Assembly: GCA_945861775.1 (NCBI GenBank) | Contig: CAMAVT010000001.1 | Coordinates: forward strand, 1-61,442 | Direction: 5' to 3' | From: Bifidobacterium breve | Lineage (GTDB): Bacteria > Actinomycetota > Actinomycetes > S36-B12 | Length of the DNA: 61,442 nucleotides | Notes under the pieces: generated by a model | What the model was told of the DNA's origin: nothing | Seen by the model: the letters and a program-made list of their open reading frames with translations, nothing else | Database searches by the model: none | Program-made: the position numbers and the translations under genes | Part shown: one piece after another, positions 1 to 61,442 of the stretch | Layout of the letters: each line of letters opens with the position of its first letter | Numbering within the stretch: the stretch's first letter is position 1

Positions 1-378
1 CTGCGCATCACGCTGGATTCCCATGGCGTATCCAACACCGTGAAGGGCATGAGCCCCAATAACAATCGTGGGGAGAAAGCAATTGAATTCATATGGATCC
101 CAATCACCTAAAGAGGTGCCACGGTATAGACCGAGTAGTTCGGTAGGGGTAATTCCGCGGGAGAGCAAGACACCGTGTTCCCGGTAGGTGGGGAAGAGAA
201 CATCAGTGTCCCCAAGTGCGGCAGCCAACCCAGCCTGTGCGGCTTCTTGCCCAAGCATCGATGGCCAAAGAGCGAGTTCACCTTGGCGCTGCAAGTTTGT
301 TGCTGCGGTGTCGAATGTGCGAGCAAAGATCATATTTCGAACCATGGCCTGAAGTAGGTCAACAGATGTTTCAATCAT
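1..378 (-). CDS. 2-oxoacid (pyruvate/branched-chain keto acid) dehydrogenase E1 alpha subunit, N-terminal 126 codons; gene runs off the left edge
   Basis: Not in the ORF track because there is no stop in the window. Manual minus-strand translation from ATG (378..376) gives MIETSVDLLQAMVRNMIFARTFDTAATNLQRQGELALWPSMLGQEAAQAGLAAALGDTDVLFPTYREHGVLLSRG... GQEA and YREHG are typical E1-alpha motifs. The ATG overlaps the TGA of the upstream acyl-CoA dehydrogenase (ATGA). Confidence 0.7.
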   Translation of the reverse strand, partial: MIETSVDLLQAMVRNMIFARTFDTAATNLQRQGELALWPSMLGQEAAQAGLAAALGDTDVLFPTYREHGVLLSRGITPTELLGLYRGTSLGDWDPYEFNCFLPTIVIGAHALHGVGYAMGIQRDAQ

Positions 379-1562
379 CAACGTGAGCCCTTTCCCAGAT
401 TGCCATTGACTAAATGGCGAGCGATTACCATCCGCTGAATTTGATTTGTCCCCTCAAAAATCTGCATCACTTTGGCTTCGCGCATATATCGCTCTACGGG
501 ATGATCGCGGGTATACCCAGCGCCACCGAGGACCTGGACCGCATCGGTTGTGACCCGCATGACCGTGTCTGTTGCTATGAGTTTCGAGATACTCGCTTCC
601 CGGCTATACGGCTGACCTGAATCCTTGAGACGCGCCGCCGCCAAATACATTTCACGTGCTGACTGAATCTGGGCATCCATATCAGCTAACATGAAACTGA
701 CCCCCTGATAATCGATAATCTGACTACCGAATGCTTCTCGGTCCATAGCGTATCGAAGTGAATAATTCAGGGCAGCTTGCGCAAGACCAGTAGCAGTGGC
801 TGCAATCCCGAGTCTCCCGGCATCGAGTGCAGACAGCGCTATGCGTAATCCATCGCCTGGTTCGCCGATCAATCCTGTGAGCCCGGTGTCATCGATATGC
901 GCATTATCAAAATGAATGAGAGTAGTCGGCGAACTTGTTAATCCCATTTTTGACTCACGCTTACCAACGGTCAGGCCGGGTGTCCCGGCTGGAACATAAA
1001 AACAACTGATTCCGTGGCTAGGGTCATCAGATGTTCGCGCAAAGACGATATAAAAATCTGCAGCACCACCGTGGGTCACCCACGCTTTTGTTCCGTTGAT
1101 TACCCATCCATTTCCATCACGCTTTGCGCTCGTTCGGATTGCACTGGGGTCAGAGCCCGCGTGAACCTCAGACAGGCAATACGCCCCCAGTGCTGTTCCT
1201 GACATGAGGGTTGGCAGTAATTCAGATTTCATAGCGTCCGAACCAAACGCAACAACTGGTTGGTGAGCGAGGCAATTCACGCTCACCGAAAGCGCAATAC
1301 TGGCCCATCGCATTGAGATTTCCTCAAGTACTTGGAGATAGATCTGATATCCCTGACCTCCCCCACCCAGTGATTCGGGAAATGGCAGGGTCAGAAGACC
1401 AAGTTGCCCCATGTGAGCCAGAATTTTGCGGGGGAATTCCTCGGTGGCTTCGGCTGTAGCCGCCCGAGGTGCAAGTTGGTCATCGGCAAATTCCGCAACC
1501 ATCGTGATCAAGCCCTCGGCTTCAGGTGTGGGCAATGACCGACGCACGGGTGGAAAGGACAC
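378..1562 (-). CDS. acyl-CoA dehydrogenase
   Basis: 394-aa ORF with ACAD-family blocks (GAYCLSEVHAGSDP, FGSQIIDYQGVSFMLADM, QIFEGTNQIQRMVIARHL). Translationally coupled to the E1-alpha gene. Confidence 0.9.
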   Translation of the reverse strand: MSFPPVRRSLPTPEAEGLITMVAEFADDQLAPRAATAEATEEFPRKILAHMGQLGLLTLPFPESLGGGGQGYQIYLQVLEEISMRWASIALSVSVNCLAHQPVVAFGSDAMKSELLPTLMSGTALGAYCLSEVHAGSDPSAIRTSAKRDGNGWVINGTKAWVTHGGAADFYIVFARTSDDPSHGISCFYVPAGTPGLTVGKRESKMGLTSSPTTLIHFDNAHIDDTGLTGLIGEPGDGLRIALSALDAGRLGIAATATGLAQAALNYSLRYAMDREAFGSQIIDYQGVSFMLADMDAQIQSAREMYLAAARLKDSGQPYSREASISKLIATDTVMRVTTDAVQVLGGAGYTRDHPVERYMREAKVMQIFEGTNQIQRMVIARHLVNGNLGKGSR

Positions 1563-1674
1563 CTCTTATTACCCCCTCACTGTGGGACCAGACGTTCAAA
1601 CTCTCGCTCACCAGCGCCCGAAATGCAACTAAATTAAATTTTCCCGCACAAGACACACTAAATGTGTAAATTAA

Positions 1675-2181
1675 GTGACTATGACACAAGAAAACACACC
1701 ATTTGCCGAGTCGCGACGGGTGGAAGTTGATGAACTGGATCGCCAGATCCTGGACCTGCTGGTTGAAGACGGCCGACGCTCGGTGGTTGATATCGGTCAG
1801 CACATCAAATTATCACCCGCAGCGACCAAGCGCCGGGTTGATCGTCTCGAGGCAGAAGGTGTCATCCGCGGATACACGGCACTACTCGATCATCGGTACC
1901 TAGGAACGGGGTTCGAAGCTTTTACCGAACTTCGATTCGCCGGTGATGTTCAAGTAGACGCAATTCAATTTGAAACCAGCGCGGTCCCCGAAGTTCTCGA
2001 GGTGTACACAATCGCTGGCGATCCCGATGCACTGGTTCGAATCCGAGTGTCCAATGTTGAGCACCTACAAGAGGTAGTAGACGCACTGCGTCGCCGACCG
2101 GGAATTGTTGGAACGAAGACACTCATGGTTTTGGGTTCCTGGCGGCGTGGGGAACAACGCAACCGCCAGATCAAGAAGTGA
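1675..2181 (+). CDS. Lrp/AsnC family transcriptional regulator
   Basis: N-terminal AsnC-type HTH (LDRQILDLLVEDGRRSVVDIGQHIKLSPAATKRRVDRLEAEGVIRGY) plus a C-terminal RAM-like domain. Divergent from the ACAD/E1 operon. Start is GTG 1675 or ATG 1681. Confidence 0.9.
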   Translation: MTMTQENTPFAESRRVEVDELDRQILDLLVEDGRRSVVDIGQHIKLSPAATKRRVDRLEAEGVIRGYTALLDHRYLGTGFEAFTELRFAGDVQVDAIQFETSAVPEVLEVYTIAGDPDALVRIRVSNVEHLQEVVDALRRRPGIVGTKTLMVLGSWRRGEQRNRQIKK

Positions 2182-2257
2182 GGTAATCAACTGATAACCC
2201 ATAAATTGATTTGGACCAAAGCCTGCCCAAACAATTCATCTCTGCAAAGATGCTGCC

Positions 2258-4930
2258 ATGGCAATGCTTTCGCGTCGAGAATTCATTCAAGCCGCCAGCG
2301 TCATGGGTGCAGCCGTTGTTGTGGGGTCAGCGGCGTCGACCGCCCAGGCCGCGCCTTCTCAGCGTGTGAATGTCTCACGCATTGCCCGCGTCGCCATTCA
2401 TCCAAGTATTGGTTTCGCGCGCGTTGGAAATAGCCAAGATACCTTTTATTTCGGTCCTGAGGTCCCTGCTACTTGCCCACGCGGGCCCTTCAAAGATGCA
2501 TCCGGTGCGATGGCGAAGCAGGCTGCACGCTTTCGAATCTACGCTTACGACGCGCAAGGAAATGTTCTGGGAGAGATCACGGACGCTGACGCTGACATCA
2601 CCTGGCGCGTCGATGTGGCAAATGCAAAGCCGATTTGGTACGACCCGGACGAGCCATTTGATGTGCCGTCACCCCCACAGACTCGGCAGCGCAATCCTGA
2701 AGTAGTCGATCGATCAACACTCATCGCGCACGCTTCGCCCAGGGTTATCTCCGGTGCTGGTGCTGCTCCCCAGAAACTGGATGGAGGAAGTTTCTTGGGA
2801 GTGCCCCTTAATCTTGGTGAGGTATTCACGGACCGCAGCGGTCGTCTTGTTGTTCTGCCCGGTGATGGACGAGCCGTGCCTGCCCCAGGTGCTCCTCCGC
2901 TCACCGGCTTGAGTAGCGACGGATGGATTGACGACACGTGTGACGGACCTGTGCGAGCGAGGGTGAATATCGGCGGTAAAAGCATGCAGGCGACACCCGC
3001 GTATGTGGTGAGCACCTCACCCGATTGGGGGCCAAGCATCTCCGAAGGGATCATCACCCTGTGTGACGCCGTCGAGAATGCTCTTTATAAAGCTAAGCGT
3101 CACAAGGCGTCACGCACAAACTTTTGGCTGGATGTCTATCCGATCTTTCGCCGATTGACAGACACCCAATGGGTGAATGAAGGGTTCCTTGAATCCAACG
3201 GGTGGGGTTCGAAGGCCGATTGGACCAGTGCTCCCCTTCAGGCCAAATTGGCAGATGGTTCGCGTTCTAATCGATCTTGGCGACGACAGGTTTTCTCATC
3301 ATTTCGAAACCCGGGATATCAAAATGTGGAACCGGATTTGGTTCCGGCGCTCTACGGAGACAAAATCAGCATTCCACCTAATTTGGTTCAGTCCCGGCAG
3401 TGGACGGCGGTGACTGAACTTCAGTACGCGCATCTGCGATCTTGGGCAGAGGGAAACTTCACCGCGAACGACATTTCGCCTGCCACGCAGATCTCACAGC
3501 TTCCACTGGATCAACAACCTGAGGCCCTCGATCGCGCTTCGCTCGGCGGTTGTCTGGGTGGCCCTTTCCACCCCGGTATCGAGTTCACCTGGCTCGCGCG
3601 CATTCCGTGGATCTGGACTTCGGATTTACGGCTGAAATGGACGCAATTGACACCAAATGTTGAAAACTACGGGCCGTGGATGACCCAGCAGATCGCTTTG
3701 TCACGCACCGGACCGCTCTCGCGCATGGGACCCGGCGCAATCGGGCAGTGGATGGGTCTGCCATGGCACTCCGATTCGGCATCGTGTCGGTCGGGATATA
3801 CGAGAGTGCTATCACCGGTGTCACCAACATTTTGGCCGGCACGCATACCGAATCAGGTTTTAGCGCAGGCCGACTACAACATTGTTGTTGACACCTCCAA
3901 GTCACTCGCTGAGCGACGCGCAGCTTTTCGACGTCGACGTGGATGGGAAAGATTTATCGCGGGCCCCACATCACAAGTCTCCATCAATGCGATGATTACC
4001 GATTGGTACAAGTTGGGTGTGGTGACCGAAATGCCAGGGCCACGTGATGGATTCTTCCCTCAAACAATGAAGGTCGAGACCAACGTTGGTTTTCCGCAGG
4101 AGCCCGCTTTTGATTACGGCGCATATTTCACGATGCCGCAACTTCCTAGCTTCCCCATCATGGTTGGGTGTTCCGATGACAGCAGCCTGCGATTGATCAC
4201 AGAGGACGGTGATGAATCACAGTTCCATGTCAACACTGCATTAGCAAGACCCGAGGGAATGGCTCGTGACTCAATGGGCAACCTTTACGTCGCATGTCTG
4301 GACGACGGCACGATCGCCAAAGTGTCTCCACGAGGTGTCGTCACGACGTACGCAAGCGGCTTGGGCGCTCCGGTAGGGCTCTTCATGGCGGGACGCAACC
4401 ACCTCTACGTCACCGACTACTCGGACGACGGCCGCGTTTTTGTCGTCAATCCTGACGGCTCAGTCCGAACACTTGTGCCCAAAGGTTCGGGGCTTCGAAG
4501 CCCCGTGGGCATAACGATCAATCCGGTTGACAGCATGTTGCTCGTCGGTAGTTCCGCAGACGGAACGATCTGGCGTATCAGTCCCGTCGATGGCACGATC
4601 CTGAGCCAGTCCTGGATCTCCGGTATCCCGCGTCCACTCTTAATGTGCGTCGACCTCAATCAGCAGATCTGGATCGGCAATGGCACTCCGAACGCACCCG
4701 CGCTCTATCGATACGACGCGACGGGTAAACAACTGCCACTGCAACTCCGCGGCGAAGTTGATGTTCGAGGCGTCATGGGAGTGGCATACGACTCGATGAA
4801 TCGGCTCTACCTGACCAATCCAGGTCGCAATCTGATCGTGCGTGTGACCATGTCGGGTGATGTTGGTACGACCGAGGCTTTTGCCTACTCCGGCCCGAAA
4901 CCGGGCGGCATTGTCTTCAATGGTTCGTAG
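2258..4930 (+). CDS. Tat-exported LodA/GoxA-family (cysteine tryptophylquinone) oxidase fused to a C-terminal NHL-type beta-propeller
   Basis: Twin-arginine signal MAMLSRREFIQAASVMGAAVVVGSAASTAQA. The family-typical block VAIHPSIGFARVGNS lies near the N-terminus. PWHSDSASC (Cys510) and PTFWPARIP (Trp526) are candidate CTQ residues. The last ~250 aa are NHL-like repeats (GNLYVACLDDGTIAKV, NHLYVTDYSDDGRVFVV, MLLVGSSADGTIWRI, NRLYLTNPGRNLIVRV). Confidence 0.65.
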   Translation: MAMLSRREFIQAASVMGAAVVVGSAASTAQAAPSQRVNVSRIARVAIHPSIGFARVGNSQDTFYFGPEVPATCPRGPFKDASGAMAKQAARFRIYAYDAQGNVLGEITDADADITWRVDVANAKPIWYDPDEPFDVPSPPQTRQRNPEVVDRSTLIAHASPRVISGAGAAPQKLDGGSFLGVPLNLGEVFTDRSGRLVVLPGDGRAVPAPGAPPLTGLSSDGWIDDTCDGPVRARVNIGGKSMQATPAYVVSTSPDWGPSISEGIITLCDAVENALYKAKRHKASRTNFWLDVYPIFRRLTDTQWVNEGFLESNGWGSKADWTSAPLQAKLADGSRSNRSWRRQVFSSFRNPGYQNVEPDLVPALYGDKISIPPNLVQSRQWTAVTELQYAHLRSWAEGNFTANDISPATQISQLPLDQQPEALDRASLGGCLGGPFHPGIEFTWLARIPWIWTSDLRLKWTQLTPNVENYGPWMTQQIALSRTGPLSRMGPGAIGQWMGLPWHSDSASCRSGYTRVLSPVSPTFWPARIPNQVLAQADYNIVVDTSKSLAERRAAFRRRRGWERFIAGPTSQVSINAMITDWYKLGVVTEMPGPRDGFFPQTMKVETNVGFPQEPAFDYGAYFTMPQLPSFPIMVGCSDDSSLRLITEDGDESQFHVNTALARPEGMARDSMGNLYVACLDDGTIAKVSPRGVVTTYASGLGAPVGLFMAGRNHLYVTDYSDDGRVFVVNPDGSVRTLVPKGSGLRSPVGITINPVDSMLLVGSSADGTIWRISPVDGTILSQSWISGIPRPLLMCVDLNQQIWIGNGTPNAPALYRYDATGKQLPLQLRGEVDVRGVMGVAYDSMNRLYLTNPGRNLIVRVTMSGDVGTTEAFAYSGPKPGGIVFNGS

Positions 4931-5949
4931 TGACGTCGATTGTTGTCGTTGGCGCAGGCCCGGCAGGTTGCGCGTTCGCAGTCACTGCTGCTCGTGGTGG
5001 CCACGATGTTGTCCTGTTGCATGATGATCGCCGGGGTAAGGCATGGGCGGGTGAAGCGTTGCCGGCAGGTGGCGGTGAATTGGTTACCTCAATTTTCGGC
5101 CCTGGCGTGATAGAAAGCCATCACATCGCATATGGAACCACGGCAGCTTGGGGTTCGGACGACCTCGTCACCCACGACTTCATGACCCACTGGTCCGGCC
5201 ATGGTTGGCATCTGGATCGTGCCCGGTTTGATTCAGACCTCCGCGCGTGCGCGCAGCGAGCTGGTGTCCGGGTGGTCGCCGAGCGACTGAGTTCATTGAA
5301 GCGGTCGTCAGGTCATTGGATGATCAATGAACAGGTACGCGCTGATCTGATCGTCGATGCAAGCGGGAGACCAGGTGCCGTTGTTGGTCGTCTGGGAGTT
5401 CGTTCGCATCGATTCGATGATCAAATCGCCCTCGTCGCCACTGTTGCTGACACCGGTGGCGAGCAAGTGACAACGATCGAATCGGGTGCGACCGGTTGGT
5501 GGTACACGGCACCCCTCCCATTGGGCAAGCGTGTCGTTGCTCTGGTCACCGATACCGATCTTCTCAATTCAGATCGAGCTGAAACCTTTAACGCAACATT
5601 GGCAGACACAATTCACATGAAGAAATACATTCATCCAGATCACAGCAATCCCGTAACTATGCATCCCGCAGGGACGGTTCAACGTGCGGATTTGTACGGC
5701 GATGGGTGGATCGCTGTCGGCGACGCCGCCACGAGTTTTGATCCACTCTCGTCACAAGGCTTGGTCACCGGAATGGTGATGGCCGCGCACGCTGGACGCC
5801 TAGTAGGCACAGACCTAGTAGGTACAGACCTTGCGGAATGGGACCGCGGTTATCTCGACGCACTCACAGAGCATGAAAGCCTGAGAACGGCTATGTACTC
5901 AGCCGAACAACGTTGGCCTGAAGCCCCCTTTTGGTCCCGGCGTCATTGA
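4930..5949 (+). CDS. LodB-like FAD-dependent flavoprotein (putative CTQ-maturation partner)
   Basis: GxGxxG dinucleotide fold at the N-terminus (IVVVGAGPAGCAFAVTAARGG) and a later GDAA block (WIAVGDAATSFDPLSSQG). GTG start overlaps the stop of the LodA-like gene by 1 nt, the usual lodA-lodB arrangement. Confidence 0.6.
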   Translation: MTSIVVVGAGPAGCAFAVTAARGGHDVVLLHDDRRGKAWAGEALPAGGGELVTSIFGPGVIESHHIAYGTTAAWGSDDLVTHDFMTHWSGHGWHLDRARFDSDLRACAQRAGVRVVAERLSSLKRSSGHWMINEQVRADLIVDASGRPGAVVGRLGVRSHRFDDQIALVATVADTGGEQVTTIESGATGWWYTAPLPLGKRVVALVTDTDLLNSDRAETFNATLADTIHMKKYIHPDHSNPVTMHPAGTVQRADLYGDGWIAVGDAATSFDPLSSQGLVTGMVMAAHAGRLVGTDLVGTDLAEWDRGYLDALTEHESLRTAMYSAEQRWPEAPFWSRRH

Positions 5950-5980
5950 AAAACCATGCGTTACCTGTGGAATACCGCTA

Positions 5981-7444
5981 CTAAGGAGCGTCACACTTCA
6001 TGACCCCAGATCCCAACACGCAGTTGCGGAACAACGTTGCATCCGGTGTCTTCATTTGCAATAGCCAGTTTCCATTGGGTCGAGGACGAACAAGCGCGTA
6101 GCCATAGCGGACATCCCACCAACCCGAGGTTGGTGCCCCATAAGCCATCTCTGGAACAAAGTTGGGGCCGGTCGTAGGGAGAAAGAATGGTACTGGGGAT
6201 TCGAGGTATGTTCCCCCGTTCCCCAACACAACCTGAGGTGGGACACCGGGAATGTTCATCGCCTGCGCTATATGAATATGTGAAGAGATGATCAACGAGT
6301 AGTCATCAAGGAGCCCGTAGCTCGCCACCTGCTGATCCCCTGAGGACCACCCACCGGTTGGCCCGCAGTCGTCACTGACCTGCCAGCCAATCACGGGCCG
6401 GTGCACGAGCAACCAGGATTGATTTGCCCGCTCGGCAAGTCGCCCCGCCGCCTGATACGCAGTGATCTGCTGCGGAAGTATCGAGCTGACAGTGCAGTCT
6501 TCCCCGTATGCGGAATCAACTACAACCAAACGCAAGTCTTCAGGGCCTCGCACGTCAACGTCGACGGCAAAGCTTTCATTGAGCATCTCGGCTGGGTTAA
6601 CAAGCGCCCCGCTTGAATTCAGTTGAGGCGCGCAAGTTCCTTCGGTGCCATCACGTGGATCAAAATAAATGTAGTACCCGTTTCCGCCCCGGTAGCACGC
6701 CTCGTGATTGCCCCGGACCACAACGATTGGGGCTGCAGCAAGAACACTTGCCATCGGTGTGAATACGTCTGCCAGCCACCCCGTTGCCGTGTCCTTGAAC
6801 GGTAATCCTGTACCGGGCGCAGGTGAACCCGCGCATAACGCAGTATTGCTTGGGCCGCATGCGGCTTCCCGATAATAAAAGTCACCGGTATAAACGATGA
6901 GCTGCGGGCGCTCGGCTGCAATGCTTCGCGAGATTTGAGCAAGTGGCCATGATTCAGGGTTATTGCAGGCCTGATCCCATGTGCCCTTGAGTCGGCAACC
7001 AGTGTCCCCGAACACAGCGATTCGATCTGTCTCTTTAGGCATCGAGGCCGGAATAGAGCGCCCACCAACGGTGGCGCTAATAGCACCGAAGGGAATCTTT
7101 GCGCTGCACGAACGCAAGGATGCAAATGCACCGTACGTCGTTGCCGGCGCGACTCGCTCAATCATTGGAGTCCGCTTGTTAACACCCTTTGCATGTGTTG
7201 TTCGAAGTAGTGGACAAGGATTACCCATGGGGACAACCGCACGCGCAACCAAACCAGATCGAGTCATTCCCACCGGCGCCGTCAAACTGTATGCGGCGAT
7301 AATCCCGGCATCGCTGGGTGCGACCGAACTCAGGGTGAGCGGTGCATCTGGTTCAGCATTTGCTGGAACCGTGCCAGCGACCAAAACGCCCAAAGTCATA
7401 ACGCCCGTAATCAGGACCTTCGCAGCACGACTTGACATATTCAT
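5981..7444 (-). CDS. secreted metallophosphoesterase (calcineurin-like)
   Basis: Signal peptide (MNMSSRAAKVLITGVMTLGVLVAGTVPANA). Metallophosphoesterase-like blocks AVFGDTGC, YTGDFYYRE, VVRGNHE, SSHIHIAQ. Confidence 0.7.
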   Translation of the reverse strand: MNMSSRAAKVLITGVMTLGVLVAGTVPANAEPDAPLTLSSVAPSDAGIIAAYSLTAPVGMTRSGLVARAVVPMGNPCPLLRTTHAKGVNKRTPMIERVAPATTYGAFASLRSCSAKIPFGAISATVGGRSIPASMPKETDRIAVFGDTGCRLKGTWDQACNNPESWPLAQISRSIAAERPQLIVYTGDFYYREAACGPSNTALCAGSPAPGTGLPFKDTATGWLADVFTPMASVLAAAPIVVVRGNHEACYRGGNGYYIYFDPRDGTEGTCAPQLNSSGALVNPAEMLNESFAVDVDVRGPEDLRLVVVDSAYGEDCTVSSILPQQITAYQAAGRLAERANQSWLLVHRPVIGWQVSDDCGPTGGWSSGDQQVASYGLLDDYSLIISSHIHIAQAMNIPGVPPQVVLGNGGTYLESPVPFFLPTTGPNFVPEMAYGAPTSGWWDVRYGYALVRPRPNGNWLLQMKTPDATLFRNCVLGSGVMKCDAP

Positions 7445-7459
7445 AACTCACTATTCGGG

Positions 7460-8113
7460 TTGAGTGCTCAAAGACGAACACCTGGTTCACTTATCAAGAG
7501 AAAGTATGTCGAATACCGTAGCCATCATGCTAGTGAGGACAAGTTAGGTTCGGGCTCGGCCTGCCCATATACTTTGCATGTGATTAGGACTAACGGAGGC
7601 ACCTCGAGCCTGCTTCGCGCTCTGGTTCTCGGTGGCGCGGTAGCCGCGCTCACCCTCATCCCGCATACCGCCGCTGCCGGGGCATTGCCCAGTATTTTCG
7701 GAGTCACCCTCGTTCTCGCAATCTGCATTCTCATGTGTATTCCCGTGAAGCGGGGAATGCGCCAAACTCACGCCTTCATGCTCTTCCTCGCATTACAAAT
7801 GCTCGGACACGTAACGCTCACCTTGACAGAAATACACTCTCACACCCACGTCGGTGGCTCGTTTATCCCCGAGCCCACCATGCTCGCCTTCCACGTGACC
7901 GGTGGCCTACTTGCAGCACTCGTTGTCCTACACGCTGATCGCATTTCTCACCGATTTGCCGAGTTGATCAGACCGTTTATTGCCCCCGTATTGCTGGTTG
8001 TCCAAGCTTGTGAGTTTCCTTCCACGGTTTCACTACCGTCAGTTCCCCTCGCAAAGTGCCTCAGAGCATGTGTGCGAACTGATGCTGGGCGCGCACCCCC
8101 CTTATTCGTCTAG
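7460..8113 (+). CDS. polytopic membrane protein with a His-rich loop; start codon uncertain
   Basis: Four to five hydrophobic segments and HSHTHVGG. Sits directly upstream of ycnI-copC-copC. No family recognised. Confidence 0.4.
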   Translation: MSAQRRTPGSLIKRKYVEYRSHHASEDKLGSGSACPYTLHVIRTNGGTSSLLRALVLGGAVAALTLIPHTAAAGALPSIFGVTLVLAICILMCIPVKRGMRQTHAFMLFLALQMLGHVTLTLTEIHSHTHVGGSFIPEPTMLAFHVTGGLLAALVVLHADRISHRFAELIRPFIAPVLLVVQACEFPSTVSLPSVPLAKCLRACVRTDAGRAPPLFV

Positions 8114-8220
8114 CCAGTAACGATTTCTCTTACATCAACACTCCAAGTTATCGGCGTCGTTGATGCTCATCCTTTTTCAAAGGTAACAAACAATCGTCTT
8201 TTATTTCATAAGGAGTTTTA

Positions 8221-8955
8221 ATGTCTACATTTATGTCCCGAACAGCTGTGCGCATCGCAGTAGTTGTCGGTGCTGCCGCAGCACTCAGCCTGACAGCAGC
8301 AGTCCCTGCAAATGCCCACGTGACTGCAAACCTGTATGGCGCAACAGCAAAATCAGGTGGTTACGGGGTCATGTTCCTTCGCGTACCCCACGGCTGCGGT
8401 GGCGACACCACCGATGCAGTCACCATGACAATCCCCGCGGGGGTCGATCCCGCAGGTGTCAAACCACAGAACAAAGGGGGTTGGACCATCAGTCGTACCG
8501 GTTCAACAATTACCTGGTCCGGTGGAGAACTGCGGGACAACGAGTTTGATGACTTTGGAGTAAACCTGAAGTGGCCAACCCTCAATGCAGATGAAGCATC
8601 ACGAATTCTTTCCATTCCCGTGGTGCAACGCTGCGATGCAGAACTCACCGTTAGCAAGGCCGGTGGCAACACCACCGTTTCAGCACTCTTTGATGGTCTG
8701 GCCAACAAGGAAGTCAGCCTTTTCTCAGGTGACACGCGAGTGACACGGGCCAAAGTTGCTGCAGATGGCAGCGTCGAAATCACGGTGCCCTCAACCGATG
8801 TCACTGGACCGCTCACAGTTCGCCGAGCAGGAGTGATCATCGGGAACGACACCGCTTCAACAGCGGCGTGGACTCAAGTCAAAGGTGACGGATCTGATCA
8901 GAAGCACCCGGCACCAACGGTGACGATCATGGCCGCGACGGCATCCGCTCACTAA
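8221..8955 (+). CDS. ycnI: YcnI-family (DUF1775) copper-binding protein, secreted
   Basis: Signal peptide ending ANA|HVTANLYG, then GYGVMFLRVPHGCGGDTT, typical of DUF1775. RBS AAGGAG lies upstream. Confidence 0.8.
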   Translation: MSTFMSRTAVRIAVVVGAAAALSLTAAVPANAHVTANLYGATAKSGGYGVMFLRVPHGCGGDTTDAVTMTIPAGVDPAGVKPQNKGGWTISRTGSTITWSGGELRDNEFDDFGVNLKWPTLNADEASRILSIPVVQRCDAELTVSKAGGNTTVSALFDGLANKEVSLFSGDTRVTRAKVAADGSVEITVPSTDVTGPLTVRRAGVIIGNDTASTAAWTQVKGDGSDQKHPAPTVTIMAATASAH

Positions 8956-9587
8956 TGCGACGACTCATTGCCTCTATGGCACTTGCCCTGTTCCTTTTTG
9001 GAGCAGGGCAAGTGCCCGCCCTCGCGCATGCGAGCCTCACCGGCTCGAGCCCGACAGATGGAAGTGTGGTTCGCACCTCTCCTAAATCCGTCACGCTCAA
9101 ATTCAGTGAAGCCGTGACGGCCCAAACTATTGAACTGAAATCCAACACAGCCACTGTGGCCACCACCGTTAGTTCTAATGGAAGTCGCATCAAGATCACA
9201 CCTCAAACAGCGTTGCCCCGTGGGCTTTACGCTGCCAGTTGGATTGTCGAATCAGACGACAGCCACGTGGTCAACGGCTCTATCGCTTTCGCTGTAGGGG
9301 TCATCCCCGCCCCGAAGGGATCCCAGTTAGTGAACACGGTCCCCGCAGTTCGAACCACGTTAAACACTCAGCGCGCAGGAATAGCGCAGGTGCGTTTCCC
9401 TGGCAAAAAAGTTACCGGCAATGTCCAGTGGCAACATCTCGGACTGCAAGGACCGCTCACCTGGTCAATTGCGAGCAGTGCCGCCCAAGGAATACTTCCC
9501 TTTCCCGGGAAGTGGACTATGCAAGCAACACTGATCGATGATTCCGGTGCAGTTATCAGCGTGACCGGTTCCGTGGTGATCACATGA
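8955..9587 (+). CDS. copC: CopC-domain copper-binding protein with an extra C-terminal domain
   Basis: Signal ALA|HASLTGSSPTDGSVVRTSPKSVTLKFSEAV (CopC N-terminal signature). TAATG overlap with ycnI. Confidence 0.8.
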   Translation: MRRLIASMALALFLFGAGQVPALAHASLTGSSPTDGSVVRTSPKSVTLKFSEAVTAQTIELKSNTATVATTVSSNGSRIKITPQTALPRGLYAASWIVESDDSHVVNGSIAFAVGVIPAPKGSQLVNTVPAVRTTLNTQRAGIAQVRFPGKKVTGNVQWQHLGLQGPLTWSIASSAAQGILPFPGKWTMQATLIDDSGAVISVTGSVVIT

Positions 9588-10126
9588 GATCTCTTCGAGG
9601 CTTACTTCTCGTTCTTGTCTTGGTGAGCAGTGTCGTTCTCTTTCCCGCAAACGCCAACGCTCATGCCAGATTGGTGTCAACAGACCCAGCCGACGGCGCA
9701 TTGCTAACTACCATGCCGGATTCTGTCACATTTACTTTCAACGAAAACATTCTTGAAGGTTCCACCGCTATCGCATTCGTTGATGAACTCGGTTCAGTGA
9801 TTGATTCAAGCCCAGGCACCCTGATGGGTCCCAGCATCACCGCAGCATGGCCCCAACAGGCCTCGCAAGGATCCATTCAAGTTTCCTATCGGGTTGTCTC
9901 AGCCGATGGCCACCCGGTCATGGGATCAATCACTGTCACTCTCGCCGGGACTTCACCTTCGCAACCAGAGACCACAACACCTGCACCAATCCCAGAAGCG
10001 ACACCTTCTACAACCAACAGCTTCCCGCTCCCCGTATCACTGGCAATCGGCATAACAGTGTTGATCGCTCTCGGCGCAGTAATACTCCGCATCACATCCC
10101 AGCGACGAAGACGAGGTTCCCCGTAG
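9584..10126 (+). CDS. copC: CopC-domain protein with a C-terminal membrane anchor
   Basis: Signal ANA|HARLVSTDPADGALLTTMPDSVTFTFNENI, later VSADGHPV. Pro/Thr linker and a terminal TM (LPVSLAIGITVLIALGAVILRI). ATGA overlap with the previous gene. Confidence 0.8.
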   Translation: MRSLRGLLLVLVLVSSVVLFPANANAHARLVSTDPADGALLTTMPDSVTFTFNENILEGSTAIAFVDELGSVIDSSPGTLMGPSITAAWPQQASQGSIQVSYRVVSADGHPVMGSITVTLAGTSPSQPETTTPAPIPEATPSTTNSFPLPVSLAIGITVLIALGAVILRITSQRRRRGSP

Positions 10127-10255
10127 TACCAACATCTGGCGCAGTTTCAATTACCGCTGCCACACCGGCAACCGAATCTTGCTATTGATGAAGAGTGTTG
10201 AGATCGCGGCGAAATCACCCGTAGGAGCAGGTTAGCCGGTTAACTCCCCAAGAAG

Positions 10256-10771
10256 TCAACGCCGCACTTCCCCTGGAATCTCTTTCTCGCCCACTACTAA
10301 AACAACGGCAGCCGGTGCACGTGATGTCGCCACGAATTGGTAGACGCCGGTTTCGGCAGGTGCCCGGTAACGAGCGAGATAAATAAAGTTGGTGTTAAGG
10401 GACGCGTAGTAGAAATCGGTGCGTTCGTTGAATTTAATTGTCATTTTCTTCCCCGAAGGCGAGGTGACCAACAACCGTGGCAGTTGTGTGTTCTTCATCG
10501 CGTTCTCTGGTTTCTTATCCACAATCAAATATTCCACGACTAACTCTTCACCCTTTTTGAGTGCTGCGCGGAAAGCTTTCTTCTGACCTGATTTGGTGAA
10601 GGACGCCTGGATAGCAAATGAGATCGTGCCATCAACGAGCAAAGGACCTGCGCTAGGAGTTGTGTCGCTATCAAGCAAAACCACCGGTGTGTGGGCCCAA
10701 GCCGGTGATGCCATCTGTGGCATAACCATGGCAACTGCGGCAAGTAATGCGATGGGAAATATTCTTTTCAT
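10256..10771 (-). CDS. secreted protein of unknown family; mature N-terminus predicted to start with His
   Basis: Signal peptide MKRIFPIALLAAVAMVMPQMASPAWA|HTPVV. No motif recognised. Confidence 0.5.
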   Translation of the reverse strand: MKRIFPIALLAAVAMVMPQMASPAWAHTPVVLLDSDTTPSAGPLLVDGTISFAIQASFTKSGQKKAFRAALKKGEELVVEYLIVDKKPENAMKNTQLPRLLVTSPSGKKMTIKFNERTDFYYASLNTNFIYLARYRAPAETGVYQFVATSRAPAAVVLVVGEKEIPGEVRR

Positions 10772-10961
10772 CGGCTTTCCTTATTTTTCGTCCTCGATGT
10801 GCTCCAACTGGTTGAGCAACACCAGTCTGCCACCTTCAGCCGTGTTCAGCAGAAGGTTCGTCCGGATTCAAAGACCGGCGCAAATTGCTCGATCTCTGCG
10901 GCGGTAATTCGGATAATGCCATACGTGACGTGCTTAAACTGATTTAATGCATAGAGCACGA

Positions 10962-11348
10962 CTACACCAGTTCCAACGGCACCAAGGTTCCCATTGCGGT
11001 GAAGTCACGGTCGCTCGTCATAAGAGAGCACTCCGTACGCAAAGCGATCGCAACAATCAACGTATCGATGAGTCCCCTTGGAGTAATCCCATTTCGACGG
11101 CAATGAGCGTAGATCTGAGCCGAACTATCAAAATCTGTCGCTGGGTCAATAGGAAGCCAACCAACGGAAGTTCCCAGCCGACGCACGCTGGTGTACTCAA
11201 CCTCATTACGGGTGCCGGCAAGAAGTTCCATGAGGATTGGTTCGGTTGATGCCAAGGGCGTATCGGAGCGCAACATCGAGGCAAGCTCTGGCCCGCGCCC
11301 AACACCTCGCAGCAGGTCTATCCAGACTGACGTGTCAATCAGAATCAT
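10962..11348 (-). CDS. vapC: VapC PIN-domain toxin
   Basis: [13 protein letters not shown]... plus later acidic PIN residues. Overlaps the upstream antitoxin gene. Confidence 0.85.
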
Positions 11349-11559
11349 GGTCAGCGTCCCAAGGTGGCGGTCCGCTTTCCGTGGGTACCGAGAAGTCAGG
11401 AATCGAGCCGAGCATTTCGGCTGCCTGCACTCGCGTTAAAGGCTCGCCCGCCAAGTGACGCAAGGCGTAATCAACTGCTTCGCGCTTTGTCGAAAGCTGG
11501 TATCTCACCATCACACGCTGCACGAGTTCTTCGTCTAAATCAATATTAGTTCGAGCCAT
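11335..11559 (-). CDS. vapB: VapB-type antitoxin
   Basis: [36 protein letters not shown] is the typical VapB N-terminus. Start trimmed to the internal ATG at 11559. Confidence 0.8.
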
Positions 11560-11681
11560 GTGAACAACCATACACCTAGTTGGTGTATACGAGCCGGCAT
11601 CCAATTTTCATTCACATCACGGGGCAACGTGTCAGGCCCCAAAGTAAGACTGCCCTTAACACACCAACTCAAGGGGGAATC

Positions 11682-11987
11682 ATGGAATCACGTTCTGAAC
11701 GCACCACCAACACATTGATGCTGATTGTCGGCATCCCGCTAGGAACCCTGCTAATGATCTGGACCGCCTGGATAACAGTCACAGCTTTCATCGGTGGTCA
11801 AGCACCGTTCTTCTTTCTGGACTTCGACGGATTCAATCCAATCCGCGGCCTCTTCTGGCTGATAATCGTTGACCCCATAGTCCTCACCGTCGCCTACTGG
11901 ATCTTTATGCTCCTCATGCTGCCACTCATTGGACTTGCAGCAGGTGCCTCCGCTCTAACTGACCGTAAGCGCAACAAGGGGGCATAA
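11682..11987 (+). CDS. small membrane protein (about 3 TM)
   Basis: ATG 11682 preceded by AAGGGGGAA. The product is hydrophobic, with a basic C-terminus. Confidence 0.5.
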   Translation: MESRSERTTNTLMLIVGIPLGTLLMIWTAWITVTAFIGGQAPFFFLDFDGFNPIRGLFWLIIVDPIVLTVAYWIFMLLMLPLIGLAAGASALTDRKRNKGA

Positions 11988-12046
11988 AGAAATTTCAGGC
12001 GAATCCTCTATATTCAGTTTTATAACAAATTGATGTATGGGGGAAT

Positions 12047-13177
12047 GTGATGGCTGTTGTTTGCGATGCGCTCAGTGTGATCGTTCGGGTTTGGACCTTA
12101 AACAATCGATGGCCTGGAGGGGTTGAGGGCTACAAGGAAAATGCGCCCAATGGAACCTTCTGCACTGACGGGGTACTCACTCGCCTTGGGTTCATGACAC
12201 CGATTGATGTGCAGGTTTGGATTGACCGGCTGCAGGATCAGGGCTTGGTTTTTGTTAAAGAGTCAATGGGCAGAGCAGAAGCCGATGACATAGTCGTCAT
12301 TGACCAGAACGCTGGCCCGACATGCTACTGCCAGTGGATTCTCACTGAGGTACGTGACGGTGTTCGATGGACGTGGCAAAACGGGCGCGAGCCAGGTGAA
12401 CTTGCAGCGCCTGAGGGTTGGAAACCCGCAGACAGTACTAGTCTGGACTTTCACTCTTTCGATGAAGCGCTCACACTTCCGTGGGACAGAGTGGGCGATC
12501 TATGGCTGACTATCGACTCCGATACAGGAGAGACTCTTTACACTGCAGTGCCCGTGGAAAAGACAAAAAGTTACGAAGAACTCATTGCCCATGCTCGTCG
12601 CTTACTTCAAATCGAAAAACCTGACATTGCTCACCAAGAAATCCTCTACGCACAAAAACGTCGGGCACTCACACCAGAGCATCAGGCCTTAGCTGCCCAA
12701 ATCTGCACAGGCTGGGCACTGCAACTTGAGGATCTGGACTCGAGTGAGAGTAAAAACCAAATTGATGCGCTTTGGCTAGAAGCAGTCCAGCGATGGAAAG
12801 AAGCTACAGATCTGGGCGCAGGGCCCGTTGATTTCACGCAATGGACCGGGCGAGCACTCGCCGAATTCCGTTCAGGTGATTTCCACTCATCCCGCTGGTC
12901 GCTCGCTAAAGCCTTTGCGTTGGAGCGCCCCAATTCATTCACCCTACTTCTTCTAGCGCGAATATCTTTGGCGCAAGGTCGAACAGAACAATCCGTGCTT
13001 ACGTTATCCGCGCGCGCTTGGGACCTTGCTGATCAAGTTAACGACGAATACATGATTGATGAGATTGTAGATTTTCGTCAATCCACACGAAGGAAATACG
13101 GGCTAGCCCGTAGGCATGCTGCAACCCGAATCTTCAGACCCGGATTGGAATATCGCGCACCCAATAACAATGAATGA
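12047..13177 (+). CDS. hypothetical protein (unrecognised N-domain plus helical, TPR-like C-half)
   Basis: 376-aa ORF with no recognisable catalytic motif. First gene of the AT-richer segment. Confidence 0.5.
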   Translation: MMAVVCDALSVIVRVWTLNNRWPGGVEGYKENAPNGTFCTDGVLTRLGFMTPIDVQVWIDRLQDQGLVFVKESMGRAEADDIVVIDQNAGPTCYCQWILTEVRDGVRWTWQNGREPGELAAPEGWKPADSTSLDFHSFDEALTLPWDRVGDLWLTIDSDTGETLYTAVPVEKTKSYEELIAHARRLLQIEKPDIAHQEILYAQKRRALTPEHQALAAQICTGWALQLEDLDSSESKNQIDALWLEAVQRWKEATDLGAGPVDFTQWTGRALAEFRSGDFHSSRWSLAKAFALERPNSFTLLLLARISLAQGRTEQSVLTLSARAWDLADQVNDEYMIDEIVDFRQSTRRKYGLARRHAATRIFRPGLEYRAPNNNE

Positions 13178-13386
13178 CAGCGGCTAAAGAAAAGAAAACT
13201 AACCTGTTAACCAAACTAAAGGAGTTGCTTCGAGTCCGTACTGCGTATCAACAGAATTTCTCTGCAGTAAGGGGCGCTGACAGATCTTTGACTCTGCTTG
13301 AGGGAGATCTTTTATTCCCCTTAATGAATTTTGCAGCAAGGTGTGACACGTGCGCACACATGCAGAGCGATGCCTTACATCCCTGA
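13174..13386 (+). CDS. possible small ORF coupled to the preceding gene
   Basis: ATGA overlap with the stop of 12047..13177. 70 aa, no homology recognised. Its 3' end overlaps the convergent exonuclease gene by 12 nt. Confidence 0.25.
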   Translation: MTAAKEKKTNLLTKLKELLRVRTAYQQNFSAVRGADRSLTLLEGDLLFPLMNFAARCDTCAHMQSDALHP

Positions 13387-14520
13387 AGATCCAATTGATT
13401 CAAGAAATTCGTCGATGCTCATGACTGGAATACCCCACTTGCGCGCATTGCCCGCCTTGCCCGAACTGGTTGTGGTGTCAGATGCAACAAGTAGATCGCA
13501 GCCGGACTTTGAGACAGAGCCAATGGGTTGCAGGCCTGCGGCAGCGGACATCTGAGCAAGTTGTTCCTTCGTGATTTCATTGCCACCAACAGTGAACTTG
13601 CCGGTGAAACAGACTCGAGCTCCAGACAAGGACAAAATCTTTGGGACCTCTGTAGGGATGGGAATGACACTCAAGTCTGTTCCTAATGCTGAGCTCACTA
13701 TCGAAATAAGTTCATGTTCTTCCACGGTAATGACCGAGTCTCTCCCAGCTGCCGCGATCAAGGAATTTACATACGCCTGGTGCAATTCATTCTGGCGAGC
13801 GGCATCAAATCCATAGTCAATAGCCAAGTCCTGCAATGCCAGTAATTCGACTTCATCCATTACGAGATCATCTAGATACATGTCCACGACATCCAAGTAG
13901 CTGGCGGCCAGATCATTCGCCGTGGGGTATCGCAAGGTGGCGCGTACCCGATTCAGCGGCATGATGAGGCCACCGACAGAGTCCCTCCGGAGGGTTCGGG
14001 AGTCTGCCGTTGAGTAATCCCCCGCGACATGTACGGGTATCACTTCATTCGGAAGCTCCAACATTCTCACAAGGTGGGCTGTAGCTCGCGCATCGGCTAG
14101 CGCGCGGTGATGTCCTTCGAAAGAAATCCCGTATCGAGAGCACGCAAGATCAAGTTTTTCTCCGGTCAATTTCAGTGTGCAAACTCCTGACCCCGCATCA
14201 AGGCTAAGTTGAGTATGCGAGAACTCAGTTCTAAGGAATCGCGCATCGAATGGAAGGTTATGGGCAACCAATACCGTGCCATTGAGTATGGACGCTAGTT
14301 GCGAAGAAACCTCTACAAATGTGGGGGCTGCCTGAACCATGGATGGCGTTATCCCGTGCACATGAGTGGCACCAATGTCCCTCTGCGGGTTGATCAGCGT
14401 GTCGTATTCATCGATCACTTCAAGAGTAATCCCATCAAGGACAACAACTGCCATTTCTACCACACGATCAGTTTTTCCGAACCCAGTTGTTTCAACATCA
14501 ATGATTGCGAAGTTTGTCAT
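13375..14520 (-). CDS. DEDDh (DnaQ-like) 3'-5' exonuclease with a C-terminal BRCT domain
   Basis: Exo motifs IIDVETTGF, VAHNLPFDARFL, HRALADARATAHL. BRCT-like tail VCFTGKF...DLLVASD...KAGNARKWGIPVMSIDEFL. Starts 17 bp after the Type ISP stop, same strand. Confidence 0.8.
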   Translation of the reverse strand: MTNFAIIDVETTGFGKTDRVVEMAVVVLDGITLEVIDEYDTLINPQRDIGATHVHGITPSMVQAAPTFVEVSSQLASILNGTVLVAHNLPFDARFLRTEFSHTQLSLDAGSGVCTLKLTGEKLDLACSRYGISFEGHHRALADARATAHLVRMLELPNEVIPVHVAGDYSTADSRTLRRDSVGGLIMPLNRVRATLRYPTANDLAASYLDVVDMYLDDLVMDEVELLALQDLAIDYGFDAARQNELHQAYVNSLIAAAGRDSVITVEEHELISIVSSALGTDLSVIPIPTEVPKILSLSGARVCFTGKFTVGGNEITKEQLAQMSAAAGLQPIGSVSKSGCDLLVASDTTTSSGKAGNARKWGIPVMSIDEFLESIGSSGM

Positions 14521-14537
14521 GAATCCCCATTTCTAAA

Positions 14538-17500
14538 CTACTCAATGATTTCAAGTTTAGGCAGGCTGTCAATGATGGCAACTGATTCCATACTGACTCT
14601 CACCATTCGAGCAACTAAATCGATGATGTAGCGGGGGTCATCACTGTAGAGGTTCGGGTCGTTGAGGATTTGTGAATCTTTCTCAATTTTTACTTGGTAA
14701 CGGTCAATGAGCCATTCAATAGCTGATTTCCCATTGACCGTGTAGCGGTAGGCGTCTTCAGGTATCCCTGCGAGTGTGTAGTGGCTATTCACAATGATGG
14801 CCGATTTAGGGTGGTCACCTGCCGACCTGGCGAACTTCATTTTCTCTACGCGTAGTGATGCGGCGCTGGCGTTCGCGGGAGGTAAGCCTTCAAGTTCCCA
14901 AGGTTCCACAGTTTCATAGTTTAGGTGCCATTCGGCCAGAGAGCGGCCTGCCTTGCTGAACCCCCAGACATCCTTGACTAGCGGGATTCGGGGCATCATT
15001 TTGCTGAGGTCTGCCTGATAGCGGTAAATGTATTCGCGGCTGTTAAGGAGGCCGTAGACAAAGTAGAAGATGTCCTCCTTCGTTAGTTCACTCCCATACT
15101 GTTTCTGGTATCGAGCGAGAGTGAAGTCAGTTATGGCGTCATGTTTCCTGAAACGATGAGACTCTTCACTCTCAAAAAGGCTTCCCTCCCCACTCAATTC
15201 CTCATAGACATACAAGGGAAAATAGTGGCCGGGGTCGCTTAGTGTCAGGCTCGGTGCTACTCGGGTAATTAAGGCACCAAAAGGTTTTCTCTGGTCCGCA
15301 ACGTTAACCGATATTCCTATATTCTCCGAATCGACATTGGGGAAAAGTCGGGGGATTTGGTACACCCGATGATTTAATTGCCGGTCGAGATATAAGAACT
15401 GCTTGAAATAAGGCCGATACATCGCCGTGACAATATTCTTTCCTGAAAATGTCGCAGGATTATCCTTTCGCAGGTCCCTAATTAACTCGCTTGTCCAACT
15501 AATTTTCTTGGGGTCGCTTGCATTGGAAATGAACGCCTTTGTTGCCGATTCATCCCTTGGAACTTGCCTTTGTGCACAGTATTCAGTCAATTCCGCGCAC
15601 TGATTGTTGTAGTAGTCGATCATGCGAGCCATATTTGAAGCCAATTCTGATTGGGACGAGTTAACTGCCCATGCGTCGCGATTAGTTTGGACGCCAGAGG
15701 AATAAACATCAAAGAGCGGCTTTGCTGTTTTGTCTCTCTTGTCACCAAGAACCTGATAGGTCTCGTATGTTTCACTGCGCTGATTAATCCAGTCACCTGA
15801 ATCATTTGGTGTGAGTCTTTCCCAGACTCCAGCAGAGACCAATTTTTGTGTATCGATGATTGCGAGTTTTTCTTCGCGGTTGAGGTAGTCACCGATGTCT
15901 TGGTAGTGAATCTGGGCTTGACCTTTATGTCCTTGTTTGCGAACAAGAATTGTAATGGCTACGGGTGTCCGGGAGCCACTGCCAAAGATTTTGCCACCCT
16001 CCTGTCTTGACTTTTCACCTGAGGTTCTTTGGTTCCCTCTGAGGTTAAATACCCAGATGGAACTGAATTCGTTGCTTAAGGATTTCCTGAATCCGTCCGT
16101 CGCGGAACCGTCCACCCAAGCACCGTTAGTCACAAAGGCGACTACTCCGTGGTCGCCGATGCGGTCGGATGCCCAGCGGAATGCGCGAATGTAGGAGTCG
16201 TACAGGGAGTTGAGATTTGTTCCAGTAGAGCGTTCTGTGTAGGTCTTCCGAATACGTCCATCAAGGGTCGGGTAGACCACATTCTTATTACCTTCGTTCT
16301 CTGAGCCCTGCCCAACAGAGTAGGGAGGGTTGCCGACGATAACGCGGATGGGTGCCTTTTTTTGTGCTTCAACCCGTTCGTTGTTGATGGGGAATATGAG
16401 TTTGTCATCGGCATCTCCGTCTTCAAACATTTGGAATGTGTCTGTAAGGACGATACCGTCAAATGGTTCATATTTGCCACCGTGAACACCGTGATATGTG
16501 GCTTCAATATTGATGGCGGCGATGTAGTAGGCGAGAAGAACGATTTCGTTGGCGTGAAGTTCCTTACGGTATTTACGTTCCATCGCATTCGGGTCGATGA
16601 GCCCTGACTGAATGAGTCGCGCGATAAATGTCCCTGTTCCCGTGAATGGGTCAAGGACGTGGACTCCCTCGGTAGAGAGGTCAGTGCTGAATTCTGATTT
16701 GAGTACGGCTTGGACGCTGTTGAGAATGTAGTCAACTACTTCTATCGGGGTGTAAACAATTCCCAGTTTGTCTGCCACTCGAGGGAAGGCGTTTTTGAAG
16801 AACTTTTCATACAACTCAATAATGATGCGTTGTTTACCTTCAGCGTTGTCTATGCCTGAAGCCCGCATCCGCACAGATTCATAAAACTTGTCCAGCGTCT
16901 CGGACTCTTTTTCCAGTGAATGTTCATCCAGGGCATCCAGCATCCGTTCCATAACTTGGGAAACGGGATTCGCTGCAGCGAATGAGTAGTCCTCAAAGAG
17001 GGCGTCAAAGACGGGTTTGGTGATTAGGTGTTGGGCAAGCATTTCAATGGCGTCATCCCGGCTAATACTGTCGTTCAGGTTCCCTCGGAGACCCAACAGG
17101 AATGCGTCAAACTCTGCTTCCAGTTTGGTGTTGTTGTTGTCGAGCAGCGCTTGGATTCGGGTGACGTGGCGTTCTGCGATTTGGGCTATATCTTTCGCCC
17201 AGTCTTCCCAGTAGCGCCTGTCTCCCACTTTTTGAACGAGTTTCGCAAGAATGGCATCACGCCACAAATCCATGTTGGGAAATATGAACGCCTCTTGGAC
17301 CCCTGTCGTTGTGTCGGTCGGTTCGCCATCCCCGTCATCGTTGGGGTCGCCTACTCCGATGACCTGAATTTTATTAGCGGCGTTTTTGTTTAGGTCAATT
17401 TTGTTGACCATTGCGTTGAATCGGTCATCATGGGCGCGTAAGGCTTGTAGTACTTGCCAGACGACTTTGTATCTTTGATGGTCAGCGAGGGCTTCCTCTG

Positions 17501-19328
17501 GGGTCATACCCGCTGGGATACCGATGGGCAAAATGACGTAGCCGTATTTCTTATCTTTATGTTTGCGCATTACGCGGCCAACGGACTGCACAACATCAAC
17601 GGTGGAGTTACGCGGGTTTAGGAACAGGACTGCATCAAGGGCTGGAACGTCCACGCCCTCTGAAAGACAACGTGCGTTGGAGAGGATTCGGCAGGTGTTC
17701 TCTGGCGATTCAGCCTTGAGCCAGTCGAGCCGCTCATTTCGTTGCAACACATTAAACGTTCCATCAACGTGCTGTGTTTCACAAAGGAGTAAGTCAGGGT
17801 CATCCGTAGCTGCTGTGTAATGATTCACAATTTCACCAAACATATCGACCAGCCGTTGTGAGTCTTTAATGCTTCTGGCGAAAGCAACCGCCCGACTCAT
17901 TGGGATGGGATCTTCGATGTTTTCGGGATCTTCCAGTTCACCGTCGGGGCCAGTTTGGAGTACCCGTCGTTTAGAAAGCCCGTTCCAGCAGCCAATAATT
18001 TTGGCTGCGTCATCAAGTTTGAGTTCGTGGTTCTCATCAGCAAGTTGCTCTTGGAATGCTCTTGCGATGTATGACTCGTCAACTGCCAAAACCAGGACCT
18101 TGTAGTCGGATAAAAGGTCACGTTCGACTGCTTCACCAAAACCAAGACGGTAAAACTCTGGGCCGAAAACGCTCTCGTCGTCCATCGACGCAATCACCGC
18201 ACCGATTTCATCCGCTTTCGATTTTGAGTCATCAGAAAACAACCGAGGAGTTGCCGTCATGTAGAGGCGTTTCTTGCCTTTAACGAAATCAGCGTCATGG
18301 ACGCGAACAAAATTAGATTCATCATTTTCTGCGAGTGTTACACCCGTGGTGCGGTGGGCTTCATCGCAAATGATCAAATCAAAATCAGGTAAACCGTCGG
18401 CTTGTGCCTCAGCTACAACTTGGATTGACTGATAGGTAGCAAAGATGACTGTTAGTTTTCCTTCCGAATGTGCTGTGGCGTGCTGGGCAAGACGCATCGG
18501 GTTAGTTGTTGCTGGGTACTGCAAATCGTGGACACTAATGTCCTCTTGTTTCTTACCAATTTTCGTATCCGAGCACACCGCAAATGAGCGCAATGGAATT
18601 TCTGAATAGTTCGTCCACTCACGCAGAGTCTGCTGCAGCAAGGAAATGCTCGGGACAAGAAATAGGACTCTTCCGCCAACTCCTGCCAAGTGTTCAGCGA
18701 TTCGCAGCGACGTGAACGTTTTACCCGTACCGCAGGCCATAATCATTTTGCCTCGGTCACTCGTTTTGAAGCCCTCTGAAACGCTCTCCAATGCTTCCAC
18801 CTGATGGGCACGTAACTCACGCGGAGCGAAATGCTCCAAAGCACTTGGCTGGTCAGCCTTATAAGTTGACCAATCCAGCGTGGATTCTGCAAGGTCCATC
18901 AGGCGAACCCTTGTTACGGGTATTTGTTGACCTTCGAGTGCTTCTTCCGCTTTCGTCGACCAGTGGTCAGTCGTAGAAATAATCATCCGCTGGCTAAATG
19001 GCGCCTTACCTGATTCTGTAAAGAAGGAATCAATATCACCTTTCTGGAGCGCGTGGGCAGGGTCATAAAACTTGGCTTGAATCGCCCACAATTCACTCGT
19101 CTCAGATTCACGGGCAACAAGATCAATGCCCGCATCCCCACGGCCGTCACGGTCAGGCCAATCCGACCACATCCAGACGTCCGAGAACTTCTCCGCCCAC
19201 ATTGAATCCTTTACAAGGAATTCCTTCACAAGGCGTTCAAACGCCGTGCCCTTGTCGCGTTCAGACTGCGCAGCTTGCCGGATATTGGTGAGCACCCCTT
19301 GGAGAGCTTGTGCATTGTTATCTGCCAC
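14538..19328 (-). CDS. Type ISP restriction-modification enzyme (single polypeptide: Mrr-like nuclease, SF2 translocase, N6-adenine methyltransferase, target-recognition domain)
   Basis: 1596 aa. N-terminal PD-(D/E)xK-like block GIDLVA...WAIQAKFY. Walker A MACGTGKT and DEAH box LIICDEAHRT. Methyltransferase motif IV VIVGNPPYSVGQ. Long C-terminal region. Same order and size as LlaGI/LlaBIII-type enzymes. Confidence 0.85.
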   Translation of the reverse strand: MADNNAQALQGVLTNIRQAAQSERDKGTAFERLVKEFLVKDSMWAEKFSDVWMWSDWPDRDGRGDAGIDLVARESETSELWAIQAKFYDPAHALQKGDIDSFFTESGKAPFSQRMIISTTDHWSTKAEEALEGQQIPVTRVRLMDLAESTLDWSTYKADQPSALEHFAPRELRAHQVEALESVSEGFKTSDRGKMIMACGTGKTFTSLRIAEHLAGVGGRVLFLVPSISLLQQTLREWTNYSEIPLRSFAVCSDTKIGKKQEDISVHDLQYPATTNPMRLAQHATAHSEGKLTVIFATYQSIQVVAEAQADGLPDFDLIICDEAHRTTGVTLAENDESNFVRVHDADFVKGKKRLYMTATPRLFSDDSKSKADEIGAVIASMDDESVFGPEFYRLGFGEAVERDLLSDYKVLVLAVDESYIARAFQEQLADENHELKLDDAAKIIGCWNGLSKRRVLQTGPDGELEDPENIEDPIPMSRAVAFARSIKDSQRLVDMFGEIVNHYTAATDDPDLLLCETQHVDGTFNVLQRNERLDWLKAESPENTCRILSNARCLSEGVDVPALDAVLFLNPRNSTVDVVQSVGRVMRKHKDKKYGYVILPIGIPAGMTPEEALADHQRYKVVWQVLQALRAHDDRFNAMVNKIDLNKNAANKIQVIGVGDPNDDGDGEPTDTTTGVQEAFIFPNMDLWRDAILAKLVQKVGDRRYWEDWAKDIAQIAERHVTRIQALLDNNNTKLEAEFDAFLLGLRGNLNDSISRDDAIEMLAQHLITKPVFDALFEDYSFAAANPVSQVMERMLDALDEHSLEKESETLDKFYESVRMRASGIDNAEGKQRIIIELYEKFFKNAFPRVADKLGIVYTPIEVVDYILNSVQAVLKSEFSTDLSTEGVHVLDPFTGTGTFIARLIQSGLIDPNAMERKYRKELHANEIVLLAYYIAAINIEATYHGVHGGKYEPFDGIVLTDTFQMFEDGDADDKLIFPINNERVEAQKKAPIRVIVGNPPYSVGQGSENEGNKNVVYPTLDGRIRKTYTERSTGTNLNSLYDSYIRAFRWASDRIGDHGVVAFVTNGAWVDGSATDGFRKSLSNEFSSIWVFNLRGNQRTSGEKSRQEGGKIFGSGSRTPVAITILVRKQGHKGQAQIHYQDIGDYLNREEKLAIIDTQKLVSAGVWERLTPNDSGDWINQRSETYETYQVLGDKRDKTAKPLFDVYSSGVQTNRDAWAVNSSQSELASNMARMIDYYNNQCAELTEYCAQRQVPRDESATKAFISNASDPKKISWTSELIRDLRKDNPATFSGKNIVTAMYRPYFKQFLYLDRQLNHRVYQIPRLFPNVDSENIGISVNVADQRKPFGALITRVAPSLTLSDPGHYFPLYVYEELSGEGSLFESEESHRFRKHDAITDFTLARYQKQYGSELTKEDIFYFVYGLLNSREYIYRYQADLSKMMPRIPLVKDVWGFSKAGRSLAEWHLNYETVEPWELEGLPPANASAASLRVEKMKFARSAGDHPKSAIIVNSHYTLAGIPEDAYRYTVNGKSAIEWLIDRYQVKIEKDSQILNDPNLYSDDPRYIIDLVARMVRVSMESVAIIDSLPKLEIIE

Positions 19329-19432
19329 CGCAATTTTCCTTTGTTTGATTTATCGGCAAGCCCTTATTCTAGTTGTTGAGCCCTGGGAATCCTGTTTGAG
19401 CAGAGCAAGATCGAAGCAGATTCCCATAAAGT

Positions 19433-20044
19433 TTATCGCGCCTCAAATCCAACGAAAGTTTTCTGCCAACTATGTCCGCGCTTGATAAGGTCTGTTACGA
19501 ACTTTTCCTCAGTTAAACGCAGCTTCGCAATGTACTTATCATCTCGATCAACTTCGAGAATCACGAGTGGCCGATCAGGTCGATATGCGGCGAAATACAT
19601 GTAGTCGAACCGTGTAACCATGAGCATGTGTTGTAACTGAGCAAAATAGTAGCTAGGAACTTGTTTGGAGCTAATCGTCTTTTCGTAAGACTTGACTCCA
19701 CACTTAATTTCGTAAATTAGTTTGTTAGTTTTGTCAAGGGCGTCGAGGCTAGCAGCGAGAAATGGTAGCTCTTTGTCTTGCACAACGACGGGTCTCAGCT
19801 TTATTCCGTCACGGCGCTCCAAGTCTTTTCGAGCTGGTTCTTCTAGCCGTTGACCTTCTCTAGTAGCGCTATTACCACTAAATTCCTTAACCATTCCGAG
19901 TTTCTGATCCATAAGACTCTTAGGGCTGGCCCATGGATTTTCCCCCATGATGGTCGGCGCCTCAGAGGCGCCAACAACGCCTCTCCTCCAATCTAGCCAC
20001 TCTCTCGATCCTTGTTTCAGGCTTTCGTTTATGTAGAAACTCAC
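19433..20044 (-). CDS. YqaJ-like (lambda-exonuclease fold, PD-(D/E)xK) nuclease
   Basis: QGSREWLDWRRGVVGASEAPTIMG N-terminus and ASLDAL...IYEIKCG catalytic block. Confidence 0.75.
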   Translation of the reverse strand: MSFYINESLKQGSREWLDWRRGVVGASEAPTIMGENPWASPKSLMDQKLGMVKEFSGNSATREGQRLEEPARKDLERRDGIKLRPVVVQDKELPFLAASLDALDKTNKLIYEIKCGVKSYEKTISSKQVPSYYFAQLQHMLMVTRFDYMYFAAYRPDRPLVILEVDRDDKYIAKLRLTEEKFVTDLIKRGHSWQKTFVGFEAR

Positions 20045-20086
20045 TTCCCCCGCCTCCCCGTTGTGTTTCTGATGGTTTATAGCTTG

Positions 20087-21454
20087 CTACTCCCGAATAG
20101 CCTCGTAAAAGGCAATTGCTTCTGGATCAACAAGTATGTCACTCCGTTCCAATTTACGAGACAGTGTCAAGTTTTCTAGAGATCGACATCTAGATAGCGC
20201 CACATATGTTTGCCCAGTTTCAAAGGCACCGCGTCCCAACTCCAGGTGAACACGATCCAGAGTTAATCCCTGGCTCCTATGGACCGTCATAGCCCAAGCA
20301 AGGTGAACTGGAATTTGCGTGTATGTGCCTATAACTACCCTTTGTATTGAATCTGTCTCTGAATCCCAGACGTAGTCGAATTGCTCCCAAGTGTTAGCCA
20401 CAACCTCATGGACCTTGGATTGGCCGTGAAGGACAATTCGAATTTTGTCTTCCAGGAGCTCAGCCACGATTGCCACTGATCCATTTACCCAATTAGCAGT
20501 GTTGTTCGCAAGTACCACTTGAGCGCCAACTCGAAGTTTCACGTCGCCTGGAACTGGGAGGTGACTCTCTTTGAAGTCTCCTCTCAAAATTCCGGAGTAA
20601 GTTCTGTCAGGTCCCGGGAGGGCTGCCAAGCGTTCTTGATTAACTCGATCAACATCAGCATTTCTTGGAGAAAGCCAGACGGTGCCGTCTGTGGGCGAGC
20701 CAAGCCCATGGCACCTTTCGTTAATGAGAGTCAAAGCCCGTCCAAGATTCTTTCCTTCACGAACATCTGCCAAAAGATCTACAAAACTTTGATCCGTTTG
20801 TCTGAATGCCTTCGTCAGTTCAATTACTTCAAATTCCGAATCACGAATTGACTTTGCGGCAAAGAACTTTGGGGATGCGTATTTCTCTTTGAAAAGATGT
20901 TTCACGTTCTGATTAATAATTGGTGGCAACTGGAATAAGTCTCCGACCATGACAACTGAAATGCCGCCGAACGGTTTTTCTCTACCAATGTTCATCTTGA
21001 AGAAGTCACTCATGGCATCCAGTACGTTTGCATTGACCATTGAAACTTCGTCAATAATCAATAAACTCGCCTTGCTTACAGGTGACTTTCGATTCAAACG
21101 AATATCACTGTCCACAAGCCACGCTGGCGGAAAACCGCAAATCGAGTGGATGGTTTTGCCACCAATAGTTAGAGCCGCAATTCCCGTCGGAGCTGCAACG
21201 ATGACGGCACCTTCGTGTTTTTCTTGAAGCCACTTGATGAGCGTGCTCTTACCCGTTCCTGCACCGCCCGTCACGAGAACCATTCCTTGACCTCGATTAA
21301 TCGCTTCTTCAACGCTAAGGTACTCGGGGATGATCTCTATCCCGCTCAAATCACTCTTGGAACTAGGGCTTTGCTGCTTAGGACCCGCGGCTGTAGTTGA
21401 CTTGCTAACATCTGTCGAAAGCCGACCGAATGTCCACTTCCCTTTTTTGATCAA
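20087..21454 (-). CDS. Pif1/RecD-family SF1B DNA helicase
   Basis: Walker A VTGGAGTGKST, Walker B LLIIDEVSMV, Pif1-type VVMVGDLFQLPPI, motif VI AMTVHRSQGLTLD. Confidence 0.8.
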   Translation of the reverse strand: MIKKGKWTFGRLSTDVSKSTTAAGPKQQSPSSKSDLSGIEIIPEYLSVEEAINRGQGMVLVTGGAGTGKSTLIKWLQEKHEGAVIVAAPTGIAALTIGGKTIHSICGFPPAWLVDSDIRLNRKSPVSKASLLIIDEVSMVNANVLDAMSDFFKMNIGREKPFGGISVVMVGDLFQLPPIINQNVKHLFKEKYASPKFFAAKSIRDSEFEVIELTKAFRQTDQSFVDLLADVREGKNLGRALTLINERCHGLGSPTDGTVWLSPRNADVDRVNQERLAALPGPDRTYSGILRGDFKESHLPVPGDVKLRVGAQVVLANNTANWVNGSVAIVAELLEDKIRIVLHGQSKVHEVVANTWEQFDYVWDSETDSIQRVVIGTYTQIPVHLAWAMTVHRSQGLTLDRVHLELGRGAFETGQTYVALSRCRSLENLTLSRKLERSDILVDPEAIAFYEAIRE

Positions 21455-21631
21455 TGAACGCCCCCTTCGTTGATTTCACAATACACCTCTTGTCTTGCCC
21501 TTTTTATTGAGGAGAGTTCGCTTCGAGTGAATCCCTCGGCTCGTAGCGCTTACACTTCTGGCAACGCTCTACTAGGGCGAGTTCGATAATTGATCTGGTC
21601 TTGTTGCGATTTGAAAAATGGGTGAGACGAA

Positions 21632-21868
21632 TTAATCCACATTCAGTGCAACGTTGCGGCTAAAGCGAGCCAAGGAGTTGAGATCCCTGTCAATTCCCAT
21701 ATCTGAGTTGAATATCTCGACTTCTTGCAACACGCGCTGGTATCGCAACTCTCTCACTAATGCCCGTTCAATCACCGAGGCCCGACTTAGGGCAGCACTG
21801 GAAGCGACTAATTCGTCCAACGAATTAACCAATTGGGCGGGGAGTCGGACAGCAACTTTAATGCTCAT
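21632..21868 (-). CDS. ribbon-helix-helix (CopG/Arc-type) DNA-binding protein
   Basis: MSIKVAVRLPAQLVNSLDELVASSAALSRASVIERALVREL matches the RHH pattern (beta strand plus two helices). Confidence 0.7.
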   Translation of the reverse strand: MSIKVAVRLPAQLVNSLDELVASSAALSRASVIERALVRELRYQRVLQEVEIFNSDMGIDRDLNSLARFSRNVALNVD

Positions 21869-22121
21869 GATAAGAAGGTACCGAATTGATATTCATAATG
21901 CAATGCGACGTTTAGCCGCCGCTGGGCTTATTCCGCTACCTTTCCCAACACTTGCTTCAGAATCAAAATTCTCTACTCTTGGAGGTATAAGGAATCTTCC
22001 AGGAGGCGGACTTACTGTTTTCGATATTCAAACTATGACCGTCGATACAATTACACGGATGCGGCCAGATCATTGGACGCAAAAGTGCCTCGTCGGGCAC
22101 TGACTCAGATGAGGGGGGAAC

Positions 22122-23951
22122 ATGGGTTTCCAAACGCCACTGTATGAATTGGGCGAATATTTGAAATGGACGACAAGCGGCAAGATTCAGTTGCCTGACT
22201 TTCAACGGAGCTACAAATGGGAAGACGAACGTATCCGTCAATTACTCGTCACAATATTGCGCGGTCATCCACTTGGCGTAGTCATGCTTTTAAAAACAGG
22301 CAACGAGCAGATTCGATTCAAGCCACGTCCGATTGAGGGCGCAATAATCGAGCCAGGAACTCCAGCGGACTCTTTACTTTTAGATGGCCAGCAAAGATTG
22401 ACATCGCTGACGCAGGCTTTAACCGGCGACGGTGTAGTGAACACGATGGATGGTCGTGGGAAAAAAATGATGCGGCGTTATTACATCGATATCGAGCTGG
22501 CCCTACAGGGAGATGATCGGATAGATGAAGCAGTGCTGTCCGTACCCGGCGACGGCATTGAGCGAACCAACTTTGGCAGAGAGATTGTTAGAGATGTTTC
22601 AACAGCGGATAAGGAGCGCGAGGCTGGACTTTTCCCCTTCAGGCTTCTCTATGGCGGTGCAGAAACAGTTACCTGGCTTTTTGCGGTAGATGACAAAGAG
22701 CAAGCCAGCCAATTTCATGCCAATGTGATTCAGCCGGCGAATACCTACAACATTCCGGCGATTGAGCTGGACGAGTCGACCAGTAAATCTGCCGTGGCGA
22801 CCGTATTCGAGAAGGTGAATACGGGCGGACTTGCTCTCAATGTTTTCGAGCTACTGACAGCTACTTTCGCCGGTGACAAAGAATACTTCGAAAAGCACGG
22901 GACGGATTTCAGGCTAAATGATGATTGGAAAGAGACTCAGATCCAGTTCAGCGCGTACCCAGTTCTTGCTGAACTAGAAAACACGGACTTTCTGCAAGCT
23001 TTAACACTGCTGGCAACGCGCAAGAGAAATCTAGCCAGCAATGATCCCCGACCGCCAGCGATCAGCGCCAAGCGGGAGGACGTGCTTAAGCTCTCACTTG
23101 ATGATTACCTTGAGTGGGTAGAGCCATTGAGAGAAGCATTCAAGTGGACGAGCATCTTCCTTGCGGAGAGACATATTTTTGAAACTCGATTCTTGCCCTA
23201 CCCAAAACAACTTGTTCCACTTGCTGCAATTCGAGCAATAATGGGTAAAGATGCGGATCTGGTCGGACCCAGAGGAAAAATCGGTCGTTGGTTTTGGTGT
23301 GGAATTTTAGGTGAGTTGTATGGCGGAGCAAGTGAAACTCGATATGTGAGGGACATTGAGCAGGTCCCCGTGTGGGCCGTCGGTGACGCTTCTACAGCAA
23401 CACCAAATACCGTTAACGATGCGACATTCGTGGAATCGCGATTGCACTCATTGCGCACTCGCCAGGCAGCAGCATATAAAGGAATCTATTCACTTATTGT
23501 GGGTAATGGAGCTAGGGATTGGATGGAGGGCCAAGAGTTCGACAAGGTCGAATATGTGAACCTTGCAGTAGATGTTCATCACATCTTTCCCCAAAAATGG
23601 TGTGAGACAAATACCATTGATGATGAGCGTCGCGAGAGCATAATTAATAAAACCCCGCTCTCGGCACGCACGAATCGCACAATTGGTGGTGCCGCTCCGT
23701 CATCTTATGTTGAAGTTCTTGAAAAGCGTGCTCAAATTGAGAGTGCACTCTTGGATGATTTACTCACAACACATTGTGTAACTCCTACATACCTTCGTGC
23801 CAACAATTTTGATGATTTTTTCATTAGTCGACGGGAACAGCTCTGCCTGCTGGTGGAAGGAGCGATGGGTAAATCTGTCCCACGGGATGTTGATGAAGGG
23901 TCTTCACAGGAAGATTCATCGCAGTTTGAGAATCAATCAGACGATAATTGA
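22122..23951 (+). CDS. GmrSD-family Type IV (modification-dependent) restriction endonuclease, DUF262 + DUF1524
   Basis: N-terminal LPDFQRSYKWE and LLDGQQRLTSL (DUF262). C-terminal VDVHHIFPQKW...INKTPLSARTNRTIG (DUF1524, HNH-like). Confidence 0.85.
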   Translation: MGFQTPLYELGEYLKWTTSGKIQLPDFQRSYKWEDERIRQLLVTILRGHPLGVVMLLKTGNEQIRFKPRPIEGAIIEPGTPADSLLLDGQQRLTSLTQALTGDGVVNTMDGRGKKMMRRYYIDIELALQGDDRIDEAVLSVPGDGIERTNFGREIVRDVSTADKEREAGLFPFRLLYGGAETVTWLFAVDDKEQASQFHANVIQPANTYNIPAIELDESTSKSAVATVFEKVNTGGLALNVFELLTATFAGDKEYFEKHGTDFRLNDDWKETQIQFSAYPVLAELENTDFLQALTLLATRKRNLASNDPRPPAISAKREDVLKLSLDDYLEWVEPLREAFKWTSIFLAERHIFETRFLPYPKQLVPLAAIRAIMGKDADLVGPRGKIGRWFWCGILGELYGGASETRYVRDIEQVPVWAVGDASTATPNTVNDATFVESRLHSLRTRQAAAYKGIYSLIVGNGARDWMEGQEFDKVEYVNLAVDVHHIFPQKWCETNTIDDERRESIINKTPLSARTNRTIGGAAPSSYVEVLEKRAQIESALLDDLLTTHCVTPTYLRANNFDDFFISRREQLCLLVEGAMGKSVPRDVDEGSSQEDSSQFENQSDDN

Positions 23952-24089
23952 TTGCATACTCACCCAGTTAGGGAATCCTGAAGCACGAAATGCTCCAAAA
24001 GATCAGGGTCGCGGTCAGCACGCTGTCAATTCGCCACCAAGGAAAGTTTGCCAATCTAACGGGCTGAGTGCCATTACGGTGATTGACAC

Positions 24090-24989
24090 CTATTGATTGT
24101 GAAAAACAGCGAAGCGCTCCGCTAAACGTTCTCGGTCAGGTTGCTTGGATTTGGCGGGTGGAATCCAGAGTGATCGCATGTTCATTTCTTTGATCCCATG
24201 CTCGAGCATCGGACCGTCTACTTCTTGAAGAATGTCGTCACGGATGTGTACTTTGTAGTCAGGGTCGATTCCCACAATGTTGATGTCATAGGCCGTGTGG
24301 TGGATTTTGCACAAGCTCAGGCCGTTCGTCACTGATGTGGATGAGGCCTCTTCGCGATCAGGAGTGATGTGAGCGGCATCTAGGAGACTGCCGTGGGCAA
24401 GAGCGCAGATTGCGCATTTCGTTTCATAGGCGGAAATTACTTGGGCCCGGAACGCCGGTTGGTGCAGGCGCTGTCGCATCAGCCGTTCGGCGTATTTGCG
24501 CTCGATAGCTGATTCTGATTGTGCGGCGACAGCTAAGGATAGGTCGGGGGCAATCAAGCAGTAGCGCTCCTTGGGAAAATCGCTAATGATGAATACCTTG
24601 TATGGGACGTAACTCCCTGCGGATTGTTGGCGGAACCACAAAAGTGGTAACTGAAGTTCCAAGGCCTTTCGCATCTTGGAGTTTTTGCCCTCGGTACTTC
24701 CTGATTGATAGTCATACCTCCAGAGGCCACCATGCATTTCTTGGTCGTCGTACTTACCGGAGAGAGTTGTGTTGATGGAAAGCGTTGCCCGTAGTGGATC
24801 CCCGAATGGCCAAGATGCTCCAGGATTCCAAATTCCTCCCTGCACATCGATAACCCTTATGTCTTTACCGGCATAGGAGAAATTTCCAAGTTCGTTGCGC
24901 GAGAGCATTCCATCAGATGAATTAGCGTGAGCAATAACCGCGTCGATCAGATCATCACGAAATTCTTGCTCTTCCCCCACGGTCCACAC
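24090..24989 (-). CDS. HNH endonuclease with an uncharacterised N-terminal domain (possible modified-DNA reader; Type IV-like)
   Basis: C-terminal CAICALAHGSLLDAAHITPD...NGLSLCKIHHTAYD. The reader role for the ~170-aa N-domain is inference only. Confidence 0.6.
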   Translation of the reverse strand: MWTVGEEQEFRDDLIDAVIAHANSSDGMLSRNELGNFSYAGKDIRVIDVQGGIWNPGASWPFGDPLRATLSINTTLSGKYDDQEMHGGLWRYDYQSGSTEGKNSKMRKALELQLPLLWFRQQSAGSYVPYKVFIISDFPKERYCLIAPDLSLAVAAQSESAIERKYAERLMRQRLHQPAFRAQVISAYETKCAICALAHGSLLDAAHITPDREEASSTSVTNGLSLCKIHHTAYDINIVGIDPDYKVHIRDDILQEVDGPMLEHGIKEMNMRSLWIPPAKSKQPDRERLAERFAVFHNQ

Positions 24990-25188
24990 AAGTTCAGCTT
25001 AGGCATTCAAAGCACCAAATGTGGCGAAATTAATGGGTTCAATCACTCGTGTGACTGAATGATCTGGAAGCCACCCTCTTGCCAGGCAACCTGGTTCATC
25101 GTTTAACAGTCCGGGTAGGGCAATAACTTAGGAATGTCAGAGCTATTTGGTTCAATTGAATTGTTGTTTACGAGGGGAAGGATGGGTC

Positions 25189-25563
25189 ATGAGTGTTGCT
25201 CCTCGATTGAATCCGTTTGTGTGTCCTGATTGCGCATTATGGGTGCGCGAGGTGGAGTCCACGTGGGGAGAGATCCTGCTGCTAAATGCTGCCCGCGATC
25301 CGTTGGGTCGGGTGGTTCCGTGGCCGTCTGAGCGGGCGACCGGACTGACTCAGGCGCGGTTGTTACCCGCTGGCGTTCCAGCTGAAAATGAAGACACGTG
25401 GTCCGTCCACAGTTGTTCAGGCGTGGTGGGGTGCGGATTATTTGCAGGAGACCCGGTGTATTTCGGAACGCGGGTCATGTACTCCGATGCTCGGCAACAG
25501 GAGATTCTTTACGTGGACAGTGACGTGAGTAACAGGGATCTGCTCCGAATGCTTCTTGGATGA
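25189..25563 (+). CDS. hypothetical Cys-containing protein
   Basis: Start trimmed to ATG 25189 after GAAGGATGGG. Contains FVCPDC and HSCSGVVGCG. No family recognised. Confidence 0.4.
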   Translation: MSVAPRLNPFVCPDCALWVREVESTWGEILLLNAARDPLGRVVPWPSERATGLTQARLLPAGVPAENEDTWSVHSCSGVVGCGLFAGDPVYFGTRVMYSDARQQEILYVDSDVSNRDLLRMLLG

Positions 25564-25760
25564 AGGAGGCCAAAGCACTCCTAAATGTCAGACCCATGTG
25601 AGATTCTTTAATTGTTCAAGAAAGCACCGGTAAGCCCTCTGGCTTGGTGCTTGCCAACCGCCCTCGTGACGGTGGCTCCGGAGGAAGAACAGCCCGAGTT
25701 TCATCTTTAGTTTGGTACTAAGGAGTTCACTCTCGGGAAGGTCGAGGTTGAAGGAGTGTT

Positions 25761-26513
25761 ATGAGTAAAGCCAATAAGAAGTTTTTGTTCAGCACGGAGG
25801 GTGTGGATTTTTCTGACGACTCCGCGATTGAGGAATTTGCCCGCACTGTGTGGGAAGCATTTATGAATGCGAATGGGGAGGAAAACAATGACACAAAAAA
25901 GAACAGTGAATTCGAAACGGAGCCGAATGTGCGGTTAAGCGCTCGGTATTTCGAGGCGGTGGCTTACGCGTCCGGTCTGCACGAAGGACAGACACGTAAA
26001 GGGACAACGATCCCTTACATGAGTCACCTGCTGGGGGTGTCATCTTTGGTTCTCGAAGCATTAGGTGATGAAGACCAGGCGATCGCCGCGCTGTTGCATG
26101 ACGCTGCCGAGGATTGCGGAGGAGAGCCACGGTTACAGGAGATAGATTCAATGTTCGGTCCGCGAGTGGCATCAATTGTTCGGGGGTGCAGCGATTCCCT
26201 GGTTCAAGATCCAACAGTGAAAGCTCCTTGGCGGGAAAGGAAAGAGGAATACATTGCACACCTACAGGGTGTTTCAATGGATGTTATTTTGGTTTCCTGC
26301 GCGGACAAACTGCACAACGCTCGCGCAATCTGGACGGATATTCAACGTGATGGTGTCGAAACCATGAATCGATTCAATGCGTCAGGTGAGGAAATCGCGT
26401 GGTACTACACCTCGCTGCTTGCGGCATTCGAATTACGCGGGGCACCTAAGGATCTGTTAATCCCGCTGCGGGAAGTGGTGCTCAACCTCTCGACGGCGTT
26501 GGAACCGTTGTAA
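25761..26513 (+). CDS. HD-domain hydrolase resembling the RelA/SpoT (p)ppGpp-hydrolase domain (small-alarmone-hydrolase-like)
   Basis: GQTRKGTTIPYMSHLLGVSSLV...AALLHDAAEDCG...ADKLHNARAI. Acidic ~50-aa N-terminal extension. Confidence 0.65.
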   Translation: MSKANKKFLFSTEGVDFSDDSAIEEFARTVWEAFMNANGEENNDTKKNSEFETEPNVRLSARYFEAVAYASGLHEGQTRKGTTIPYMSHLLGVSSLVLEALGDEDQAIAALLHDAAEDCGGEPRLQEIDSMFGPRVASIVRGCSDSLVQDPTVKAPWRERKEEYIAHLQGVSMDVILVSCADKLHNARAIWTDIQRDGVETMNRFNASGEEIAWYYTSLLAAFELRGAPKDLLIPLREVVLNLSTALEPL

Positions 26514-26575
26514 CGGTGTTGCATCACGGGTTCGGAAGGGTTTTTCCACAGCACAACTAATTCTTGGGAGTATTT

Positions 26576-27913
26576 ATGAAAGTAACAAGCAGTTTTGATT
26601 TTGATGTTGTCGCCCTCCAAACTGAAGACACCCTCACCGCACTGGTTGCCTTTGACGCACCAATCAGCGAGAATGATGCTGCTCGGCCAGGGGAATGCTT
26701 AGTCCCAGTCCTGGATAGATCTGGATCCATGTCGGGTGAACCCATGAATTCCTGCAAGCAGGCTCTACACACTTTGGTGGATCGCATGAAACCCCAAGAT
26801 GTATTCGGGTTGGTGACCTTTGATAGCCAAGCGAGCATTCATGTTCCCACGCGATTAATCCGCGACCACGATATTGCGGTGGTGCACAATCTCATTGAGT
26901 CGCTGAATGTTGGTGGAAACACCGATCTGAGCGCTGGCTACCTTCTTGGTTTGGATCAAGCCCGACGCAACGTGCAGCGGACTGGAGCATCGGTAATTCT
27001 TTTATCTGATGGACACGCGAACTCGGGGATTCAAAACCTGAGCAAGATTGGTGAAATAGCAAGTAGCGCGTCGACTGAGTCAATCACCTCCACCACCATT
27101 GGAATCGGTCAAGGCTATGACGAAACATTGCTCGCCCAGATTGCGACGAGTGGAAACGGTGCTCATCGGTTCGCATTCACCTCCGATGACGCGATCGCGA
27201 TTCTCAGCGAGGAAGGCGGTGACCTGCTCAACAAGAGTGTGATCAATGCGTTCCTGCGGATTGTGCCCAATGACCCAGCAATCGTTGACGGGATCGGGAC
27301 TCTGCAAGACGTTGGGAGATGGTTGGAACACAATGGCAACGGTGATCCGGTGGTAGTCATTCCGATCGGTGACATTTATGCGGGTGAGCGGCGGGAACTT
27401 TTGGTGCAATTCAAACTACCCGGCATAGGTAATCTTGGACAGCACACGATTGGAGATTTTGTCTTCGACTTTGTTTCCCTCCCCGCGCTAGAGCAATCAC
27501 AGGTCACCTGGCCGATCACGGTCAACGTGGGGACCAGTGACGAGGCGAGTGTTCGTGTAGCAGACCCAACCGTGACCACAGCTGTCCTGATCACGGAAAG
27601 CGCTAAGGCGCAGCGTGAAGCCAGTGAAAACCTGCGTAAGGGGCTCACCGATGCAGCGAGTGCAAACATCCAAGAACGTATTGATAACTTCGGTGAACTG
27701 CTGGTGACTCTCCCTGACACCGAAGAGTCAAACGTTGTTCGGGTGAGCCTGCAACGCGAGATCGATCACCTGAGCAAGCTAGCCCGTGGGATCAAATTTA
27801 AAGACGCAAACTTAATGAGCAAGAGCTTGTCTGAGGAGTCCACAGCCGGCCTGCGCGGGCGTAATCGAGATGAGAATCGCAGGGATCGCTCGCGCGAGAA
27901 ACGGGACTTCTAG
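26576..27913 (+). CDS. von Willebrand factor A (VWA) domain protein with a coiled-coil, highly charged tail
   Basis: MIDAS motif VLDRSGSMSG, GGNTDLSAG, ILLSDGHANSG. C-terminus RGRNRDENRRDRSREKRDF. Start trimmed to ATG 26576 (GGGAG RBS). Confidence 0.8.
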   Translation: MKVTSSFDFDVVALQTEDTLTALVAFDAPISENDAARPGECLVPVLDRSGSMSGEPMNSCKQALHTLVDRMKPQDVFGLVTFDSQASIHVPTRLIRDHDIAVVHNLIESLNVGGNTDLSAGYLLGLDQARRNVQRTGASVILLSDGHANSGIQNLSKIGEIASSASTESITSTTIGIGQGYDETLLAQIATSGNGAHRFAFTSDDAIAILSEEGGDLLNKSVINAFLRIVPNDPAIVDGIGTLQDVGRWLEHNGNGDPVVVIPIGDIYAGERRELLVQFKLPGIGNLGQHTIGDFVFDFVSLPALEQSQVTWPITVNVGTSDEASVRVADPTVTTAVLITESAKAQREASENLRKGLTDAASANIQERIDNFGELLVTLPDTEESNVVRVSLQREIDHLSKLARGIKFKDANLMSKSLSEESTAGLRGRNRDENRRDRSREKRDF

Positions 27914-28159
27914 TCTTTCTGTGTGGTGGTGTCACGTCTCGTAGTGCTGCATGGGACCGACATTTCTTAGTTGCTTAGATTTCAGGGCGGTTGTCCACAA
28001 CCTTAATTTGTCTCTAGCCTTCCCTTTTCTTGCGCATTAGCGTGTGGTTCGTTGAGTTTTCTTGCTAGTGCGCTGTTGCCTCTTGGTCCCTGACCATAAA
28101 CCTCGCCTCCCGTGAAGTGTGCGGGAAATTTGTCGAGGGGAGTGGGGGTGATGGGAAGG

Positions 28160-28330
28160 ATGAACATTCCTTCGCCTAAAGAGAAAGGCCCAGCCAATTG
28201 GCTGGACCTACTCGTAAGGTTCGCCCTAGACAAGCGAATCTTAACACGGGTTGGAGTAATTGCGTCAAGCATTGCTTTACGTGAATTACTTCGATGGCTG
28301 CTTCACATGATCAGAAATGATTGGTGGTGA
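28160..28330 (+). CDS. 56-aa small protein, paralog of the two 53-aa ORFs at 42950-43488
   Basis: MNIPSPKEKGPANWLDLLVRFALDKRILTRVGVIASSIALRELLRWLLHMIRNDWW. Gap-free alignment to the 53-aa peptides, 23/53 identical by hand. Conserved SD GGGGGTGATGGGAAGG precedes the ATG. Confidence 0.55.
   Translation: MNIPSPKEKGPANWLDLLVRFALDKRILTRVGVIASSIALRELLRWLLHMIRNDWW
28178..28231 (-). ncRNA. predicted ~55-nt cis-antisense RNA of the small ORF
   Basis: Extended -10 TGTTAAGAT (complement of 28238-28246). Hairpin (complement of 28187-28208) followed by TTTCTCTTT. Prediction from sequence only. Confidence 0.3.
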
Positions 28331-28457
28331 GTCAGGTGGTGACGGCTTTAATCCGTCACCACTTCCCCACATCCCGAACGAGAAAATGAGAGTGCCGCTC
28401 TGGGATAGTCTCGTGGTGTGATGTGTTGGGCATTGATAATGCTGATGTGGAGGGGCG

Positions 28458-28943
28458 TTGAAGTTGGACGTTGACTGGTTTCCTACAGCTACTGCTAGTG
28501 AGATCTTGCCACGACTTTGGATGGGTGGGCTTACTGAGCAGGAACACCTTGGCGAGCCCCTTGAAGAGGATCACTACTCATTTGATAACCCACATGACCT
28601 CATCATCACCTTGTATGCGGATGCTCAGCCCGCACCGTGGGGTGTTGTTGAGTTGCGTTATGGGTTCCCTGATGACGATATTTCTGACGATCAAATAACT
28701 CCATGTTTACGGCTAGCGTGATATGGATGGGAGGAGTGGCGTTCTGGCGCAAGTGTCCTCATTCGTTGCCAACAAGGCGTTAATCGATCAGGGCTAGTCA
28801 CTGTGCTTGTATTGATGTTTGATGGCATGTCAGCAAATGACGCTATTTCTTTGGTGCGCAGTCGTCGTGGTGGTGCCGTGCTTAATAACAAGGCGTTTGA
28901 GAAGTGGCTGCGCGAGCAAGCACCCACACATTTGGAGGGCTAA
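28458..28943 (+). pseudogene. Cys-based (CX5R) dual-specificity/tyrosine phosphatase interrupted by an in-frame TGA
   Basis: 28458..28718 (…ILPRLWMGGL…) and 28722..28940 are in the same frame. The second part carries VLIRCQQGVNRSG (Cys codon 28767-28769, Arg codon 28785-28787). TGA at 28719-28721 sits between LRLA and YGWEEW. Confidence 0.7.
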
Positions 28944-28992
28944 TCAGGACAAGTTCACTCGTGGACGTCATTGCAACATATAGGGTTTCGGA

Positions 28993-29658
28993 ATGACAAA
29001 GTCTCGCATCTTCGCGATCACCGCTGCGATTTCATGGTTTGCCGTTGGTCTGGGTTTCGTGCTCAACGTCTTTAACGTCTACCCCGAGGCTGTGGTTGAA
29101 CCCTTTGCCTATGGAAATAATCCTGAAGGCATCGAAGGTCTTGTTGGTCGGACGATTGATTTCTTTAGCTACTTTACTTATCTCAGCAACATCATCGTGG
29201 CAATTGTTCTCACCATGCTGGCCCGCAATGTAAATCGGCATGGAGCAGTATTTGCCACCCTTCGCATGGACTCCTTGGTCATGATTTCGGTGACCGGCCT
29301 CGTCTACTACCTGCTCCTCGCCGCAGACGCCAATCCACAAGGTCTGCAGATCGTAAGTAATGCTCTCCTTCACTACATCATTCCGATTCTTACCGTGGTG
29401 GTGTGGCTTCTTATCGGACCGCGGGGGTTGTTCCGCCTCTGGATGGTTTTCGCGGCCTTGATTATTCCAATTCTGTGGGCGGTGTATGCCATGGTTCGTG
29501 GTGCAATCATTGATGCATACCCGTACGGCTTCTTAAATGCCCAGGAACTCGGATTAGGGACTGCCATTACCAATATTTGTGGTGTTGCAATTCTGGGTAT
29601 CGTTCTGGGATTGATCTATTGGGCGATTGATCGGCTGCTCAGCCGCCGGCGCTCATAG
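28993..29658 (+). CDS. Pr6Pr-family (FAR-17a/AIG1-like) six-TM membrane protein
   Basis: Six hydrophobic segments and the FFSYFTYLSNIIVAIV block I associate with Pr6Pr proteins. Confidence 0.55.
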   Translation: MTKSRIFAITAAISWFAVGLGFVLNVFNVYPEAVVEPFAYGNNPEGIEGLVGRTIDFFSYFTYLSNIIVAIVLTMLARNVNRHGAVFATLRMDSLVMISVTGLVYYLLLAADANPQGLQIVSNALLHYIIPILTVVVWLLIGPRGLFRLWMVFAALIIPILWAVYAMVRGAIIDAYPYGFLNAQELGLGTAITNICGVAILGIVLGLIYWAIDRLLSRRRS

Positions 29659-29700
29659 AGCCTATTGCTGATCTGTTCCTGCAGTCCGAACGTTGAAAGA

Positions 29701-29922
29701 TCAGGCTGCAGCTGCCATGGACTTACGGCTGGTGGTGTGCCAACCGCCGCAGGCATCACACGGGTAGGTGCGGATTTCACTGCGGTGTGATTGCGTGCCG
29801 AATTCGGCGGCGCGGGTGCGGGAAATACTGGCGTGGTGGAGAACCTGAACTGCGCTCTTGTGGTCGGGCCAACGCTTTTTACCCGTACGCGAACAGGTTT
29901 TTGGTCGTGGCTGCGGTCGCAT
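29701..29922 (-). CDS. small basic protein with a Cys/His C-terminal motif (zinc-ribbon-like)
   Basis: RBS AAGGGGGAAATC before the ATG. KRWPDHKSAVQVLHHA...RTYPCDACGGWHTTS resembles small actinobacterial/actinophage proteins. No named family recalled. Confidence 0.5.
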   Translation of the reverse strand: MRPQPRPKTCSRTGKKRWPDHKSAVQVLHHASISRTRAAEFGTQSHRSEIRTYPCDACGGWHTTSRKSMAAAA

Positions 29923-29974
29923 GATTTCCCCCTTGAGTTGTTTCTCTGGACATCATTCTTATGTAGGGGTCTGA

Positions 29975-30084
29975 CAGCCTTGATTTGTCACTGGTGTTCA
30001 CGTTTCTTGTTGGTGCCCTGTTGCCTCTTGGTCCCTGACCATAAACCTCGCCTAGAGAGAAAGGCCCAGCCAATTGGCTGGGCC
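29975..30084 (+). repeat. copy 4 (decayed) of the module: 5' UTR fragment plus hairpin only
   Basis: 30018-30053 is identical (36/36) to 28073-28108. Perfect hairpin GGCCCAGCCAATTGGCTGGGCC at 30063-30084. Lacks the 69 bp (28109-28177) that carry SD, ATG and codons 1-6. Confidence 0.7.
30054..30084 (-). terminator. intrinsic terminator (minus strand)
   Basis: Perfect 22-nt palindrome followed on the minus strand by TTTCTCTCT. Confidence 0.5.
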
Positions 30085-30508
30085 TCCTCAAATCTCCAGC
30101 ATTTTGGTTAGTAGTCGTAGAGACATCCGTTCTTGTTGTAGTGTGGATTGAGTTTGAATCCCTTGCGCTCCAGACTTTGCCGGATGGACTTGAGCTGTTC
30201 CTCATCTTGGAATCCCATCCAGTACAGCAAGTGATAGGTCGATACTAGAACCCTTCTTCATGTCTGCGTCTTGCAGTGACATTCCAACCAGAAGTCACGA
30301 TTTCTACTCCTGAAACACCGAGTGGGGTGATCAGGTGCCTGGGGTATCCGCCGTTGGGCATAACGTTCCTTTCGTCAGTTTTTATCTGGCTCAACGAATT
30401 TGTTGAACCCTGACACAACTCAAAGCACCCCTACGGGGTGCTAAAAGACGAGCGCGCGCGTGCACACGTGAAGGGGACGTTTTTGTGGTGTGAGATTGGC
30501 CCTTCTAC

Positions 30509-31696
30509 TCAAGCAATGCGCAAGGTGTTTTGTAAATCTATGAGGGAAATTGCTTCAACACCGTGTTGCATGATGTAACGCTCGGTGCCGGAGTACACGA
30601 CGTAGGCCCTCGTGATGTCAAGGTCTTGTAGTGCTGTGTGAAACCCGCGTGTGAGTTTGGGAGTGGATGAATTCTTGACCTCGATTGCGATTTCAGGTTT
30701 GCCACCCTTGGTCAGCACGAGATCAATTTCTGCCCCATTTGAGGTCCGGTAAAAGTAGGGCTCCCAAGAGGTGGAGGTCAGGTTGGTTGAGATAGAAGTG
30801 ATCACGGATTCGATCACGAGCGACTCAAAACTTGATCCGATTACGGGGTGTCCGCGCAGTTCATCGAGAGTCGCAATACCCAAGAGGGCATGCGCAATCC
30901 CGGTGTCGCGGATAAACACTTTCGGGCTTTTGACCACTCGTTTCCCAACATTTGTTGACCAGGGTCGCAGAAGCCTGATCATGCCGAGCTCGGAAAGCAG
31001 ATCAAGATACCGATCGATTGTTGGATTTGAGATTCCTAGCGAGCCGGCAAGATTTGCGGAATTGAGTAGGCCGCCGGAACTGTGAGCAATCATTTGCCAT
31101 AGTCGCGAGAGAGTTTCGGTTGAGATTCGAGGGGCGAACATGGGAACTTCACGATCAAGGAATGACCTAATGAATGCTTGACGCCATTGCAAACTTGTGG
31201 AGTCGCTTTGCGCAAGCAGACTGTCAGGAAACCCCCCTCGGATGAGCACTTGATCCTGATCGACACCGGTGGGCGCGGCTTCGGCAGGTGTGATTGGCGT
31301 GAGCTCGACAAATGCGAGGCGTCCAGCCAAACTCTCGCTCGCTGCACCTACTAATTCCTGAGATGCTGACCCAAGTAGCAAAAATGATCCGTTTCGGATT
31401 CCCACTCGGCGCTGTTCGTCTATCACCCCCCTGAGAACGGGAAACAATTGGGGATTCCGCTGGACTTCATCGAGCACCAGGAAATCGTTGAGTTTACTCC
31501 GCAGATATACATCAGGTTCGGATAGTCGGTTGGCATCCGCGGGCCGCTCCAGGTCTAGATACATTCCCCCCTGCGCGGCGGCGATTTCCAACGCCAGAGT
31601 CGTCGTTCCTATTTGACGTGGGCCCAGCAGTGCAACAGCAGGGAAACTTTGCAATTTTTGCTCGAGGAGTGGTTTTGCCCAGCGCTCAATTACCAT
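30509..31696 (-). CDS. AAA-type ATPase with DUF4143 C-terminal domain (degenerate Walker A)
   Basis: LLGPRQIGTTTLALE, then LVLDEVQRNPQLFPVLR, and a DUF4143-like C-terminal half. Confidence 0.75.
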   Translation of the reverse strand: MVIERWAKPLLEQKLQSFPAVALLGPRQIGTTTLALEIAAAQGGMYLDLERPADANRLSEPDVYLRSKLNDFLVLDEVQRNPQLFPVLRGVIDEQRRVGIRNGSFLLLGSASQELVGAASESLAGRLAFVELTPITPAEAAPTGVDQDQVLIRGGFPDSLLAQSDSTSLQWRQAFIRSFLDREVPMFAPRISTETLSRLWQMIAHSSGGLLNSANLAGSLGISNPTIDRYLDLLSELGMIRLLRPWSTNVGKRVVKSPKVFIRDTGIAHALLGIATLDELRGHPVIGSSFESLVIESVITSISTNLTSTSWEPYFYRTSNGAEIDLVLTKGGKPEIAIEVKNSSTPKLTRGFHTALQDLDITRAYVVYSGTERYIMQHGVEAISLIDLQNTLRIA

Positions 31697-31783
31697 GTAA
31701 ATATAATAGCAGACATTAAATATACATGGTAGTTGTGATCAGATGAGCCGTCTCGATGAGGGGATCATGGAAATTCTCACTTC

Positions 31784-32755
31784 TTAGTTCGATTGGGATG
31801 ACCAGGCACGAACTGCAACCAGTTCGGCTATGAGTACTTCGGTGAGAAGTTGAACGTCTTCGATCGTGTCATGCGGGTAGCGGATGGTGAACTTGGCGTT
31901 TGGTAGCTCACCGCCGGCTGAGACGATGGTGGAGCCTCGGGACTCGCACCACTCAATCAGTGCCGGCTCCCACGGGGAATGCGGGAAGAGCAGCATGCGG
32001 TAGTCGGTTGTTTTGGTGAGGTAGACGTCAACATGGGACCAGTCCCCCGTTTCACACCCCACAGCATTAAGGCGCGGACCTTCACGCAACATGAGGGCGC
32101 TTTGTTGGGCATTACAGAAACGACTGGCCGGGGCAACAAATGCGGTGCCTGTTGGACCAAGGAGTAATTCCGATACTGCGGGTAGCCATTGCTCTGAAGT
32201 CTTGAGAATTTCGGCACATGCTTGGGCTGACATGCGCACAAGTTCGGGAACTGAGCTGGTCATGGATTGCGGGGCAAGGTGTTGCTGTAGCGAGAGTAGT
32301 AAGGCAATTGTGTTTTGGTAGGAACGGCAGGCGACCCCACCCAACTCGGGTTCGGCATTGATGGGGATGTGGATGTCGCATAAGTCTGCGATGGGTGATG
32401 ACTCAACATTGGTGAGTGAGATGGTGCGGCAGGCGCCGGAGTAGTGCTGGGCGGCATGAACTGTTTCCACTGAAGTGCCGCTGGCGGAGACAACAATCAC
32501 TACGCTGTTGGAGTCGACCTTGGGGAGAAGGTCGGAGCTGGCCAGGGTTGCGACCGCATTTATTCCCTGGGCTTGTAGTCGCGCAGCGGCAATAGCGTTG
32601 GCGTAATGGGAGGAGCCCATGCCAAGGAACACAATGCGATCCGTTGCTGTGATGGCAGTCGCTGACCACGGGTTTGATGCGGTGAGGTGATCGGCTAATT
32701 GATTGAGGACCTCGGGTTTGCGATCAAGGTCGGCGCGAAAGAGAACCGGATCCAC
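31784..32755 (-). CDS. SIS-domain sugar-phosphate isomerase/deglycase-like protein
   Basis: RIVFLGMGSSHYANAIAA and VVIVVSASGTSVETV are typical SIS blocks. There are two SIS halves. Confidence 0.75.
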   Translation of the reverse strand: MDPVLFRADLDRKPEVLNQLADHLTASNPWSATAITATDRIVFLGMGSSHYANAIAAARLQAQGINAVATLASSDLLPKVDSNSVVIVVSASGTSVETVHAAQHYSGACRTISLTNVESSPIADLCDIHIPINAEPELGGVACRSYQNTIALLLSLQQHLAPQSMTSSVPELVRMSAQACAEILKTSEQWLPAVSELLLGPTGTAFVAPASRFCNAQQSALMLREGPRLNAVGCETGDWSHVDVYLTKTTDYRMLLFPHSPWEPALIEWCESRGSTIVSAGGELPNAKFTIRYPHDTIEDVQLLTEVLIAELVAVRAWSSQSN

Positions 32756-34044
32756 TAGATAGCTCCTTTGTTCTGGGTCGCGTCAGGAAACATTGATGTT
32801 ATGACTGAATCAGGTACGTAGCGCCAATGCGGGAGGTGACGCACTGAGTAGATGTATTCGCGAAGTTCCTGGTGAAGCATAAACGGTTCAATAAGTCGTT
32901 CGTCAAGAATCGTGATTAACCCTTCACGTCGAAGAACATCTTTGTATTCGAGGAGGAATATCTCTTGGGCGTGCGCTGCCCAGATCAGGGCTGCTTGGGG
33001 TTCGAGGCCTTCGGTTCGGTAATTCACTACCCGAGCAACATGGTCGATAGAAGCCAACATGCTGGCAATATCACGAGCCGCCGGTTGCTTCGCGAGTCGT
33101 TCCAGCGGAGATGCGATAGGACTGCCGTCGAAGTCAACGATGTAGTACTCCCCCGCCGGTGACTCGATTATTTGACCTACATGAAAATCACCGTGGGTGT
33201 TGATTGCTGGTGTGTGATCAACGGTGGTGAGTGTATTGAGTCGCTCGCGAATTGCGGCCTGTCGTGTGCGCAGACGCTCGCCTTCGGCGCCATCGACAAT
33301 TTCACATGCTGTGTTTAGATCGGCTAATGCACTATCGAGGAATTCTTGAATGCGGTCGTGGTTTAGTTCCTTGATTTCGGTGCGCGCTAGGGCGACGTGC
33401 ATTTCACCGGTCATCTGGCCAATGCGTGCGAAGGGTGTGATTGCATCAACACCGGAGCCTTGGGCATAAGAACGAACTAACTCGACCGCCCACTCCCAGC
33501 CATCACGGGAATCGGGGATGAACTCTGTGGCGGTGGCCAGGGTGAGAACTTCACCGCTGCTTGGATCGGTCCACTCAATCGTTGCAATGGGTAATGGGGT
33601 TACGGGTTGGGTGCTTAGGGCGCGTAAGCGGGAAGGAGCAGGTGATGTGGTGGCGTTGATCTGCCACTTGAGCATGATCGCGTTGTTCACAATCACAGAG
33701 TCGGTGCTTTGGTCAACGGTAATGGAGCGTTCCGTGGAGTGGTTGTCCGTTGACTGATTTGGCGCGAGTGAATTAATGTGTTCGATTCGAAAGTTGCCAG
33801 AAGATGCGGTGTTCAGGATTGCCTCACTGACAAGTGCGCGGTGAAAGCCAGTGTCACTGAGTTGACCAGGGACAACGAGGATGCGAGCACCGGTGCGAAC
33901 CAGCGCGAGATAGGCGCCGTTACCTGCGTCAAGTGAATCAATTAACTCGCAGGGTTCGTGCAGATCACCCGAGCGAGCTTGGGAGCGATCAGGGAGAAGG
34001 TCGGCTGCATTGGCGGCCGCGATCGCAGCAGAGAGTGAGATCAC
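32755..34044 (-). CDS. maltokinase-like / aminoglycoside-phosphotransferase-fold kinase
   Basis: C-terminal catalytic block NTHGDFHVGQIIESPAGEYYIVDFDGSP. Overlaps both neighbouring genes. Confidence 0.65.
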   Translation of the reverse strand: MISLSAAIAAANAADLLPDRSQARSGDLHEPCELIDSLDAGNGAYLALVRTGARILVVPGQLSDTGFHRALVSEAILNTASSGNFRIEHINSLAPNQSTDNHSTERSITVDQSTDSVIVNNAIMLKWQINATTSPAPSRLRALSTQPVTPLPIATIEWTDPSSGEVLTLATATEFIPDSRDGWEWAVELVRSYAQGSGVDAITPFARIGQMTGEMHVALARTEIKELNHDRIQEFLDSALADLNTACEIVDGAEGERLRTRQAAIRERLNTLTTVDHTPAINTHGDFHVGQIIESPAGEYYIVDFDGSPIASPLERLAKQPAARDIASMLASIDHVARVVNYRTEGLEPQAALIWAAHAQEIFLLEYKDVLRREGLITILDERLIEPFMLHQELREYIYSVRHLPHWRYVPDSVITSMFPDATQNKGAI

Positions 34045-35366
34045 GAGGTTGCGTGAGCGCGGGCCACCGACTCGATTACGTCGGCACCTTTTGTTGTTCC
34101 CTCACGGGACTGGATCCCTGTTGCCATTACTGCCATGCGCTGCGCCAACTCTGAATCACCCAAAAGTGCTTCCAACGCAGAGTTCATCTCCTCTTCGGTG
34201 AAGGTGTAGGTGGACAGGCGGCGGCCAAAACCTAACTCGTCCATGCGTTGCGCATTGTCATACTGATCCCAGAACAGTGGCAGCAGGATCATCGGCTTGC
34301 CAAAATGCAGTGACTCTGTTGTCGTGTTGTTTCCACCGTGGGTGATCACCAGATCGACCTTAGGGATGATGGTTGTTTGCGGAACGAACTCTGCGCCCAC
34401 CATGTTGTCGGCGAGTTCATACTCATCATGCTGGGGACCCTTGGAAACAATGAAACGGTGCTTGGTGCGACCAAGGACATCGACAAGTCTTTTCATCAAA
34501 TCAACATCGGCGCTACCCAGTGAACCGAGTGATAAATAAATCAGGGCGCTGTCAGCGGGACGCTCGGCGACCTCAGCGGGAATGGTGTATTCAGCATCAG
34601 TTGAACGCACCGAAGAATCCATGCGGTGCCAGGTGCTATCCAGCTCCCTTTGGTCGGTGTAGTCCGCCTCTTGCGGGTATACGTAGAGATTCGCTGCTGT
34701 AGAAGTGTGAATGAACTCGAGGTCGTCCAGGGCTGGAGCACCCGATGCAACAACAAACTCGTTGAACGCTGTCCACATTTCTCGGTGGGAGCGATCGTAA
34801 GCATCAAGAAAGGTCTGCCATTGGGAATCGTCAGCTTGGGCGTAACCCGAGAAAGTGGGCGCGATGCGTGGCCCTCTCATCTCTAGAGGATTACACGAGA
34901 CGATACGAACAAATGGAGCACCTGCGGTCATGAGTGCTGGAAAACACAACACGTTGTCTTCCACGACAACATCTGGTTTCACGCGTTCGATGATTTGCTT
35001 GAGTTGTGGTTCGCAATACACGGCGCCATCAATTAATGCCTGCCAGGTTGGTTTGATAAAAGTTTCTAGTTGCTCAATTGTTGGCTTGCGAAACTCTGGT
35101 GCTGTTTCCTTAATGAACTCTTTCCAAAATGCACCCGGGTCTGCTTCGGTGTCGTCGGTGGTTTCGGCCGGTGGAGCAAGATCAACCAGATCCTCCTCAA
35201 AACCCAGAGCGGTCAGCTTGCCTGCCCAGGAAGCTTCGGCGGCGAAAACCACTCGATGACCGCGATCCAGTAACACCTTGCCAATACCAATGCACTGATT
35301 GGTGGGGCCGTATGCCGACTCGGGCATGAACAAAATGGTGAGCGGTCGGGTGGAGTTGTCGGTCAT
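34041..35366 (-). CDS. MGT-family (GT1, UDP-glycosyltransferase) glycosyltransferase
   Basis: LTILFMPESAYGPTNQCIGIGKVLLDRGHRVVF and the C-terminal donor motif ITHGGNNTTTESLHFGKPMILLPLFWDQYDNAQR. Confidence 0.8.
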   Translation of the reverse strand: MTDNSTRPLTILFMPESAYGPTNQCIGIGKVLLDRGHRVVFAAEASWAGKLTALGFEEDLVDLAPPAETTDDTEADPGAFWKEFIKETAPEFRKPTIEQLETFIKPTWQALIDGAVYCEPQLKQIIERVKPDVVVEDNVLCFPALMTAGAPFVRIVSCNPLEMRGPRIAPTFSGYAQADDSQWQTFLDAYDRSHREMWTAFNEFVVASGAPALDDLEFIHTSTAANLYVYPQEADYTDQRELDSTWHRMDSSVRSTDAEYTIPAEVAERPADSALIYLSLGSLGSADVDLMKRLVDVLGRTKHRFIVSKGPQHDEYELADNMVGAEFVPQTTIIPKVDLVITHGGNNTTTESLHFGKPMILLPLFWDQYDNAQRMDELGFGRRLSTYTFTEEEMNSALEALLGDSELAQRMAVMATGIQSREGTTKGADVIESVARAHATS

Positions 35367-35392
35367 GGTGTGATTCCTTTGGAGTGGGGTGC

Positions 35393-35998
35393 TTAATTTC
35401 GGGTTTGCTGGGGAAGAGTATTCCCAGTTGCTAGTCGGGCGTAATCAAGGATTAACTCAACAGCGGTCTGGTAATCCAAGGTTGGGTGCTTAGCAATTAT
35501 TCGGTAACCGTAAGCGTCTTCCAGGGCAACCAAATTGCGCGCGATGGTGAGGGGATCCTGGGCCAGGTGGAATTCATCTTGGCTGACACCCAGTTCAAGA
35601 ATGTTTTGATACATGCCGACTTGGCGGTCATAGAGGGAAGTGAGGAGCACCGCATAAATGGTGTTGCGAGCGGCCTCACCACCGAGGGAGCAGAGCAAAC
35701 GGACTTCTTCGTCTTCGGGGGTGCGGGGAACACCGAGTGAGATGGTGTGAATAAGTCGTTCGGTTGGGTCGGCGATTGCGGCGATTACATTGAGGCGATC
35801 GTTATAGAAACGCTCCATGCCAGCGCGGTTTGCCTCGACGAGGAGCTCTTCGATTCCGGTGTAGTGGTAGAGAATCGCGCTGGAGGTGACCCCCGCGGCT
35901 TCGGCGACCTGATTCAGGCGAACGGCGGAACCGTGCTCGGCGAGGGCACGCTGAGCAGCAGAAATGAGATCTGCTTTGCGTTCACTCGTCTTCGCCAC
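35393..35998 (-). CDS. TetR-family transcriptional regulator
   Basis: N-terminal HTH LISAAQRALAEHGSAVRLNQVAEAAGVTSSAILYHY. Confidence 0.85.
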   Translation of the reverse strand: MAKTSERKADLISAAQRALAEHGSAVRLNQVAEAAGVTSSAILYHYTGIEELLVEANRAGMERFYNDRLNVIAAIADPTERLIHTISLGVPRTPEDEEVRLLCSLGGEAARNTIYAVLLTSLYDRQVGMYQNILELGVSQDEFHLAQDPLTIARNLVALEDAYGYRIIAKHPTLDYQTAVELILDYARLATGNTLPQQTRN

Positions 35999-36017
35999 CC
36001 CATGATCCTAGGAGTTT

Positions 36018-36033
36018 TCTGAACTTAAATTCA
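36018..36033. promoter_or_regulatory. operator-like motif TCTGAACTTAAATTCA
   Basis: First of two related imperfect palindromes in the AT-rich divergent region between the TetR gene and the ABC operon. Confidence 0.3.
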
Positions 36034-36082
36034 ACAATTTGGACATATCCGTAGAATTAAACTGGTTTTTACTGTTTAATAA

Positions 36083-36099
36083 TCTGAACTGAGATTCAG
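36083..36099. promoter_or_regulatory. operator-like motif TCTGAACTGAGATTCAG
   Basis: Second copy. Arms CTGAA/TTCAG. Confidence 0.3.
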
Positions 36100-36129
36100 T
36101 TTTTATCGGATTTTATTAAAGGAGAGCAG

Positions 36130-37242
36130 ATGCGTCGTTCTAATACTCAGCGCTCGGTCCGTCGGACCGGTGCCATCTTGGCCAGTGTGGCTTGTGCAGC
36201 ACTGGTTTTGTCAGCGTGCGGGGGTAGCGATTCAACCGCATCAGATCTCAACCCTGAGGCTGACCTCACCCAACAAAGCCTCACCGTTTCCAACTGGGCC
36301 GGATATTACCCCGAGGACATGGCTGCCAAGTTTGAAGCAGCCGTAGGTGCACCAATGACCATTACCAACCACGCCACCAACGAAGAAATTATGGCCAAAC
36401 TCACCGCGGGTGGGGACTCAGGCATTGACGTGGCATTTGTTTCGGGTCAATTCGCACAGGCACTCAATGAAGCTGGGTTGATTGAAACGCTCAACCCCGA
36501 ATTCATCCCGAACCTGTCGAACCTCTACCCCGAAGCTCAAGAATTGACTTACGATCCCGGCAACAAGTTCTCGGTCCCCTACGCATGGGGCACCACCGGT
36601 ATCTGTTACCGCAGTGACCTGATGGAGGAACCCACCAGTTGGAACGCGATCCTTGAGCCATCACCTGAAAACAAGGGCAAGGTCACCGCACTGGCAACCG
36701 AACGCTGGCTCATGCTCCCTGCTCAGAAGGCACTCGGCTTCTCAGCTAACACTAAAGACGAAGGAGAGATGGAGCAGGTGAAGCAAAAGCTGATCGCCGC
36801 GAAGCCAAACCTTCTCGCTTACGACGACACCACCTTCTACTCACGTCTGGTTTCCGGTGAAGCGAATGCTGTCGTTGCATGGGATGGCTGGTGCAACTAC
36901 GGCACCGCAGAGAATCCCGATATCAAGTTCGTGGTTCCTTCTGAAGGCAGTGACCTTTTCGCCGACACCATGGTGATTCTGAAGACCTCAAAGAACAAGG
37001 AGGCTGCACACGCCTACATCAACTACATCTTGGATCCTGCAAACCATGCGTGGGTTGCAGAGAACATTTTGTACAAGGTTCCCAACAAGGCAGCAATGGA
37101 TGCTGTTGGAGCCGGCTTGGCAGCGACCTATCCCAACATGGGCATGACACCCGCAGAGTTGCTCAAGGGTGAGTCACTGGTTGATCTCGGTGAAGCAGGT
37201 CCGCTGTACACCAAGATTGCCACTGAGGTTACATCGAGTTAA
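36130..37242 (+). CDS. spermidine/putrescine-type ABC transporter substrate-binding lipoprotein (PotD/PotF-like)
   Basis: Lipobox LSACGG and PotD/F-like blocks (VSNWAGYYPED, FSVPYAWGTTGICY). Confidence 0.8.
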   Translation: MRRSNTQRSVRRTGAILASVACAALVLSACGGSDSTASDLNPEADLTQQSLTVSNWAGYYPEDMAAKFEAAVGAPMTITNHATNEEIMAKLTAGGDSGIDVAFVSGQFAQALNEAGLIETLNPEFIPNLSNLYPEAQELTYDPGNKFSVPYAWGTTGICYRSDLMEEPTSWNAILEPSPENKGKVTALATERWLMLPAQKALGFSANTKDEGEMEQVKQKLIAAKPNLLAYDDTTFYSRLVSGEANAVVAWDGWCNYGTAENPDIKFVVPSEGSDLFADTMVILKTSKNKEAAHAYINYILDPANHAWVAENILYKVPNKAAMDAVGAGLAATYPNMGMTPAELLKGESLVDLGEAGPLYTKIATEVTSS

Positions 37243-37252
37243 ACAGCACAAT

Positions 37253-38161
37253 ATGTCAATACCGACACCTACATCAGGGCGTGGCGCCGCTAGGCGCCGC
37301 GCCCTGATTGGTCGAACGGTTTTCGCCGCACCCGGCTTGATCTACATCACCATCTTCATGACCATACCGATTCTTTTGGTTTTGGTGTATTCGTTCTTTC
37401 AGCGTGGTCGCTTCGGTGGGATTGTCTGGGAGTTCACCCTTGAGAACTACGTCCGCGCATTTGAACCCGTTTACCTGCAGGTATTTAGTAACTCGTTGGT
37501 GATTGCAGGGACGACCACGGTGTTGGCACTACTGATCGGGTACCCGACCGCGTATGCGATTGCGAAACTTCCCACCCGCTGGCGCACCGTCGCCCTTGTA
37601 CTTGTTGTGCTTCCGTTCTGGACAAACTTCCTGATCCGCACTTACGCCTGGATCATCTTGCTCAACTCCGAGGGACCAATTAATTCGTCACTGGTGGACG
37701 CGGGAATTATCAGCGCTCCTATTGGTTTTCTCTACACACCCGGTGCGGTGATCGTGGGTCTGGTGTACGCCTATCTTCCACTGGTGATTCTTCCCGTTTA
37801 TGCATCCATTGAACGACTTGACCGCCAACTGATTGAAGCCGCAGGGAATTTGGGTGCGAGTCGCGCTCGCGCTTTTTTTGATGTCACACTCCCCCTCACC
37901 CTGCCCGGTGTCATGATCGGCGCGATCTTCGTTTTTGTTCCGAGCCTGGGTAATTTCGTGATCCCTGAACTCCTTGGTGGAGGTAAGACCGTGATGGTGG
38001 GCAACTTGATCCGTGATCAATTCCTTGAAGCACGTGACTGGCCATTTGGTGCTGTGCTCGCTCTATTTGTTATCACACTGCTTGTGGTTCTTTTTGCATT
38101 ACAAGCAGCGATCTCTCGGCGAATCAATGGAACAGGAAAGCGGGTGAGTAGCCGTGCATAA
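37253..38161 (+). CDS. ABC transporter permease (PotB/PotH-like)
   Basis: Start trimmed to ATG 37253. EAA-type loop IEAAGNLGASRARAFFDVTLPL. Confidence 0.8.
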   Translation: MSIPTPTSGRGAARRRALIGRTVFAAPGLIYITIFMTIPILLVLVYSFFQRGRFGGIVWEFTLENYVRAFEPVYLQVFSNSLVIAGTTTVLALLIGYPTAYAIAKLPTRWRTVALVLVVLPFWTNFLIRTYAWIILLNSEGPINSSLVDAGIISAPIGFLYTPGAVIVGLVYAYLPLVILPVYASIERLDRQLIEAAGNLGASRARAFFDVTLPLTLPGVMIGAIFVFVPSLGNFVIPELLGGGKTVMVGNLIRDQFLEARDWPFGAVLALFVITLLVVLFALQAAISRRINGTGKRVSSRA

Positions 38162-38924
38162 AATCGGTTGGCTCCGTGTCCCACTGGTTGCGACCTACGC
38201 ATTCCTTTATATACCTATTGCCGTGCTGGTTGTTATGAGTTTTAACGCCAGCAAGAATCCGTTCAACTGGGCCGGGTTCAGCACAAAGTGGTATTCGGCA
38301 CTGTTTGATAACGAGTTGATCCGGCAAGGATTTATCAACACCATGATCGTTGCGGTAGGTGCCACAATTCTTGCCACCATTTTGGGCACTTTGCTCGCCA
38401 TTGGTGTTGCCCGGTACTTCAGGTCTGCGGTTGTTGAGGCTTATAGCCTCGCCCCTGCGATCATCCCTGACTTGGTGTTGGCCATTGGGTTACTCGCATT
38501 CTTCGCCCTGATTGGTGTGACCCTGAGTCTGTTCTCGGTGTTGCTGGCGCACGTGGTCTTCGGCATGGCGTTCGTCTCAGCCGTGGTGATCGCGCGGATC
38601 GGGCAAACGGACTCCAGCCTTGAAGAGGCCAGCAGAGATTTGGGTGCAAGTGCGACCACCACGTTTTTCCGGATCACCCTTCCCAGTTTGGCACCGGGAA
38701 TCATCGCTGGTGCACTCCTGGTTTTCACATTGAGTCTTGACGAGTTTGTCGTTGCCTACTTCACCGATGGTCCGTCAACACCGACATTACCGATCGTTAT
38801 TTACTCCATGGTCCGTTTCGGCGTGACCCCGGAAATCAATGCACTAGCTGCCTTGCTGTTGCTTGTCAGTTTCACCATTGTGATCTCTGCTCAGCGGATC
38901 ACCCGACTTACGGATGCCGTATGA
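38154..38924 (+). CDS. ABC transporter permease (PotC/PotI-like)
   Basis: LEEASRDLGASATTTFFRITLPSLAPG. Overlaps both neighbours. Confidence 0.8.
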   Translation: MHKIGWLRVPLVATYAFLYIPIAVLVVMSFNASKNPFNWAGFSTKWYSALFDNELIRQGFINTMIVAVGATILATILGTLLAIGVARYFRSAVVEAYSLAPAIIPDLVLAIGLLAFFALIGVTLSLFSVLLAHVVFGMAFVSAVVIARIGQTDSSLEEASRDLGASATTTFFRITLPSLAPGIIAGALLVFTLSLDEFVVAYFTDGPSTPTLPIVIYSMVRFGVTPEINALAALLLLVSFTIVISAQRITRLTDAV

Positions 38925-40000
38925 CACTTGAAACACCACTGCTCTCAATCTCAGGCGTTAGCAAAGCCTACGGAGATGTTGTTGCCTTGGATAACGTCAG
39001 TCTTGATATCAGACAGAACGAATTCTTTGCACTGTTGGGTCCATCGGGTTGCGGCAAGACCACACTTCTGCGTTCAATCGCCGGATTTGAGGATCCTGAC
39101 GCTGGGACTATCACCATTCTCGGATCAGAGTCGACCACACCCATCAATCTTTTATCCCTTCCACCCAATAAGCGTCCAGTCAACTTGATGTTCCAGTCCT
39201 ATGCACTCTTCCCGCACATGAACGTTCGCAAAAACATCATGTATGGCTTACAGCGTGAAGGTTTGAGCAAAGAAGAAATCGCGCAGCGGGTTGATGAAGT
39301 ACTGATCACAACCGGATTAACCGACAAAGCCGCCGTGCGACCTGCGCAACTCTCCGGTGGTCAGCGCCAACGCGTTGCCCTTGCTCGCGCAATAGTTAAG
39401 CGTCCACGCCTATTACTCCTTGACGAACCACTGTCAGCCCTTGACCGCAAGGTTCGGGCGGAGATGCAAATTGAGTTAAAGCGCTTGCAACATGAAGTGG
39501 GGATCACTTTCGTCGTGGTTACCCACGACCAGGAAGAAGCTATGAGCATGGCCGATCGAATCGCGGTTATGCACGAAGGTCGCGTGCAGCAAATCGCCGA
39601 CCCGGTCACCCTGTACGCGCAACCCGCCAATGTGTTCGTCGCCGACTTCATCGGAAGTGGGTCGCTATTGCACGGAGTCGCTAACCAGGGATCTTTCAGC
39701 GCCTACGGATCCACTTTCCCTTGCCACAACCCCGACCAGATTGCAGGTGATGCAGTACTTGTTCTGCGCCCAGAGGAAGTCCGGATCACAGCTGCGGCAC
39801 CAACTGATAACCCGCTCATGGTCGGCTCAATCATTGAGACACACTTCTACGGTGGTTCATCAAGCACCACGGTTCGCGTTGCTGGAGTGGACCACCCAAT
39901 TGTTGCGAGCCACCCCGGTGCACCTCAATACATTGTCGGTGACCAGGTCGGCTTGTCATGGAACCCACAATCAGCAGTACTGCTTCAGGTTCAACCATGA
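38921..40000 (+). CDS. ABC transporter ATP-binding protein (PotA-like)
   Basis: Walker A GPSGCGKTT, signature LSGGQRQRVALARA, Walker B LLLLDEP. C-terminal TOBE-like domain. Confidence 0.85.
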   Translation: MTLETPLLSISGVSKAYGDVVALDNVSLDIRQNEFFALLGPSGCGKTTLLRSIAGFEDPDAGTITILGSESTTPINLLSLPPNKRPVNLMFQSYALFPHMNVRKNIMYGLQREGLSKEEIAQRVDEVLITTGLTDKAAVRPAQLSGGQRQRVALARAIVKRPRLLLLDEPLSALDRKVRAEMQIELKRLQHEVGITFVVVTHDQEEAMSMADRIAVMHEGRVQQIADPVTLYAQPANVFVADFIGSGSLLHGVANQGSFSAYGSTFPCHNPDQIAGDAVLVLRPEEVRITAAAPTDNPLMVGSIIETHFYGGSSSTTVRVAGVDHPIVASHPGAPQYIVGDQVGLSWNPQSAVLLQVQP

Positions 40001-41436
40001 CAATCGCAACAAATGCTGGACGCGCTCACAACCCTTCCGAGGATCTTGTTGATCGATCCCTCGCGGACACAACCCACGCTCCGTACTGGACCGATCAAGT
40101 AGGTGCACCAAGCCCGTGCCAGCAATTACTCGCGAGTAAAGAATGCGATCTGGCAATTATCGGTGGTGGTTTTACCGGACTGTGGACCGCAATATTGGCT
40201 AAGGAAGCAGATCCGCAGCGCGAAGTAATTCTGCTCGAAGCGGAGACAATTGGATTTGGTGGTTCAGGTCGTAACGGTGGATTTATATCTGGCTCGCTCA
40301 CTCATGGTCTGGCTCATGGTGAAGCAATCTGGCCAAAGGAAATGAAAACCTTAGTGCGACTGGGAAATGAAAACCTCAATGCAATTGTTGACTTCACCAA
40401 GTCATAGGGCATCGATGCCGACATGCGCATCGTGGGCAAAACTGCGGTGGCGCTTAATGAACACTCTGTGCGGTCGCTGGAAGCAATGCACGCTCGGCAT
40501 GCCCAATGGGGTGAGGACAGTGAACTACTCGACCGCGATCAGATGCAAGCCGATGTTGCTTCACCCACCTATCTCGCTGGATTGCGGGTGCGCACCGGAA
40601 GTGGCTTGATGGATCCCGCTCGACTGAGCTGGGGGCTCAAGCGCGCTGCGTTGGCTCGCGGGGTGCACATCTATGAAAACACCCCGGCGTCCTTTCTTTC
40701 CAACCAACGTGACGGCGGAATAGCGTTGCAGACTCCCCTTGCTTCGGTGCGCGCCCGTCAGGTTGTTATTGCCACCAATGGCTTCACACCACTTCTTAAG
40801 CGGTTGCAGTATCGAATGCTGCCAATTTTTGACCACGTACTCGTCACTGAGCCACTCACTTCACGCCAATTAGCAGACATTGGTTGGTCACAGAATCAGG
40901 GAATGACCGATGTTGGTAATCAATTCCACTACTACCGGCGCACACCGGATAACCGAATTCTGTGGGGTGGCTACGACGCGATCTATTACCGCGGTAACCG
41001 CACCAACCGTGAGTTAGAGCATCGTGATGCGAGCCACCGACTTCTTGCCAAACAATTCTTCACAACGTTCCCGCAGCTGGAGGACCTGAGGTTCACCCAC
41101 AAGTGGGCTGGCATTATCGATTCAACGAGTCGGTTCACTCCCGCGATCGGCACCGCCATGAACGGCAAGCTTGCCTACGCCGTTGGTTACACGGGGCTTG
41201 GTACTGCTTCCGCCCGGTTCGGGGCCAACACAATGCTGGATTTATTAGCCAAACGGAAAACGGAACTGACCGAACTGACCATGGTGCGCCGCAAGCCGGT
41301 TCCATTCCCACCGGAACCTCTCCGTTACCCATTGGTGCAGTTCACCCGGTCACAGCTTATCCGCGAAGACCTCACGGGTAAACGTGGTATTTGGCTTTCA
41401 CTTCTTGATCGATTCGGTGTCGGATTCAATAGTTAG
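39997..41436 (+). pseudogene. FAD-dependent amine oxidoreductase (gamma-glutamylputrescine-oxidase/DAO-like) interrupted by an in-frame TAG
   Basis: ATG 39997 overlaps the PotA-like stop (ATGA). DLAIIGGGFTGLWTA dinucleotide fold. Track ORFs 39958..40407 and 40423..41436 share one frame (465 nt apart). TAG at 40405-40407 lies in ...FTKS*GIDADM... Confidence 0.7.
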
Positions 41437-41443
41437 GAATAAC

Positions 41444-42901
41444 GTGTCACAAGGCGTACACATCAACGGTCACACCCGCGATGGCAAAGGTCCCGTAATC
41501 GAGTTGATCAACCCGGCAACGGGTGAGGTGTGTGACTCGATCACTACCGCGAGTACTGCCGACGTTAGTGAGGCTGTTGCAGCCGCTGTCGCCGCGCAAC
41601 GCGATTGGGCAGCCCGCACACCCGGTGAACGGGCCAAGGTGTTACTGACGCTTGCCGATCTCATCGAAGCGGACGCGCCAGGAATTACGAAGTTGGAAGT
41701 TGATGAAACTGGTAAGCCCCGTGCAGTATTCCAAGACGGTGAACTTCCCTTCGCCGCGGACAACTTGCGTTTCTTTGCTGGAGCCGGGCGTTCCCTGGAA
41801 GGCACCGCAGCCGCTGAACTATCCACGGGTTACACGAGTCTCTTAATGCGCCAACCAATTGGAGTGGTGGGATCAATTACTCCGTGGAACTTCCCGTTCA
41901 TCATGGCGATCTGGAAAATCGGACCGGCTTTAGCCACGGGTAACGCCGTCGTGCTTAAACCGGCACCGGCAACACCACGCAGTTCCATTCGTCTCGCCGA
42001 GTTGGCAATACAAGCGGGTTTGCCAGCTGGATTGTTAAATGTGCTCTGCGGTGGCAATGACATTGGGGCAGCCATGGTTACCGACCCGGATATCCGGATG
42101 ATTTCGCTCACCGGCTCAACGGCGGCCGGCGAGGCCGTGATGTCTGCTGCGGCGCCTCACGTGAAGCGACTTCACTTAGAACTCGGTGGCAAAGCTCCAG
42201 CCCTAGTTTTCGCCGATGCCGATCTAGAACAGATGGCTCGCGCCCTCACGCTCGGAGCGACCTACAACTCCGGCCAAGACTGCACGGCTGCAACTCGAAT
42301 CTACGTGCACGCATCGCGCTACCAAGACACAGTTGAGGCAGTAGCACAAATGATGTCCACTGTTCGCGTGGGAGATCCGTGGGCGGACACCACTGATATC
42401 GGTCCTTTGATTTCCCAAGTCCACCGAGATCGCGTTGACGGGTTTGTCCAGCGCGCCCGTGCAGCCGGTGCACATATTGCTGCCGGTGGTGAACGCATTG
42501 ATTCACCCGGTTTCTACTACCCACCTACCCTCATTTCCGGTGCCGCCCAAAACAGTGAAGTTGTTCAAGGTGAGATCTTCGGTCCTGTTCTTGTGGTTGT
42601 TCCTTTTGAGTCAGAAGAAGAAGGGATTCATTTAGCGAATGACTCGCGTTATGGACTCGCCAGCTCGGTGTGGACCAATGACGTTGCTCGGGCACTACGG
42701 GTGAGTCAGCGCATTGAAGCGGGTGTCACCTGGATCAACGACCATCTTCCGATTGCATCAGAAGCTCCGCACGGTGGTGTAAAGGGAAGTGGATTCGGCA
42801 AAGACATGAGCCACGAATCATTGTTGGAGTACACAACAACGCACCACATTATGATCAAACACTCTGAGCCCGTGAAACACGATTCATTCCGACCAGCCTG
42901 A
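41444..42901 (+). CDS. NAD-dependent aldehyde dehydrogenase (aminobutyraldehyde-dehydrogenase-like)
   Basis: Start trimmed to GTG 41444 (AGGAA RBS). ITPWNFP, ELGGKAP and QDCTAATR catalytic blocks. Confidence 0.85.
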   Translation: MSQGVHINGHTRDGKGPVIELINPATGEVCDSITTASTADVSEAVAAAVAAQRDWAARTPGERAKVLLTLADLIEADAPGITKLEVDETGKPRAVFQDGELPFAADNLRFFAGAGRSLEGTAAAELSTGYTSLLMRQPIGVVGSITPWNFPFIMAIWKIGPALATGNAVVLKPAPATPRSSIRLAELAIQAGLPAGLLNVLCGGNDIGAAMVTDPDIRMISLTGSTAAGEAVMSAAAPHVKRLHLELGGKAPALVFADADLEQMARALTLGATYNSGQDCTAATRIYVHASRYQDTVEAVAQMMSTVRVGDPWADTTDIGPLISQVHRDRVDGFVQRARAAGAHIAAGGERIDSPGFYYPPTLISGAAQNSEVVQGEIFGPVLVVVPFESEEEGIHLANDSRYGLASSVWTNDVARALRVSQRIEAGVTWINDHLPIASEAPHGGVKGSGFGKDMSHESLLEYTTTHHIMIKHSEPVKHDSFRPA

Positions 42902-42949
42902 CGTGGAAGTGGTGGTAACCAAAGTCACCACCACCTGGCACGCATGCGG

Positions 42950-43111
42950 CTACTCCCGCATTACGTCAAAAAGCCATCGGAACAATTCGCGAAGCAAAAC
43001 ACTTAGCAGAACTGCTCCAACCCGTGCTAAGATCCGCATGTGTGGTGCGAACCCATTGGATTGACCCGGCCCTAGGGCCGGGTCTTTCCTTTTCAGCGCA
43101 GGATTTCTCAT
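42950..43111 (-). CDS. 53-aa small basic/amphipathic protein (below the ORF-track cutoff)
   Basis: Manual translation: MRNPALKRKDPALGPGQSNGFAPHMRILARVGAVLLSVLLRELFRWLFDVMRE. SD GGGGGTGATGTGAAGG precedes the ATG. The frame is conserved in unit 2 and at 28160. Confidence 0.55.
   Translation of the reverse strand: MRNPALKRKDPALGPGQSNGFAPHMRILARVGAVLLSVLLRELFRWLFDVMRE
43040..43094 (+). ncRNA. predicted ~55-nt cis-antisense RNA, unit 1
   Basis: Extended -10 TGCTAAGAT at 43025-43033. Perfect palindrome at 43063-43084 plus TTTCCTTTTC. Prediction only. Confidence 0.3.
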
Positions 43112-43326
43112 CCTTCACATCACCCCCTATCCCCTCGTAATTTCCCCGCAAACATCACAGGGATCGAGGACCCAGGTCAGGGACATAGGAATAACGCCGC
43201 ACCAACACACTCACTTAGCAGCACAACGCTAAATCAATCGCAAACCCATGCCAAGATACAAAGTGACGACTGTGGAAAAGCGGAAGTGGTGGCAACCGAA
43301 GTCACCACCACCTGGCACGCATGCGG

Positions 43327-43488
43327 CTACTCTCGCATCACGTCAAAGAGCCATCGGAACAATTCGCGAAGCACAAGGCCTAGCAAAACCGTCCCAACCC
43401 GTGCTACGATTCGCTTGTTGGTGGCGAACCTATTGGATTGTCCCGGCCCTAGGGCCGGGACTTTCTTTTTCAGCGCAGGATTTCTCAT
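43327..43488 (-). CDS. 53-aa small protein, tandem paralog
   Basis: MRNPALKKKVPALGPGQSNRFATNKRIVARVGTVLLGLVLRELFRWLFDVMRE. 42/53 identical to unit 1, and 8 codons differ only synonymously. Confidence 0.55.
   Translation of the reverse strand: MRNPALKKKVPALGPGQSNRFATNKRIVARVGTVLLGLVLRELFRWLFDVMRE
43417..43470 (+). ncRNA. predicted ~55-nt cis-antisense RNA, unit 2
   Basis: Extended -10 TGCTACGAT at 43402-43410. Palindrome at 43440-43461 plus TTTCTTTTT. Prediction only. Confidence 0.3.
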
Positions 43489-43703
43489 CCTTCACATCAC
43501 CCCCTATCCCCTCGTAATTTCCCTGCAGGAAACACAGGGATCGAGGACCCAGGTCAGGGACACAGGAATAACGCCGCACCAACAAACTCACTCAGCAATG
43601 CAACGCTAAAACAAAAACAAACTCAGGCCTAGGCGTAAAAAGATCACTGTGGACAACAATCAATGGCGGAGGGTGACTGTCAGTTGTGGAGTATGGTTTT
43701 CCA

Positions 43704-44201
43704 ATGAAGATCACTCGAGTCATCCTCGCGACTGTTCTGTCCCTTGGTCTGGTAACTGCTGCTGCGGTTGCACCCGTGACTGCTGCGGAGAAGCCGACTA
43801 CCGTTCGCGTGTACCACCAGGCCGTAAGCCCCATCGCGGTGAGTGGAACCGGCATCGGAACCGTGCGAACGTTCTTTATTCCAATATCGGTGGACGGAAA
43901 GTCGGCAGATAATCAGTACTTGACAGGCACGCTGACCACCCTTGATCCGGCTATGCCAAATGGTCAGGAACTACGCTCATCAAACCTCACCTATGTTTTT
44001 GGCGCTGAGAAAGATCAGATGGTCGTTGGTGGTGTGTCTCTTTACCCACCAGCTGGAGCAACAATTGCAGCCGGGCAAAGCACCGTCCGGCCAGTAATCG
44101 GTGGATCAGGGAAATACTCCGGCGCCCGCGGCCAGGTTGTTTCGACAAATATGGGTGCGAACGGTTGGACTCACATATTCAAGGTCTGGTTGGGGAAGTA
44201 G
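43704..44201 (+). CDS. secreted small protein, possibly dirigent/allene-oxide-cyclase-barrel-like
   Basis: Signal MKITRVILATVLSLGLVTAAAVAPVTA. GGSGKYSGARGQV resembles the dirigent-type GGTGxFxxARG block. Start trimmed to ATG 43704. Confidence 0.5.
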   Translation: MKITRVILATVLSLGLVTAAAVAPVTAAEKPTTVRVYHQAVSPIAVSGTGIGTVRTFFIPISVDGKSADNQYLTGTLTTLDPAMPNGQELRSSNLTYVFGAEKDQMVVGGVSLYPPAGATIAAGQSTVRPVIGGSGKYSGARGQVVSTNMGANGWTHIFKVWLGK

Positions 44202-44242
44202 TTGGTAACGAGTAAATATCACTTTTGGAGTATGGTTCTCTG

Positions 44243-44740
44243 ATGAAGATTTCCCGTCTCATCCTCGCAACGCTCCTGTCCCTTGGCCTAGTAACCGCTG
44301 TTGCGGTTGCACCCGTGACCGCTGCGGAAAAGCCAATTACGGTTCGCGTGTATCACCAAGCGGTAACCCCGATCGCCGTGAGCGGAACCGGTATCGGTGC
44401 CGTGCGGACATACTTCATTCCCATGGCAGTGGACGGCAAGTCAGCAGATGACCAGTACTTGACAGGCACGCTGACCACACTTGACCCGGCTATGCCGAAT
44501 GGCCAGGAATTGCGCTCATCAAATCTCACCTTTGTTTTTGGCGCTGAGAAAGATCAGATAGTTGTTGGCGGAGTTTCCTTTTTCCCACCAACTGGAGCCA
44601 CCATTGCAATCGGGCAGAGCACCACACGGCCAGTAATGGGCGGATCCGGGAAATACTCCGGCGCCCGCGGCCAGGTTGTTTCGACGAATTTGGGGGCGAA
44701 CGGTTTTACTCACACATTTAAGGTCTGGCTAGGAAAATAG
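44243..44740 (+). CDS. tandem paralog of the preceding secreted protein
   Basis: About 87 percent identical to 43704..44201 by hand count (22 differences in 165 aa). Confidence 0.5.
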   Translation: MKISRLILATLLSLGLVTAVAVAPVTAAEKPITVRVYHQAVTPIAVSGTGIGAVRTYFIPMAVDGKSADDQYLTGTLTTLDPAMPNGQELRSSNLTFVFGAEKDQIVVGGVSFFPPTGATIAIGQSTTRPVMGGSGKYSGARGQVVSTNLGANGFTHTFKVWLGK

Positions 44741-44751
44741 TTCGACTCGTA

Positions 44752-45462
44752 TTAGTTCTCGATTTCAACCGAGGAAGCGCGTTGAACGGAAAGTTGCACG
44801 TCGTTCCCTGCGGTGCAGGAAAGAATGTGGCCGCCCGCATTCATTGTTGATGTCAGACCGTGAAGGTGAAGCCCGGGTTGGCCAACACCGAGGTAGTCCG
44901 GCCCTTGACGAAAGCCAACGAGCACTGCTTTCTTACCATCCAAAGTGAACTTTGTTTGCTGCGCAAGTACGGTAGCAAAAGTTGGCCACGGCTTTACTTG
45001 CTTGGGAACACTGCGAGTCTCTAATTGGCTGAAAGTTCCGCGAACTCGAACGGCGATAACTCCCTGATCTGTTCCCACGAGCTCATTAATTGCTGGGATC
45101 AGTTGACTGCACTGGGTACCGGGCGGAACTGGACCTGACTTCGTGGGTGTGAAGTTAATTGCTTGAACAAATGGGGTGAGTTCCTTGCCCGTGATTCGTT
45201 CGGGGATTCCCGTCGTGGGAACCCGGTAGGCAACGCCCCCCACCATGACTAGCTCACCATCGAGATTCGCGAATGTTCCCAAGCCCAGAGTGGTGCGGTC
45301 AGTGACTTTTTCCGCTTGTTGCAGGCCGGTGAAGTCCGGTTGCAACAAGTAGTCATAGGTCCCAATTTGATGCACGGTTGAATCATCTGCGGCGGTTGCC
45401 GCCACTTGAGGGAAAATTACAAGGTTGAGCGCAAAGGGAAAAATCAAGAGTGCACGTTTCAT
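44752..45462 (-). CDS. alpha-acetolactate decarboxylase family protein with a signal peptide
   Basis: IHQIGTYDYLLQPDF...LGLGTFANLDGELVMVGGVAYRV matches the ALDC family. N-terminal MKRALLIFPFALNLVIFPQVAATAA looks like a secretion signal. Confidence 0.7.
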   Translation of the reverse strand: MKRALLIFPFALNLVIFPQVAATAADDSTVHQIGTYDYLLQPDFTGLQQAEKVTDRTTLGLGTFANLDGELVMVGGVAYRVPTTGIPERITGKELTPFVQAINFTPTKSGPVPPGTQCSQLIPAINELVGTDQGVIAVRVRGTFSQLETRSVPKQVKPWPTFATVLAQQTKFTLDGKKAVLVGFRQGPDYLGVGQPGLHLHGLTSTMNAGGHILSCTAGNDVQLSVQRASSVEIEN

Positions 45463-45502
45463 ATGGCTAGTTTACGTGCTGCAGCGCAATGCAGGAATAA
45501 AG

Positions 45503-47458
45503 TCAGCCCGACTTGCGTGTCTGCACGTAATCGCTGACAACATAATCACCCAAACGATCTGGATCGGTTGCAAGGACCTTGCCCCCGTTTCGTCGCGCCA
45601 TGGTGTCTAAGAAGCGGGCTAACTGCGGATCTTCACCAAGACGGAACCAGGTTATGGCAACTTTCCGGCGGGTCATTTCATCAACTGCTTGAACCGTTAA
45701 CTGGATTGTCTCTGGATCGGGCGGCCAGTTGAACCACCAATCACCTTGGGCCACAAGGTGTGCTGTTGGTTCTCCATCGGTTACCACCATGACAATGCGT
45801 TGTGATCCTGGGTGCTTGTCTAGAAATCTTCCTGCCAGCATCAGTGCGTGCTGCAGATTAGTTCCGGGGGTTTCACTCGCTTGCAGATCAGGGATATCCA
45901 TCGGGCTCACTACCCGGGCAAGATTCGAGAAACCAATAACCTGAAGGGCATCTAATGGGTACTTCGTTGAAGACAGTGAGTGGAGAGCTAGCGCCATTGT
46001 TTTCGCAGCGCCCCAGGTGTCATTGATCAACATTGAATAGGACTGATCAACCAATAACACGACGGCTGCTTTGGTCAGGTTTTCCGTTTCGGCAACCTCA
46101 AAGTCTTCAGGGTGCAACTTCACGGTGTCACTCGTTGCCAAGCGCCTGAACGAGGAATTTTGAACCGTTCGCACAATGTCGATGACCCCGTCGTCACCAA
46201 AACTCCACTGACGGTGGGTTCCTGTTGCTTCGCCAGATTTACCGCTCTTATGCGTCTCGTGTCCACCACGAGCGGCACTGTCTAAATGTTTGAAGACTTC
46301 ACGCAATGCAGATTCACCAATTCGCCGCACCGCCTTTGCCGAAAGTCGCAAGGAGTCCCCTTCGGAAACGAGGAACCCTTGATCTTGTAAATCTTTTTGG
46401 AGCTGGATCATTGCCTCGGCCTCAGCACGCACCGCCTGACCCATGGTGCGTTCTAAAAGATCTAAATCAATTTCTGATGGATCCCCCATTGCATCTGCAT
46501 CACCTATTTGACCAACAAGGGACTCAAGATCCCCCATTTCGGCCAACGCTTGGGTTGCTTGAGGTAAACCCTGCGATCCGTCACCATTAAGTGGTGTCCC
46601 CTTGCGACGAGAAAATTCCGGTCGCAAAGCTTTTAGGTGATCTTGCAACTCGGCCATTTCGCCCTGCACGCCCATGTCTGCCATTGCCGCCTGCATAGCC
46701 TCGGCGAGTTCGGCCCTCTGCTCGGGTGACATGGATGCAAGCATCCGATCCATTGCAGCGGATTGGCGCGCAAGGTCATCAATGAATTGATCGAGTGTTT
46801 CCGGGGCATCGGGGAAAAAATCTTTATGTTTCTCGATGAACTCTTTGTAATCGCCCTCGGTAGCGGTTCCATCACGGTGCTTGCTCAACAATTGATTGAG
46901 GTCCTGCATCATTTGCGCCATGGCCGCTTTGCTCTCGGGACTTGACATGTTCTTTAGTGACTCACTCATACCGGCGAATTGTTGATCAATAACATCGCGT
47001 TGCAGGCGGTCCTTCATGTCCTCAAATATTTGCTGGGCGGCGGGTGAGCGCCACTGATAATTCTCCAGCTCAGCCATTGCGCGCGGTATGTCATCAGGTA
47101 ATGCATCCAGGACCGCTTCAGCAAAGCGGGCGTCATCACTGGGGTCAGGAAATAGGGCACCGCGCTCAACCTCAAGTGCCTCGGCCAACATCTCATTGAG
47201 ATCATCGAGCAAACCATTCATTGAAGCCGACTCACGTACTTTGTTGTAACGATCTCGGATGTCGCGATACATCTGTTCTAAACCTTGACGACCTTTACTC
47301 CCGGTGCGCATCAAGTCACGTAAGGCTTCTTGCACTGATTGACCGGCGAGGATTCGCTCGCCTATTTCGTCAACACCTTTACCCGTATCAACGAGGGGGG
47401 CAAGCGGATCAGGGCCCCCGGAAAAGGGCCCATAGATAGATGGCTTGCGCCTGCTCAA
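45503..47458 (-). CDS. VWA-domain protein (C-terminal VWA), partner of the upstream AAA+ ATPase
   Basis: VVLLVDQSYSM MIDAS motif. Long helical, acidic N-terminal region. ATGA-type overlap with the ATPase gene. Confidence 0.75.
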   Translation of the reverse strand: MSRRKPSIYGPFSGGPDPLAPLVDTGKGVDEIGERILAGQSVQEALRDLMRTGSKGRQGLEQMYRDIRDRYNKVRESASMNGLLDDLNEMLAEALEVERGALFPDPSDDARFAEAVLDALPDDIPRAMAELENYQWRSPAAQQIFEDMKDRLQRDVIDQQFAGMSESLKNMSSPESKAAMAQMMQDLNQLLSKHRDGTATEGDYKEFIEKHKDFFPDAPETLDQFIDDLARQSAAMDRMLASMSPEQRAELAEAMQAAMADMGVQGEMAELQDHLKALRPEFSRRKGTPLNGDGSQGLPQATQALAEMGDLESLVGQIGDADAMGDPSEIDLDLLERTMGQAVRAEAEAMIQLQKDLQDQGFLVSEGDSLRLSAKAVRRIGESALREVFKHLDSAARGGHETHKSGKSGEATGTHRQWSFGDDGVIDIVRTVQNSSFRRLATSDTVKLHPEDFEVAETENLTKAAVVLLVDQSYSMLINDTWGAAKTMALALHSLSSTKYPLDALQVIGFSNLARVVSPMDIPDLQASETPGTNLQHALMLAGRFLDKHPGSQRIVMVVTDGEPTAHLVAQGDWWFNWPPDPETIQLTVQAVDEMTRRKVAITWFRLGEDPQLARFLDTMARRNGGKVLATDPDRLGDYVVSDYVQTRKSG

Positions 47459-48900
47459 TGCTCTGGAACCTCGGTGACGGAACTGCCGTAAGTACTCGTT
47501 CCATCTTGTTGGTCTTTATCAATTCGACGAGTAAGCCAGAGCCCTTCGGCTGCGAACTCAAGGCACGAAGCAACCAGCCCGGCGGACTCCGCCATCTGCG
47601 CTTCCGTTGCGGTGAGTAGCGGACCAACACCTTCCATAGGACCAATGGCTTCCAAGATAGAGGCGCTGCTCATTAAATCTGAGGTCGCCAGTGTGTTGCC
47701 GGCGTCAAACCAGTCAACAAGATTGGTAAGAAATACCCGAGTGCTCTGTCCGCCGAGGAGTGCTCGCCAAGACGCCGCAGTTGCTTGTCGGGCCAGCAGG
47801 GTGAGGATCTCCACTTCGGAGCCTTCTTGAGAAACCTCGAACTCAACCTTGCCCCGAAGGGATGCGACAACGTCTTCTAAATCACCGATTCGCACAACCG
47901 GCTCACTGTCACCATTGATTGCGGCCCGGCGCAGCGCGGCACCCGATAGTTCCTCCACGCAAGCGATCGAAAACCGTGCGGAGACGCCACTGCGCTGATC
48001 CACATAACTTGACTCCCGCACCAAAGAAGTGAATCGTGCAACAACATCAAGCATGTGTTGGGGAATCACCGCTTGAATTGCAGCTTCTTGTTTGATCAGT
48101 TCAATCTCAAGTTGAAGGTCGAGCGGGTAGTGGGTGCGGATCTCAGCACCAAAGCGGTCTTTGAGCGGAGTAATAATGCGACCGCGATTGGTGTAATCCT
48201 CCGGGTTAGCACTGGCCACCACCAACATGTCCAGGGGTAACCGCAAGTTATAACCGCGAACCTGGATATCTCGTTCCTCGAGAATGTTCAGCAGCGCGAC
48301 CTGAATTCTTTCGACAAGATCAGGTAGTTCGTTGATAGCAAAGATTCCGCGATTCGTGCGCGGGATTAAGCCATAGTGAATCGTCTCGGGGTCTCCCAAA
48401 GAACGACCTTCAGCGACTTTAATCGGGTCAATGTCACCGATCAGATCTCCAACAGATGTGTCGGGGGTAGCTAGTTTTTCACCGTAGCGCTCACTGCGGT
48501 GTCGCCAACTAATGGGAAGTTGATCCCCCAGTTCACTGGCAAGTGCAATGCAGGCAACACAGATGGGCGCTGTTGGTTCATCACTGATCTGACAACCCGT
48601 TACGTGGGGGCTCCACTCATCCAACAAGTTAATGAGCGAGCGAATCAAACGGGTCTTTCCTTGGCCGCGCTCACCCAGTAAGACAAAATCGTGACCGGCT
48701 AGCAACGCCCGTTCAACCGCGGGACCTACCGTCTCTTCGAACCCAACGATCCCCGGCAAAGTCACCGACGCTGAGCGCAACTTTTCCAATAAATTCTCTT
48801 GTATTTCAACTTTTACCGATCGCGCACGGTAGCCGCTGGCAACCAGCGCTCCAAGAGTCGTTGGCAAATCAGCGGGGCTTATCAGTGCAGGTTTTCCCAT
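47455..48900 (-). CDS. AAA+ ATPase of the Mg-chelatase (BchI/ChlI)-like family
   Basis: Walker A LLGERGQGKT, Walker B IFAINELPDL, VVASANPEDY. Confidence 0.75.
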   Translation of the reverse strand: MGKPALISPADLPTTLGALVASGYRARSVKVEIQENLLEKLRSASVTLPGIVGFEETVGPAVERALLAGHDFVLLGERGQGKTRLIRSLINLLDEWSPHVTGCQISDEPTAPICVACIALASELGDQLPISWRHRSERYGEKLATPDTSVGDLIGDIDPIKVAEGRSLGDPETIHYGLIPRTNRGIFAINELPDLVERIQVALLNILEERDIQVRGYNLRLPLDMLVVASANPEDYTNRGRIITPLKDRFGAEIRTHYPLDLQLEIELIKQEAAIQAVIPQHMLDVVARFTSLVRESSYVDQRSGVSARFSIACVEELSGAALRRAAINGDSEPVVRIGDLEDVVASLRGKVEFEVSQEGSEVEILTLLARQATAASWRALLGGQSTRVFLTNLVDWFDAGNTLATSDLMSSASILEAIGPMEGVGPLLTATEAQMAESAGLVASCLEFAAEGLWLTRRIDKDQQDGTSTYGSSVTEVPEH

Positions 48901-49016
48901 TTTTCAACGATAGATGACGCCGGTTCCTACCGCAACCGCTGAATTGCACCCAGAAGCGATTTCACCGATGAAAACCAAGCGCCCATGGGGCATAAAACCC
49001 AACAGCCATTCGGTAA

Positions 49017-49400
49017 CTACTTGACTTCGACGATCTCCAAAATGTGATCAAGGTGTTTAACATCTTTAATGTTTGCAGTTACAAGTCGAGCGCCATGCGC
49101 ATGCGCCGTTGCCGCAATCATGAGGTCAAGACTGCGTGCACTTGATTTCCTTTTCACCCGGTGAGTGGCCGCCGCGATTTCGGCATAACTTGCAGCAACT
49201 GACGAATCCACTGGAAGTGGCTCGAAGATTCGATTGATTGCGCTCAACCGGGCTAGTCGGTGGGCGCGTTGAGGTTCACTTGGGGCAATCAGCACTCCGA
49301 ATTGAAGTTCTGCAATCGACACAACACTGATGGTGAATTCGCCTTCAAGTCGATCAAGTGTTGAGCCGATTAGTACGCTCGTGTCCAATACCGATTGCAT
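49017..49400 (-). CDS. vapC: VapC PIN-domain toxin
   Basis: MQSVLDTSVLIG... Start set to the ATG at 49400, which overlaps the antitoxin stop (ATGA). The track's longer form starts at TTG 49412. Confidence 0.8.
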   Translation of the reverse strand: MQSVLDTSVLIGSTLDRLEGEFTISVVSIAELQFGVLIAPSEPQRAHRLARLSAINRIFEPLPVDSSVAASYAEIAAATHRVKRKSSARSLDLMIAATAHAHGARLVTANIKDVKHLDHILEIVEVK

Positions 49401-49648
49401 CAACGATCCCAAGGATCTGAAATTTCCTCAACCCCAAATGCGCGACGCTGGGCGTCCCATTTCGCATCAGTTGGACTACTGAAGATCAAACTTGCGCGTT
49501 CCCATGAAACCCAATTATCCCCAAAAAGTGGCGTAATTTTTGCAACAGGCCGACCCGCTACTGTGACCGTCACCGTCTCACCGGCTTCCACCTCACGCAA
49601 GACTTCGCTGGCATTTTGGCGCAATTCCCGCACCCCAATCGTTGACAT
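49400..49648 (-). CDS. Phd/YefM-family antitoxin
   Basis: MSTIGVRELRQNASEVLREVEAGETVTVTVAGRPVAKITP is the family-typical N-terminus. Confidence 0.8.
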   Translation of the reverse strand: MSTIGVRELRQNASEVLREVEAGETVTVTVAGRPVAKITPLFGDNWVSWERASLIFSSPTDAKWDAQRRAFGVEEISDPWDR

Positions 49649-49750
49649 GGCCTCAGAGTAGCACTTGTGCTACTTCGTTGCATTTACATACCTAACCCGA
49701 CCCAATCTAATAAAAGGTCAGTCAGTATTTATAGAAGCAAATAATCCGCT

Positions 49751-50647
49751 GTGGACAACAGCCAACTGCCGTCCGAACCTGACATGTCTCACTCTCGCAA
49801 CTACAGTCACCTCATGCACCCACGATCACTCAGCTTTGCAGGCACGACTGTCGCCCTATTCACCTTGACCGTCCTCACCACCTCCGCTTCTGCAGTTGAC
49901 GCTCCCGTTTCCCCCAGCACCTGGAATGCCTACGCATCTGCGATAACGGACTCGGCGGTGAGTCGCCCCGGCGAAGTAGTGAACGATCTTCTACTTCCGG
50001 ATCCCTCCGATCCCCGAACCCAATGGCGTGAGTTCAACGGGGTTCCCTACCTATTGGTCCAGCGGCTCTCGTGGCGCGCAGCCACAACCGTTGCTCCCGG
50101 TGAAATGTTCACTCTCTCAAGCAATGCCTTCGTGACCGTCCCCGAGGAAGTTGACGAAGTGTGCGCTGAATACAAGTGCACCCAACTCAACGAATCCAAA
50201 CTCATTTTGCAACTCGCCCAAGTCCTTGGCCTTCCACCGGATGCCGACTACAACGTTATTTCCCGGTTCTGGGTTAAGCCCAGCGATCTGATCCGCCCCT
50301 GCACTAATGTCGACATCACAGTGACCTCGTGCCCTCAAAGCGTTGTCAATACCGTGAGTCAGGCAGGGGACTGGAGTTCTTTCCTGTTCAATCAAGCCAT
50401 GGATTCCTGGCGCACCCAACGCGCCGGCACCCAGCAGCGCATTTCGTGCGCGCACGACTTTGAAAACAAAAACGAAGGCAATTGTTTCGGATATCCCTGG
50501 ACCCGCTTGGGCTACACATTCGACTGGACACCCACCGCGAAAGATGACCGCGGAGTTACCGAGTTTGTCGTTGCCGAAGGCAGTCAAGCCGTCTTTGAAT
50601 CCTTCGGCACCGCCCGCACTTACTATCCTTATTCACGAAAGTCCTAA
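49751..50647 (+). CDS. secreted hypothetical protein (likely start ATG 49784)
   Basis: Hydrophobic signal-like segment AGTTVALFTLTVLTTSASA. Several Cys. No family recognised. Confidence 0.5.
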   Translation: MDNSQLPSEPDMSHSRNYSHLMHPRSLSFAGTTVALFTLTVLTTSASAVDAPVSPSTWNAYASAITDSAVSRPGEVVNDLLLPDPSDPRTQWREFNGVPYLLVQRLSWRAATTVAPGEMFTLSSNAFVTVPEEVDEVCAEYKCTQLNESKLILQLAQVLGLPPDADYNVISRFWVKPSDLIRPCTNVDITVTSCPQSVVNTVSQAGDWSSFLFNQAMDSWRTQRAGTQQRISCAHDFENKNEGNCFGYPWTRLGYTFDWTPTAKDDRGVTEFVVAEGSQAVFESFGTARTYYPYSRKS

Positions 50648-50856
50648 AGAGTATTAAACACTTTTAGTTGTCGATAACCGCTGGCATTTTGGCGCAATTC
50701 CCGCACCTCAATCTAATTAAAGTCAGCCAACATTGATGGCGGTAAAACTATGCTGTGGATGGAAATTGGACTTGTAGCGCAGCGTCCTGGGGCCGCGAAT
50801 AAGTCGTCGCTACCAGCGCGAATTGGGTCACCCCGTATGACTCGTATTATTTGGGC

Positions 50857-51069
50857 ATGCCAGAGAAAAAAGTGAGCGGCCCTGCTTCCTACTTTCCCTC
50901 CATTGAGAAAAAGTACGGAAAGCCGATTGACTACTGGATGAAAGAGCTCAAGAAGGTCTCACAATTGGCGCATATGGAACAGGTTGCTCATCTCAAAGAA
51001 AAATTTGAAATGGGCCATGGCCACGCGAACGCCCTCGTTGCCATCTTCCGTAAAGAAAACGGCCTTTAG
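50857..51069 (+). CDS. DUF4287-family small protein
   Basis: PASYFPSIEKKYGKPIDYWM...GHGHANALV matches my memory of DUF4287. Confidence 0.6.
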   Translation: MPEKKVSGPASYFPSIEKKYGKPIDYWMKELKKVSQLAHMEQVAHLKEKFEMGHGHANALVAIFRKENGL

Positions 51070-51087
51070 GTCGAAACTGGAAAAAGG

Positions 51088-51411
51088 CTATCCGTGAAAT
51101 TCTGATTGCTGAAGCATCACGACACCAACGAATACAAGAGCTATGCCCGCAACTTTCAAGGCTGAGAGGGGTTCATTAAACATAATGAGCCCAAGAACTA
51201 CGGTCCCCACCATTCCCACGCCTGTCCATATTGGGTAACCAATACTCAAAGGGAGAGACTTCAGGGCCATCGTGAGAAAGAAGATTCCACCGGCTGCGCC
51301 AAGGATGACCACGATCGAAGGTACGAGCTTGGTGAAACCCTGGGCCTGCTTCATCGCGACGGCAAAAATTACTTCGCATACCGATGCGATAAAAAGCAGG
51401 ACCCAGGGCAC
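51088..51411 (-). CDS. sugE: SMR-family transporter, SugE/Gdx subtype (guanidinium/quaternary-cation exporter)
   Basis: 107 aa, 4 TM. MPWVLLFIASVCEVIFAVAMKQAQGFTKL contains the conserved membrane Glu. Confidence 0.8.
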   Translation of the reverse strand: MPWVLLFIASVCEVIFAVAMKQAQGFTKLVPSIVVILGAAGGIFFLTMALKSLPLSIGYPIWTGVGMVGTVVLGLIMFNEPLSALKVAGIALVFVGVVMLQQSEFHG

Positions 51412-51436
51412 GTTTACATCACCTTTTTCTTATTTG

Positions 51437-52969
51437 TTACTTCTTGTATACGGGAACAGGTATGGCACCCGCACTGCGGGGGTCATCACTTGCGTAGACA
51501 GATGCTGGCTCAGGCCAAACCCGCAACACGATCGGGTACAGAATGCCAGTGACAATTCCCGCAACTGCGAAGCCGATATCTAATCCACCGACCCATGTGG
51601 CTCCAGTACCAACGAACCAAGGGTTAGCGGAAAAGAAAAGGCCAGCGCAAACTGCAATGATCCACACGACCATAGAGCGCCAATTCCAACCATGTGAGAA
51701 CCAGTAGATGCCACCACGCTCACCTCGGTTGAAGACCTGCAAGTCATCAACATTGTAATAGGCCTTGCGGTGGAAATGACCGATGACCACAATGACGATC
51801 CAAGGGAGAGAGAAGACAATCAGTACTAAAAGGAAGTTACCCACACCCGTAATAATCGCATTGTTGAAGTGGCCAATGTACACCAACAGAGTTGCCAAAA
51901 CACACGCTAGCAGGGTCGCTTGCACTCGATTCAACCGCGGAATGATTGCGGATGTATCAAGCCCAACGCCGTAAGTGTTGATGACTGCTTGTGCAGTACC
52001 AGATGCCAGACCCATGTAGATCAAACCTGGAATAAACCACAAAGGCGCCAGATCTACGAGGCCTTGAACATAAGGAACGCTTGCGTCAGCTACACCCGAG
52101 TTAAACACTGCAACTGCGGTGAAAGTGCCCCACATGAAGGGGCCACCCATGCCGAACAGGCCACCAACGAACATAGAACGCAGGATGGAACCATTTGTAT
52201 GGAGTTTGGTGGAAATATGTCGTGTCCAGTCTCCCGCGTAAGCTCCATAGGAGGCAACAGTTGACCCACAAACAAGTGCCGCTGCAAGCCAGGTGGGGAA
52301 TAGCGAACCCATCAAGTATTCGCCACTACCGGCGTAATTGGGGTCGAAATCACCACCGTAAACAAACAGTGCGACGATCATGATCACTCCAGCTGTGGGA
52401 ATCATGACCTTATTGACGGCAACCATGTTGGCGTGACCGAACACGGAAATAATTGTCACGATAATGGCGAGCACCGCGTAACAAATGAGTCGAGCGGTTT
52501 CGACATCTTCCCAACCGGTGTACCTGGTTATTGCACCTGCTAAAGCGTCTCCACCTGTCCAGATACTCAGTGCGGCAAAGGCAAGGCAGGCCGCTGCTTC
52601 CAAGGCTGATCCAATGAGGCGGCCATGAACACCGAGAAAGGCTCCGCTGGAGACCGGATTGTTTGTACCAGATTTTGGTCCCATCAGCCCCATGGGAGCA
52701 AGGAGTGCGGCTCCAAATGCTGAGCCGACAACAACTGCTGAAGCAGCTTGCCACCAACTTAACCCAAACGCAACAGGAAACCAGCCGATCACGATGATGC
52801 TAAACGTCAAACTTCCACCAAACAAAATAATGAAGAGGTTTGATGGTTTTGATTTTCGTTCATCTTCTGGAATGAATTGAACGCCGTACTGTTCAATTTT
52901 TCCAAATGCATCCTTGTGAACCCGCATGTCGTTATGGGGATCCGTTGAAATTATTTCATCTCCACTCAT
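51437..52969 (-). CDS. NCS1-family (purine-cytosine/allantoin-type) permease
   Basis: About 12 TM. Start trimmed to ATG 52969, which is 2 nt after the upstream stop. Confidence 0.75.
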   Translation of the reverse strand: MSGDEIISTDPHNDMRVHKDAFGKIEQYGVQFIPEDERKSKPSNLFIILFGGSLTFSIIVIGWFPVAFGLSWWQAASAVVVGSAFGAALLAPMGLMGPKSGTNNPVSSGAFLGVHGRLIGSALEAAACLAFAALSIWTGGDALAGAITRYTGWEDVETARLICYAVLAIIVTIISVFGHANMVAVNKVMIPTAGVIMIVALFVYGGDFDPNYAGSGEYLMGSLFPTWLAAALVCGSTVASYGAYAGDWTRHISTKLHTNGSILRSMFVGGLFGMGGPFMWGTFTAVAVFNSGVADASVPYVQGLVDLAPLWFIPGLIYMGLASGTAQAVINTYGVGLDTSAIIPRLNRVQATLLACVLATLLVYIGHFNNAIITGVGNFLLVLIVFSLPWIVIVVIGHFHRKAYYNVDDLQVFNRGERGGIYWFSHGWNWRSMVVWIIAVCAGLFFSANPWFVGTGATWVGGLDIGFAVAGIVTGILYPIVLRVWPEPASVYASDDPRSAGAIPVPVYKK

Positions 52970-52971
52970 AG

Positions 52972-53673
52972 TTACACCTTTATTCCATTTCTTCCGTGAA
53001 CGAGCCATCTGAAGAAGTTGAGATGTTCGCTCTGTGTGTTTGCCATATATTCCGGGTGCCACTGGACTCCTACCCACTCATCCAGTTCAATCGCTTCCGT
53101 TATTCCATCCTCCGACCAAGCAACTTTGCGGAAAGCATTAGGCAAATTCTGTATCGCCTGATGATGCTCGGAGTTAACATTTCGCTCCGTACCGAGAATC
53201 TCGGCAACGAGCGAATCCTCTTCAACCACAATTTCGTGCATATGCTGGGCATACCCGAAATCGACAGTATTTGTCATGTGGTTGAAGTGACCTTGGGTTG
53301 GCAGATCCTGGATGAGAGATCCACCCGAATGAACTGCCATCAACTGAGCTCCGCGGCATATGCCCAGAACTCTTTTTCTTGTTCGTAATGACCAGTCAAG
53401 TGCGGCAAGTTCAAAATCATCTCGACCTCGATCGACACTGTGAAGGCTGGTTGTTGCCTTAGCTGAATAGTGGTGGGGATCAATATCCCCACCACCAGTG
53501 AGGAGAAGGCCCTGAACATCGCCTAAGTAGTCATCAATGTTGCGAGCTTCACCGGGCATAGCAGGAATCACTACTGGAATACCACCAGCGTCAATAACCG
53601 ATTGGACGTAGGGCTCGAGAAGGTTAACCGTTCCCTTGCCCGTCCGTCCAGCGATTACGGCGATTCTGTCCAT
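52972..53673 (-). CDS. gamma-glutamyl-GABA hydrolase-like class I glutamine amidotransferase (peptidase C26, PuuD-like)
   Basis: LLLTGGGDIDP, VLGICRGAQLM (nucleophile Cys), VQWHPE. Confidence 0.8.
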   Translation of the reverse strand: MDRIAVIAGRTGKGTVNLLEPYVQSVIDAGGIPVVIPAMPGEARNIDDYLGDVQGLLLTGGGDIDPHHYSAKATTSLHSVDRGRDDFELAALDWSLRTRKRVLGICRGAQLMAVHSGGSLIQDLPTQGHFNHMTNTVDFGYAQHMHEIVVEEDSLVAEILGTERNVNSEHHQAIQNLPNAFRKVAWSEDGITEAIELDEWVGVQWHPEYMANTQSEHLNFFRWLVHGRNGIKV

Positions 53674-53699
53674 GTCCTGCGGTGCCTTTCTACCGAGAC

Positions 53700-55052
53700 C
53701 TAGATGTTAAGTAGGTACTTTGCGCGCTCACGATCAGTGACGTCAAGGTGATCAATTTCCCATTCATGCGCCTTCATCTCCGAGTAGTCCCGAATGAATG
53801 CAGGTTCAAAAACTTCCTGAGTCAATGGGTCTTTTTGGAAAGCCTCAATAGCTTCAAGAAGTGTGCGAGGCAGGCTGTTAACCGAAGCGTCGTAGGAAAG
53901 TGATTCCATGGGGTCACCCGGATGAATTCGATCGCGAATGCCTTCTAACCCAGCGGCCAACATGAACGCAGCGGCGTGATAAGTGTTTGCTGCACTGTCC
54001 ACGGCGCGGTTTTCAATTGCTGGTCGGTTGTGTGGCAGACGTAGCATGCACGAGCGATTGTTGAATCCGTAGCTGATCGCTGTTGGAGCCCATGAGATTT
54101 CACCATCGGCAAGCCTTGGCACCAGACGGCGATACGAGTTTGTTGTCGGGTTTGCCAGTGCGGTCAAAGCGGCTGCATGCTTGAGAATGCCACCCACAAA
54201 GAAGTAAGTTTCTTCGGTCCAGTCATTACGCTTATCACTTGCGCGGAAAGCGTTCTTTCCTGTGTCAATGTGCTCGAGGCTCATATTGAAATGTGCACCC
54301 GATCCCCACAAGTTTGCATAGGGCTTTGGCATAAAGGTAACGAGCAAACCTTCTTCTTTCGCCGCCTGGCGGGCCATGAGTCGGAAAAGAGTGAGACGGT
54401 CTGCAGTCTCAACGATGGGTGCATGAGCAAAGTCAAATTCATATTGCCCCTCGCCACCTTCCGCATCAAAGGAAAACAGGCCGAAGCCAAGTTCGTCCAT
54501 GTAACGAGTCATGCGGTTTAGAAAGGGCATTGCATCGAGAGCTGATTCAACGTCGTAGGCGGGTGAAGGCTTAACCTCACCACTTCTACTGATGGGTATC
54601 AGTCGATCGCCCTCAAGCGATTCTGGCTTGAATGCATAAAACTCTGGCTCGATACCTAACTGCGGTACATAACCCATTTCGGCTGCCGCCGCGACCTGCT
54701 TCTTGAGTGCAGAGCGAGGGCACAGAGCGAAAGGACGCACCCCACCGAACATCATGTCGGCGGTAAACCAAACAAATCGACGATCCCACGGAAGAATTTT
54801 CATGGAATCTATATCTGGGACCGCAACTACTTCTTCTTCAACCGGATCCATGTGGCCGATCCCGCCCATGCCTCGAGGCGTGTAACGCTCGGAGCCGGCG
54901 AGCATGTTAGCAAGATGATCAATAGGGACAATTTTTGACTTCGGACGCCCTACAACGTCTATCCAGGCTGCCATCGCGTATTCAACACCTTGCGCAGCTA
55001 ACTTCTTACCCAATTCTTCATGACTGCTATCGATTGAATTAATCGTATCCAC
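53700..55052 (-). CDS. glutamine synthetase-family gamma-glutamyl ligase (PuuA/GlnA3-like)
   Basis: 450 aa. GS catalytic-domain blocks (FMPKPYANLWGSGAHFNMSL, NSYRRLVP). Confidence 0.8.
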   Translation of the reverse strand: MDTINSIDSSHEELGKKLAAQGVEYAMAAWIDVVGRPKSKIVPIDHLANMLAGSERYTPRGMGGIGHMDPVEEEVVAVPDIDSMKILPWDRRFVWFTADMMFGGVRPFALCPRSALKKQVAAAAEMGYVPQLGIEPEFYAFKPESLEGDRLIPISRSGEVKPSPAYDVESALDAMPFLNRMTRYMDELGFGLFSFDAEGGEGQYEFDFAHAPIVETADRLTLFRLMARQAAKEEGLLVTFMPKPYANLWGSGAHFNMSLEHIDTGKNAFRASDKRNDWTEETYFFVGGILKHAAALTALANPTTNSYRRLVPRLADGEISWAPTAISYGFNNRSCMLRLPHNRPAIENRAVDSAANTYHAAAFMLAAGLEGIRDRIHPGDPMESLSYDASVNSLPRTLLEAIEAFQKDPLTQEVFEPAFIRDYSEMKAHEWEIDHLDVTDRERAKYLLNI

Positions 55053-55099
55053 AATTTCTCCCTTATATCTTTTTAGTGTGACTTGTTGTGTTTCGCTAT

Positions 55100-56359
55100 T
55101 TAAATTTCCGTAGCCTCAAGCAATCGAGCTGCTTCAAGGAAAGGTTCGAGAGGAGCTCGGAAACAACCTGCTCCAATTTGTCCACCATTTTTTCCGGCGA
55201 TGCCCACGTCCATGAGAGGAGCAATTTTTGTTAGCGCAACAAGTTGCACGCTTATTCCGGCCGGTGTCCCCCGGTAATCAAAGAATGGAATGTGAAACCA
55301 AGGGTGCTCAGCCACAGCGATCTCGTACATCTCAAGGTTCCTTGCGACCATGTCTGCGGCCGATCCGCCCTGGTATCTCTGCAAGGGGAATGCGGTCGCC
55401 TGCGCCATTGCTCCCAGTCCGCAGGTTTCCGTGATGGGACTTTCTCCACCCATTACTTCAATGTCGTCGGTTGTGAATCCAGGAAACAACCCACTGGTTT
55501 CAACTTTGGGAAGTGGGCCGCGGAACCAACGATCTCCAAAGCCCGCAACACGAATTCCGAATTCCTTGCATGAAAAGGCCATCGCAGTCACGATCCCTGA
55601 GCCGGGTGTGCCACTCATTTGATCGGCGAGCAATTTACACGCAGCCATAGAGATTCGAAGGAAGAAGTACTCACCGGTCATGAAATATGACGTCAATTCC
55701 TTCGCTCTCGCTGGTTCCATCGACACGAGCGCTGGCATGACATCACGCAGGAATAGAAGCGAAGCTGCGGTATTGCGACTATGAAGTTCATCTCCCATGT
55801 GCAGCGCACGTTGCATAATCGGGATCACGCGTATGGGTTCAGGCAGACTGTGAATCAATTCACTCAATGCAGGACCTATTACCGATGCCAGGTACTGAAG
55901 ATTGTTTTCAACTTCCTCGTTGTAAACACCGTAGTTAAGCCGGCTAGTCCCAGCTCCTTCAAACAAGGTGCAAAAAGCTTTTTGATTAGTTTTTTGGTCC
56001 GCAAGAACAAGCACCGGCATTGACGCCGTTGTCACACCTGCCAAGGATCCAATGCAGGAGAAGTCGTGGCACCCGCGTACGAGGATTTCACCTGCATCAA
56101 GTTTGGCGATTGCGTCATCAGAACTCGATGCGAGACGCTCGTATAGGGCTCCGCCAATGATCGCGTTTCTCTGGCCGCCCGTGTATTCACGCCATTCCAA
56201 CGGTGGCCCAGAAGTCAGAATGAGATTTGGTGTCATGCCGGGGACTACGGAGAGTGCCGGTGCTACGTCAACCAAGATGGGGTCGCACTCAAACATGGCT
56301 GCGAGGGCCGGATCTGTGATGGCCGAAGTATCAAAGCGACTCATAATCAAACCGCCCAT
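55100..56359 (-). CDS. DUF1116 (YlbE/AllG-like) protein
   Basis: Collinear similarity to E. coli YlbE as I recall it (LILTSGPPLEWREYTGGQ, MGDELHSRNTAAS, IVTAMAFSCKEFGIRVAGFGDRWF, GQIGAGCFRAPLEPF). Start is 56359 or ATG 56344. Confidence 0.75.
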   Translation of the reverse strand: MGGLIMSRFDTSAITDPALAAMFECDPILVDVAPALSVVPGMTPNLILTSGPPLEWREYTGGQRNAIIGGALYERLASSSDDAIAKLDAGEILVRGCHDFSCIGSLAGVTTASMPVLVLADQKTNQKAFCTLFEGAGTSRLNYGVYNEEVENNLQYLASVIGPALSELIHSLPEPIRVIPIMQRALHMGDELHSRNTAASLLFLRDVMPALVSMEPARAKELTSYFMTGEYFFLRISMAACKLLADQMSGTPGSGIVTAMAFSCKEFGIRVAGFGDRWFRGPLPKVETSGLFPGFTTDDIEVMGGESPITETCGLGAMAQATAFPLQRYQGGSAADMVARNLEMYEIAVAEHPWFHIPFFDYRGTPAGISVQLVALTKIAPLMDVGIAGKNGGQIGAGCFRAPLEPFLEAARLLEATEI

Positions 56360-56371
56360 TCATCGGGATTA

Positions 56372-56387
56372 GCCAAAAGGTTTTGGC
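56372..56387. promoter_or_regulatory. palindromic operator candidate GCCAAAAGGTTTTGGC
   Basis: 7-2-7 perfect palindrome, 13 bp upstream of the DUF1116 start. Its reverse complement recurs 89 bp away. Confidence 0.5.
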
Positions 56388-56460
56388 AAACCGATGAAAT
56401 AACTTGGTGCTTACGAATCATGGTGCTCCCTGAGTCTAAGAGTGCGATATGTTGACTTTT

Positions 56461-56476
56461 GCCAAAACCTTTTGGA
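56461..56476. promoter_or_regulatory. palindromic operator candidate GCCAAAACCTTTTGGA
   Basis: Second site. 15/16 match to the reverse complement of site 1. Confidence 0.5.
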
Positions 56477-56633
56477 AACTTTCGGTGAAGATTAGCACTC
56501 ACGTTAGTGAAGTCAAGGGGAATTAAATAATTCTTTTGGGAAATTTTGACAGAGCCAACCATGAAAATGAGGTTCGCAGGCCACGAACCGGGTGTGTACA
56601 TTCATGGGATGCGGGAATTGAGGGGTGTTGACT

Positions 56634-57668
56634 ATGGCTGCAAACATTCATGACGTAGCCAAGCTCGCCGATGTCTCTATAACCACGGTTTCCCACGTAA
56701 TGAGTGGCAGAGGGCGAGTGGCTTCTGCCACGAAGGAGCGGGTGCTAACGGCCATTGCGGATTTAAATTACCAAGCGAATATTCATGCCCAAAGACTGGT
56801 ATCACAGAAAAGTCGCACCTTAGCCTTCCAGATTGCATCTTTCACCCAAAATTCCAATTCGACAACTCTTATCCCAAACTCCAACTACTTCTTGGAAGTG
56901 CTAAACGCTGCATCAAATGAGGCAACTCGTCGAGAATACGTTTTGTTAATACTTTCCGCCGATGTTGACTCCTCCCTCATGGACCGATATGGAATTGATG
57001 GTGTTTTGATCATTGATCCACGTGGTGATGAAAAAATATTTCAGACCGACTCGCACTCCGATTGGTTGATTGTTACCAACGGCCGCACGGTGAATGAATT
57101 AACGAGTCGCATTGGGATCGTTGATAATGATCACCGTCGGACTACGCGGGAAACACTCATGCATCTGCGCGAGGAAGGCTACGAGCGGCCAGCGCTCATA
57201 ACCACTGATTTGGGGCGTTCATACACCCGTGATCTTGCCGACGAATATCAAGATTGGTGTAAAGAGGAAGGCCTGGCTCCCATCATTGTGGAATTGCCTG
57301 AGCCGCCAACACAGCAAGCAGCAGCAGATGCGGCCAGGAAGATTTTGGCTCGGCGCTTGCCTCCCGATGCAATCCTTGCTTCTGCCGAAGATCTAGCTCT
57401 TGGAGTATTACATGCGGCTCAAGATCAAGGCCTATCGGTTCCCAAAGATTTGGGTATAGTCAGTGCGGTCGATAGCAGTGTGCTGTTGGTTGCCACTCCG
57501 TCAATCACTGCTGTGTACTTGGATCCAGAGACGATAGGAATTCGTGCGGTGGACATGTTGATTTCGGCGCTTGAGGATCAAGCAGAATTCCCGCAGAAGG
57601 CTATTGTGCCATCGGAACTTCGCATTCGTGATTCAACAATGCGACGAAATGCAAGGGGTGAAACATGA
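56634..57668 (+). CDS. LacI-family transcriptional regulator
   Basis: NIHDVAKLADVSITTVSHVMSG HTH plus a periplasmic-binding-fold effector domain. Divergent from the DUF1116 operon. Confidence 0.85.
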   Translation: MAANIHDVAKLADVSITTVSHVMSGRGRVASATKERVLTAIADLNYQANIHAQRLVSQKSRTLAFQIASFTQNSNSTTLIPNSNYFLEVLNAASNEATRREYVLLILSADVDSSLMDRYGIDGVLIIDPRGDEKIFQTDSHSDWLIVTNGRTVNELTSRIGIVDNDHRRTTRETLMHLREEGYERPALITTDLGRSYTRDLADEYQDWCKEEGLAPIIVELPEPPTQQAAADAARKILARRLPPDAILASAEDLALGVLHAAQDQGLSVPKDLGIVSAVDSSVLLVATPSITAVYLDPETIGIRAVDMLISALEDQAEFPQKAIVPSELRIRDSTMRRNARGET

Positions 57669-58315
57669 CAAAGTCGTCAAAAGTTCTCGTTATCTGTGCG
57701 AGCCCACGCCATAATGGAAATTCTGCCATCCTCGCTGCTGCCGCTGCAGAAGGTGCAAATAAAGCGGGGCATGATGTCGAGACCGTGTTCCTCGACGATT
57801 ATGTGGAGGGGATGCTGCGTGATTGTCGTACGTGTCGCAATGTTGAAGGCGACTGCTCAATAGATGACCTGTATGGCGAACTATTCTTGAAAAAATTCCT
57901 ACCGGCTAGCGCGGTCATATTCGCCACACCATTGCACTATTACGGCATGACCGGGCGATTAAAAACTTTCTTTGATCGCATTTTTTGCTTTACATCAGAT
58001 TCAGCACCCGATGGTTCAATTCACGCCCAATCACTGCAAAATAAGCAGATCGGCCTCCTTATTTCTTGTGAAGAAAGTTACCCTGGCGCCACACTGGGAC
58101 TAGTAGCGCAGTTCCAAGAACTCACGCGATACAACCGGCAGTCCTTTGTTGGGTACTGTGTCGGAGTTGCAAATAGTCGCGGTGAAATCATTCACGATCC
58201 GTCTGATCCAGTCGCCAGCGCACGCAAGCTCGGTGAACACATTATGGACTTAACCGAAACCGATTATCGTTTCGATAGCGAACGAGGAAACAATGTGTGG
58301 TCAACTAAGTACTGA
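57665..58315 (+). CDS. flavodoxin-fold NAD(P)H-dependent FMN reductase / iron-sulfur-flavoprotein-like
   Basis: KVLVICASPRHNGNSA N-terminus and a CRTCRNVEGDC cysteine cluster. ATGA overlap with the lacI-family gene. Confidence 0.7.
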   Translation: MTKSSKVLVICASPRHNGNSAILAAAAAEGANKAGHDVETVFLDDYVEGMLRDCRTCRNVEGDCSIDDLYGELFLKKFLPASAVIFATPLHYYGMTGRLKTFFDRIFCFTSDSAPDGSIHAQSLQNKQIGLLISCEESYPGATLGLVAQFQELTRYNRQSFVGYCVGVANSRGEIIHDPSDPVASARKLGEHIMDLTETDYRFDSERGNNVWSTKY

Positions 58316-58345
58316 ATGGGACTACGCGTGTTTATACCCCCGCGT

Positions 58346-59062
58346 CTAGCTTGCCCAGGTGGTCACCATTTTGTTAGCGACCTGTTCGAGCGCCTTTTTT
58401 TGAGCAGGTGTCAGGTCCACAGCAGTCTGCGTTGAAGCCTGAGTTGAAATAATGACGTCATTTAACAGAGTGAAAATTGTAAAGGTGTCATTTAAATAGG
58501 AATCTGGATTTCCCACAGCAGCATTATTAACGTTCTGGTTGGTGTAGACCGACTCGACGCCAGCCACCGTGACCGCAGGAGTTTTCCCTGATGTAACAGC
58601 TGTTGTGTATGGAAATGAAGTGCCATTTCCGTCAGTGGATGTACCCGAGTAACTTCCATCGCACTTTTTGAGGTCCTTGCCGACTTTGGCAAATGCTTTT
58701 TCGGCTGCAGTATTACTACGGTATTGATTAACGTTAATGAACAGATCAAGGTTCTTATTTATTTCGTTATATGACACATTTGCATTGAGAAAAGATGGCG
58801 CGAGATTAAAGCTATTGGGGATCGAGCCGTCGTCGGGCCCCGGGCTAGAACATAAAAAAGATCCCTGACGCATCGAATCTCCAATAGCAATGGTCGCCCC
58901 GGGCTTCGATGCAAATTCCTTGGGCAGATCCTTTGCGTTCAGAAAATGTGATGCAGCGAAGCCGAATGCGGCTTTGTCATAACCCTGCGCAACGCTGGTT
59001 GTCACGGCCATGGATCCAAGTGCGAGTGCACTAACAGCTAGACCTGCTGAAACTCTTTTCAT
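58346..59062 (-). CDS. secreted hypothetical protein
   Basis: Signal MKRVSAGLAVSALALGSMAVTTSVAQG. No family recognised. Confidence 0.5.
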   Translation of the reverse strand: MKRVSAGLAVSALALGSMAVTTSVAQGYDKAAFGFAASHFLNAKDLPKEFASKPGATIAIGDSMRQGSFLCSSPGPDDGSIPNSFNLAPSFLNANVSYNEINKNLDLFINVNQYRSNTAAEKAFAKVGKDLKKCDGSYSGTSTDGNGTSFPYTTAVTSGKTPAVTVAGVESVYTNQNVNNAAVGNPDSYLNDTFTIFTLLNDVIISTQASTQTAVDLTPAQKKALEQVANKMVTTWAS

Positions 59063-59254
59063 TATTTCTCTTCCCTCGGGCAGATGTTCGTATTTACTTA
59101 GTCTAATAAAAATTGTTTTCTTATTGGCATATTTCCGTCAAAACAAGCGCCTCAAAAAATATGTATCTTTCGTGATGTTTCAGAGAGTTGGGAGGCCTTC
59201 GATCCGCGCGCCCTGAACCCTGCGCTACTCGAAGTAGTGGGCGACACGGCCACA

Positions 59255-59283
59255 CCAGCCAACCAGCCAACCAGCCAACCAGG
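59255..59283. repeat. octanucleotide tandem repeat (CCAGCCAA)x3.5
   Basis: Units at 59255, 59263 and 59271, plus a partial fourth. Intergenic. Confidence 0.8.
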
Positions 59284-59408
59284 CTGCATCAAGTTACATA
59301 AAGAATGTTCGCGAAATGTTTGCAGTTCCCAACGCGCACTTACCGCCATCTTGACCCGGGCACTGCATAACTGACATCGAACGTGAAGGGGCCTGTTCCA
59401 GCCCCTCG

Positions 59409-61280
59409 CTACCGCTGCGGGTCGGGGCCACCAGGGGCATAGTTACACGAACGATTTCTAGCAGGCAGTTTGAGTGTGAGCAGGTATTCGGTCACCGGTG
59501 CGTTAACACACTCAGATGGCGTGGACAGATAAGCGACATGCTGGGTGCTGTTGTAGGTGATCGTGCTTGACCTGGCGAAAGTGTTCGCAAGGCTGCGCCC
59601 CCACACCCAAGGGGTAGCTGCATCACCCGAGGACAGCACGAACACCGGAGGTGTCTTGAGATTGATCATGGCTGAGGTACTGGGGACAGCAGGCGACAGG
59701 TCCTCTGGAGCAAGCCCGAAGCATGAGGCAGAATTGCCGATGAATAAAGGTGAAGTCGTACCGAAGTTGCGCGCGTTTGGTTCCGAGGCGGCAGCTAACT
59801 CCGCCACTGTCGGACGATCGTGCAGATCAGAGCAGTTGACGAAGATCTGAACAGGAACTCCTTTCAAACCTTCGTCAATTATTGATTGCACTCCTTCAGC
59901 GATGGATGCAACCGCCGCAAGCTGCTTGGCGCGCGCGGCCGGCGTCGTCGCGGTGATGCTCCCATACAAGTTATTGACCAGAGCCCGCGCAGTCGGGTAC
60001 AGACTCTGCGACGTCAGCATTATCCTGAACTGCTCTGCCCAATCCCAGCGGGTGAACTCGGTGCCGTCGGGTAGCGCCAAGACCGCGGCATCGAGATAGT
60101 CCTCGATCACGGTGATCTTTCGCGCCGTCTCTGGGGCCGCCAAGGCCGGGAACATCTGTGTGCTAATCCACAAGTTGGACGGAAACGACGTACCAAGCCC
60201 ATATATTGTCTCGCCCGCTGGCATGCTGCCGTCCATGATCAGGGCCCGCAATTTGCTTGGGAAAGTGCGCGCGTAGGCGTACCCGATCCGAGTCCCGTAA
60301 CTCATCCCCCAGTAGTTCCACGTCGAGTAGCCAAGGGCCACCCGCAGCGCATTAAGGTCACGAATGACCTGCCAGGTGCCGAGGTACGGGGCGGAATTGG
60401 GGTTAGCCGCTAGGCAGGCGGCGTTAGCCGCCTCACCCTCATCTGCGGTCTTCTGCCAAAACTCCCGCCAGTCCACGGGACCGGTCGATGGCGGATAATT
60501 AATGGTGTACTGGCAACTGGAATCTACGGAGCCGACAATGACGGTTACCTCGCGACTGGCGCCACCACGACGAATTTCCACCACCAACGAATCACCCGGC
60601 ACAGACTCGAGGACTTCCGCGACCACATCTTCGGCGTTACTTATTACGCGATCACTGACCTTGACGATGATGTCGCCCTTGACCAGGCCTGCCTTTGCAC
60701 TAGGTGAACCCGGCTTGGTCCCGGTAATCTCGGCCCCACCAGACCCACCCGATGCCAGACCGAGTCCCACGAAGGGCTGAGCTGGGCCAGTGAGCTTCGG
60801 CCCGCTACCGCCCACACCACGCGGATCCCATCCAACGAAATCGAACTTGGAGACCACGTCATCCGGGAGCAGTGAGTAGATGGCTGGGAAGCTCTCAACC
60901 CCCGACCCACCCGGTCCGCCCGGGTTAAAAGTCAACCCACCCTTGCCCTCCTTCGAGCGCATCACCCGCACATCAATGGTGGTCGTCCGACCATCAGTTG
61001 GGTTCTGCCAATCCAATGGCACCGTGAGCTTCGCACACTGCACCCCGGAAGGCAGTGACTTAGGCGGGCACTTGTAATACGACAAGGTCGGCTCGAAAGC
61101 CGCGGCGTTCGGAGCTACCGCTGGGGCCGCTGGAGCAACAACACCTGCCACACCCGCGAGGAGCGCAATCGTGCACACGACACCCACAATGCGTCGAGCA
61201 GTCAATGTTGATTTCACGAATTGGACCTCGCTTTCCCTTTGGGACATCGCCCGCGACCTCATTCGCCCACCGGCGAGCAC
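59409..61280 (-). CDS. secreted S33-type alpha/beta-hydrolase (tripeptidyl-aminopeptidase-like) with an inserted PDZ domain
   Basis: FNPGGPGGSG and WDPRGVGGS, then a ~85-aa PDZ-like insert, then the nucleophile elbow NYWGMSYGT. Start may be ATG 61247 (MSQRESE...). Confidence 0.75.
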   Translation of the reverse strand: MLAGGRMRSRAMSQRESEVQFVKSTLTARRIVGVVCTIALLAGVAGVVAPAAPAVAPNAAAFEPTLSYYKCPPKSLPSGVQCAKLTVPLDWQNPTDGRTTTIDVRVMRSKEGKGGLTFNPGGPGGSGVESFPAIYSLLPDDVVSKFDFVGWDPRGVGGSGPKLTGPAQPFVGLGLASGGSGGAEITGTKPGSPSAKAGLVKGDIIVKVSDRVISNAEDVVAEVLESVPGDSLVVEIRRGGASREVTVIVGSVDSSCQYTINYPPSTGPVDWREFWQKTADEGEAANAACLAANPNSAPYLGTWQVIRDLNALRVALGYSTWNYWGMSYGTRIGYAYARTFPSKLRALIMDGSMPAGETIYGLGTSFPSNLWISTQMFPALAAPETARKITVIEDYLDAAVLALPDGTEFTRWDWAEQFRIMLTSQSLYPTARALVNNLYGSITATTPAARAKQLAAVASIAEGVQSIIDEGLKGVPVQIFVNCSDLHDRPTVAELAAASEPNARNFGTTSPLFIGNSASCFGLAPEDLSPAVPSTSAMINLKTPPVFVLSSGDAATPWVWGRSLANTFARSSTITYNSTQHVAYLSTPSECVNAPVTEYLLTLKLPARNRSCNYAPGGPDPQR

Positions 61281-61442
61281 CGCACAACTATTACATATCG
61301 AGGCCCCAAAAATGCTCCGAATCCCCCAGTTGGCGAACCTGCCCGCTAGCGCAGCGCGACGTGCTGGCGCTCAGCGAGGCAGGCGTGCAGGATGTCCCTA
61401 TGACAGTCATTGCCCGAACCCTCACGGCGGCGGCTGCCGTAC

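Follow-up and report, generated by a model that had tools for sequence, protein, structure and literature searches.

The window, by which we mean the whole stretch of 61,442 nucleotides that was analysed, contains three co-oriented open reading frames on the minus strand, which encode an RHH protein, a Pif1-family helicase and a YqaJ-type nuclease (table 1). The first-pass annotation had described them as a trio separated by spacers of 177 bp and 42 bp and flanked by a GmrSD gene and a Type ISP gene; the reading frames, the exact spacers and, from Pfam and PADLOC matches, both flanking genes are all found where it placed them. The functional unit that we delimit here is a cassette of 2.13 kb (window 19433-21565, minus strand), composed of a leader, the helicase gene and the nuclease gene.

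Table 1. Genes and features at the locus, in window coordinates
Feature	Position	Strand	Remarks
DEDDh exonuclease-BRCT gene	13375-14520	-	PADLOC candidate PDC-S48, 5.6e-88
Type ISP restriction-modification gene	14538-19328	-	Pfam Type_ISP_C, ISP_coupler, Mrr_cat_2, ResIII; PADLOC REase_MTase_IIG, E=0
Lambda-exonuclease-fold YqaJ nuclease gene	19433-20044	-	Second gene of cassette; 203 aa; GTG start
Pif1-family SF1B helicase gene	20087-21454	-	First gene of cassette; 455 aa; TTG start after GGGGG ribosome-binding site
Conserved leader	21455-21565	-	111 nt upstream of helicase; left border of mobile cassette
RHH gene	21632-21868	-	78 aa; outside cassette; hotspot resident
GmrSD-type Type IV restriction gene	22122-23951	+	Pfam GmrSD_N, 4.8e-27; divergent from RHH gene; context only

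The cassette lies in an island of approximately 18 kb, which is absent from two genomes of the same genus (G141 and G143), where its flanks adjoin each other. Restriction genes are present in the island, and no integrase, primase, Rep, relaxase or phage genes were found in it. Scans for promoters and terminators gave results at chance level.

The Type ISP gene, which lies downstream of the nuclease gene at a distance of 104 bp, is a separate defence gene and provides context only. It carries an internal deletion in one related locus (L037) and is missing from two others (L015 and L016), and the cassette is kept in all three. On the basis of L037 and L024, it was considered that the ISP gene had been inserted between the YqaJ and DEDDh-BRCT genes; this was rejected for the present lineage, because both termini of the ISP gene survive in L037 (5', 86 nt; 3', 226 nt), which signifies an internal deletion. 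The DEDDh-BRCT gene comes directly after YqaJ in two loci (L024 and L097) and is a neighbour of ISP in a third (L049), and fusion proteins of the DEDDh-YqaJ type exist; the DEDDh exonuclease-BRCT protein is a possible third activity of the helicase-nuclease locus.

Assignment of the helicase and the nuclease

The helicase matches the Pfam family PIF1 (PF05970) at 7.8e-29 (101.3 bits; cut-off 25.9) and, at 6e-73, PHROG 325 ('Dda-like helicase'); full-length alignments were obtained with solved structures of bacterial Pif1 proteins (8bns at 3e-87, 7bil, 6s3e and 5fhd, over a range of 3e-87 to 3e-70), the match to 6s3e (2e-76) spanning residues 59-454. The catalytic motifs quoted in the first-pass annotation are intact in both proteins and invariant across homologues of 50-100% identity. 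Among 26 homologues of the helicase the invariant residues comprise G63-T71 (GAGTGKST, with K69), D135/E136, P161-F-G-G164, G171-D...Q-L-P-P178 (GDxxQLPP), T390/H392/S394-Q-G396 (T-H-S-QG) and Y417...R422. The segment between motifs II and III that ends in PFGG is the Pif1 signature. The protein is thus assigned by its sequence to the Pif1 family of SF1B helicases, with ATP-dependent unwinding predicted in the 5'-3' direction. Within this family it belongs to a distinct subclade, whose members share at least 50% identity and a conserved N-terminal K-T-F-G-Q-V peptide with a linker.

The nuclease scores above the family cut-offs of Pfam YqaJ (PF09588; 3.2e-21, 76.6 bits against a cut-off of 22) and TIGR03033 (7.5e-36, 123.5 bits against 68), and matches PHROG 434, 'RecE-like exonuclease', at 2.5e-43. 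Across 27 sequences four residues never vary: R20, D101, E112 and K114, the last two belonging to the motif E112-I-K114. Their counterparts in lambda exonuclease are, in the same order, R28, D119, E129 and K131, of which R28 binds the 5'-phosphate. An AlphaFold2 model (pLDDT 93.7) superposes on lambda exonuclease (3sm4/1avq) with a TM-score of 0.77, and a Foldseek search with this model returned 3sm4, 1avq and 3sz4 at E of about 1e-10 and TM 0.74-0.80. Sequence and model place the protein in the lambda exonuclease/YqaJ family, and assembly into a toroidal trimer and processive 5'-3' digestion would be expected of it. Both genes are under purifying selection (dN/dS of 0.08-0.12 for the helicase and 0.09 for the nuclease).

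Borders of the cassette and the RHH gene

Four related loci of 79-93% nucleotide identity (L014, L015, L016 and L037) define the cassette. Homology to the window begins at 21565-21569 in all four, and upstream of 21565 the window diverges from each of them; at the other end, homology to L015 and L016 covers only 21565 to 19437, and that to L014 and L037 runs on into the ISP gene. The leader enclosed by these borders includes the helicase ribosome-binding site and probably carries the promoter.

The recombination junction at 21565 falls between the RHH gene and the helicase gene. The RHH protein itself is a marginal match to Pfam RHH_1 (E 7e-4, with 19.9 bits slightly below the cut-off of 20.5) and a better one to NCBIfam YlcI/YnfO_N (3.9e-6), and by inspection it has a beta-strand, helix, helix layout. 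The first-pass annotation had proposed a single operon of all three genes, with RHH as the likely autoregulator. This proposal draws on the shared orientation of the genes, on the 177-bp spacer and on RHH being a genuine gene that evolves under purifying selection (dN/dS about 0.25). The comparison with other loci refutes it as a conserved trio, and we find it scarcely credible. RHH is missing from all helicase-nuclease loci at 50-60% identity and from 33 of the 34 groups in which Pif1 and YqaJ adjoin; the exception is L014, a 96%-identical relative, where a Druantia-like insert of 8 kb separates RHH from the helicase. Conversely, RHH occurs in the two genomes of the same genus that lack the whole island, with the helicase and the nuclease as well as all of its other genes: as an intact homologue of 78 aa in one (G141:C51; L198 2105-2341), and as a recognisable copy with an N-terminally shortened ORF in the other (G143:C12). 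Each copy is bounded on one side by the counterpart of window 11630-11990 and on the other by the small repeat module (window 28037-28366), and no defence genes lie there. RHH is a resident gene of a chromosomal hotspot and is unrelated to the helicase-nuclease cassette. The locus is a clean example of a hotspot in which a small resident gene may be taken for a component of what has been inserted beside it.

Partner conservation and genomic context

An anchored search with YqaJ yielded 99 loci, which were dereplicated at 95% identity to 66 groups. An SF1 helicase directly adjoins this YqaJ clade in 62 of these 66 dereplicated loci, and a helicase is missing from just one informative locus. The claim that helicase and YqaJ nuclease constitute a module is therefore upheld for a genuinely co-conserved pair of two genes. 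The Pif1-YqaJ adjacency, for which neighbourhood statistics had been called for, was found in 34 of the 66 groups, where this Pif1 type is co-directional with YqaJ and stands immediately upstream of it, the two genes often overlapping by 4 bp. In 28 further groups YqaJ is adjoined by an Upf1-like helicase-PLD protein of approximately 1000 aa, which resembles Mokosh (partial PADLOC matches to MkoA at 8e-59 and to MkoC at 1e-37). On the nuclease tree the type of helicase partner has switched at least five times, and one Pif1 orthologue nested within the clade has YqaJ replaced by a DEDDh exonuclease. The constant element across the loci is an SF1 helicase together with an exonuclease.

A helicase-anchored scan of genome contigs yielded for the most part generic bacterial Pif1 genes (36-47% identity), with no YqaJ in 79 of 80 loci, and so served to delimit the subclade. 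A sister YqaJ clade, present in many phyla, is solitary among housekeeping genes. An N-terminal docking peptide common to the Pif1-type and Upf1-like partners was looked for and not found. Among 10 YqaJ fusion proteins examined, taken from the 150 best representatives, none is a natural Pif1-YqaJ fusion; they are YqaJ-MORN or DEDDh-YqaJ proteins or have no second Pfam domain.

The cassette is rare and yet crosses phyla. Of 21 genomes of the same genus none has the nuclease, and of 389 others in the order two have it; its records carry the labels Actinomycetota, Flavobacteriales, Polynucleobacter and Verrucomicrobiota; the cassette moves horizontally among freshwater bacteria. Residence in restriction/defence islands is supported: of the 34 groups with at least 3 kb of flank, 24 or more, as a raw count, have known genes of restriction or defence nearby (Type I, ISP, GmrSD, HNH, Mrr, McrB-like, Druantia-like and DISARM-like), and in 10 of the 66 dereplicated groups a GmrSD-like gene is found no more than two genes away from the helicase-YqaJ pair. 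Recurrent defence neighbours in unrelated genomes and a patchy distribution, by which genes of defence islands are recognised through guilt by association, are thus both found for the cassette. It is also observed that the islands of freshwater actinobacteria are dominated by restriction genes, and therefore the neighbourhood of the cassette is not specific evidence for defence.

Two further ideas about the context were considered. The recurrent UvrD-PDDEXK neighbour could have been a housekeeping adnB gene that marks a chromosomal hotspot. This is doubtful, since the neighbour is found repeatedly with genes for methyltransferases and ResIII and therefore has the look of a component of a restriction-like set and not of adnB. 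That the pair stands in for a missing RecBCD/AdnAB was rejected, because the same genome carries an AdnAB-like helicase-nuclease gene pair (contig C19).

Function, rival explanations and related systems

The explanation that we favour, with about even confidence, is that the cassette may be a mobile module for helicase-driven 5'-3' degradation of DNA ends, which resides in restriction/defence islands and whose most likely role would be defence; the link to defence is one of guilt by association. The helicase would engage DNA at an end or at a single-stranded 5' tail, translocate in the 5'-3' direction and thereby unwind DNA or strip proteins from it, while the nuclease, with its 5'-phosphate pocket and catalytic residues, would degrade the 5'-ended strand. 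If the two proteins cooperate physically, they could act as a split version of a Dna2-like or RecD-plus-nuclease end-degrading machine; candidate contact sites would be the invariant C-terminal tail R-G-H-x-x-Q-x-x-F-x-G and the K-T-F-G-Q-V peptide of the helicase. The presumed target would be linear foreign DNA, such as injected phage genomes, rolling-circle intermediates or the fragments produced by neighbouring restriction systems (Type ISP, GmrSD, HNH), and protection against phage would be the expected outcome. Against this reading it is noted that no mechanism of self/non-self discrimination is evident, that an AdnAB-like helicase-nuclease is already encoded, so there is no obvious gap for the pair, and that the sister YqaJ clade is solitary.

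A broader and unlikely version of the defence reading would make the YqaJ clade the constant core of a modular, unnamed defence family in which it would pair interchangeably with Pif1 or with the Mokosh-like helicase-PLD protein and sometimes be linked or fused to a DEDDh 3'-5' exonuclease, in effect a portable RecBCD-like degradosome that clears DNA cut by restriction enzymes nearby (GmrSD, Type ISP, Type I). If this were true, the module would be an accessory for clean-up after restriction, and it would strengthen restriction against phages that repair or protect their ends.

On the one hand, the same enzymology could serve DNA repair or recombination, as resection needs both a 5'-3' helicase and a 5'-3' exonuclease. 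The pair might be a RecQ/RecJ-like or Dna2-like accessory that makes 3' tails for RecA and is not anti-phage, and its travelling together with restriction systems would then help the host to survive self-restriction or other double-strand breaks. The sister clade among housekeeping genes of many phyla agrees with this, as does the fact that the pair adjoins DNA-cutting systems specifically. We nevertheless hold a repair role to be rather unlikely, given the extreme patchiness within the order and the genus, the AdnAB-like pair already in the genome, the replacement of the pair's helicase by a Mokosh-like helicase-PLD protein, which is a member of a defence family, and the absence from sister genomes of the islands that carry the pair. 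On the other hand, the pair could be the backbone of a mobile genomic island or satellite, engaged in its replication, transfer or recombination, with the defence genes as cargo. In favour of this reading, YqaJ-like genes flank the defence hotspots of Pseudomonas islands and appear in a list of probable core genes for transducible islands (PMC12629846, PMC12595487), and the cassette is constant while its neighbours vary. Integrases lie near L028 and near L009, the latter a Pif1 orthologue without YqaJ. However, the genes expected of such an element (integrase, primase, Rep and relaxase) are all absent from the island in the window, integrases account for only 2 of 77 neighbour families, and the cassette occupies many unrelated chromosomal sites with differing defence genes on both sides, not an island edge. 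Close relatives were also not found in plasmid and phage collections (about 36% identity or less). An island backbone is thus quite improbable, and the satellite-replication alternative raised in the first-pass annotation finds no support either, with no primase or Rep gene, no close relative in viral contigs and integrases that are rare among the neighbours.

Hardly credible is a phage recombination module of the Red/RecET type in decay, left without its annealase. Nucleases of the YqaJ/lambda-exonuclease kind are typically found in such modules, and the match to PHROG 434 agrees with this origin; but neither an adjacent annealase nor a phage or prophage location was found. Neither annealases nor phage structural genes occur in the Pfam-annotated neighbourhoods or among the 25 commonest domains of the 77 neighbour families. 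The absence of a RecT/Red-beta-type annealase had been asserted from the window, and it extends to the genome, in which, at 85% completeness, RecT and ERF are not detectable. A search of 50,697 phage genomes gave best identities of 32% and 38%, with no relative above 40%, and the best identity in IMG/VR was at most 35%. The strong purifying selection and the conserved helicase pairing likewise argue against decay.

Bacterial immunity makes repeated use of helicase-nuclease pairs, and we know of no named system with a Pif1 motor or a lambda-exonuclease-type nuclease, the latter being otherwise known from phage recombination. The statement that this combination is not a named system was borne out against PADLOC 2.0. 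No family of PADLOC-DB 2.0 matches YqaJ or RHH, and the helicase gives only partial matches to the helicase core (PDC-S68 at 8.5e-17, type IV RecD at 1.8e-16 and MkoA at 7.7e-4). In the literature on Pif1 or YqaJ with defence, and on PDC-S48, no paper was found that names this pair. If the cassette protects against phage, it would add a small, well-defined and biochemically tractable system in which both folds have solved relatives, and it would do so for freshwater Actinobacteria, abundant organisms that are difficult to grow and whose defences have received little study. That the nuclease changes helicase partners, and that GmrSD-type genes turn up repeatedly beside the module, further suggests that certain genes of the islands may assist restriction and not act as stand-alone systems.

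The nuclease resembles lambda exonuclease, RecE and the YqaJ proteins of phage modules in fold (TM 0.77), in its D-ExK site, in the 5'-phosphate-binding Arg and in size; unlike in the Red/RecET modules, its partner is an SF1 helicase and not a single-strand annealing protein, and the locus is chromosomal and in defence islands. The helicase shares full-length homology, all SF1B motifs and the signature with the bacterial Pif1 proteins of Bacteroides (BaPif1, 5FHD), Thermus oshimai (6S3E) and Deferribacter (7BIL), and with 8BNS, and differs from generic bacterial Pif1 in forming a distinct subclade with a coupled exonuclease gene and the N-terminal K-T-F-G-Q-V peptide. R354 of MIMIVIRE, a lambda-exonuclease/Cas4-like protein encoded near a helicase in a proposed mimivirus defence locus whose defence role is itself debated, matches the nuclease in sequence and fold (5yet/5yeu at 7e-11; Foldseek 1e-8), whereas its host is a giant virus, the accompanying helicase (R350) is of another class and R354 is twice as long. 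With Dna2, RecBCD (RecD and the RecB nuclease), AddAB/AdnAB and RecQ-RecJ the pair would, judging from family properties, have in common a 5'-3' SF1B motor and a nuclease of the PD-(D/E)xK superfamily; here the two activities are split into two small genes, iron-sulphur and Chi-recognition parts are lacking, and the pair is accessory, not core. With Hachiman (HamAB), Gabija (GajAB), Nhi, Hna, Mokosh and DdmDE the pair shares the logic of a helicase motor combined with a nuclease in defence islands. Pif1 and YqaJ are not homologous to the defining proteins of these systems. The description as a split Nhi/Hna thus holds as an analogy, but a sequence relationship to those PADLOC models is absent. 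The motor here is SF1B and the nuclease of the lambda-exonuclease type, and in Mokosh the likeness reaches the partner itself, as a Mokosh-like helicase-PLD protein is the alternative partner of this nuclease.

Gene families and the resident RHH gene

All three open reading frames described in the first-pass annotation (a small CopG-like RHH gene, a Pif1-family helicase gene and a YqaJ nuclease gene) are genuine and lie on the minus strand, with gaps of exactly 177 bp between RHH and helicase and 42 bp between helicase and nuclease, and the GmrSD (Type IV restriction) and Type ISP (restriction-modification) genes flank them as it stated. The helicase matches Pfam PIF1 (7.8e-29) and can be aligned over its whole length with solved structures of bacterial Pif1 (8bns, 3e-87; 7bil, 6s3e, 5fhd) and with human PIF1 (1.6e-46). 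The nuclease exceeds the curated cut-offs of both PF09588 and TIGR03033, and its profile of 27 homologues aligns with lambda exonuclease over the full length, matching R20, D101, E112 and K114 to R28, D119, E129 and K131, where R28 belongs to the 5'-phosphate pocket. The AlphaFold2 model of the nuclease (pLDDT 93.7) has TM scores of 0.74-0.80 to lambda exonuclease and LHK-Exo. Taken singly, the two proteins are ordinary representatives of their enzyme families; their pairing is unusual. Purifying selection on the helicase and nuclease genes is strong (dN/dS 0.08-0.12), and the pair is single-copy in the source genome (2.26 Mb, 85% complete). The Pif1 subclade is marked by a conserved K-T-F-G-Q-V peptide at the N-terminus, with a low-complexity linker after it (helicase residues 1-47), and the nuclease has an invariant C-terminal tail, R-G-H-x-x-Q-x-x-F-x-G (residues 189-199); both look like docking peptides.

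Features of the window, with the matching hotspot segments in two same-genus genomes
Feature	Window position	Strand	Details
Small membrane-protein gene	11630-11990		
DEDDh-BRCT gene	13375-14520	-	PADLOC candidate PDC-S48 match, 5.6e-88
Type ISP enzyme	14538-19328	-	
YqaJ nuclease gene	19433-20044	-	203 aa
Pif1-family helicase gene	20087-21454	-	455 aa, TTG start
RHH gene	21632-21868	-	78 aa
GmrSD	22122-23951	+	
HNH gene	24090-24989	-	
Small repeated TA-like module	28037-28366		
Three adjoining hotspot segments	11630-11990, 21632-21928, 28037-28366		L198 (G141, contig 51) 1623-3019; L197 (G143, contig 12) 1440-2650

The family call for the RHH protein is weaker (RHH_1 at E 7e-4, slightly under the cut-off; YlcI/YnfO_N at 3.9e-6), with a strand-helix-helix layout seen by inspection and with purifying selection acting on its gene (dN/dS about 0.25). 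On contig 51 of G141 and contig 12 of G143, both same-genus genomes, the membrane-protein gene, the RHH gene and the repeat module lie within about 1.2 kb, and none of the window's defence genes occurs at the site; the RHH is intact in G141 (78 aa) and is an N-terminally shortened 66-aa frame in G143. Since the three segments are contiguous there, the island of about 18 kb in the window consists of two insertions, at about 12.0-21.6 kb and 21.9-28.0 kb, flanking a pre-existing RHH gene. The same hotspot is variable also on contig 52 of G141. Among the other helicase-nuclease loci an RHH homologue was found only in L014, a close relative from which the window differs more in the RHH (dS 0.44) than in the helicase (dS 0.18). 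The RHH is thus a resident of the site, missing from every other helicase-nuclease locus but L014 and more diverged, so that neither the proposed trio, weak or refuted as a unit, nor the role of autoregulator suggested for the RHH is supported.

Coupling and borders of the helicase-nuclease pair

A blastn comparison set the window against four close relatives (nucleotide identity 93% for L014, 89% for L037 and 79% for L015 and L016). Homology starts at 21565-21569 in all four, 111 nt before the helicase start, and in L015 and L016 it ends at 19437, at the nuclease stop codon. The common segment of 2.13 kb includes a leader that is conserved and contains the ribosome-binding site GGGGG, and outside the segment the neighbours differ between window and relatives; the unit is this sharply bordered pair. 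In L014 an 8-kb insert between RHH and helicase encodes a DruE-like helicase (PADLOC DruE, 2e-177) and a 1114-aa protein; L015 and L016 have the same Druantia-like pair upstream, and NucS-like, Mrr and HsdM genes in place of the ISP gene downstream. In L037 the ISP gene has a 4.5-kb internal deletion (L037 2570-2578 against window 14765-19241) that left 86 nt of its 5' end and 226 nt of its 3' end, and the helicase, nuclease and DEDDh-BRCT genes are kept. The Druantia-like pair is transcribed divergently from Pif1 in L014 (1946-9885), L015 (1321-9251) and L037 (fragment); its helicase has 1532 aa, and its 1111-1114-aa partner has no match in Pfam, PADLOC or NCBIfam.

Nuclease-anchored searches yielded 99 loci in 66 groups at 95% nuclease identity, with open reading frames called by a simple greedy script. 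A Pif1 gene is directly upstream on the same strand in 34 of the 66 groups, at gaps of -65 to +48 nt as called, most commonly a 4-bp overlap; the larger overlaps arise because nuclease frames were over-extended. In 28 groups the direct neighbour is instead a protein of about 1000 aa that combines a PLD nuclease domain and a zinc ribbon with Upf1-like SF1 helicase domains (AAA_11, AAA_12) and partially matches Mokosh (MkoA 8e-59, MkoC 1.4e-37). A helicase is missing at one informative locus, three further loci being too short to judge. Partner type is clustered on the nuclease tree, yet well-supported branches require at least five switches. Among 80 generic Pif1 loci (36-47% identity) YqaJ occurs at one, itself a member of the subclade.

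The partner of the helicase may change as well: in L010-L013 a Pif1 orthologue nested within the YqaJ-linked clade has an RNase_T-type exonuclease in place of YqaJ. In L010 (9300-11407) this orthologue (56% identity) is preceded, with a 4-bp overlap, by a 234-aa RNase_T/DEDDh exonuclease gene, and the pair of L010-L013 sits in another restriction island. No Pif1-YqaJ fusion was present in the ten fusion proteins scanned from the 150 best representatives of the nuclease family at large, which include DEDDh-YqaJ fusions (Verrucomicrobiota, L203-L206) and YqaJ-MORN fusions. The former join a 3'-5' to a 5'-3' exonuclease in 572-786 aa (L203 8001-10211, L204-L206, P0291, P0276), with neighbours resembling ordinary metabolic genes; the latter are near YqaJ relatives with long MORN-repeat arrays (574-756 aa; P0246, P0249, P0256, P0259, P0269, P0271). 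One Pif1-YqaJ subclade (L085 10615-11449; L066, L070, L075, L077, L078, L086, L091) carries two further genes, tightly coupled downstream, of 79 and about 194 aa, spaced by 2 and about 10 nt and with no match in Pfam, PADLOC or NCBIfam, possibly a four-gene variant.

Distribution and genomic neighbours

The nuclease is found in none of 21 same-genus genomes and in two of 389 other genomes of the order. Homologues at 51-62% identity come from records labelled Actinomycetota, Nanopelagicaceae, Flavobacteriales and Polynucleobacter, the metagenome sampling being weighted to freshwater lakes, and a Verrucomicrobiota MAG holds a 41%-identity relative. By raw count, at least 24 of the 34 groups with at least 3 kb of flank have known genes of restriction or defence among their neighbours (Type I, Type ISP, GmrSD, HNH, Mrr, McrB-N/NOV, C5 methylase, Druantia-like, DISARM-like). 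GmrSD-like genes are one or two genes from the module in 10 of the 66 dereplicated groups, with either helicase type, and may be functional partners; their proteins are only 27-38% identical to the GmrSD of the window. These DUF262/DUF1524 genes are in L099, L092, L063, L112, L093, L004, L067, L089, L026 and the window. A further set recurs beside helicase-YqaJ modules or a lone Pif1 orthologue (L009 9440-18410; L048 1-6346; L084 8530-16400): a helicase-nuclease of about 920 aa (UvrD-PD-(D/E)xK), a DNA methyltransferase of the N6/N4 type, which has this annotation in L009 and was assigned by clustering in L048 and L084, and a gene for a large helicase of ResIII type, so annotated only in L009, the genes of L048 and L084 falling in different clusters.

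Predicted role and known systems

Pif1-family helicases translocate 5'-3' on single-stranded DNA, and enzymes of the lambda-exonuclease type form trimeric rings, which take in the 5'-phosphorylated strand of a DNA end and digest it. Given two genes that are coupled and inherited together, with every catalytic residue kept, we infer a split Dna2-like or RecD-plus-nuclease machine, in which the helicase would open or clear a DNA end and the nuclease would degrade the 5' strand. The other strand could be removed by a DEDDh 3'-5' exonuclease; several loci have a gene for one close by, and in others it is fused to YqaJ.

A role in defence is the most likely prediction, held at about even confidence, because the distribution is accessory and island-bound and because the Pif1 helicase is interchanged with a Mokosh-like protein. 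The main rival, a rather unlikely one, is that the pair is an end-resection repair module travelling with restriction systems. It is favoured by a sister YqaJ clade from many phyla (L207-L256, e.g. L208, L220 and L212; Nitrospirota, Proteobacteria, Chloroflexota and others), in which the nuclease is solitary among ordinary metabolic genes (GGDEF, HAD hydrolase, acetyl-CoA synthetase, glycine cleavage; once an ERCC4 nuclease), a housekeeping setting that suggests chromosomal repair for the wider family. That the pair is mobile-island backbone is improbable: in 77 neighbour families phage integrase occurs twice, the top Pfam domains being ResIII, Helicase_C, DEAD and GmrSD_N, and plasmids hold relatives at no more than 36% identity. 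A decayed Red-type module is weak or refuted. The annealase partner reported as absent was indeed not found, as RecT or ERF, in the source genome (85% complete), and neither annealase nor virion protein is among the 25 commonest domains of the neighbour families; phage collections hold distant relatives only (at most 35% identity in IMG/VR; at best 32% for the nuclease and 38% for the helicase in 50,697 phage genomes). If the pair serves defence, it could attack linear phage DNA by itself, or assist adjacent restriction enzymes by destroying the fragments that they cut.

The combination had not been recognised as a named system, which agrees with PADLOC 2.0, where there is no model for the nuclease and the helicase gives partial helicase-core matches only. 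No Pif1-YqaJ system is named in the literature found by full-text search; the only mention of YqaJ-like genes is as flank or core genes of islands in Pseudomonas (PMC12629846, PMC12595487). In structure the nuclease is related to mimivirus R354, a nuclease of the proposed MIMIVIRE locus. By analogy, the pair would be closest in logic to Hachiman, Gabija, Nhi and Mokosh, which likewise combine a helicase with a nuclease, and, for end processing, to Dna2, RecBCD and AdnAB.

Follow-up and report, generated by a model that had tools for sequence, protein, structure and literature searches.

The window, meaning the whole 61,442-nucleotide stretch of DNA that was analysed, was found to contain three full copies of a small sense/antisense module together with one relic (Table 1). 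The type A copy matched the nhmmer profile with an E value of 4e-103, and the two type B copies, which lie in tandem, share 90% identity with each other. The first-pass annotation had described type A as a third, diverged copy of the tandem units, and this relationship was confirmed; the divergence of about 60 percent given there fits the protein only, the DNA of types A and B differing by ~30–35% (blastn ~70% identity). The stretch upstream of the ORF also aligned between copies, over ~110 nt. The relic is composed of the first 58 nt of the UTR, followed by the Lys codons and palindrome and then by the module-terminal CTCCAGCAT. It carries two internal deletions and lacks both the ORF and the antisense −10, and window position 30094 starts where the intact module of relatives ends.

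Table 1. Module copies in the window and features of the type A module, with positions counted from the first nucleotide of the window.
Feature	Position	Strand	Details or basis
Type A module	28051–28365	+	Predicted ~315-nt structured mRNA: 5' UTR 28051–28159, ORF, 3' hairpin
Type B module, copy 1	42906–43219	−	mRNA; ORF 42950–43111; sense −10 TAGCGT 43226–43231
Type B module, copy 2	43283–43596	−	mRNA; ORF 43327–43488; sense −10 TAGCGT 43603–43608
Degraded fourth copy	29996–30102	+	Repeat families D3 and D4; nhmmer
Sense −10-like hexamer TAGCGT (TAnnnT)	28038–28043	+	Prediction; 7 nt 5' of predicted mRNA 5' end
Pyrimidine-rich anti-Shine-Dalgarno strand CUGUUGCCUCU	28073–28083	+	Pairs with 28144–28154
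5' UTR hairpin	28101–28138	+	Outer stem CCUCG/CGAGG 28101–28105/28134–28138; inner stem UCCCG/CGGGA 28108–28112/28122–28126
G-rich Shine-Dalgarno region GGGGGUGAUGG	28144–28154	+	Sequestered by 28073–28083
Start-codon hairpin GAAGGA/UCCUUC	28155–28173	+	Helix 9; loop holds UG of AUG
ORF, 56 aa (most relatives 53 aa)	28160–28330	+	Codon entropy, dN/dS, conservation, AlphaFold
Predicted ~54-nt cis-antisense RNA, candidate antitoxin	28178–28231	−	5' single-stranded tail, terminator hairpin, U-run
T-run TTTCTCTTT after hairpin	28178–28186	−	Sense strand is Lys-Glu-Lys codons
Palindrome, 9-bp G+C-rich stem, 4-nt loop	28187–28208	both	Sense mRNA hairpin / antisense terminator stem
mRNA hairpin AGGUUCGC/GCGAAUCU	28217–28241	+	9-nt loop 28225–28233
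Antisense extended −10 TGTTAAGAT	28238–28246	−	Inside codons Ile27-Leu28-Thr29
Long hairpin in C-terminal coding region	28250–28295	+	Helix 12, 14 pairs
12-bp 3' hairpin after stop codon	28334–28364	+	Helix 15; without U-run
Copy 1 antisense unit	43025–43094	+	TGCTAAGAT 43025–43033; predicted start G 43040; stem 43063–43084; T-run 43085–43094
Copy 2 antisense unit	43402–43471	+	TGCTACGAT 43402–43410; predicted start G 43417; stem 43440–43461; T-run 43462–43471

Elsewhere, 44 distinct copies were recovered from Candidatus Nanopelagicales genomes and aquatic metagenomes, often in tandem in related contigs, a recurrence that argues against a chance duplication at the type A locus, and the more distant types C and D were found beyond these. 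The unit is found only in uncultured aquatic actinobacteria, and its peptide is sparse and narrowly distributed, with 15 representatives among 1.84 billion proteins. An Archangium match (L014, 44% identity over 38 residues) was probably spurious and was left out of the analysis. The canonical ATG-to-stop ORF is missing in 14 of the 44 copies owing to premature stops, frameshifts, deletions, a lost start or stop codon, or truncation of the copy; one additional copy (L038) is interrupted by an inserted transposase gene, and some copies retain the antisense half alone. The modules flank a variable indel cassette and lie at rearrangement junctions, and distant members adjoin AbiEi/AbiEii, Phd-PIN and Abi_2 genes. 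No match to the module was found when phage and plasmid records (blastn, distant mode) and IMG/VR viral contigs were searched, which gives no evidence that it is carried by mobile elements.

The ORF of the type A module is nested, as had been reported, in a longer frame, a 72-aa GTG ORF at 28112–28330, and its alignment with the 53-aa peptides of the tandem copies was indeed gap-free, with 23 of 53 residues identical (43%). The peptide presents a Pro/Lys-rich N-terminus, a variable middle and a conserved cationic amphipathic C-terminal helix, in which R26, G32, S37, R41, E42, R45, W46, L47 and R52 are the conserved residues. The AlphaFold model displayed a single helix over residues 11–55, with block-mean pLDDT values of 90–93 over residues 31–50. 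Codon-position entropies were 0.22, 0.22 and 0.40, so that third positions are about twice as variable as the first two, and dN/dS was 0.31 overall, 0.17 for codons 26–53 and 0.74 for codons 7–25, the part under the predicted antisense RNA. This substitution pattern indicates that the ORF family is coding and under purifying selection. The difference in dN/dS between the two segments, together with double changes in the stem, also agreed with the earlier suggestion that the hairpin-arm codons are constrained as RNA and not as protein. A non-coding repeat of the MITE or REP kind, or a structured non-coding RNA with a fortuitous ORF, would share with the module its repeated, sometimes tandem and palindromic nature and its position at rearrangement junctions, and would suit the long opposite-strand open frames of some copies. 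Such an explanation was nevertheless considered highly improbable, given the third-position bias and the low dN/dS of the C-terminal half. In the wider homologue set the ORF was retained in canonical form in 30/44 copies and its frame was open in 38/44, ten residues were invariant or at least 90% conserved among the 26 proteins compared, and residue conservation persisted down to ~35–45% identity; terminal inverted repeats and target duplications were absent. On the coding evidence a MITE or REP-like repeat in particular was rejected, as was a conserved antisense protein, the long opposite-strand frames being conserved in neither frame nor length.

Of 30 copies, 26, spanning types A–D, carry a TAnnnT hexamer upstream of the module, at −13 or −12 relative to alignment column 1. 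A scan for full sigma-70 promoters (−35 plus −10) gave none near any copy, and the promoters proposed here are −10-only or extended −10. The predicted mRNAs exhibited stable folds, with minimum free energies of −130 kcal/mol (z −6.15) for type A and −150.4 kcal/mol (z −8.54) for copy 1 of type B, and a z value of −5.37 for type C. The consensus fold comprised 89 pairs; the paired fraction of cells was 97.6%, fell to 35–48% when partners were slid, and was matched by none of 500 shuffles. Covariation, assessed by counting pairs against shuffled and slid controls, was seen as double changes at 18 pairs, and in a diverse alignment at 33 of 71 pairs, although the counts of covarying cells exceed the number of independent events because many copies come from closely related populations. 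G.U pairs were abundant and the structure was therefore placed on the sense RNA.

Within the leader, the pyrimidine-rich strand and the Shine-Dalgarno region form helices 4 and 5, with 99% of cells paired, and since many of these pairs are G.U the helix is possible in the sense RNA only. The element GGGGGUGA of the Shine-Dalgarno region is kept in all types, and its spacing is unusual, a GGGGG being placed 11 nt before the AUG while an AGGA directly adjoins it. The start-codon hairpin was 99% paired and persisted in the diverse set, where double changes occurred in it. Both stems of the 5' UTR hairpin described in the first-pass annotation were recovered; the outer stem is invariant across 27 copies, and the inner stem displayed a compensatory C-G to U-A change and other double changes (types C and D). 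Helix 12 (98.9% of cells paired, double changes at two pairs) was also retained in the diverse set, and helix 15 showed 97.5% of cells paired with double changes at four pairs. The latter corresponds to the post-stop hairpin noted earlier, which is present and aligned between copies, with a stem of 12 bp. Long-range closing helices, which join the mRNA 5' end to codons 21–29, were supported within types A and B and did not reappear in the diverse alignment, whose 5' ends are poorly aligned; they probably hold for types A and B only. With the Shine-Dalgarno region paired and the AUG enclosed, the modelled fold is predicted to restrain translation.

Inside the ORF, the palindrome occupies the same codons in all three window copies with unrelated sequences (GGCCCAGCCAATTGGCTGGACC in type A against GACCCGGCCCTAGGGCCGGGTC and GTCCC...GGGAC in the tandem units), as had been pointed out. 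Lys codons (AAAGAGAAA) stand 5' of it, and an opposite-strand hairpin with a T-run was called by the terminator scan in all three copies. These three hairpins were the strongest terminator-like sites in the 40 kb scanned; canonical terminator-like sites displayed no overall enrichment in the genome (26 vs 21 and 25 vs 22 expected). The T-run holds 5–8 T within its first 9 nt in 42 of the 43 copies aligned there, the frameshifted copy L035 having three, and the T-runs of types C and D read TTTTTCTTTT, TTTTCTTTTT and TTTTTT. In all four types a G+C-rich hairpin followed by a T-run lies downstream of the antisense −10, the stems being unrelated, and types B and D carry other stem sequences at the same codons. 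The wider homologue set contained 18 distinct stem sequences, and the compensatory pattern looked for there was found as double changes at 3/9 pairs. The sense hairpin of the window copy contains a C.A mismatch (28189/28206) that is a G.U pair on the antisense strand; counted over such asymmetries, seven events favour the antisense strand and four the sense strand, too even a split to assign the hairpin to either.

The Ile-Leu-x-Arg codons of each window copy were confirmed to spell an extended −10 on the opposite strand. Its pattern, TGnTAnnnT, survives in 42/44 copies as seven variants that differ at n positions only, and it is retained in types C and D. The codon beneath the TA is always NTA (TTA, CTA, GTA or ATA), a form that accounts for 13.6% of Leu/Val/Ile codons in the window genes, and an A invariably occupies the third base of the Thr/Ala codon, a four-fold degenerate position that the fold leaves unpaired. 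The pattern is depleted about threefold in the window, which has 20 sites where shuffled sequence gave 67 ± 7. Three of these sites fall in the modules, and another precedes a leaderless ATG by 7 nt. In helix 1 the −10 bases are, in addition, paired to the 5' end of the mRNA, covarying at two pairs, so that a promoter is not required to explain all of their conservation. This, together with the very strong, covarying sense fold and with four hairpin variants that preserve the sense stem and disrupt the antisense stem, would suit a small-protein gene that makes no antisense RNA, in which the palindrome is only an mRNA structural element, the −10 is a by-product of coding and the 5'-end helix, and the leader is self-repressing and perhaps condition-sensing. 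We regard that account as distinctly unlikely, as it leaves unexplained the constant antisense-strand T-run in four types with differing N-terminal residues, the fixed TG, TA and final T beside four variable n positions, the invariant A at an unpaired four-fold-degenerate site, and the occurrence of a motif avoided elsewhere in the genome.

The antisense RNA predicted from these signals, whose start was placed by inference at the G that lies 7 nt past the −10 and whose end was taken from the T-run, folds as a tail plus hairpin (z −4.1) and is perfectly complementary to codons 7–24. The mRNA hairpin opposite its 5' part had 96% of cells paired in types A and B and showed compensatory changes in the diverse set. 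Sequence entropy peaks at a hexamer (28225–28230) that corresponds to nucleotides +2 to +7 of the antisense RNA predicted here and faces the loop of this hairpin. Between co-resident copies the identity was 48% for the hexamer, 76% for the antisense 5' tail and 90–91% for the UTR and the 3' half of the ORF.

The repeat family, the coding constraint, the mRNA fold and the conserved antisense promoter and terminator signals were all established in silico. The functional sense/antisense unit proposed in the first-pass annotation was upheld at that level by purifying selection on the ORF, by the compensated mRNA fold and by the antisense −10 with hairpin and T-run across types A–D, in a comparison that drew on the 44 distinct copies and on four types of deeper divergence. 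On balance, the evidence was judged to lean, by a little, towards a type I toxin-antitoxin-like module that is chromosomal, present in multiple copies and peculiar to Candidatus Nanopelagicales and their close relatives. We infer that the predicted antisense RNA is transcribed and acts to repress the mRNA, whose peptide would be toxic. In such a module, the TAnnnT promoter would drive a ~315-nt sense mRNA, in whose 109-nt leader a CCUC-containing strand would pair with the G-rich Shine-Dalgarno region and the AUG would be held in a hairpin, so that the full-length RNA would be poorly translatable. The mRNA would encode the 53–56-residue cationic amphipathic-helix peptide, the presumed toxin. 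On the opposite strand, the extended −10 in codons 27–29 and the intrinsic terminator in codons 7–16 would yield the ~54-nt RNA, whose hypervariable 5' nucleotides may contact the mRNA hairpin loop and nucleate a duplex that blocks translation and/or triggers cleavage. Variability of the hexamer would prevent cross-reaction between co-resident paralogues.

The presumed toxicity of the peptide is the point at which another explanation competes, namely a small-protein gene whose level is tuned by a cis-antisense RNA and whose product is a non-toxic, membrane-associated or regulatory peptide. The RNA-level evidence fits this equally well. At 53–56 aa the peptide falls within the size usual for type I toxins (<60 residues, own mRNA); its maximum Kyte-Doolittle mean over 19 residues is 1.0–1.5 (below 1.6), so that a canonical transmembrane segment is absent, its muH is 0.57–0.69 and its net charge +2 to +8. 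An amphipathic helix of this kind suits a non-toxic protein, and a transmembrane segment, carried by most known type I toxins, is typical of the class and not universal. The peptides also match no toxin family: Pfam, PADLOC and PHROGs gave nothing at E ≤ 1, including the type I toxin families Hok_Gef, Ldr, Fst, Ibs and TisB, NCBIfam returned only a PTS transporter model at a chance-level E of 0.18, and the best hit of the PDB sequence search had an E of 0.87. A non-toxic protein is nevertheless thought rather unlikely, given several features that are typical of selfish toxin-antitoxin modules and not of housekeeping small proteins: the tandem multi-copy occurrence and frequent decay, the patchy and very narrow distribution, the location in variable regions near other toxin-antitoxin or Abi genes, and the copies reduced to their antisense half. 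Multiple copies, decay and a defence-island setting hint at toxicity only indirectly.

If the type I reading is correct, the module would be a compact natural case of three overlapping codes within ~60 nt (protein, mRNA structure, and antisense promoter plus terminator), and its hypervariable recognition segment a possible model for the avoidance of cross-talk among paralogous antisense pairs. The hosts are abundant aquatic bacteria, in which RNA regulators, terminators and defence or addiction modules are little known. Type I systems have been reported only from Proteobacteria, Firmicutes and Tenericutes, with one recent cyanobacterial candidate (PMC12390103), and there is a suspicion that this narrow range reflects the way in which they were searched for (PMC5367252, PMC12390103). 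A well-supported Actinomycetota candidate, found via RNA and locus features and not by homology, would broaden the range over which the class is known. It is put forward more tentatively, as a proposal somewhat short of an even prospect, that this is the first Actinomycetota type I family, present in several copies in abundant uncultured Nanopelagicales of aquatic habitats, with antitoxin promoter and terminator placed in toxin codons and a hexamer address code that insulates paralogues, and that the modules serve as recombination anchors around variable cassettes.

Covariance models of known type I antitoxins were of no help in placing the module: at the gathering score Rfam reported only SAM-IV, elsewhere in the window, and no Sok, Sib, IstR, RatA or SR4, and a permissive search (E ≤ 10) gave only noise far below threshold. 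Among known systems, the Ibs/Sib pairs of E. coli are likewise multi-copy, chromosomal and often tandem, and their paralogues are told apart by variable recognition segments. Ibs/Sib belong to an architecture class in which the antisense RNA is contained entirely in the toxin transcript, where it overlaps the ORF (PMC8594479), and the predicted antisense RNA of the module is placed likewise. However, Sib covers the whole 18–19-residue ORF, whereas the predicted module antisense covers only codons 7–24 of a 53–56-residue ORF; Ibs is very short and hydrophobic, in contrast to the cationic amphipathic helix of the module, and the two belong to different phyla with no sequence or covariance-model match. 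AapA1/IsoA1 of Helicobacter pylori resembles the module in its structured mRNA, sequestered ribosome-binding site, several chromosomal copies and small helical peptide, the full-length AapA1 mRNA being highly structured with its ribosome-binding site sequestered (PMC6733600). It is without homology to the module: IsoA1 spans the 5' UTR and start codon, whereas the predicted module antisense runs from codon 24 to ~18 nt past the AUG, and the AapA1 long-range helix reaches the mRNA 3' end, whereas in types A and B the 5' end probably pairs with codons 21–29.

The module, in its predicted fold, is also reminiscent of hok/Sok of plasmid R1 and enterobacterial chromosomes, in which a compact inert mRNA conceals ribosome site and antisense target, and decayed chromosomal copies are common in both. 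In hok/Sok, the loop of the target hairpin is recognised by the single-stranded 5' tail of the antisense RNA. Unlike hok/Sok with its mok frame, the module has no overlapping leader ORF, the −1 and +1 frames being unconserved between copies, and Hok is a transmembrane peptide, unlike the module peptide, which gave no Pfam Hok_Gef match. Sok acts upstream of hok, outside the toxin ORF (PMC8594479), whereas the antisense unit of the module lies inside it. Finally, MsoT1/MsoA1 of Microcystis aeruginosa, put forward as a type I candidate from beyond Proteobacteria, Firmicutes and Tenericutes (PMC12390103), was likewise found from locus features and not by homology, and it is unrelated in sequence and belongs to a different phylum. 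Toxicity data in E. coli exist for MsoT1/MsoA1; the comparative support for RNA elements is much deeper in the module family.

The small-ORF module at 28051-28365 (+), referred to here as type A, is taken with modest confidence to represent a new type I toxin-antitoxin-like family, and no known protein or RNA family was found to match it in protein-family and RNA-family searches. Its ORF (28160-28330), placed by the first-pass annotation inside a longer ORF and here found nested in a 72-codon GTG frame, encodes a 56-residue peptide that aligned gap-free, at 43% identity, with the 53-residue peptides at 42950-43111 and 43327-43488 (-). The alignment extended into the flanking DNA on both sides, with approximately 28051-28365 matching 43219-42906 and 43596-43283, the type B copies, which form a tandem 377-nt repeat of 90% identity. 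The repeat finder also returned a fourth copy with internal deletions at 29996-30089 (28051-28108 corresponding to 29996-30053, and 28172-28213 to 30048-30089), overlooked in the first-pass annotation. The copies had been described as 60 percent diverged, a figure that fits the protein only, since DNA identity between types A and B is about 70%. The palindrome, the preceding purine-rich Lys codons, the UTR stems and the 3' hairpin were all located where that annotation had placed them, and its reading of the module as a functional sense/antisense unit was supported.

A profile of the three window peptides matched only 5 proteins among 5.8 billion clusters, and an exhaustive profile search gave 15 matches among 1.84 billion representatives. 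Apart from two differently labelled entries, one Aquiluna and one only Actinobacteria bacterium, the genome matches came solely from Candidatus Nanopelagicales (Actinomycetota) metagenome-assembled genomes. The module was present at 30 metagenome loci, and blastn with the three window copies as queries yielded 53 copies across all loci (44 distinct), frequently in tandem. The more distant types C and D (35-45% identity) were reached by a second protein search, and their loci were fetched. Phage records, plasmid records and viral contigs gave no module match.

Of the 44 distinct copies, 30 had an intact ATG followed by a frame of 53 or 56 codons, and 38 had the first 53 codons open. Type A copies had nucleotide entropies of 0.22, 0.22 and 0.40 at the first, second and third codon positions. 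Their dN/dS (Nei-Gojobori) was 0.31 overall, with segment values of 0.10 (codons 1-6), 0.74 (codons 7-25) and 0.17 (codons 26-53), ratios that are indicative only because the pairs counted are phylogenetically non-independent. Constraint at the protein level is thus weak in the N-proximal third. Across 26 proteins, E42 was invariant and P11, R26, G32, S37, R41, R45, W46, L47 and R52 were at least 90% conserved. AlphaFold returned a single helix (residues 11-55), most confident in the blocks spanning 31-50 (block means 90 and 93); the hydrophobic moment of the C-terminal 18-mer was 0.57-0.69 and the net charge +2 to +8. Codon-position entropy, dN/dS, conserved residues, predicted helix and charge together show that the ORF product is a genuine peptide whose cationic amphipathic helix is conserved, and the alternative of a non-coding repeat is effectively excluded. 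The best 19-residue Kyte-Doolittle mean (1.0-1.5) was below the usual membrane-span threshold. That the peptide is a small protein under antisense regulation but without toxicity is the main rival to the toxin-antitoxin-like reading, and is considered rather unlikely.

In 26 of 30 copies, covering all types, a TAnnnT hexamer precedes alignment column 1 by 12-13 nt, and from this spacing the mRNA 5' end is likely to be 28051. The 315-nt type A RNA folded at -130 kcal/mol (z -6.15), that of type B at -150.4 (z -8.54) and that of type C at -128 (z -5.37). Among 27 full copies, the consensus fold comprised 89 pairs, with 97.6% of pair cells paired, versus 35-48% with slid partners, and double-sided changes at 18 pairs, versus 4-9 with slid partners; none of 500 shuffles reached the observed values. 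In a diverse set of 14 copies, double changes occurred at 33 of 71 pairs. Many of the consensus pairs were G.U, which would become C.A on the opposite strand, and the conserved structure is accordingly assigned to the sense RNA. In types A and B the fold also contains a covarying long-range helix between the 5' end (28051-28072) and 28222-28245, one that did not reappear among the 14 diverse copies; in these two types it would enclose the entire translation-initiation domain and hide the antisense target. In the interval 42901-42945, tandem copy 1 has its 3' hairpin starting 4-5 nt past the stop of a convergent aldehyde-dehydrogenase-like ORF (41384-42901), and this hairpin could end both convergent transcripts.

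Features of the module and its surroundings (window coordinates unless a relative's locus, L, is named)
Feature	Coordinates	Strand	Remark
Sense TAnnnT hexamers	28038-28043, 43226-43231, 43603-43608		placed relative to alignment column 1
UTR hairpin	28101-28138	+	kept element of fold
Pyrimidine strand with G-rich Shine-Dalgarno region	28073-28083 with 28144-28154	+	kept element of fold
AUG-enclosing hairpin	28155-28173	+	kept element of fold
Palindrome		+	mRNA hairpin; kept element of fold
Hairpin	28217-28241	+	kept element of fold
Long hairpin in C-terminal codons	28250-28295	+	kept element of fold
3' hairpin	28334-28364	+	kept element of fold
Cassette	28367-30093		split DSPc-like ORF (28458-28721 + 28803-28943); 221-residue membrane protein; 73-residue Cys-containing ORF
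73-residue protein	29704-29922	-	
73-residue protein	L010 530-742		
73-residue protein	L036 1193-1411		

On the opposite strand, the complement of 28238-28246 reads TGTTAAGAT, the antisense -10 noted in the first-pass annotation. Its pattern, TGnTAnnnT, was kept in 42 of the 44 distinct copies as seven variants differing only at the four n positions. One exception (L010) carries a TTA to TGA change that abolishes the -10 and simultaneously creates a premature ORF stop; the other (L009) has lost the -10 with the ORF intact. At the same codons, types C and D carry TGCTAGAAT, TGCTAGGCT, TGCTAGGAT and TGCTATGAT, and one type D copy retains TACGGT without TG. The codon beneath the TA is TTA, CTA, GTA or ATA, the TA being fixed while the amino acid varies; NTA makes up 13.6% of Leu/Val/Ile codons in the window genes. 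TGnTAnnnT occurred 20 times in the window, 3 of them inside modules, against 67 +/- 7 in shuffles, an approximately threefold depletion that would be expected of a real promoter signal avoided elsewhere. Full -35/-10 matches were likewise fewer than expected. One occurrence (31703-31711, -) stops 7 nt short of the start codon (ATG, 31696) of an AAA_14/DUF4143 gene, a spacing that suggests a leaderless transcript.

Each of the three window copies has, on its antisense strand, a G+C-rich stem of 7-10 bp with a T-rich run behind it, and these hairpins took the top ranks among the terminator-like sites called over 40 kb; terminator-like sites showed no genome-wide enrichment. Types C and D also carry stem and T-rich run, with different stem sequences. 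The predicted antisense RNA, about 54 nt from G 28231 to about 28178, would consist of a 23-nt single-stranded tail and the terminator. Among hairpin variants broken on one strand and wobble-paired on the other, 7 kept the antisense and 4 the sense hairpin. Four antisense -10 bases are shared with the covarying 5'-end helix, and promoter conservation is partly confounded there. A structured small-protein gene from which no antisense RNA is made is judged improbable.

The entropy peak of the module was found at 28225-28230. In the predicted antisense RNA this hexamer occupies +2 to +7; in the mRNA it falls in the loop (9 nt) of the conserved hairpin 28217-28241. Same-contig copies were 91% identical in the UTR and 90% in the ORF 3' half; the antisense tail reached 76% and the hexamer 48%. 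Two chimeras (L002 235-548 and L033 1393-1651; protein P0001) are type A between the ATG and about codon 20, with leader and C-terminal half of type B; the type A segment approximates the antisense-RNA cassette. The hexamer is read as a putative specificity determinant; a simpler explanation of its variability would be that constraint is relaxed in what is an unpaired loop and a protein linker.

In several relatives the module 3' end (28366) is joined straight to window position 30094, and, judged from this junction, 28367-30093 is a 1.7-kb cassette between the full module and the relic. Other relatives contain a partial cassette followed by a module lacking UTR and ATG, with antisense signals retained. 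Copies without the 5' UTR and with CTG replacing ATG (L015 1206-1412; L016, L017 and L018 2306-2512; L026 54-260) retain frame, antisense -10 and terminator, and may be antitoxin-only remnants. At L038 (124-1544), the module is split by a 1.4-kb insertion whose 437-residue transposase-like ORF carries an integrase-core motif of the DNGSEF type; on either flank of the insertion lie model positions 220-224, which suggests a 5-bp target duplication. Distant members adjoin AbiEi/AbiEii, Phd-PIN, Abi_2 and HNH genes. In three different contexts a module has divergently upstream of it the gene for a protein of 73 residues, conserved at 79-84% identity, with the motif CDACGGWHTTS and no Pfam match, which may be a linked partner gene. 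Directly adjoining the tandem modules, a protein of 171 residues, whose N-terminus resembles a signal peptide and for which Pfam gave no match, is tandem-duplicated (43686-44201 and 44225-44740, +; DNA repeat 82% identical). Elsewhere, a SAM-IV riboswitch (25614-25748, +; 53.1 bits, gathering score 38) was found directly upstream of an ORF (25761-26513) for a 250-residue HD_4-domain protein, which is not evidently a sulfur or methionine gene. An inverted repeat of 32 nt whose arms are 67 nt apart (56359-56489) and a 97% identical 35-nt direct repeat (49606-49640 and 50679-50713, 1073 nt apart) are unrelated to the modules.

Type I systems have been reported only in Proteobacteria, Firmicutes and Tenericutes, plus a 2025 cyanobacterial candidate (PMC12390103, PMC5367252), and the module is noteworthy for its phylum, the density of its overlapping codes and its putative hypervariable recognition segment. 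Its layout is like that of AapA/IsoA and Ibs/Sib, in which the antisense RNA lies wholly within the mRNA and overlaps the ORF (PMC8594479), and its mRNA logic is similar to that of hok and aapA1 (PMC6733600). It differs from the known type I systems in the location of the antisense RNA, in having both predicted antisense signals inside codons, in its non-transmembrane peptide and in belonging to another phylum.

Follow-up and report, generated by a model that had tools for sequence, protein, structure and literature searches.

A 377-bp tandem repeat in the window (the whole 61,442-nt stretch of DNA that was analysed) carries in each copy a 53-codon peptide gene with a putative antisense transcription unit inside its reading frame. 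It is probable that these copies belong to a new type I toxin-antitoxin (TA)-like family, with both transcripts, the outcome of their pairing and the toxicity of the peptide being inferred from sequence. Such an architecture had been suggested with reservations by the sequence-only reading, and it is supported by the conserved frame, the TGnTAnnnT motif, a hairpin with compensatory changes, a T-run on one strand only and the recurrence of arrays. That the locus represents a bona fide type I TA family of Actinomycetota, in abundant freshwater Nanopelagicales-like hosts, with the antitoxin embedded in the toxin CDS and a mimic of it in the leader, can be put forward only tentatively, with a slight lean towards doubt.

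In the proposed mechanism, the minus strand would give rise to a long-leader mRNA for a cationic peptide of 53 residues, predicted to comprise a disordered basic N-terminus and one amphipathic helix of 32 residues. An extended -10 element (TGnTAnnnT) on the opposite strand, at codons 27–29, would drive a ~54-nt RNA up to an intrinsic terminator, whose stem corresponds to codons 8–17 and whose U-tract is complementary to the Lys-rich codons 4–9. This RNA would be perfectly complementary to about codons 4–25 of its own mRNA. It may block initiation or elongation, or trigger cleavage of the duplex, and would thereby keep the peptide unexpressed. A second layer is inferred in the leader, where CU-rich stretches may pair with the G-rich ribosome-binding block and a 5' segment may pair with codons 20–31, the target of the single-stranded tail of the antisense RNA.

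Repeat units and the peptide gene

Tandem Repeats Finder (TRF) describes 42905-43614 as one array (period 377, 1.9 copies, 89% matches, 0 indels, score 1180), and a repeat search of the window pairs 42905-43204 with 43282-43581 as a gapless direct repeat (90%), in agreement with the tandem repeat described initially. The array begins 2–4 nt beyond the end (42901) of an aldehyde dehydrogenase (ALDH) ORF, which matches Pfam Aldedh with an E-value of 2e-163. Since the repeat search found no inverted-repeat pair of at least 40 nt in the window, the units have no visible terminal inverted repeats. A third, diverged unit and a decayed remnant lie elsewhere in the window.

42905..43281, minus strand: repeat unit 1, the downstream unit in sense orientation (TRF period 377; nhmmer family profile 42902-43233, E 1e-99)
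43282..43658, minus strand: repeat unit 2, the upstream unit in sense orientation (TRF; nhmmer 43279-43610, E 4e-100)
42950..43111, minus strand: peptide gene 1, 53 codons plus stop, MRNPALKRKDPALGPGQSNGFAPHMRILARVGAVLLSVLLRELFRWLFDVMRE (ORF list; frame kept in relatives; purifying selection)
43327..43488, minus strand: peptide gene 2, 53 codons plus stop, MRNPALKKKVPALGPGQSNRFATNKRIVARVGTVLLGLVLRELFRWLFDVMRE (ORF list, copy comparison, relatives)
28035..28371, plus strand: third, diverged unit (W3) of subfamily B (blastn 70% identity; tblastn E 1e-9; nhmmer E 7e-107)
28160-28330, plus strand: intact ORF of the third unit, 56 aa, MNIPSPKEKGPANWLDLLVRFALDKRILTRVGVIASSIALRELLRWLLHMIRNDWW
28035-28159, 28187-28208 and 28334-28364: leader, palindrome and post-stop hairpin of the third unit
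29996..30091, plus strand: decayed subfamily-B remnant (repeat search; sequence; nhmmer profile positions 17-73 and 140-182)

In the remnant a partial leader is fused to the palindrome, with the Shine-Dalgarno (SD) block, the ATG and the body of the ORF lost by deletion. A weak tblastn match at 49540-49626 is attributed to chance, as no unit was detected at that place by nhmmer.

Both minus-strand ORFs (43111..42950 and 43488..43327) are present with exactly the peptide sequences quoted at the outset. As had also been noted, the remaining mechanical ORFs of the list are each broken in one copy, none being common to both. A recount of the differences between the two genes reproduced the earlier hand count of 22 nt (9/3/10 by codon position) and 11 residue replacements. 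By the Nei-Gojobori method there are 11 synonymous and 11 non-synonymous changes, giving a dN/dS of 0.30, the lowest among the six frames. This agrees with the rough estimate given at the outset, in which replacements fall below synonymous changes. The coding signal is only suggestive as long as it rests on the two window copies, and becomes strong after relatives are added.

In these relatives (3 MAG, 26 metagenome and 13 further loci) the 53-codon frame is free of indels down to ~30% identity, which settles favourably the question of whether homologues would keep it. Tree-based dN/dS is 0.46 overall and 0.28 for codons 32–53, i.e. the C-terminal helix (58 synonymous changes on 16 sites, 51 non-synonymous ones on 50); for the hairpin codons it is near 1. 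Changes on the tree are distributed 81/62/116 over the three codon positions. The motifs RELLRWL and RI[LV]ARVG are kept at 30–40% identity despite diverged DNA. This comparison establishes, at the level of codon substitutions, that the 53-codon ORF is a real gene under purifying selection.

AlphaFold2 predicts a single helix at residues 21–52 (32 residues), with a pLDDT of 93–95 over residues 31–50. The net charge of the peptide is +4 to +8 and its C-terminal hydrophobic moment 0.6–0.7. With the best 19-residue Kyte-Doolittle window at 1.3–1.5, under the usual transmembrane threshold, and with Arg and Glu in the predicted helix, the peptide is presumably no classical membrane anchor of the Hok or Ldr type. 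Judged from these predictions, it is less hydrophobic than classical membrane toxins, cationic and amphipathic. At 53–56 codons the ORFs meet the criterion of a small stand-alone gene (below 60 aa) typical of type I TA.

The predicted antisense unit within the reading frame

The following plus-strand elements are located inside the two peptide genes, and their minus-strand counterpart inside the third unit:

43025..43033, plus strand: extended -10 TGCTAAGAT of predicted antisense RNA 1, inside codons 27–29 (conserved in 44 copies; parsimony)
43402..43410, plus strand: extended -10 TGCTACGAT of predicted antisense RNA 2 (sequence; conserved in 44 copies; parsimony)
43040..43093, plus strand: predicted antisense RNA 1, ~54 nt, start and end inferred (fold -30.7 kcal/mol, z -5.6; terminator scan; covariation)
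43417..43470, plus strand: predicted antisense RNA 2, with hairpin 43440-43461 and U-tract (fold -26.8 kcal/mol, z -4.0; terminator scan)
28178..28246, minus strand: predicted antisense RNA 3, with extended -10 TGTTAAGAT at 28238-28246 and a transcript from ~28231 to 28178

Both -10 motifs read as originally reported, and TGnTAnnnT is conserved: in 44 copies the counts are T43 G43 n T42 A44 n n n T44. Parsimony places 0, 0, 1, 0 and 0 changes at the consensus sites, against 7, 3, 7 and 2 at the n sites. The third positions of codons 28–30 changed 1, 0 and 0 times, compared with a mean of 5.7 for codons 32–53. Codon 28 ends in TA in all copies except a decayed one (ATT, L034 unit 1777), and TTA and CTA make up 9% and 8% of the Leu codons locally. 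The encoded residues vary across the element (RILAR, RIVAR, RSLAW, RTVER). In these alignments TGnTAnnnT therefore appears essentially invariant and constrains three adjacent synonymous sites, a rare NTA codon among them. Since a predicted leader:ORF helix also takes in three of the invariant -10 bases, part of their conservation could be structural.

The hairpin lies about 30 nt downstream of the extended -10. Predicted antisense RNA 1 would consist of a 5' tail of ~22 nt, the terminator hairpin (43063-43084) and the U-tract; folding energies of the predicted RNAs are -26 to -31 kcal/mol (z -4 to -5.6), and RNA 3 folds at -26.3 kcal/mol versus -19.1 for its sense complement. The terminator scan scores the palindromes 43063-43084 and 43440-43461 as terminator-like on the plus strand only, with tails TTTCCTTTTC and TTTCTTTTTC, so that the one-sided T-run claimed for them holds. 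In 1.5 kb three terminator-like sites were found, the two palindromes and one on the minus strand, against a shuffle mean of 1.8.

At least four different palindrome sequences occupy identical codons, the hairpin sequence differing between subfamilies; that of the third unit is likewise different in sequence and located at the same codons as in units 1 and 2. Compensatory changes occur in 5/9 pairs, and 95.9% of cells pair on the antisense strand. None of 500 shuffles reached the observed covariation score, number of paired cells or number of cells changed on both sides. At least six T within 9 nt past the stem are present on the antisense strand in 33/38 copies and on the sense strand in 0/38. 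In 32/44 copies the antisense strand gives the more stable fold, by 5–8 kcal/mol in subfamily C. In the asymmetry of G.U versus A.C pairs, ~7–8 independent events favour the antisense strand against 3; for assigning the strand, this is suggestive only and not decisive. Taken as a comparative result, promoter motif, hairpin and T-run are conserved as functional elements would be, which points to an antisense transcription unit inside the ORF, with the transcript itself and any effect of its pairing inferred.

Predicted leader structure and known systems

The sense mRNA is predicted to carry a long leader and a hairpin past the stop codon:

43112..43236, minus strand: conserved leader of peptide gene 1 (alignment; consensus fold; leader:ORF co-evolution), with SD-like block 43112-43127, segment 43198-43219 complementary to codons 20–31 and candidate -10 TAGCGT 43226-43231
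43489..43613, minus strand: conserved leader of peptide gene 2 (sequence, alignment, consensus fold, co-evolution), with SD-like block 43489-43504, complementary segment 43575-43596 and TAGCGT 43603-43608
42907..42936, minus strand: hairpin past the gene 1 stop, likely the 3' end or stabiliser of the sense mRNA (helix 16)
43284..43313, minus strand: hairpin past the gene 2 stop (consensus fold)

In the consensus mRNA fold the SD block (GAGGGGA..GGGGGU), which is unusually distant from the ATG (12–19 nt), pairs with CU-rich leader segments. The fold is 97.8% paired with 16 compensatory pairs; it was derived from the very alignment used for scoring. Post-stop helix 16 has 14 pairs, 4 of them with compensatory changes, and is 98% paired; the sense hairpin expected after each stop was thus found. 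The z-scores of the leader:ORF duplex versus shuffles are weak individually (mean -1.7). More informative is the comparison between own and paralogous ORFs: within subfamilies the duplex is more stable with its own ORF (p 0.004, 0.010 and 0.025). No sense promoter was identified with confidence. TAGCGT fits subfamilies A and B and has no clear counterpart in C and D, a conserved TTGTCCACA motif lacks TAnnnT at a fixed distance, and a TGCTAAGTG-like leader block lacks the final T. Since each candidate falls short, the sense promoter was left unassigned.

The peptide and the RNA are without known relatives in protein or RNA libraries. Pfam gave no hits for the three window peptides and, for 24 family members, only weak single-member hits far below the cut-offs; NCBIfam hits to family peptides were likewise weak and far below the curated cut-offs. 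PADLOC did not match the family peptides, PHROGs yielded just two single-member hits (E about 0.07), the PDB sequence search chance-level matches only, tblastn against phage and plasmid collections no match and a word-index protein search with peptide 1 no hit. No Rfam family reaches its gathering score in the repeat; a permissive search returned sub-threshold hits to generic terminator-bearing sRNAs, the best being SorX (24.4 bits, threshold 46.6).

Type I TA systems combine a small protein, typically below 60 aa and toxic to its host upon expression, with an antisense RNA that acts as antitoxin by base-pairing with the mRNA of the toxin. Most toxin families are hydrophobic peptides with a predicted transmembrane helix, and toxin mRNAs are folded such that the ribosome-binding site is occluded. 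The ibs/sib and ldr/rdl systems of Escherichia coli are multi-copy, some in tandem, with very small genes absent from annotation, and a separate antisense RNA of ~60–140 nt is encoded in cis with every copy, variable regions setting the partner. The family described here resembles them in its tiny unannotated peptide genes, present in several copies and some of them tandem, and in the predicted cis-encoded antisense RNA of each copy, in which variable regions would give a copy-specific partner. It differs in host phylum and in lacking sequence similarity (no member reaches a Pfam gathering score). In contrast to these systems, the whole predicted antisense gene with promoter, body and terminator lies within the ORF, the terminator stem is coding, and the peptide is not simply a hydrophobic helix but cationic and amphipathic.

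Plasmid R1 hok/sok and Helicobacter pylori aapA1/IsoA1 have long structured toxin-mRNA leaders with an interaction between the 5' and 3' ends, and AapA1 loci occur in several copies, as do those of the present family. A long leader predicted to be structured, a ribosome-binding site predicted to be sequestered and a predicted long-range intramolecular pairing that competes with the antisense target would be shared features. However, there is no homology, and the long-range partners are a 5' leader segment and codons 20–31 instead of the 5' and 3' ends.

A paper from 2025 limits the type I TA systems identified until then to Proteobacteria, Firmicutes and Tenericutes, and blames this narrow range on homology-biased searches (PMC12390103). 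The same study proposed msoT1/msoA1 of Microcystis aeruginosa, a candidate type I system with growth-inhibition data in E. coli, as the first cyanobacterial case (PMC12390103). Like msoT1/msoA1, our family is a candidate beyond the three known phyla that was found via locus features rather than homology (PMC12390103). Unlike it, the family belongs to Actinomycetota and has no growth-inhibition data; its comparative support for antisense promoter and terminator is much deeper. No report of type I TA systems from Actinobacteria was found in the literature examined.

Distribution, alternative explanations and significance

Public MAGs and metagenomes contain ~45 distinct copies in at least five subfamilies, hosted by freshwater Nanopelagicales-like Actinobacteria. 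The copies often occur in arrays of two or three units, which recur across loci and extend the claim of tandem multiplication to relatives. An exhaustive HMM search gave 13 cluster representatives and a profile search 31 proteins; by these searches, the family is rarely called by gene finders.

For the toxicity of the peptide there are only indirect hints, namely decayed copies, tandem arrays and TA or defence neighbours; toxicity itself is inferred. Hence, the main alternative, which we regard as unlikely but not negligible, is a genuine small-protein gene under a cis-antisense RNA whose product is not a toxin, and which is not an addiction or defence module. Such a product could be, for example, a peptide that is induced by stress and associates with membranes or binds nucleic acids. 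Everything that supports the gene and its antisense unit counts equally for this explanation, and a cationic, amphipathic peptide without strong hydrophobicity or toxicity data is compatible with it. Yet tandem amplification, more than 10 independent decayed copies (lost start codons, frameshifts, deletions), recombinant chimeras and scattered genomic contexts beside genes including AbiEi/AbiEii, Phd/PIN, HNH and transposase are more in keeping with selfish or toxic modules than with housekeeping peptides.

It is very improbable that palindrome and T-run are merely the intrinsic terminator of the convergent ALDH operon, the '-10' being a by-product of the residues R-I-L-A-R. In the window and in L001-L004 the units do lie convergent with ALDH directly past its stop, and this hairpin is the first plus-strand terminator with a T-run past the gene. 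At most other loci, however, the downstream gene is co-directional, and hairpin, T-run and -10 are retained without a convergent gene in W3, L030, L034, L035, L036, L039 and L042. With at least seven such loci, the possibility that the hairpin serves ALDH alone, raised beforehand as a potential refutation, fails family-wide. Moreover, the residues over the -10 vary while its TG, TA and T bases are fixed, the synonymous third positions are frozen and the rare Leu codon is fixed.

Even less credible is a non-coding repeat, such as a MITE-like element or an sRNA gene, with a fortuitous ORF. Dispersed and tandemly repeated units, a leader more conserved than the ORF between the two window copies, and an ORF seldom predicted by gene callers and without a word-index hit would suit it. 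It is contradicted by the indel-free frame over five subfamilies, the codon-position bias and the low dN/dS in the C-terminal half, the persistence of both peptide motifs and the absence of visible terminal inverted repeats. A leader peptide or attenuator, suggested by a short ORF with a strong hairpin, can practically be dismissed: the window ORFs face the 3' end of ALDH, a convergent gene, and so have no downstream gene to regulate, the hairpin lacks a T-run on the sense strand, and downstream genes vary between loci.

If this is indeed a bona fide type I TA family, a complete antitoxin gene would reside within a toxin CDS, with codons 8–17 doubling as terminator and codons 27–29 as promoter, which is unusual. 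Equally unusual would be an mRNA leader that bears a co-evolving mimic of the antitoxin seed; by pairing with the hypervariable codons 18–25, it would give every paralogue a private RNA partner. One 160-nt stretch would be read as protein, promoter and terminator, and the footprints of these overlapping codes are measurable as frozen synonymous sites, a fixed rare codon and a dN/dS near 1 at the hairpin codons. Synonymous mutations can abolish the predicted antisense promoter and leave the peptide unchanged. Little is known about defence and persistence in the hosts, which are uncultured lake bacteria of ecological dominance. If well supported, an actinobacterial family would extend the phylum range of type I TA systems, and it would show that type I loci are recognisable through sequence conservation alone.

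The tandem repeat and its relatives

The aldehyde dehydrogenase (ALDH) gene (Pfam Aldedh, E 2e-163) has its stop at 42901 and is followed by a head-to-tail duplication. What the sequence-only reading had described here is fully present in the sequence. The tandem repeat was recovered at 42905-43614 with a period of 377 bp (89% matches, no indels, score 1180), and each copy contains an intact 53-codon frame on the minus strand. The two frames differ at 22 nt, as had been counted by hand (9/3/10 by codon position, 11 residues replaced). Replacement changes had been judged rarer than synonymous ones, and the Nei-Gojobori dN/dS between the two copies is indeed 0.30, the lowest among the six frames. 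The 22-nt palindromes at 43063-43084 and 43440-43461 give a terminator-like call on the plus strand only, i.e. antisense to the ORF, and the proposed antisense -10 motifs, TGCTAAGAT and TGCTACGAT, precede them there by 29 nt.

Peptide ORFs of the tandem copies and remnant unit in the window
43111..42950, minus strand: peptide ORF 1, 53 codons, intact
43488..43327, minus strand: peptide ORF 2, 53 codons, intact
29996-30091: remnant unit, part of the leader fused to the palindrome; SD, ATG and ORF body deleted

A blastn search of the window with the unit returned a third, diverged unit (W3) on the opposite strand with 70% identity. It is complete, with the same leader (GGGGGTGATGgGAAGG immediately 5' of the ATG), a 56-codon ORF (28160-28330) and a hairpin after the stop codon. 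Its palindrome occupies the same codons with a different sequence, GGCCCAGCCAATTGGCTGGaCC. A profile scan of the window detected no units beyond the two tandem copies, W3 and the remnant.

Several features of the surroundings were noted. A second tandem duplication adjoins the array (43673-44750, 539-nt period, 82% identity); it encodes two proteins of 171 aa (43686-44201 and 44225-44740), whose N-termini resemble signal peptides; neither has a Pfam match. The gene after W3 is split across two frames (28458-28721 and 28803-28943, plus strand), suggestive of a frameshift; a weak, sub-threshold match to DSPc (dual-specificity phosphatase) is confined to the second piece. The same gene is present in related contigs (L009, L012-L015); right after it comes a unit truncated at its 5' end, without the leader and with CTG for ATG, in which the putative antisense promoter and terminator are retained. 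A small convergent ORF (30108-30230, minus strand; ending ...KNGCLYDY*; no Pfam match) has a 3' end that is conserved just downstream of the window remnant and of many units of subfamily B (L010, L016, L018, L020, L023, L024). Near the remnant lies an AAA_14/DUF4143 ATPase gene (30509-31696, minus strand). A SAM-IV riboswitch is found at 25614-25748, plus strand (53.1 bits; Rfam gathering threshold 38).

Outside the window, a species-representative genome collection yielded three loci, all in MAGs labelled Actinobacteria or Candidatus Nanopelagicales and each with the full-length 53-codon frame beside an ALDH 3' end. A metagenome collection yielded 26, and 13 more were added by retrieving the contigs of the most divergent proteins. 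Of 1.84 billion cluster representatives searched exhaustively with an HMM, only 13 matched, and a profile search of a 5.8-billion-protein set matched 31 proteins, all unnamed or 'hypothetical' and none with a Pfam domain. The searched phage and plasmid collections contained no relative. In total about 45 distinct copies, falling into at least five subfamilies (A-E), were extracted. Arrays are frequent and comprise two units 377-378 nt apart (L004/L005, L022) or about 800 nt apart (L009, L012-L014), three units 370 nt apart (L039), and three units representing two subfamilies (L034). Neighbouring genes vary between loci, among them AbiEi/AbiEii, Phd/PIN, an HNH nuclease, an integrase-type transposase and a Schlafen-like helicase. 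A subfamily-D variant on 15 contigs (L030-L033; gene 4001-4237 in L030) adjoins AbiEi/AbiEii; in it, the canonical ATG does not share a frame with the conserved C-terminal part, the protein reported by gene callers has 78 aa and starts upstream, and the TG of the antisense extended -10 is lost.

The peptide gene

The expectation that homologues maintain the frame was met: all intact copies align over 53 codons without any indel, down to about 30% residue identity. Parsimony on a neighbour-joining tree of 28 copies gave 108 synonymous changes on 40 sites and 151 non-synonymous ones on 119 (dN/dS 0.46; 81/62/116 by codon position). For codons 32-53 there are 58 synonymous changes on 16 sites and 51 non-synonymous ones on 50 (dN/dS 0.28). 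The motifs R-I-[LV]-A-R-V-G and R-E-L-[LF]-R-W-L are retained despite the divergence of the DNA. Hence, a real peptide gene is very highly probable.

An AlphaFold2 prediction with 24 sequences as input has a disordered N-terminus of 20 residues and a single helix at 21-52 (pLDDT 93-95 over 31-50). Net charge of the peptides ranges from +4 to +8, and a hydrophobic core of 10-11 residues precedes a strongly amphipathic C-terminus (hydrophobic moment 0.6-0.7); the best 19-residue hydrophobicity, 1.3-1.5, is under the usual transmembrane threshold. None of the protein libraries searched recognised the peptide. In the leader of subfamily A, a start codon is paired with a stop (ATG-TGA) 9 nt ahead of the ORF ATG (43118-43123 and 43495-43500, minus strand). 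Since this leader ATG is in frame in subfamilies B and C (MGRM..., MVRM...), the true start codon is ambiguous there.

Putative antisense promoter and terminator in the reading frame

Opposite codons 27-29, the antisense bases of 44 copies read T43 G43 n T42 A44 n n n T44, which is the extended -10 consensus TGnTAnnnT. By parsimony on a tree of 39 copies, the five consensus sites changed 0, 0, 1, 0 and 0 times, the single change being in a decayed copy, and the four n sites 7, 3, 7 and 2 times. The third positions of codons 28, 29 and 30 changed 1, 0 and 0 times, those of codons 32-53 a mean of 5.7 times. Codon 28 is TTA, GTA, CTA or ATA in all copies except one decayed unit (ATT, L034 unit 1777), even though TTA accounts for just 9% and CTA for 8% of Leu codons in the long ORFs of the window. 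Over the motif, the encoded residues differ between copies (RILAR, RIVAR, RTLAR, RSLAW, RIIAR, RTVER), so protein constraint does not explain the base pattern. Three of the invariant bases coincide with a helix predicted between leader and ORF; such a helix would also constrain the n positions and would give positions 79 and 87 no special status.

The terminator-like palindrome in codons 8-17 is constant in position and subfamily-specific in sequence.

Palindromes of subfamilies A-E (C and E given as antisense strand)
Subfamily A: GACCCGGCC-CTAG-GGCCGGGTC
Subfamily B: GGCCCAGCC-AATT-GGCTGGGCC
Subfamily C: GCTCAGCC-ATTT-GGCTGGGC
Subfamily D: longer stem around CCCAGTT-TCCC-AACTGGG
Subfamily E: GCCTCGCCC-ATT-GGGCGGGGC

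Across 38 distinct sequences, five of the nine hairpin pairs changed on both sides, and 95.9% of cells are paired on the antisense strand versus 93.0% on the sense strand; none of 500 shuffles matched the observed covariation score, percentage of paired cells or number of cells changed on both sides. At cells where a transition gives G.U on one strand and A.C on the other, the antisense strand is favoured in 15 and the sense strand in 5, an asymmetry estimated at 7-8 independent events versus 3 and thus suggestive, not decisive. RNAfold gives the antisense strand the more stable fold in 32 of 44 copies; in subfamily C the margin is 5-8 kcal/mol. On the antisense strand, 33 of 38 copies have at least six T among the nine bases after the stem; on the sense strand no copy does. 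Of the five exceptions, three belong to subfamily D, in which the longer stem is directly followed by TTTTT. The complement of the T-run encodes a Lys-rich K-[RKE]-K stretch. Over the hairpin codons dN/dS is 0.93, which suggests that the RNA rather than the protein shapes this part of the peptide.

The hairpin is not merely the terminator of the neighbouring ALDH gene, which would have refuted the sequence-only reading. The gene is convergent in the window and in L001-L004, and its read-through would stop at the hairpin, but the same promoter, hairpin and T-run are kept at seven loci with a co-directional next gene downstream (W3, L030, L034, L035, L036, L039, L042). Since ALDH read-through would end there, copy 1 may, by inference, receive additional antisense transcription from the ALDH 3' UTR.

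Predicted antisense RNAs of about 54 nt (start assumed 6-8 nt after the -10)
43040-43093: RNA 1, -30.7 kcal/mol
43417-43470: RNA 2, -26.8 kcal/mol
28231-28178: RNA 3, -26.3 kcal/mol

All three are predicted to consist of a tail of about 22 nt, the hairpin and a U-tract, with fold z from -4.0 to -5.6. We consider it likely that the internal antisense transcription unit is real.

Leader, turnover of units and likeness to type I toxin-antitoxin loci

The 125 nt preceding the ATG are more conserved than the ORF. When 16 full units are folded to a consensus, the G-rich block (CGAGGGGA..GGGGGU) is paired with the CU-rich leader segments CCUCG and GCCUCU or AUUCCU, and the leader is closed by a 5' segment, GYURAGU...UUGUUGGUGCG, pairing with codons 20-31. 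The ORF hairpin and the post-stop hairpin (14 pairs, 4 compensatory) are retained. The fold has 97.8% of cells paired and 16 compensatory pairs, a score that is inflated since the structure was derived from the same alignment. Duplex energies served as an independent check: the duplex of the leader segment is stabler with its own ORF region than with those of same-subfamily paralogues (A, p=0.004; B, p=0.010; others, p=0.025). This region includes the hypervariable codons 18-25 (codon 23 changes: 8, 12, 17) and would also be the target of the single-stranded tail of the antisense RNA. Consequently, the leader presumably carries a co-evolving mimic of the antisense seed, which may hide the antisense target, the ribosome-binding site or both.

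TAGCGT, some 120 nt before the ATG, is no more than a candidate sense promoter. The motif (T)TGTCCACA(G) at the unit start, about 160-170 nt upstream of the ATG, is conserved in all subfamilies (window about 43270-43279, about 43645-43655 and 28003-28016; also L030, L034-L036, L039). It has no promoter-like partner at a fixed distance, and in W3 it lies within the inverted repeat GGTTGTCCACAACC.

More than ten copies have decayed independently: by replacement of leader and ATG, leaving CTG (L009_2, L012_2, L013, L014_2, L015), an ATT start (L028), frameshifts or internal stops (L025, L027, L030/L032), deletions (L029, window remnant) or altered C-termini (L004_2/L008, L014_2, L039_791). Chimeric units (L004_2, L004 2878-3072; L008 109-303; protein P0014) join the N-terminal half and palindrome of subfamily B to the C-terminal half of subfamily A, evidence that paralogous units recombine. 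Decay, chimeras, tandem arrays and variable contexts fit a selfish or toxic element and are typical of toxin-antitoxin modules, which by itself is not proof.

By analogy, the architecture of the unit is that of a type I toxin-antitoxin locus: it combines a small peptide with a predicted short cis-antisense RNA, has a structured leader and occurs in multiple copies. At this level the earlier comparison is supported. The closest analogues are ibs/sib and ldr/rdl for their multi-copy, cis-antisense organisation, and hok/sok and aapA1/IsoA1 for control through mRNA folding. The peptide belongs to no known toxin family, and no RNA family matches the unit. We lean only slightly towards peptide and antisense RNA functioning as toxin and RNA antitoxin. 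The T1TAdb paper does not mention Actinobacteria, and our literature search found no actinobacterial type I case. The units constitute a new family, in a phylum without prior credit for type I toxin-antitoxin systems, and coding and regulatory signals overlap unusually tightly within them.
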